Below are positions 1 through 14,472 of a DNA stretch of 14,472 bases, piece after piece. This stretch comes from an uncultured archaeon (GTDB lineage Archaea; Asgardarchaeota; Heimdallarchaeia; Heimdallarchaeales; Heimdallarchaeaceae). Where the stretch lies: NCBI GenBank assembly GCA_964534625.1, contig CAZHRF010000060.1, positions 1 through 14,472 of the forward strand. The letters run 5' to 3'. Position 1 is the first letter of the stretch; every line of letters starts with the position of its first letter. The notes under the pieces are model-generated. The model was not told the DNA's origin. It did no database searches and saw only the letters and a program-made list of their open reading frames with translations. Both the position numbers and the translations under genes were made by a program.

Positions 1-2
1 GC

Positions 3-848
3 TTATCTTCCTTCCTCTGTCCCCTCAGAGGATGGAACTACGAACCCTTTTTTTATTAATTCCTTATAGAAATCTATTCTTCTATCCTTAAATAAATTAT
101 TCCTGGTGTTGAGCCATTTATTCTTAGCCTCATTAACATCTATTTCTACTATTTTTACTTCTTCTGTATCTTTTTCTGCTTTTTGTAAGACTTCCATTTT
201 AGGGGAAGTTATTTGGCTCTGCCCAGTGAATCCTATTTCAACAGCCCCATTTTTTTCCGTTCCTATTCTATTGGCTGTAATTGTAAAAACTTTATTTTCT
301 ATTGATCTAGATAACATAGCTGTTTGGCTATAAGGTAATACGAGATTAGCCGAATGTGCAATTATATCCGCCCCTTTAAGCGCTAATATACGTGTTGCTT
401 CAGGAAAGATCCAATCAAAACATATAATTACGCCTATCTTTGCTTTCCCTATATCAATAGGTTCAAATCTATTGTTACCTGCTGTGAAAAAGAGTTTTTC
501 TCGATCAAATAGATGCATCTTTCTATAAGTAGCTATATAGCCATCTGGTCCTATAGTTATTGCAGAATTATAAAAACGATTACTCTCTTTTTCACAGATT
601 CCACTAACAATATAAGCATTCTTTTTTTCTGCTATATCTATTAATGTACTTGAAAATGGCCCTCTAGGTATGGTTTCAGCGCAAATTTCGAGTTCCTCTT
701 TATTTATAAAAGTATATCCAGAATTTGCCAATTCAGGTAAAACAATAAGATCAATTTTTTCTAACCCTTCTAGGTTTTTTCTAATTATTTTAATATTTGT
801 TTCTACATCTTTTAATTTTGGTTTGAATTGAAGAAAACCAATTTTCAT
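3..848 (-). CDS. Carbon-nitrogen hydrolase (nitrilase superfamily)
   Basis: Catalytic triad motifs are present: LIVLPEL (Glu), YRKMHLF (Lys), IICFDWIFPE (Cys), plus ANRIG and GQSQI, and DRR near the C-terminus. Confidence 0.95.
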   Translation of the reverse strand: MKIGFLQFKPKLKDVETNIKIIRKNLEGLEKIDLIVLPELANSGYTFINKEELEICAETIPRGPFSSTLIDIAEKKNAYIVSGICEKESNRFYNSAITIGPDGYIATYRKMHLFDREKLFFTAGNNRFEPIDIGKAKIGVIICFDWIFPEATRILALKGADIIAHSANLVLPYSQTAMLSRSIENKVFTITANRIGTEKNGAVEIGFTGQSQITSPKMEVLQKAEKDTEEVKIVEIDVNEAKNKWLNTRNNLFKDRRIDFYKELIKKGFVVPSSEGTEEGR

Positions 849-918
849 ATATACACAGGGGTATTTTCGCTTTTTAAAACTTTTTTCTTGAAAAAAATCT
901 ATTTTTACTTATTTTTTT

Positions 919-1018
919 CATAGACCTTAGAGTTCATCTCACTTGAGAAATATATGGACAGCTAAGTATGCTTAAACCATCGCAAAAAAGTTTACTGAGA
1001 TGAACTTTGAAGTTCGTG
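919..1018. mobile_element. MITE-like element, copy 1 (100 bp, ~21-23-bp imperfect TIRs, flanked by T7/T8)
   Basis: Ends CATAGACCTTAGAGTTCATCTCA ... TGAGATGAACTTTGAAGTTCGTG. Colinear with 14366-14464 (about 73/100 identical by manual alignment). Flanks are ATTTTTTT and TTTTTTTT. Confidence 0.75.
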
Positions 1019-1042
1019 TTTTTTTTCTTCTTCACTTATATT

Positions 1043-1750
1043 TTACTGCTCTTCTACTTCTTCCTTTCTTTCATCTTTAGTCTTCATCTCAGAATCTAAC
1101 TGTTTTTTACTTTTACCGCTTACCATTTCTAATCTACCTTTCCAATCGAATTCTTCAAATCCATCTACTCTTTTTCTTCTTTTTTGTTGCACATTATCTT
1201 CAATTCTGTAAAGACCAGTATAAAAAGAATCTATCTGATTTCTTCTCTTTAGGAAAACCTCTCTTTCTTCTGCTCTTTTCTCAAAATCAAAGAGATATTT
1301 TATGTATTCTCTCAAACTCATTTTTTTAGAACTTAAAGTTTTAGTAATAGAATAAGTTATTGAGGATATTTCTAAAATGATTAATGTACCCCAAAATATT
1401 ATCCTCAATATTATGACGTCAATTTTAAAAAAAGATAGGATTACTATAGGCAAATATGATGCTGTTAAAACTGCTACAGGTAATGCTACAACCAAAAAAA
1501 AGAGTTCATTAAATACTATGGCTATAGCATACCCTCTACCCGTCAAATACCGTATTAATAGTCCAGATGTAAAACTTATACTTACTGCACCTATTGCCAC
1601 CCATAAGATGATTTGTAATATAACTATATTTTCAACATAGGAATAAATAAGAAAGAATATCGCAGCTCCTGCGAGTATTATAAATTGAAGAAAATTCATT
1701 AAGTCTACAGATTTCTTCTTTCTTCTTGGAAGTCCATGCATTTTTTTCAA
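1043..1750 (-). CDS. Uncharacterised 4-TM membrane protein with charged cytoplasmic C-terminus (paralog A)
   Basis: Four hydrophobic segments. Shares GRGY, YLP, Y.KY.F, IEDN and FEEF.WK.R motifs with 1850..2569. Start is TTG at 1750 or ATG at 1741. Confidence 0.85.
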   Translation of the reverse strand: MKKMHGLPRRKKKSVDLMNFLQFIILAGAAIFFLIYSYVENIVILQIILWVAIGAVSISFTSGLLIRYLTGRGYAIAIVFNELFFLVVALPVAVLTASYLPIVILSFFKIDVIILRIIFWGTLIILEISSITYSITKTLSSKKMSLREYIKYLFDFEKRAEEREVFLKRRNQIDSFYTGLYRIEDNVQQKRRKRVDGFEEFDWKGRLEMVSGKSKKQLDSEMKTKDERKEEVEEQ

Positions 1751-1849
1751 TTTCTTTTATATGGTTTGTATTTATATAGTTTGTTTATGTGTCATTGTCT
1801 TTTTTAAGATATGTACACTTTATATTTTTGTAGTAACTCATGTAAGAGA

Positions 1850-2569
1850 TTATTTCACCAAATGACCACATCGAGAACAATAAGAAGAATCCTTATCATT
1901 TATATAACCACACATTTTACAAGGTGGTGATTTTATTGTTTCTTTTTTTGGAGTGATCCTTTCTTTCCAATTAAATTCTTCAAATGTTGTTTTAGATTCC
2001 ATTCTTTTTTTGATTATATTGTCCTCTATGTTACCTAATCTGTCAAAAAAAATTTCAACCTCTACTGATTTTTTCTCTTTTTCTTTATTTTCTCTTATTC
2101 TCCTTTTAATATTAAAAAAGTATTTTGTGTATTGAAAAATATTCATCTCTACATCTTTCATTTTCCCTCTTAAAACCATTATAATGGAAGCCACTTGTAA
2201 AGCTAGAATCGCTCCAACAAACCCTATTGCTAATTGTTCATTGTTAATTCCTAACATAAGTAATATGCTATATGGTAGGTAAGCTATTGCCAATACTATA
2301 ATTGGAATACCTATCGTAATATACAAGATATCATTTATCAAGCTAATTATGACATAACCTCGCCCTTTCAGCACTTTCATTACTTTTTTTATTACAAAAT
2401 GTAGAATTAAGATACCAAAAACAATTATAGCTACAATTTGAACATTTAAAGATCCCCAAACTAAAAGGTAAAGAGAAAGTGAAAAAATTATTCCTCCTAA
2501 AATTATTTGTAATATCACTTTATCTCTATTTTTTATGTGTTCAAGACGTTTCGAAGGCTGATGCATCAC
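1850..2569 (-). CDS. Uncharacterised 4-TM membrane protein with C-terminal zinc ribbon (paralog B)
   Basis: Four TM segments, paralogous to 1043..1750, with C-terminal CKMC-x10-CSRC. Start is GTG 2569 or ATG 2566. Confidence 0.85.
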   Translation of the reverse strand: MMHQPSKRLEHIKNRDKVILQIILGGIIFSLSLYLLVWGSLNVQIVAIIVFGILILHFVIKKVMKVLKGRGYVIISLINDILYITIGIPIIVLAIAYLPYSILLMLGINNEQLAIGFVGAILALQVASIIMVLRGKMKDVEMNIFQYTKYFFNIKRRIRENKEKEKKSVEVEIFFDRLGNIEDNIIKKRMESKTTFEEFNWKERITPKKETIKSPPCKMCGYINDKDSSYCSRCGHLVK

Positions 2570-2590
2570 AATAAAATGATTCTAACAAAA

Positions 2591-2598
2591 CTTATATA
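2591..2598 (-). promoter_or_regulatory. Archaeal TATA box for 1850..2569
   Basis: TATATAAG on the minus strand about 22-25 bp upstream of the start codon, fitting leaderless-mRNA geometry. Confidence 0.5.
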
Positions 2599-2697
2599 CG
2601 TTGACGTTTCGCAAAAAATTGCTTTTTTTCGTTGTAATAAAGTTTGCTCAATTTTTTATGATTTTGTTTAGAACATTTAAACGTGTATTGTTTTTTC

Positions 2698-2737
2698 TTC
2701 TTTTCATCCCCTCCCTCAAGGACGGGGTTTTCAAGAA
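2698..2737 (-). repeat. IS200/IS605-end-like / REP-like hairpin, copy A
   Basis: Minus strand reads TTCTTGAAAACCCCGTCCTTGAGGGAGGGGATGAAAAGAA, 34/40 identical to 13371-13410. GC-rich hairpin of the CCCCGTCC-TTNA-GGGCGGGG type seen at IS200/IS605 ends. Confidence 0.7.
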
Positions 2738-2775
2738 GACGTTCAAATAAAAAGTTACAAAACCTCGCTGATGGC

Positions 2776-2805
2776 AGGGTAACCTATCCCAGAGTTGCCT
2801 TTTTT
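2776..2805 (+). terminator. Stem-loop followed by T-tract (terminator-like or 3' end of a small RNA)
   Basis: AGGGTAAC pairs with GTTGCCTT using G-U wobbles, which favours the + strand, and is followed by T6 at 2800-2805. Confidence 0.35.
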
Positions 2806-2862
2806 GATCACATGAAAATAAAAAAGTATAAAAATAAAAAGGAAATAAAAAGAAATAATACG

Positions 2863-5250
2863 CTATAGTTTATTCTTTCTCTTTTTGATTACATTAACAG
2901 CTTGGACAGCCAATAATGAACCACCTATAAATAGTAGCGCAAACGCATTGTATCCTGTTTCTTCTACTTCTGGTAACTCTACTTTAAATGAATATTCCTT
3001 TACAGTTGTATAAGAATAGTTTCCGACGTTTTCTGCATAGAATCTGTAACTTACAATATCACCCACTTCCAAAAATCCTTCTATTTCATATTGAAAACAG
3101 AGTTGTCTGAGGCTGTCATTTGTAGCAAAGGTTAGAGATTTTGTAAGATTGAGATCCATAGCTACAGAAAATTCATCTGTTTCATTTAATTCTAATCTAT
3201 CAATTATCAGAGAGATATTCACATGCAGTTTTCCATTTGGTAATTCTTCTATTGCTGTAAGATTTGTCATGTTTACTTCAATGACATAAAGTCTATTTGG
3301 TCTAAAATCAGTTGCTCTTGTTAGCTTTTCCTCTTGTGCTGTTTCTTTGTAAAATATAACAGGATCTGAAAAAATCAAATCAGTTTTTCCTTCTACATAA
3401 TTTACTGTATACGTATAATTTGCACTTAAAATCGGTTCTTCTTCTATTCCAATATATTCAATGCGTATTCTATATTCAACTAATGTATCATAGGGTTGTG
3501 CTGGAATTGTTTCAGTATATACATATATAGAACCTGTTTGGTCAGTAATTGTCATTTGTTTTTCTGTCCATGTACTCTCATTGTTTACTCTATAATCGAG
3601 ATATACTTCAACATTTGTTCCCTCGGGTCTAAACGCTTGTGCTGATATTGTTACGTCATCAAAGTTTGTTGGGTTCTCCATATCCCGTAAAACAAATTCT
3701 ATAATTGGTGGCACAGTGAATGTATCTTCTGATGGATATTCATCAATATAACCACTACCTAAATCAAATTCTGTAGCAGTAGGATCTTCAGCATAGTAGT
3801 TACCAATATAACTTTCATGAATTGCATCATATGCATAAAATGTACCTGATGAAATAGTATCTATTTCCAAATAATCTCCATTTATTTGTTCAAAATTATT
3901 TTTATATACTCTGAAGTTTTCTATATTTTGGAATTTAAACACAACATCATCAATATCATCAAAAGTATTTAAGGCAATTATAGGATTGTTAATGTTCCTT
4001 ATACTTATAGCTAAATCAGTATTGAGTATATTACCACCTTGAATATTTATTTTAGGTGTGTTTTTTACTCTTATCCCTAGCTCTGCATTTCTTATCTCAT
4101 TTCCATATAATCTAATTCCTTCTGAAAAGAGTATATTTATCCCAGTTTCAGCATCAGATACAGTATTACTAGCAAATGACGTTCTTTCTGCTGACCAAGC
4201 ATTTATACCATAAGTACAATTCAATGCGGAATTTGCAGTAACAGCACTATCGTCTAATTTCTCAAAATAATAACCCATATAAGAATCATACACGCTATTC
4301 CCTATAATTTGTAAAAATCTAGAATACATTAGTATCATGGGTTCATCTGAATAGTGAAAATTATTACTATTTATCTCACTTAGAATAATGTCATCAATAA
4401 CAAATCCTTTTGCGGAATTATTAACAACATTATTTTCAATGACAAGTGATTGGCCACCGTCTATTTTAATTGCGGTATCTGTTATTTGATCAAAAGTATT
4501 GCTTAATAGTCGAACAGGAGCTAATGATTCTCCATAGAAACCCATCGTTAAGTCTTTGAACTCATTATCTTCTATTCTTACTCTACCTCTGAAGTATGAT
4601 AGGGGGAGTTCTCCATTTCTAAAAATGTTATTTGTTATTTCTCCTGTATCGACACGCTCTAAGTAGAATGAAGAGTTATTTTCCACAATAGAATTCGATA
4701 AATAAAGTGCCCCATAGGATACTTCGGCTTCGGTTTGAATAAAGTTTGTTCCATTAATATTTAAAGAGGAAGTGTCCCCAAATATTAAGCTAGATTCTAT
4801 TTGACAATCCACTATTTCTGCTCCTCCTCGATCTAAGTTTAAAATAGTGTGTTCAATTGTTACATTGTCAAACACTATATCGTCAGCAGTTGATTGTTTA
4901 TCAATAGTCAAAGGATGATCAGCATCTACAACTTGAATAATAGAGTTGTAAATAAATAAAGAACCTCTCACATATATTAAAGGTTCAACAGTTTCATTGC
5001 CAGTGTCATCAACTTGAAATGTTAAAACAGAATTATCAATAGTTAATGACCCTTCGTCATCAATTAGAATGCTTCCGTTAATAAGCTGTTCTTGATCGGT
5101 CCAACTTACATCATCGTCTATAGTCTGTGTGTAATCTTCAGGTTGAATAAAAATATTATTATCAATATTTGTTATAGCTTGTCCTATGCTAACCATGCTT
5201 ATTATAAAAGTTAACACTATCAAGCCTTTTACCCAGTTTGGTATTTTCAT
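2863..5250 (-). CDS. Cell-surface protein with right-handed parallel beta-helix (PbH1/NosD-like) repeats, Ig-like region and C-terminal TM anchor
   Basis: N-terminal signal peptide (MKIPNWVKGLIVLTFIISMVSIGQA), ~22-aa repeats of the I..N.F/V...G type, acidic composition, many N-x-S/T sequons, and a C-terminal hydrophobic helix followed by KKRKNK. SD-like GAGGT upstream. Confidence 0.85.
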   Translation of the reverse strand: MKIPNWVKGLIVLTFIISMVSIGQAITNIDNNIFIQPEDYTQTIDDDVSWTDQEQLINGSILIDDEGSLTIDNSVLTFQVDDTGNETVEPLIYVRGSLFIYNSIIQVVDADHPLTIDKQSTADDIVFDNVTIEHTILNLDRGGAEIVDCQIESSLIFGDTSSLNINGTNFIQTEAEVSYGALYLSNSIVENNSSFYLERVDTGEITNNIFRNGELPLSYFRGRVRIEDNEFKDLTMGFYGESLAPVRLLSNTFDQITDTAIKIDGGQSLVIENNVVNNSAKGFVIDDIILSEINSNNFHYSDEPMILMYSRFLQIIGNSVYDSYMGYYFEKLDDSAVTANSALNCTYGINAWSAERTSFASNTVSDAETGINILFSEGIRLYGNEIRNAELGIRVKNTPKINIQGGNILNTDLAISIRNINNPIIALNTFDDIDDVVFKFQNIENFRVYKNNFEQINGDYLEIDTISSGTFYAYDAIHESYIGNYYAEDPTATEFDLGSGYIDEYPSEDTFTVPPIIEFVLRDMENPTNFDDVTISAQAFRPEGTNVEVYLDYRVNNESTWTEKQMTITDQTGSIYVYTETIPAQPYDTLVEYRIRIEYIGIEEEPILSANYTYTVNYVEGKTDLIFSDPVIFYKETAQEEKLTRATDFRPNRLYVIEVNMTNLTAIEELPNGKLHVNISLIIDRLELNETDEFSVAMDLNLTKSLTFATNDSLRQLCFQYEIEGFLEVGDIVSYRFYAENVGNYSYTTVKEYSFKVELPEVEETGYNAFALLFIGGSLLAVQAVNVIKKRKNKL

Positions 5251-5353
5251 AGATTTAAACCTCTCTTATTGGATATAATTCGCTAATCAACCGACTAGAC
5301 GAACATTTTTAAAGATTTTGTATTGCACGTGAAGGAAAAAGATAATGAAATAT

Positions 5354-5376
5354 ATGGATATTATATTTATATCCAT
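5354..5376. promoter_or_regulatory. 8-7-8 inverted repeat, putative transcription-factor operator
   Basis: ATGGATAT-tatattt-ATATCCAT in the divergent intergenic region between 5250 (-) and 5476 (+). Confidence 0.4.
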
Positions 5377-5475
5377 CAATTGTTTTATTAGAACAAAAAT
5401 AAGACAGAACAGCCACATCTAAAATCAGAGAATAATACCGATGGATTTTTAACTTGATTTACAAAATCTAATTGT

Positions 5476-5949
5476 ATGAAATTTGTGGAACGTAACCACT
5501 ATTGCAAACAATGTGATTCAGAAGTATCATATATTAACATTGTAACAGAAAAAAATATAGGAAAGACTAGGAAATGCCCAAAATGTAACGGAAAAGTTAT
5601 TTCTTACTGGAAGGAGGATCCGCTACTTCATGTTCTTCCTATTGTTTTAGGTGTTCCATTTACAGGTTTTAGTTTTATTTATGCCCTATACAAACTTTAC
5701 ATCGGTGAAAAAAATTCTTTTGATATATTTATCCTTGTTTTTAATGTTGTTCTAAGTATGATTATTATGGTTTATGCAAGTACTAAAAGAAACAAAAGTG
5801 ATCCACCCACACATTCAGATAATTCACAAAAAATGCTTCAGTTATACAAAAAACAAAAGTGGACAGTTTTGTTCCTTACTATGGGAGGTTATATGGGAGT
5901 AATAGCAATCAATAGCTTGTTTTATCTCATTTGGATCCTTTTTAAATGA
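5476..5949 (+). CDS. Zinc-ribbon-containing membrane protein (3 TM), hypothetical
   Basis: N-terminal CKQC-x20-CPKC followed by three hydrophobic helices. Confidence 0.8.
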   Translation: MKFVERNHYCKQCDSEVSYINIVTEKNIGKTRKCPKCNGKVISYWKEDPLLHVLPIVLGVPFTGFSFIYALYKLYIGEKNSFDIFILVFNVVLSMIIMVYASTKRNKSDPPTHSDNSQKMLQLYKKQKWTVLFLTMGGYMGVIAINSLFYLIWILFK

Positions 5950-5969
5950 AAAGAGAAAATTTAAAGAAC

Positions 5970-6017
5970 GAAAAAGAAAAGGAAGGAAGGAAGGAATGGA
6001 AGAAGGAATGGAAAAAA
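5970..6017. repeat. Polypurine tract with (GGAA)4 and tandem 12-mer GAAGGAATGGAA x2; probable pyrimidine-rich terminator for the minus-strand ABC operon
   Basis: 48 bp containing only two pyrimidines, between convergent genes. Repeats at 5981-5996 and 5990-6013. Confidence 0.6.
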
Positions 6018-6022
6018 TAGTA

Positions 6023-7219
6023 CTAATCTAAATAAAGTGTTTTTTCTTTTTGAATGCCCTTAGTACTAAGAAATATTAATGCTATTAATGACACCAAAAT
6101 CAATGATGGATAAACTATTACTTCATAATTAAAAACTCTTGAAACTATCAATAATGCCAATCTATAACACCAAAAGAACGGATTGATCATTAACATTCCA
6201 GTTACCGTTAAAGGCTCTATAATTATTACAAAGTAGAAAAAGAATGCAAAGCCTATTGCTATTAGAGGACTTAAACGCTCTGAAGCTTCTCGCTTAAGAT
6301 TTGTATCAACAGCCATGGTCATCAGTGTTGATATGAAAAGCGCTAAAACAGCAAACAAAAACACAATGATAACATTTCCTACGCCAATAGCTTGAATATC
6401 AAAACCGAAAATGCTGAAAAAACTTTCAGTATCATCATCTGAAAAGGAGTATGAGAGAATTATACCTAACAAATAAGATAGAGTTGAACCAAGAGCAGCT
6501 ATTAAACCAGTTAATGCCTTTGATATAATGAGTAGACTATGATTTTTAACATAAGCCAAGAGCATTTCCATTGTTCGCATTCTTTTCTCTTTTCCAAATC
6601 CTATAAGACTACTTGAAGAGGAATTTAAGGATATCAACAAGAAAATCATATAGCCAAGGGGATATGCAAGTGTTGCAGCTTTGTACCCTAGCAGATCTTG
6701 CCCGCCTTGAGTAGTTGGTGTTATATCTTCAGTTGCTATTTGGGGGATTGTACGATTAGCCAAAGTAGTCGCAACTACATTTCGTGCTATGGTACGAATC
6801 TCAAGTATTGCTTGATTAGAAAAAGGGTTCTGTTTTTTATCAACAAAATATAATGTAGGATTGCCCTCATAAACTGTTGCTGTGAAATTTTCACTTATAA
6901 ATAATCCTAACTCATCAGTATTATTGATTTCTTCAAATGAATTAACAAGTTCTATTTCTATTGTACGTGATTCTCCATAATAGATACTCAAATTACCAAT
7001 AATATTATCGCCTACATTAATATTAGTAACACCGATATCAGCAGAATAAGCTCTTACTACCATCGGTTCTGTTGATCCAAACAGAGTAGGAATGCCAATC
7101 ATAAATAACATTAATAGAAATGGTCCTCCAAAAATAAAAAATGCTACTTTCTTCTTGAATAAGAATGATAAATCTTTTTTGAATAGAGCTTTAAACTCTT
7201 TGAATGCTTGATCTTTCAT
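6023..7219 (-). CDS. ABC-2 type exporter permease (NatB/YhgE-like)
   Basis: N-terminal TM, an extracytoplasmic domain, then about 5 TMs. Contains the KEKRMRTMEMLL ... SKAL motif and overlaps the ATPase gene by ATGA. Confidence 0.9.
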   Translation of the reverse strand: MKDQAFKEFKALFKKDLSFLFKKKVAFFIFGGPFLLMLFMIGIPTLFGSTEPMVVRAYSADIGVTNINVGDNIIGNLSIYYGESRTIEIELVNSFEEINNTDELGLFISENFTATVYEGNPTLYFVDKKQNPFSNQAILEIRTIARNVVATTLANRTIPQIATEDITPTTQGGQDLLGYKAATLAYPLGYMIFLLISLNSSSSSLIGFGKEKRMRTMEMLLAYVKNHSLLIISKALTGLIAALGSTLSYLLGIILSYSFSDDDTESFFSIFGFDIQAIGVGNVIIVFLFAVLALFISTLMTMAVDTNLKREASERLSPLIAIGFAFFFYFVIIIEPLTVTGMLMINPFFWCYRLALLIVSRVFNYEVIVYPSLILVSLIALIFLSTKGIQKEKTLYLD

Positions 7220-7995
7220 ATTATCAGCTCTTTTTGATTTAATGGACTGACTGAAGTATCAAAAGCTGCTATAATTGCTTCTTCAAAATCCCTAGATTCA
7301 GGTGAATAAAAGTCTATCAATTCATGTTTTGTACCTTGAAATACTAATTGCCCCTTTTTCATTATCCCACAATGAGTTGCCAGCTCCTCTAAATCAGATA
7401 CTATGTGCGAGGATAAAAGAATCGTTTTTCCTTCTTCAGCCATTTGGCTAATAATAGAACGGATATACTTAGCTCTAGCTATATCTAAACCGCTTGTGGG
7501 TTCATCTAAAATGAGTATGTCTGTGTTCAAAATTGATGCCATAATAAAACATACCGCACGTTGTTCGCCTCCGCTGAGTTTACTAAAAGGTTTAGTCAGT
7601 AGGTCTGTAGTTAGACCCAACGTTTCAAAATAATCGTCTAATTTTTGTTCATTTTTGGCAAATGAGATATTGTGCAGATCCATGATAAAACGAATATTTT
7701 CTAATGGCGTAAGATCATGATAGGCAGCTGAAATCTGAGGAAGTATACCAATTTTCCCTCGAATTGCTTTTGGGTGCGCTATAACATCGGTTCCATTAAT
7801 CATGATTTGACCAATATTTGGTTTAAGAAGACCGAGTAGCATACGGATAGTAGTGGTTTTTCCTGCGCCATTTGGTCCCAAGAGTGCGTATATGCTCCCT
7901 TTTGGTATTCTCAAATTTACACCATTGACAGCAATTAAAGTTTCAAAGGTCTTTGTCAGGTTATTTGTTTCTATTATTATTTCTGACATCAACAC
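7216..7995 (-). CDS. ABC transporter ATP-binding protein (drug/Na+ exporter type)
   Basis: Walker A GPNGAGKT, signature LSGGE, Walker B ILILDEPT, H-loop SSH. The true start is probably ATG at 7989. Confidence 0.96.
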   Translation of the reverse strand: MLMSEIIIETNNLTKTFETLIAVNGVNLRIPKGSIYALLGPNGAGKTTTIRMLLGLLKPNIGQIMINGTDVIAHPKAIRGKIGILPQISAAYHDLTPLENIRFIMDLHNISFAKNEQKLDDYFETLGLTTDLLTKPFSKLSGGEQRAVCFIMASILNTDILILDEPTSGLDIARAKYIRSIISQMAEEGKTILLSSHIVSDLEELATHCGIMKKGQLVFQGTKHELIDFYSPESRDFEEAIIAAFDTSVSPLNQKELII

Positions 7996-8050
7996 CAGCT
8001 AAAGACTTTTCATTATTAAACATATTTATTTGAAAAGTTCAAAATAGAGC

Positions 8051-8074
8051 AAGAGTAAGAGTAAGAGTAAGAGT
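8051..8074. repeat. Hexanucleotide tandem repeat (AAGAGT)4
   Basis: Four perfect copies, with a degenerate TAGAGC before them, in the divergent promoter region between the ABC and MFS genes. Confidence 0.85.
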
Positions 8075-8136
8075 AAAAAAAATAGGTGATATGTGCTTCA
8101 CACCAGAATTATCAGAAAGCTTTTATCTTCTAATAA

Positions 8137-9495
8137 ATGGGTAGAAATATGCATATAGGGGAAACAGCAACTCTAGTTTATACAAAAAAGGAGCAATATA
8201 TGACACTAATAGGTGTTGTTATGGCGTGGATGTTTGATGCTGCAGACTATCTATTGATTACATTCCTTATTGTTCAAATTGGAGACCCTAGTTCTCTTAA
8301 CTTTGGCAATCAAACCAGAGGATGGCTGATGGGAATTCAGCTTCTAGGCACAGGTATTGGTGGCATAATTTTTGGTTATTTAGGAGATAGTATTGGGAGA
8401 AAGCGCACACTGATCTCTGTTATTTGTATGTATAGTATTTTCACAGCTTTAACTGCTTTTGTGTACAATTTGAGTTTACTTTTTGTTATACGTTTCCTTA
8501 CTGGTGTTGGGGTTGGTGGGGTATGGGCTTTAGGAGCGAGTCTAATTAGTGAGGTATGGCCTAAAGAGAAACGTAATGTGGGAATAGCGATTACTCAGTC
8601 AGGATGGCCCTTAGGTGAGCTTATTGCCGCATTAATGGTTACTTTTCTCGCTGCACCTTTTGATGAGATGAATTTATCTTTAGGGTCTCTACCTTTCGAA
8701 GGTTGGAGAGTATGCTTCCTTTTTGGAGGAGGATCTATTTTTTCTGCGATTTTCATTCATTTCTTCGTACCTGAATCTAAGAGCTGGAAATCTGTAAAAG
8801 GACAAGTAAAAGGAGAAATTCAATTAAGAAAAAAGAGGATTGATTTAACTGTTTTTAAAAAACTGTTTTCGAAGGATTTAATCAAGATTTTCCTTTTAGG
8901 ACTTACTTTTGGAATAGCGGGTATGCAAACATTTTATGCCATAAACTCATGGTTACCTCAATATGTTCAAGAATTTAAAACATTAAAAGAAACAGCATTG
9001 ATGATAGGATTATTTTGGGGAACAACAGGATACATAGGACATATATTGTTCGGGTTCATTTCTAATGAGATAGGCAGAAAACCCACTTTTATAACATACT
9101 CGTTATTAGTCGTCATATCGGGAGTAGTCCTCGCTTTATGGGCAAAGTACACTTGGGGCTTGTATATGGGGATAGGACTGTTTACTTTTGGATGTGGATA
9201 TTTTTCTGCCTTTGGAGCAGTTTTCAGCGAAATATATCCTACTGAAGTTCGTTCTACTGCAGCTTCTATCTCTTATAATGGCGCAAGAGGCTTTAGTCTA
9301 CTCGCACCTGTTTTAGTTGTTATTATTGGTAATCTCTTCGGAGGGATGCAATGGGGGATTTTTGTTGGAGGTTTCTTTGTAATTGTTAGTTCAATTATCC
9401 TATTCTTCCTTCCGACTAAAGAAGGTCAAAATATAGCCCTGGTTCGAACTGCAAATGTAATTATAGAAAGGGAACTAGAAAAAGAAAAACATTAA
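8137..9495 (+). CDS. MFS transporter (aromatic acid/sialate:H+ symporter-like)
   Basis: About 12 TMs, motif A GYLGDSIGRKRTL, RFLTGVGVGG, SEVWPKEKR and SEIYPTEVRSTA. The start may be ATG 8149 (TATA-like TTTTATC at 8121). Confidence 0.95.
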   Translation: MGRNMHIGETATLVYTKKEQYMTLIGVVMAWMFDAADYLLITFLIVQIGDPSSLNFGNQTRGWLMGIQLLGTGIGGIIFGYLGDSIGRKRTLISVICMYSIFTALTAFVYNLSLLFVIRFLTGVGVGGVWALGASLISEVWPKEKRNVGIAITQSGWPLGELIAALMVTFLAAPFDEMNLSLGSLPFEGWRVCFLFGGGSIFSAIFIHFFVPESKSWKSVKGQVKGEIQLRKKRIDLTVFKKLFSKDLIKIFLLGLTFGIAGMQTFYAINSWLPQYVQEFKTLKETALMIGLFWGTTGYIGHILFGFISNEIGRKPTFITYSLLVVISGVVLALWAKYTWGLYMGIGLFTFGCGYFSAFGAVFSEIYPTEVRSTAASISYNGARGFSLLAPVLVVIIGNLFGGMQWGIFVGGFFVIVSSIILFFLPTKEGQNIALVRTANVIIERELEKEKH

Positions 9496-9575
9496 ATAAA
9501 TTACCCACAATTTTTTTATTCATCTAGTATCTATTTCAAATACACCACAAGATAATTTTACATCAGGTAAGAACA

Positions 9576-10592
9576 ATGAAAAATCCTCTCTATGCGATTT
9601 TTAATCCATTTGAATTAGAAAACTTTCTTAAACGTTTCAAACTTGATATAGAAGATTGCTTCGTCTCTTTTGTAGGCTGGAACAAACATACAATTATGTG
9701 TGGAGATAAAGTCTTTCTTTTTCCTCGTAATCCATCAAAGGTTCCCAATTTCAATAAAGAAATTAGAATATATCAAAAAGCCATAAATCACCCTCAGTTA
9801 CTTGCTCCTCGACTCATAGAACTTGTAAACGATAAAAGAATCAACTATTATCCATTTGCTGTGGTAAGTAAATTCAATGGGCAACTTCTCACAAAATATC
9901 TAAAAGATATAAATAATCAACAAATGAAACATTTTCTTCTTCAGCTTACAAAAAAAATTGCGGCCTATCATGAAATAGATATAGCAGAGTTCCCCTTCCT
10001 GAATAAGAGACTGATCCAATCCCGACGTAAATTATTGATTAAAAAATGGCAAGAGGATATACTTTCTCTACTAACCTTCGAAAAAACTTTCCATCAAACA
10101 TTTACATGGATAGAAGCGAATTTTAACAAATTATCAATAAAACTAGGAGCTACATGGGAGAGGAAAAAGCAACAAATTTATACAATACTACAAGAGATAG
10201 CTTCGTTAGATAGAGTCTTAATCCATGGAGATATACATGAAGATCAAATCTTTGTCATGAAAAAAGAAGATGAGCTGATCATTGAAGGGATTATTGATTG
10301 GGAAACAGCAACGGTTTTTAATCCTATCCTCGATTTTAATTTTGGAGAATGGGGAATAGAATTATGGGAGTTTGAAAAAAAATTTAGTGAATGGAGAAAA
10401 CAAATTTGGCACATATATCAACAAGAGAGGAACATACAATTAAAATCAGATAGAGGTTTAGATGTTTTCTACAAGATTCAAGAATTTGTATGCTTACTGA
10501 ATGAAGAAAAACATCAACTAATGAATATAAGTAAAGAAGAATTAGAAAAGAAAATGTTCAACAAATTACGGGAAATAAGAGAAAATCTCTAA
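9576..10592 (+). CDS. Aminoglycoside phosphotransferase/choline-kinase-like (APH family) protein
   Basis: Brenner-type motif LIHGDIHEDQIF, Mg-binding GIIDWE, and N-lobe GWN ... FPR ... KE. Confidence 0.88.
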   Translation: MKNPLYAIFNPFELENFLKRFKLDIEDCFVSFVGWNKHTIMCGDKVFLFPRNPSKVPNFNKEIRIYQKAINHPQLLAPRLIELVNDKRINYYPFAVVSKFNGQLLTKYLKDINNQQMKHFLLQLTKKIAAYHEIDIAEFPFLNKRLIQSRRKLLIKKWQEDILSLLTFEKTFHQTFTWIEANFNKLSIKLGATWERKKQQIYTILQEIASLDRVLIHGDIHEDQIFVMKKEDELIIEGIIDWETATVFNPILDFNFGEWGIELWEFEKKFSEWRKQIWHIYQQERNIQLKSDRGLDVFYKIQEFVCLLNEEKHQLMNISKEELEKKMFNKLREIRENL

Positions 10593-10689
10593 AAGAAGAA
10601 AAGATGCGAGTGCTAAATAAAAGCGACTTAAGAAAGCGAACTTACTCCCAACAAGAAAAAATTCGAAAAAAATAAATAAAGAGCGAGAA

Positions 10690-10713
10690 AAAAGAAAAGA
10701 AAAGAAAAGAAAG
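10690..10713. repeat. (AAAAG)4 microsatellite within an A/G-rich spacer upstream of the tRNA
   Basis: Direct reading of the sequence. Confidence 0.6.
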
Positions 10714-10797
10714 TATAGTAAAATTTAAAATCCAGAGTAAAAAAAAGAAAGTAGAACGAAAAAATCATGAAAAAAGAGTCAAAGTATAAGCATGTAT

Positions 10798-10905
10798 GAC
10801 CGGGTAGTCAAGCTTGGTATGATGCATGCTTGGGGATAGTTTACCATAAATGGTTAACTACCAAGCTGCATGTGGCCCCGAGTTCAAATCTCGGCCTGGT
10901 CACCA
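10798..10905 (+). tRNA. tRNA-Pro (anticodon GGG) with a 31-nt intron at the canonical 37/38 position and encoded CCA
   Basis: Acceptor GACCGGG/CCTGGTC, D arm GTCA/TGAT, anticodon stem CATGC/GCATG, loop TT-GGG-G|intron 10836-10866|T, T arm CCGAG-TTCAAAT-CTCGG, and ACCA 3' end. Confidence 0.95.
10836..10866 (+). other. Archaeal tRNA intron with strict bulge-helix-bulge motif
   Basis: Central 4-bp helix TTGG (10830-33)/CCAA (10861-64), 3-nt bulges GGA and GCT, and intron hairpin TAGTTTACCA-TAAA-TGGTTAACTA. Confidence 0.93.
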
Positions 10906-10907
10906 TG

Positions 10908-10923
10908 ATTTTCTTTTTCTTTT
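10908..10923 (+). terminator. Oligo-T terminator of the tRNA gene
   Basis: T-rich run (TTTTCTTTTTCTTTT) immediately after CCA. Confidence 0.5.
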
Positions 10924-10946
10924 CCCATTGTGTTTTTTCCCATATT

Positions 10947-10954
10947 TTTATATA
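10947..10954 (+). promoter_or_regulatory. Candidate TATA box for the downstream large ORF
   Basis: TTTATATA about 22 bp upstream of the in-frame GTG at 10976. Confidence 0.4.
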
Positions 10955-10975
10955 AAAAACTCTCGTTCATTATTT

Positions 10976-13285
10976 GTGTTTCATCAAGCAGTTAAGTTAT
11001 TCTTTAATCAAGAGTTACACTCTTTAGACTCTTCTATTTCTTTTAACACCTTCTATTCCTATTTTACTGGGCTTTGCTCACGTTTTTCTAAATATTTTCA
11101 TTCACCCTTACCTGTTGATCATGAACTTATTGATATCATTTCTTCTTTCTTTTCTTCTCTCTCCACTTTTTTATTCAATTCGTTTTTTCCCTCTTCTTCG
11201 GCTAATCCTTCATTTCTTGTTCTTTCTTCTTCCGAGTCGTATATTTTATCAAGATATTTTCTTTATTGTTCTTCTTATCCTATCACTTGGCGTAAACATT
11301 CTTTTGAATCTCTTATGAAAGCATGGAGAAAGATACATTCCTTTTTCAATAATACTGCTACTGGTGATAACCCAGTAACTAATGAATTATTATTTCGACA
11401 TGCACGCACCTCTCTTCACGGATTTGATCAAGTTGACATTTTTACTTCTTCATCACTTTCGAGCGAATCTTTTCATTTGAATATTGTAGAATTCAAAGGT
11501 CAATTAAGTTATCGTAATATGCTTATTAACGTTACCAACCCTCGTTATCGTAATTCGGATCATTTTTTAACTATCCTTCACCAAATTAAGTTATATTACA
11601 AAGATCATATATCACATTTATTGAAAAAAGCCAAAGTATCTACTAATGATATTCAAGACTTTTTTACTTATTTCAATCAACTACTTACAAACAGATACAA
11701 ATATACAGCTACAGGGATTGGTAATGATTTTCTCCTAAAATTATCTAGTGGAAACTTTCTTTCTGTTTTATCTGATTATATGCTTAAAAGTAAAATTTTT
11801 GATATTTCTTCTCTCTTCACTTTTTTAAAATTAGTTATCAAATACAACCAATTAATTGCTTTAACTCAAAATGCCAGCTGTTTTAACGTTTTATTAAAGA
11901 AAAATGACCTCTCTCTTACCTGTACAATTGATAAAAACATATTACAACGATGTATTATTTCTATTTCTTCAAACTCAAACGAACATTCTTTTTCATTTGA
12001 GGATTTTCTGGTAAAATTTAAAACAGATAGCTGCCCTGACGGAGATCCTCTCTTTTTGATGTACCTTGAAAAAAAAATCAAGAATACAGATTCGACTACT
12101 AGGCTAGTCCATGTTATTAAAGAATATACTCTTTCTGATTTTCAAAAAATGATTCTTCAACCTTCTTTATTTCTTCAAAGCATGAATACCATTCAAAACG
12201 AGTTTTTGATGCAGATATTAAATTATTTAATTAAAAACAAACTGAATGATCAACCTATAATCACTTATAGTTTAGAACTGTGTTATTCTGGAAATAGAAA
12301 CAATTTATCTTTTATTTCTCAGAGAATGAACAACTACCTTATCTACAAATACGATAAAATAACTAATTTACTACTTCCCAAGAGAGTTATTTTCAATTCT
12401 AAAAGGGACACATCAGCCTATGAAAAAATCGTAAAATCCTTTAATCTATCAAAGATCCTTGAAAAGTCAGATAGAACTATTGATTCCTTGCTTGATGATA
12501 TAACTAATGATTGTTCTTATTCTTATGCCTTTGACAAACAGTTTTTCTTTATCAGTTTACTTAAAAAGCGGACTCCGTTTATTTATCCGCGTTTAACACA
12601 TTTCGAAAACAATAATTGTTCATTATACGATACAAAACACATAATTTTTTATTCAACAAATCTCCAATTGTTACGTAGTGATAAGTATCATATTTCAACG
12701 ATCTATTATCCTCGATTGGCATTTTCTTGGGGAACTTTTTTTGATCATACTGAATTAAACAAATTTACTATGAGCAGTCCTTTTACTCTTTATAAAGAAA
12801 GAGAAGGATTGGTTTTTAGATTATTTCGCAAACCCAATACTAAAAAATATGTCAAATCTTGGAAGAAATTGCTCGCAGATAGAAATTACAAACGCTCCAC
12901 TATTGATTTACTGGATAAATATCAAGCTTCAAAGGGTATAGTTATCAGAAAAAAAGGGAAAAAATGCAAGCAAACGCTTGAAATTCTTCAAGTAATAATT
13001 ACAGAATATGTTACTAACTGGAATATATTCTCAGATTGGATTCGAAACCATCACAAAAAGGGAAATGAAGTCAAATTTGAATCCTTTGTTGATAATTATT
13101 TCAGAAAACAATTCAAGATAGAGAATAACAGCTATAAATTTGCAAACCAAAAGTTTCTACCAGCTGTCTCCACAATCAATAATAGTTCAATAACTTACTC
13201 TTTCCTTTTCCCTTCTCATAATTTATTTTTATTACAATTCATGATATCACTTAGTAAGGACCTAGAACTAGCTAATAACGAGTAA
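10976..13285 (+). CDS. Large hypothetical protein with PD-(D/E)XK nuclease-like domain(s); start revised from 10850
   Basis: The ORF-track start at 10850 lies inside the tRNA intron. In-frame GTG 10976 (after a TATA box) or ATG 11315 are plausible starts. Motifs NE...QVDIF...IVEFK...QIKLY. Confidence 0.7.
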   Translation: MFHQAVKLFFNQELHSLDSSISFNTFYSYFTGLCSRFSKYFHSPLPVDHELIDIISSFFSSLSTFLFNSFFPSSSANPSFLVLSSSESYILSRYFLYCSSYPITWRKHSFESLMKAWRKIHSFFNNTATGDNPVTNELLFRHARTSLHGFDQVDIFTSSSLSSESFHLNIVEFKGQLSYRNMLINVTNPRYRNSDHFLTILHQIKLYYKDHISHLLKKAKVSTNDIQDFFTYFNQLLTNRYKYTATGIGNDFLLKLSSGNFLSVLSDYMLKSKIFDISSLFTFLKLVIKYNQLIALTQNASCFNVLLKKNDLSLTCTIDKNILQRCIISISSNSNEHSFSFEDFLVKFKTDSCPDGDPLFLMYLEKKIKNTDSTTRLVHVIKEYTLSDFQKMILQPSLFLQSMNTIQNEFLMQILNYLIKNKLNDQPIITYSLELCYSGNRNNLSFISQRMNNYLIYKYDKITNLLLPKRVIFNSKRDTSAYEKIVKSFNLSKILEKSDRTIDSLLDDITNDCSYSYAFDKQFFFISLLKKRTPFIYPRLTHFENNNCSLYDTKHIIFYSTNLQLLRSDKYHISTIYYPRLAFSWGTFFDHTELNKFTMSSPFTLYKEREGLVFRLFRKPNTKKYVKSWKKLLADRNYKRSTIDLLDKYQASKGIVIRKKGKKCKQTLEILQVIITEYVTNWNIFSDWIRNHHKKGNEVKFESFVDNYFRKQFKIENNSYKFANQKFLPAVSTINNSSITYSFLFPSHNLFLLQFMISLSKDLELANNE

Positions 13286-13370
13286 ATTAAACATGGGAAT
13301 TTTTATTTTTGCATTATGAAAAGAATCAACTTGATACTAATATATTACAAAAAAGTTTTACTAGACTAGT

Positions 13371-13410
13371 TTCTTGAAAACCCTGTTTTTTAGGGCAGGG
13401 ATGAAAAGAA
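13371..13410 (+). repeat. IS200/IS605-end-like / REP-like hairpin, copy B
   Basis: TTCTTGAAAACCCTGTTTTTTAGGGCAGGGATGAAAAGAA, 34/40 identical to the reverse complement of 2698-2737, located between convergent genes. Confidence 0.7.
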
Positions 13411-13428
13411 AGAAACAAAGAGAGATAT

Positions 13429-14262
13429 TTATTTTCCACCAAATATTTCTTGTGTAGGTACTAGTTGCTCTTTTTGTAAGGGAGCTTTGTCTTTGATAAT
13501 ATTTTTTGTTGTTAGTCTTTGTTCTTGTGTCGGGATCCAGATTTTTAGCACCCATAAGGCAATACACACCACTATCAAAAAGACAATCCCTTCTAGAATC
13601 CATAGAAGCCATATCTGGTCATTTCCTATTGTACCAATGCTCAAAGTGATTAACAACTCAAAGCCAAAATGCAATCCTATAGCCACCCACAACCCCGTTT
13701 TCTTTTTCCATTTTTCTTCAAACACCGCATAAAAGACTAGGAAACTCATGCTGACATGAAAAATCGAGGCTGAGATACGTTCGAAACCTCCTGCAAGAAC
13801 ATATGACCAAGGTAGACCTGTCGTAAAGAAACTATTCACATTAAAAATGAATAACAAGAGATATAAAAATAGAACCTCTGCTAAAGCCCATCCCAGGCCT
13901 AGAATTAATGGACCGCGGGAACGATCTTTTCTGATAGGTCTCACAGTAGTTGAAAGTATATAGCGCTTAATCTCTTCAAAAACACCAGCTAAAATGGGAC
14001 CTATCATGATGGCAGCTAAATTGAATTGAACCATGTTAATTATTTCAGAGTCATTAGTATTATTGATCCATTCAAATACTAAAGGTAAAATGCGGAGTGG
14101 AACCAATCTAATCAGATAAGCGATACACCAACCAAAAACTCCGAAAGCTAATATTAACCAATACTTCTTTTTACTTTCAACTCGAGAAATAGTTAAAAGA
14201 AAAATTGTCATAATCCCACCTAATAGACTACAGACAATAACTATAAACTGTATTGGGGTCAT
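13429..14262 (-). CDS. YhfC-like glutamic-type intramembrane protease (PrsW/CPBP superfamily)
   Basis: Multi-TM protein with AGVFEEIKRY, GLGWALAE, FERISASIFH and AIGLH motifs. Confidence 0.8.
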   Translation of the reverse strand: MTPIQFIVIVCSLLGGIMTIFLLTISRVESKKKYWLILAFGVFGWCIAYLIRLVPLRILPLVFEWINNTNDSEIINMVQFNLAAIMIGPILAGVFEEIKRYILSTTVRPIRKDRSRGPLILGLGWALAEVLFLYLLLFIFNVNSFFTTGLPWSYVLAGGFERISASIFHVSMSFLVFYAVFEEKWKKKTGLWVAIGLHFGFELLITLSIGTIGNDQIWLLWILEGIVFLIVVCIALWVLKIWIPTQEQRLTTKNIIKDKAPLQKEQLVPTQEIFGGK

Positions 14263-14283
14263 TAAAGTATTTGAATGTAACTT

Positions 14284-14292
14284 CTATATATT
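14284..14292 (-). promoter_or_regulatory. Archaeal BRE/TATA for 13429..14262
   Basis: Minus strand reads GAAAAAAC-AATATATAG about 22-30 bp upstream of the ATG. Confidence 0.45.
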
Positions 14293-14365
14293 GTTTTTCT
14301 ATGGTTAAAAATTTATTTTCATAGAAAAATGCTTTTTCGATATATCTTTGAGTTATTAAAAAAAA

Positions 14366-14464
14366 CATGAATCTTAGAGTTCATCTTATCTAACAAAAAT
14401 ATAGACTGCAAAGTATGATTAGCATAGGGAGAAATGACAACAGAGATGAACTTTGAAGTTCATG
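14366..14464. mobile_element. MITE-like element, copy 2 (99 bp, 21-bp imperfect TIRs, flanked by A8/A8)
   Basis: Ends CATGAATCTTAGAGTTCATCT ... AGATGAACTTTGAAGTTCATG. Flanks are A8 at 14358-14365 and A8 at 14465-14472. Confidence 0.78.
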
Positions 14465-14472
14465 AAAAAAAA

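Follow-up and report, generated by a model that had tools for sequence, protein, structure and literature searches.

How does a sequence of about 100 bp come to stand twice on one archaeal contig, each time between runs of a single base, and what, if it is mobile, moves it and directs it to such runs? The window (the whole stretch of DNA that was analysed, 14,472 nucleotides long) makes up the entire contig C60 of a genome of 3.37 Mb, 120 contigs and 32% GC. This genome encodes a full-length eukaryote-type actin (442 bits), and no methyl-coenzyme M reductase alpha subunit (MCR_alpha, PF02249) was found in it; together with the Promethearchaeota relatives of the transposase described below, these features are consistent with a Heimdall-group Asgard archaeon. 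An initial annotation of the window had proposed that the two elements belong to a new MITE family that inserts into, and duplicates, oligo(A/T) tracts.

The two elements are indeed colinear and in one orientation, at an identity of 76% by BLAST or 78% over MAFFT columns (the annotation gave ~73%), and both start CAT(G/A) and end (A/G)TG (Table 1). An A8 run borders copy 2 on both sides, as described. Copy 2 itself is where it was said to be, except that the start originally given, 14358, takes in the left A8 run, so that the element proper is the shorter interval in Table 1. The internal block thought to be conserved is kept as a GC-TAAGTATG-TTA region in two of the three subfamilies defined below, the third keeping TAAG only. 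Copy 1 separates the stop of ORF 1043-1750(-) from the start of a CN-hydrolase gene, 3-848(-), and a tRNA scan of the window found no tRNAs.

Several other features of the window and genome were noted in passing. ORF 1043-1750 (-) has a marginal DUF7875 match only, and the 811-aa ORF at 10850-13285 (+) has no Pfam match even at an E of 1. Positions 2749-2840, between ORFs 1850-2569 and 2863-5250, hold a copy of another dispersed repeat of ~100 bp with more than 25 copies, its core resembling AAAACCTCGCGGGTGACAAGTCACCTATCCCAAAGTAAGC and being followed by a T run and then by ...AAGAAAATAAAAAAGTTACAAAA; one member of this second family has the MITE C14:60896-61032 inserted at its end. The first 50 bases of the window (GCTTATCTTCCTTCCTCTGTCCCCTCAGAGG...) recur, in either orientation, at the ends of contigs C6, C13 and C26, and the left end of the window is therefore read as an assembly break in a repeat. 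GTTACGTACCCAGTTGTACCCAAAAGAACTCAT and its complement also recur at contig ends (e.g. C3, C19, C30, C36, C55, C61, C73, C89 and C106), and this motif is another high-copy assembly-breaking repeat.

Table 1. Coordinates and flanks of the two window elements, of direct repeats at other MITE copies in the genome, and of homologous elements with both ends visible in other genomes.
Feature	Location	Strand	Details
MITE copy 1	919-1018	+	subfamily A, 100 bp
T7 run, left target copy of MITE copy 1	912-918	.	sequence read
T8 run, right target copy of MITE copy 1	1019-1026	.	sequence read
MITE copy 2	14366-14464	+	subfamily B, 99 bp, without ORF; BLAST, MAFFT, nhmmer
A8 run, left target copy of MITE copy 2	14358-14365	.	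sequence read; same pattern at 23/26 family copies
A8 run, right target copy of MITE copy 2	14465-14472	.	sequence read; contig C60 stops at 14472
Left terminal inverted repeat of MITE copy 2, CATGAATCTTAGAGTTCATCT	14366-14386	+	1 mismatch vs family consensus
Right terminal inverted repeat of MITE copy 2, AGATGAACTTTGAAGTTCATG	14444-14464	+	0 mismatches vs family consensus
8-bp direct repeat	C12:47599		ATTTTTTT on both sides
8-bp direct repeat	C14:60896		AAAAAAAG on both sides
8-bp direct repeat	C63:12705		AGCTA[T/G]TA, i.e. AGCTATTA/AGCTAGTA
Homologous element, flanks A9/A7	L044 (MK-D1)		
Homologous element, flanks A14/A8	L045		
Homologous element, flanks A8/A8	L049		
Homologous element, flanks A8/A7	L051		
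Homologous element, flanks A9/A8	L054		
Homologous element, flanks A7/A8	L059		
Homologous elements, flanks T8/T8	L053, L062		
Homologous element, flanks T8/T5	L056		
Homologous element, flanks T8/T11	L047		
Homologous element, exception	L057		A-rich but mixed
Homologous element, exception	L063		no run
Homologous element, exception	L065		decayed

An nhmmer profile iterated to convergence found 30 hits in the genome, of which 26-27, spread over 19 contigs, are full length and the rest fragments, and BLAST of copy 2 against its own genome gave 47 matches; the many-copy family predicted from two members is thus real. Its copies, 99-137 bp long, form three subfamilies, with 9, 9 and 4 members, and some singletons. 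Copy 2 groups with eight other copies at 74-88% identity, and copy 1 is identical to C11:70017-70116, so some copies are recent. The terminal inverted repeats of the family, ~21 bp and imperfect, start CATGAACCTTAGAGTTCATCT and end AGATGAACTTTGAAGTTCATG, with 20 of 21 positions complementary when two G-T pairs are counted. No copy lies within, or holds, an ORF of at least 90 aa. Contigs C9, C12, C67 and C71 end inside or right beside copies, and on C60 and C112 a copy lies a few hundred bases from the end, which is expected because repeats disrupt short-read assembly. Neither BLAST of the MITE against 40 relatives from the same family or order nor an exact-pattern scan over one genome per species revealed a copy beyond the present genome. 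One right-end piece of the MITE, present at C18:46968-47070 and C6:72099-72198, sits within a longer segment that is duplicated at these two loci (flanks 92-96% identical), and it was therefore copied along with other sequence.

The flanks of this family carry the argument about its target. With elements oriented alike, the runs are A/A at 13 of the 26 copies and T/T at 10, and mixed at none; if the two sides were independent, flanks this concordant would have a probability of ~1e-7. Subfamily A contains cores, identical or different at no more than a few positions, with T/T flanks at C11, C60 and C44 and with A/A flanks at C4, C2 and C14. Because near-identical cores occur in both polarities, the run is not element sequence and the element can lie in either orientation. 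Matching flanks, whose lack at other copies the annotation had named as an argument against duplicated targets, were found at 23 of 26 copies (MITE copies C71, C112 and C59 are without clean run pairs), and with both polarities on near-identical cores and no mixed pair its proposal that the runs are duplicated homopolymer targets holds.

It must be kept in mind that a homopolymer flank alone cannot by itself prove duplication. Three copies have a flank that includes a non-homopolymer base, which makes the target-site duplication (TSD) readable, and each time it is 8 bp (Table 1), in line with the ~8 bp first suggested. Run lengths in the MITEs range from 5 to 9 with a mode of 7, the mode in copies of the insertion sequence (IS) described below being 8. 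Since four MITE copies have runs of exactly 7/7, as expected if the duplication were 7 bp or if each run had lost one base, we state the TSD as 7-8 bp, and to judge from these flanks 8 bp is most likely. For the MITE at C14:60896, inside the second ~100-bp repeat family, a paralogous empty site was sought and no clean one was found; its paralogues yield only the 8-bp AAAAAAAG repeat, because the junction falls at the ragged end of the host repeat.

A cognate transposase, which the annotation had suggested looking for between the same ends, does exist. The left-end pattern, scanned in one genome per species and in metagenome contigs, matched nothing among the former and a single contig among the latter, Ga0129302_1029623 (L042, 2,427 bp), on the minus strand of which lies a 2,007-bp IS with one ORF of 561 aa (P0001). 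With this IS the MITEs have 25 nt in common at the left end and 22 nt at the right, whereas their interior of ~50 bp has no similarity to it; shared ends around a different interior are the usual relation of a MITE to its parent. The first 25 nt of copy 1 agree with the IS left end at 24 of 25 positions, positions 8-21 of the left repeat of copy 2 reproduce it exactly, and the 22 nt at window 14443-14464 agree with the IS right end at 20 of 22. The full IS is unassembled in this genome, where only its ends are seen, at contig breaks: its left 54 nt have matches at the contig ends C12:72447-72500 and C67:11417-11462, and its last ~60-146 nt at the end of C9 and in a relic at C47:10341. The outer flanks of the three contig-end copies (C12, C67, C9) are A8, T8 and T8. 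What had been postulated as a non-autonomous element mobilised in trans has, then, an autonomous 2,007-bp partner with the same ends.

The flanks of the IS on L042 are 96-98% identical to C78:667-847 and C1:192788-193032 of the present genome, where both sites are uninterrupted (CCTGAAAAAAAT continuing into AATAAAA, and ATCTCC continuing into TTTAAAAAATTAG). A close strain therefore carries the IS at sites that are empty here, which argues that the IS is mobile; at the empty C78 site a single A7T stands at the junction. L042 has no matching TSD of its own because its flanks derive from two different loci, and it is either an assembly chimera that joins two IS copies or the product of a rearrangement.

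The ends at C47:10341 and C9 were also considered as left ends of an IS481-like element, since a decayed rve-type gene adjoins C47:10341; alignment shows them to be right ends of the 2-kb IS. A multi-copy IS481/rve-type IS is present in the genome in its own right, at C47:3159-4090 (a frameshifted copy) and at contig ends C27, C74 and C91, with ends like CTAAACCAACATCGTTAACA.TATAAAG.GAAGTTAC.CTGAGCA, and a decayed paralogue at C47:10490-11500 lies beside the solo end of the 2-kb IS.

The 561-aa protein consists of an N-terminal four-Cys zinc ribbon, a helical DNA-binding region, an RNase-H-like core and a helical insertion domain of ~250 residues. In an alignment of its homologues C24, C27, C58, C63, D155, D212, E461 and C233xxH236 are invariant or nearly so. 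D155/D212/E461 with C233xxH236 form a DDE triad and the C/D-x2-H motif of the Mutator-type group, and the protein is classed as a distant Mutator/IS256-type DDE enzyme. Its own matches to profile models are below threshold (Pfam Transposase_mut, 19.4 vs a cut-off of 21; Pfam MULE, 19.4 bits vs 27.6; NCBIfam IS256, 32 bits vs 150), the ISH6 model does not match it at an E of up to 10, and it fails the curated tests for IS256, ISH6, ISL3 and IS66. Weak matches recur among 49 relatives, to MULE in 43 (best 1.5e-7), Transposase_mut in 35 and DDE_Tnp_ISL3 in 15 in Pfam, to IS256 in 46, IS66 in 28 and the 'Zn-binding variant' of IS256 in 24 in NCBIfam, and to the ISH6 model in 11 (best 1.9e-6). A full HMMER search collected 653 representative clusters, including many full-length homologues of 550-590 aa, labelled 'hypothetical protein' in databases. 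At the start of contig C63 (C63:1-1481, L043) the genome also holds a distant paralogue of the transposase, 23% identical and broken by a TAG stop.

Searched by sequence, the solved structures gave the IS256-family ISCth4 transposase as the sole meaningful match. The AlphaFold2 model (pLDDT 92.6) retrieves Hermes, the P-element transposase and ISCth4 in Foldseek, each at E ~2e-5, and in VIA-align ISCth4 comes first with Z 12.3 over 328 residues (spanning 1-501), ahead of Hermes (11.7) and the P element (9.4); the predicted fold is thus closest to ISCth4 and Hermes, the two tied. Identity to the hAT and P-element transposases is 8-14%. The first 95 residues, folded alone (pLDDT 92), gave no clear match in a fold search. 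A WRKY-type N-terminal finger, raised by marginal PDB sequence matches (E 0.03), was dropped, as the isolated-domain fold search contained no WRKY entry and its best Z was 3.0.

These results bear on the two groups with CAT termini that the annotation had named. The IS4 family has a DDE_Tnp_1-type transposase and a TSD of 10-12 bp; an IS4-like (IS231/ISH8) enzyme is contradicted by the lack of any IS4-type Pfam or NCBIfam match in P0001 and the 49 relatives and by a TSD of ~8 bp, and the CAT termini alone agree with it. A P-element or THAP protein is not borne out either, P0001 having no THAP match in Pfam, although the P-element transposase and Hermes do figure among the structural matches. 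BED and hAT dimerisation domains likewise gave no Pfam match, and no GTP-binding domain was detected.

Promethearchaeum syntrophicum MK-D1, Lokiarchaeum ossiferum and many Promethearchaeota MAGs encode full-length homologues of the transposase at 30-37% identity, and more distant matches, confined to the N-terminal half, come from a few bacteria and from Methanoperedens. Delimited by their own inverted repeats, the homologous elements are ~1.8 kb long, start (C/T)AT(G/A) and have a AAGTTAATCT-like core in common with the element here. One-base runs flank 10 of the 13 that have both ends visible, in the ranges A7-14/A7-8 and T8/T5-11 (Table 1); where one end is visible, five elements have A8, A8, T7, T7 and T9 and a sixth (L050) has A5. 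Both polarities of the run relative to the ORF occur. Because homologous ~1.8-kb elements in other Asgard genomes share A7-9/T8 flanks, A/T-run targeting is family-wide across the Asgard homologues, and modal runs of 8/8 that are bounded by other bases fix the TSD at ~8 bp. MK-D1 has a single copy of its IS and hence offers no multi-copy flank statistics. One full-length homologue lies on a 1.7-kb contig (L052, DATEYD010000062.1) binned in a 'Candidatus Paceibacterota bacterium' MAG; this is probably a mis-binned IS contig.

We therefore consider it very likely that both window elements are MITE copies of ~100 bp which consist of little more than the ends of a ~2.0-kb IS and are moved in trans by its A/T-run-selecting 561-aa transposase. 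This rests on the repeat family with its ends and concordant flanks, on the full-length partner and the two empty IS sites, on the catalytic residues and fold of the enzyme, and on the flanks of the Asgard homologues. In the mechanism that we propose, the MITE retains only the ~21-25-bp ends of the ~2.0-kb IS, on which the IS transposase would act in trans; the driver would be the 561-aa-encoding IS itself and not a relative. The transposase would select a run of ~8 A:T pairs of one polarity and cut the target strands ~8 bp apart (7-8 bp from the flanks), a geometry that we infer, after which the element ends would be joined to the target and gap repair would leave one copy of the run on each side. 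Entry in either orientation would then produce copies that read A...A or T...T. Recognition of the A-tract might depend on its narrow minor groove, on its rigidity or on a histone-free state.

What else might place such sequences beside T runs? A structured non-coding RNA, or a REP-like terminator hairpin held there by selection and not mobile at all, would account for several of the observations: the plus strand forms a long terminal helix (-24 to -26 kcal/mol, z -3.4 to -4.2) in which two G-U pairs turn into mismatches on the opposite strand, all copies are intergenic, and in the T-strand reading each copy is a hairpin with a T run after it. However, the helix is without covariation, one-sided changes breaking a pair 61 times and keeping it 44 times and double changes 7 times vs 2, and 24 of 26 copies retain a C-A mismatch at helix position 8. 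The Rfam scan of the window gave no match at the element, the T run is found in either polarity with respect to the core, and the same ends enclose a transposase gene elsewhere, so we regard an immobile RNA gene or terminator hairpin as most unlikely. The orientation data weigh in the same way against the idea that the A/T runs are part of the element, or are made without staggered cleavage of the target, and hence reflect no homopolymer preference. At any single copy such a flank is indeed indistinguishable from element sequence, and the commonest run length is 7 in MITEs and 8 in IS copies; but the polarity is independent of core or ORF orientation, here and in other Asgard genomes, runs with a foreign base are repeated exactly on both sides, and the empty C78 site already has the single A7T at its junction. 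That the runs belong to the element is accordingly highly improbable.

The remaining alternative concerns the driver and not the target. The MITEs might be moved by another enzyme, e.g. the IS481-like transposase whose decayed gene lies beside the C47:10341 solo end, given that this IS481/rve-type pseudogene begins ~150 bp inside that end and that an intact 561-aa gene is unassembled in this genome. Yet the right terminus of the 2-kb IS and the C47 end can be aligned over ~146 bp, whereas the ends of the IS481-like paralogue C47:3159-4090 are unrelated, IS ends with the right flanks stand at three contig breaks, and homologues of the 561-aa protein elsewhere carry similar ends and flanks. We think a different driver improbable, and retain the 561-aa transposase as the enzyme that very probably moves the MITEs.

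The annotation had further suggested that intergenic A/T tracts serve the element as a safe harbour, and this idea survives in part. All 26 copies lie outside ORFs of at least 90 aa, while ~76% of the 5,153 A/T runs of at least 7 in the genome fall inside long open frames, so that insertion into genes is either avoided or purged. The second strand of the idea, that the tracts are terminators, fared less well. Oligo-T on the sense strand is the polarity of an archaeal terminator, and in 14 of the 17 copies within 120 bp of a gene 3' end the T run is on the sense strand of that gene; but 68% of all intergenic runs at that 3' position have sense-strand T as well (p = 0.3). As the excess is not above this background, the element seems to follow runs without selecting terminators among them, and a terminator preference was rejected. 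Since the run is restored on both sides, a terminator-type run would stay beside the gene after insertion, and this regeneration of the T run next to a gene may explain why the family is tolerated.

If these readings are right, the family offers a testable example of a DDE transposase with specificity for homopolymer runs, assigns a function to widespread Asgard 'hypothetical proteins', and explains some assembly breaks in Asgard MAGs (here at least C9, C12, C67 and C71). The enzyme may be of interest for site-selective integration tools and for the origin of eukaryotic hAT, P and Mutator transposons. Taken alone the case is of moderate interest; it would be of more if the lineage proves distinct, Asgard-wide and strict in its poly(dA:dT) rule. 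A literature search, incomplete and not covering ISfinder, found no account of Asgard archaeal MITEs and no IS described as targeting homopolymer runs. We see about equal reason to accept and to doubt the wider proposal that the 561-aa protein and its relatives form an undescribed IS family, known to date almost exclusively from Asgard archaea, within the Mutator/IS256-hAT-like insertion-domain DDE group, one that integrates near-exclusively at 8-bp poly(dA:dT) with duplication of the run, follows an intergenic 'safe harbour' rule from Lokiarchaeia-type to Heimdall-type genomes, and has spawned MITEs. It is less likely that this Asgard IS lineage stands close to the stock of the eukaryotic transposons with 8-bp TSDs.

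Among known systems, the Correia, RUP and Sulfolobus SM MITEs resemble the elements described here in being small, gene-less, multi-copy and intergenic and in keeping only the ends of a parent IS; they differ in the family of the parent and in that the duplicated target here is a homopolymer. The hAT (Hermes) and P elements share with the present family an 8-bp TSD and a large helical insertion domain in an RNase-H fold, and P elements in addition start CATG. Unlike them, the 561-aa enzyme has no detected BED, THAP, GTP-binding or hAT dimerisation domain and its hosts are archaea; the hAT and P families are not known to target homopolymers. IS256 and ISCth4 are similar in their DDE core, in the C/D-x2-H motif after the second Asp, in TNxxE around the Glu, in the helical insertion that separates the second Asp from the Glu and in a TSD of 8-9 bp, and they supply both the top whole-protein fold match (ISCth4, at the Z of 12.3 over 328 residues) and the top sequence matches. 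Elements of the IS256 family, as ISfinder describes them, are 1.2-1.5 kb long with ends that begin GG/GA, whereas those described here are 1.8-2.0 kb with ends in CAT or TAT, and their transposase has 561 aa instead of about 400, scores 32 bits where the IS256 model asks for 150, and is set apart by its ~250-residue insertion between Asp and Glu and its four-Cys zinc-ribbon N terminus. IS256 insertion is apparently random (PMC3942029), in contrast to the insertion into A/T runs seen here. The nearest known targeting is that of ISH6 (p-MULT 2, mostly archaeal), a Mutator-like IS with an 8-bp TSD that duplicates the AT-rich target AANATNTT and for which a bias of insertion to intergenic regions has been proposed (PMC3942029). 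The present family agrees with ISH6 in being archaeal and Mutator-like, in its 8-bp TSD and in duplicating an AT-rich target, and departs from it in that the target is a homopolymer run and not a mixed, palindrome-like A/T motif.
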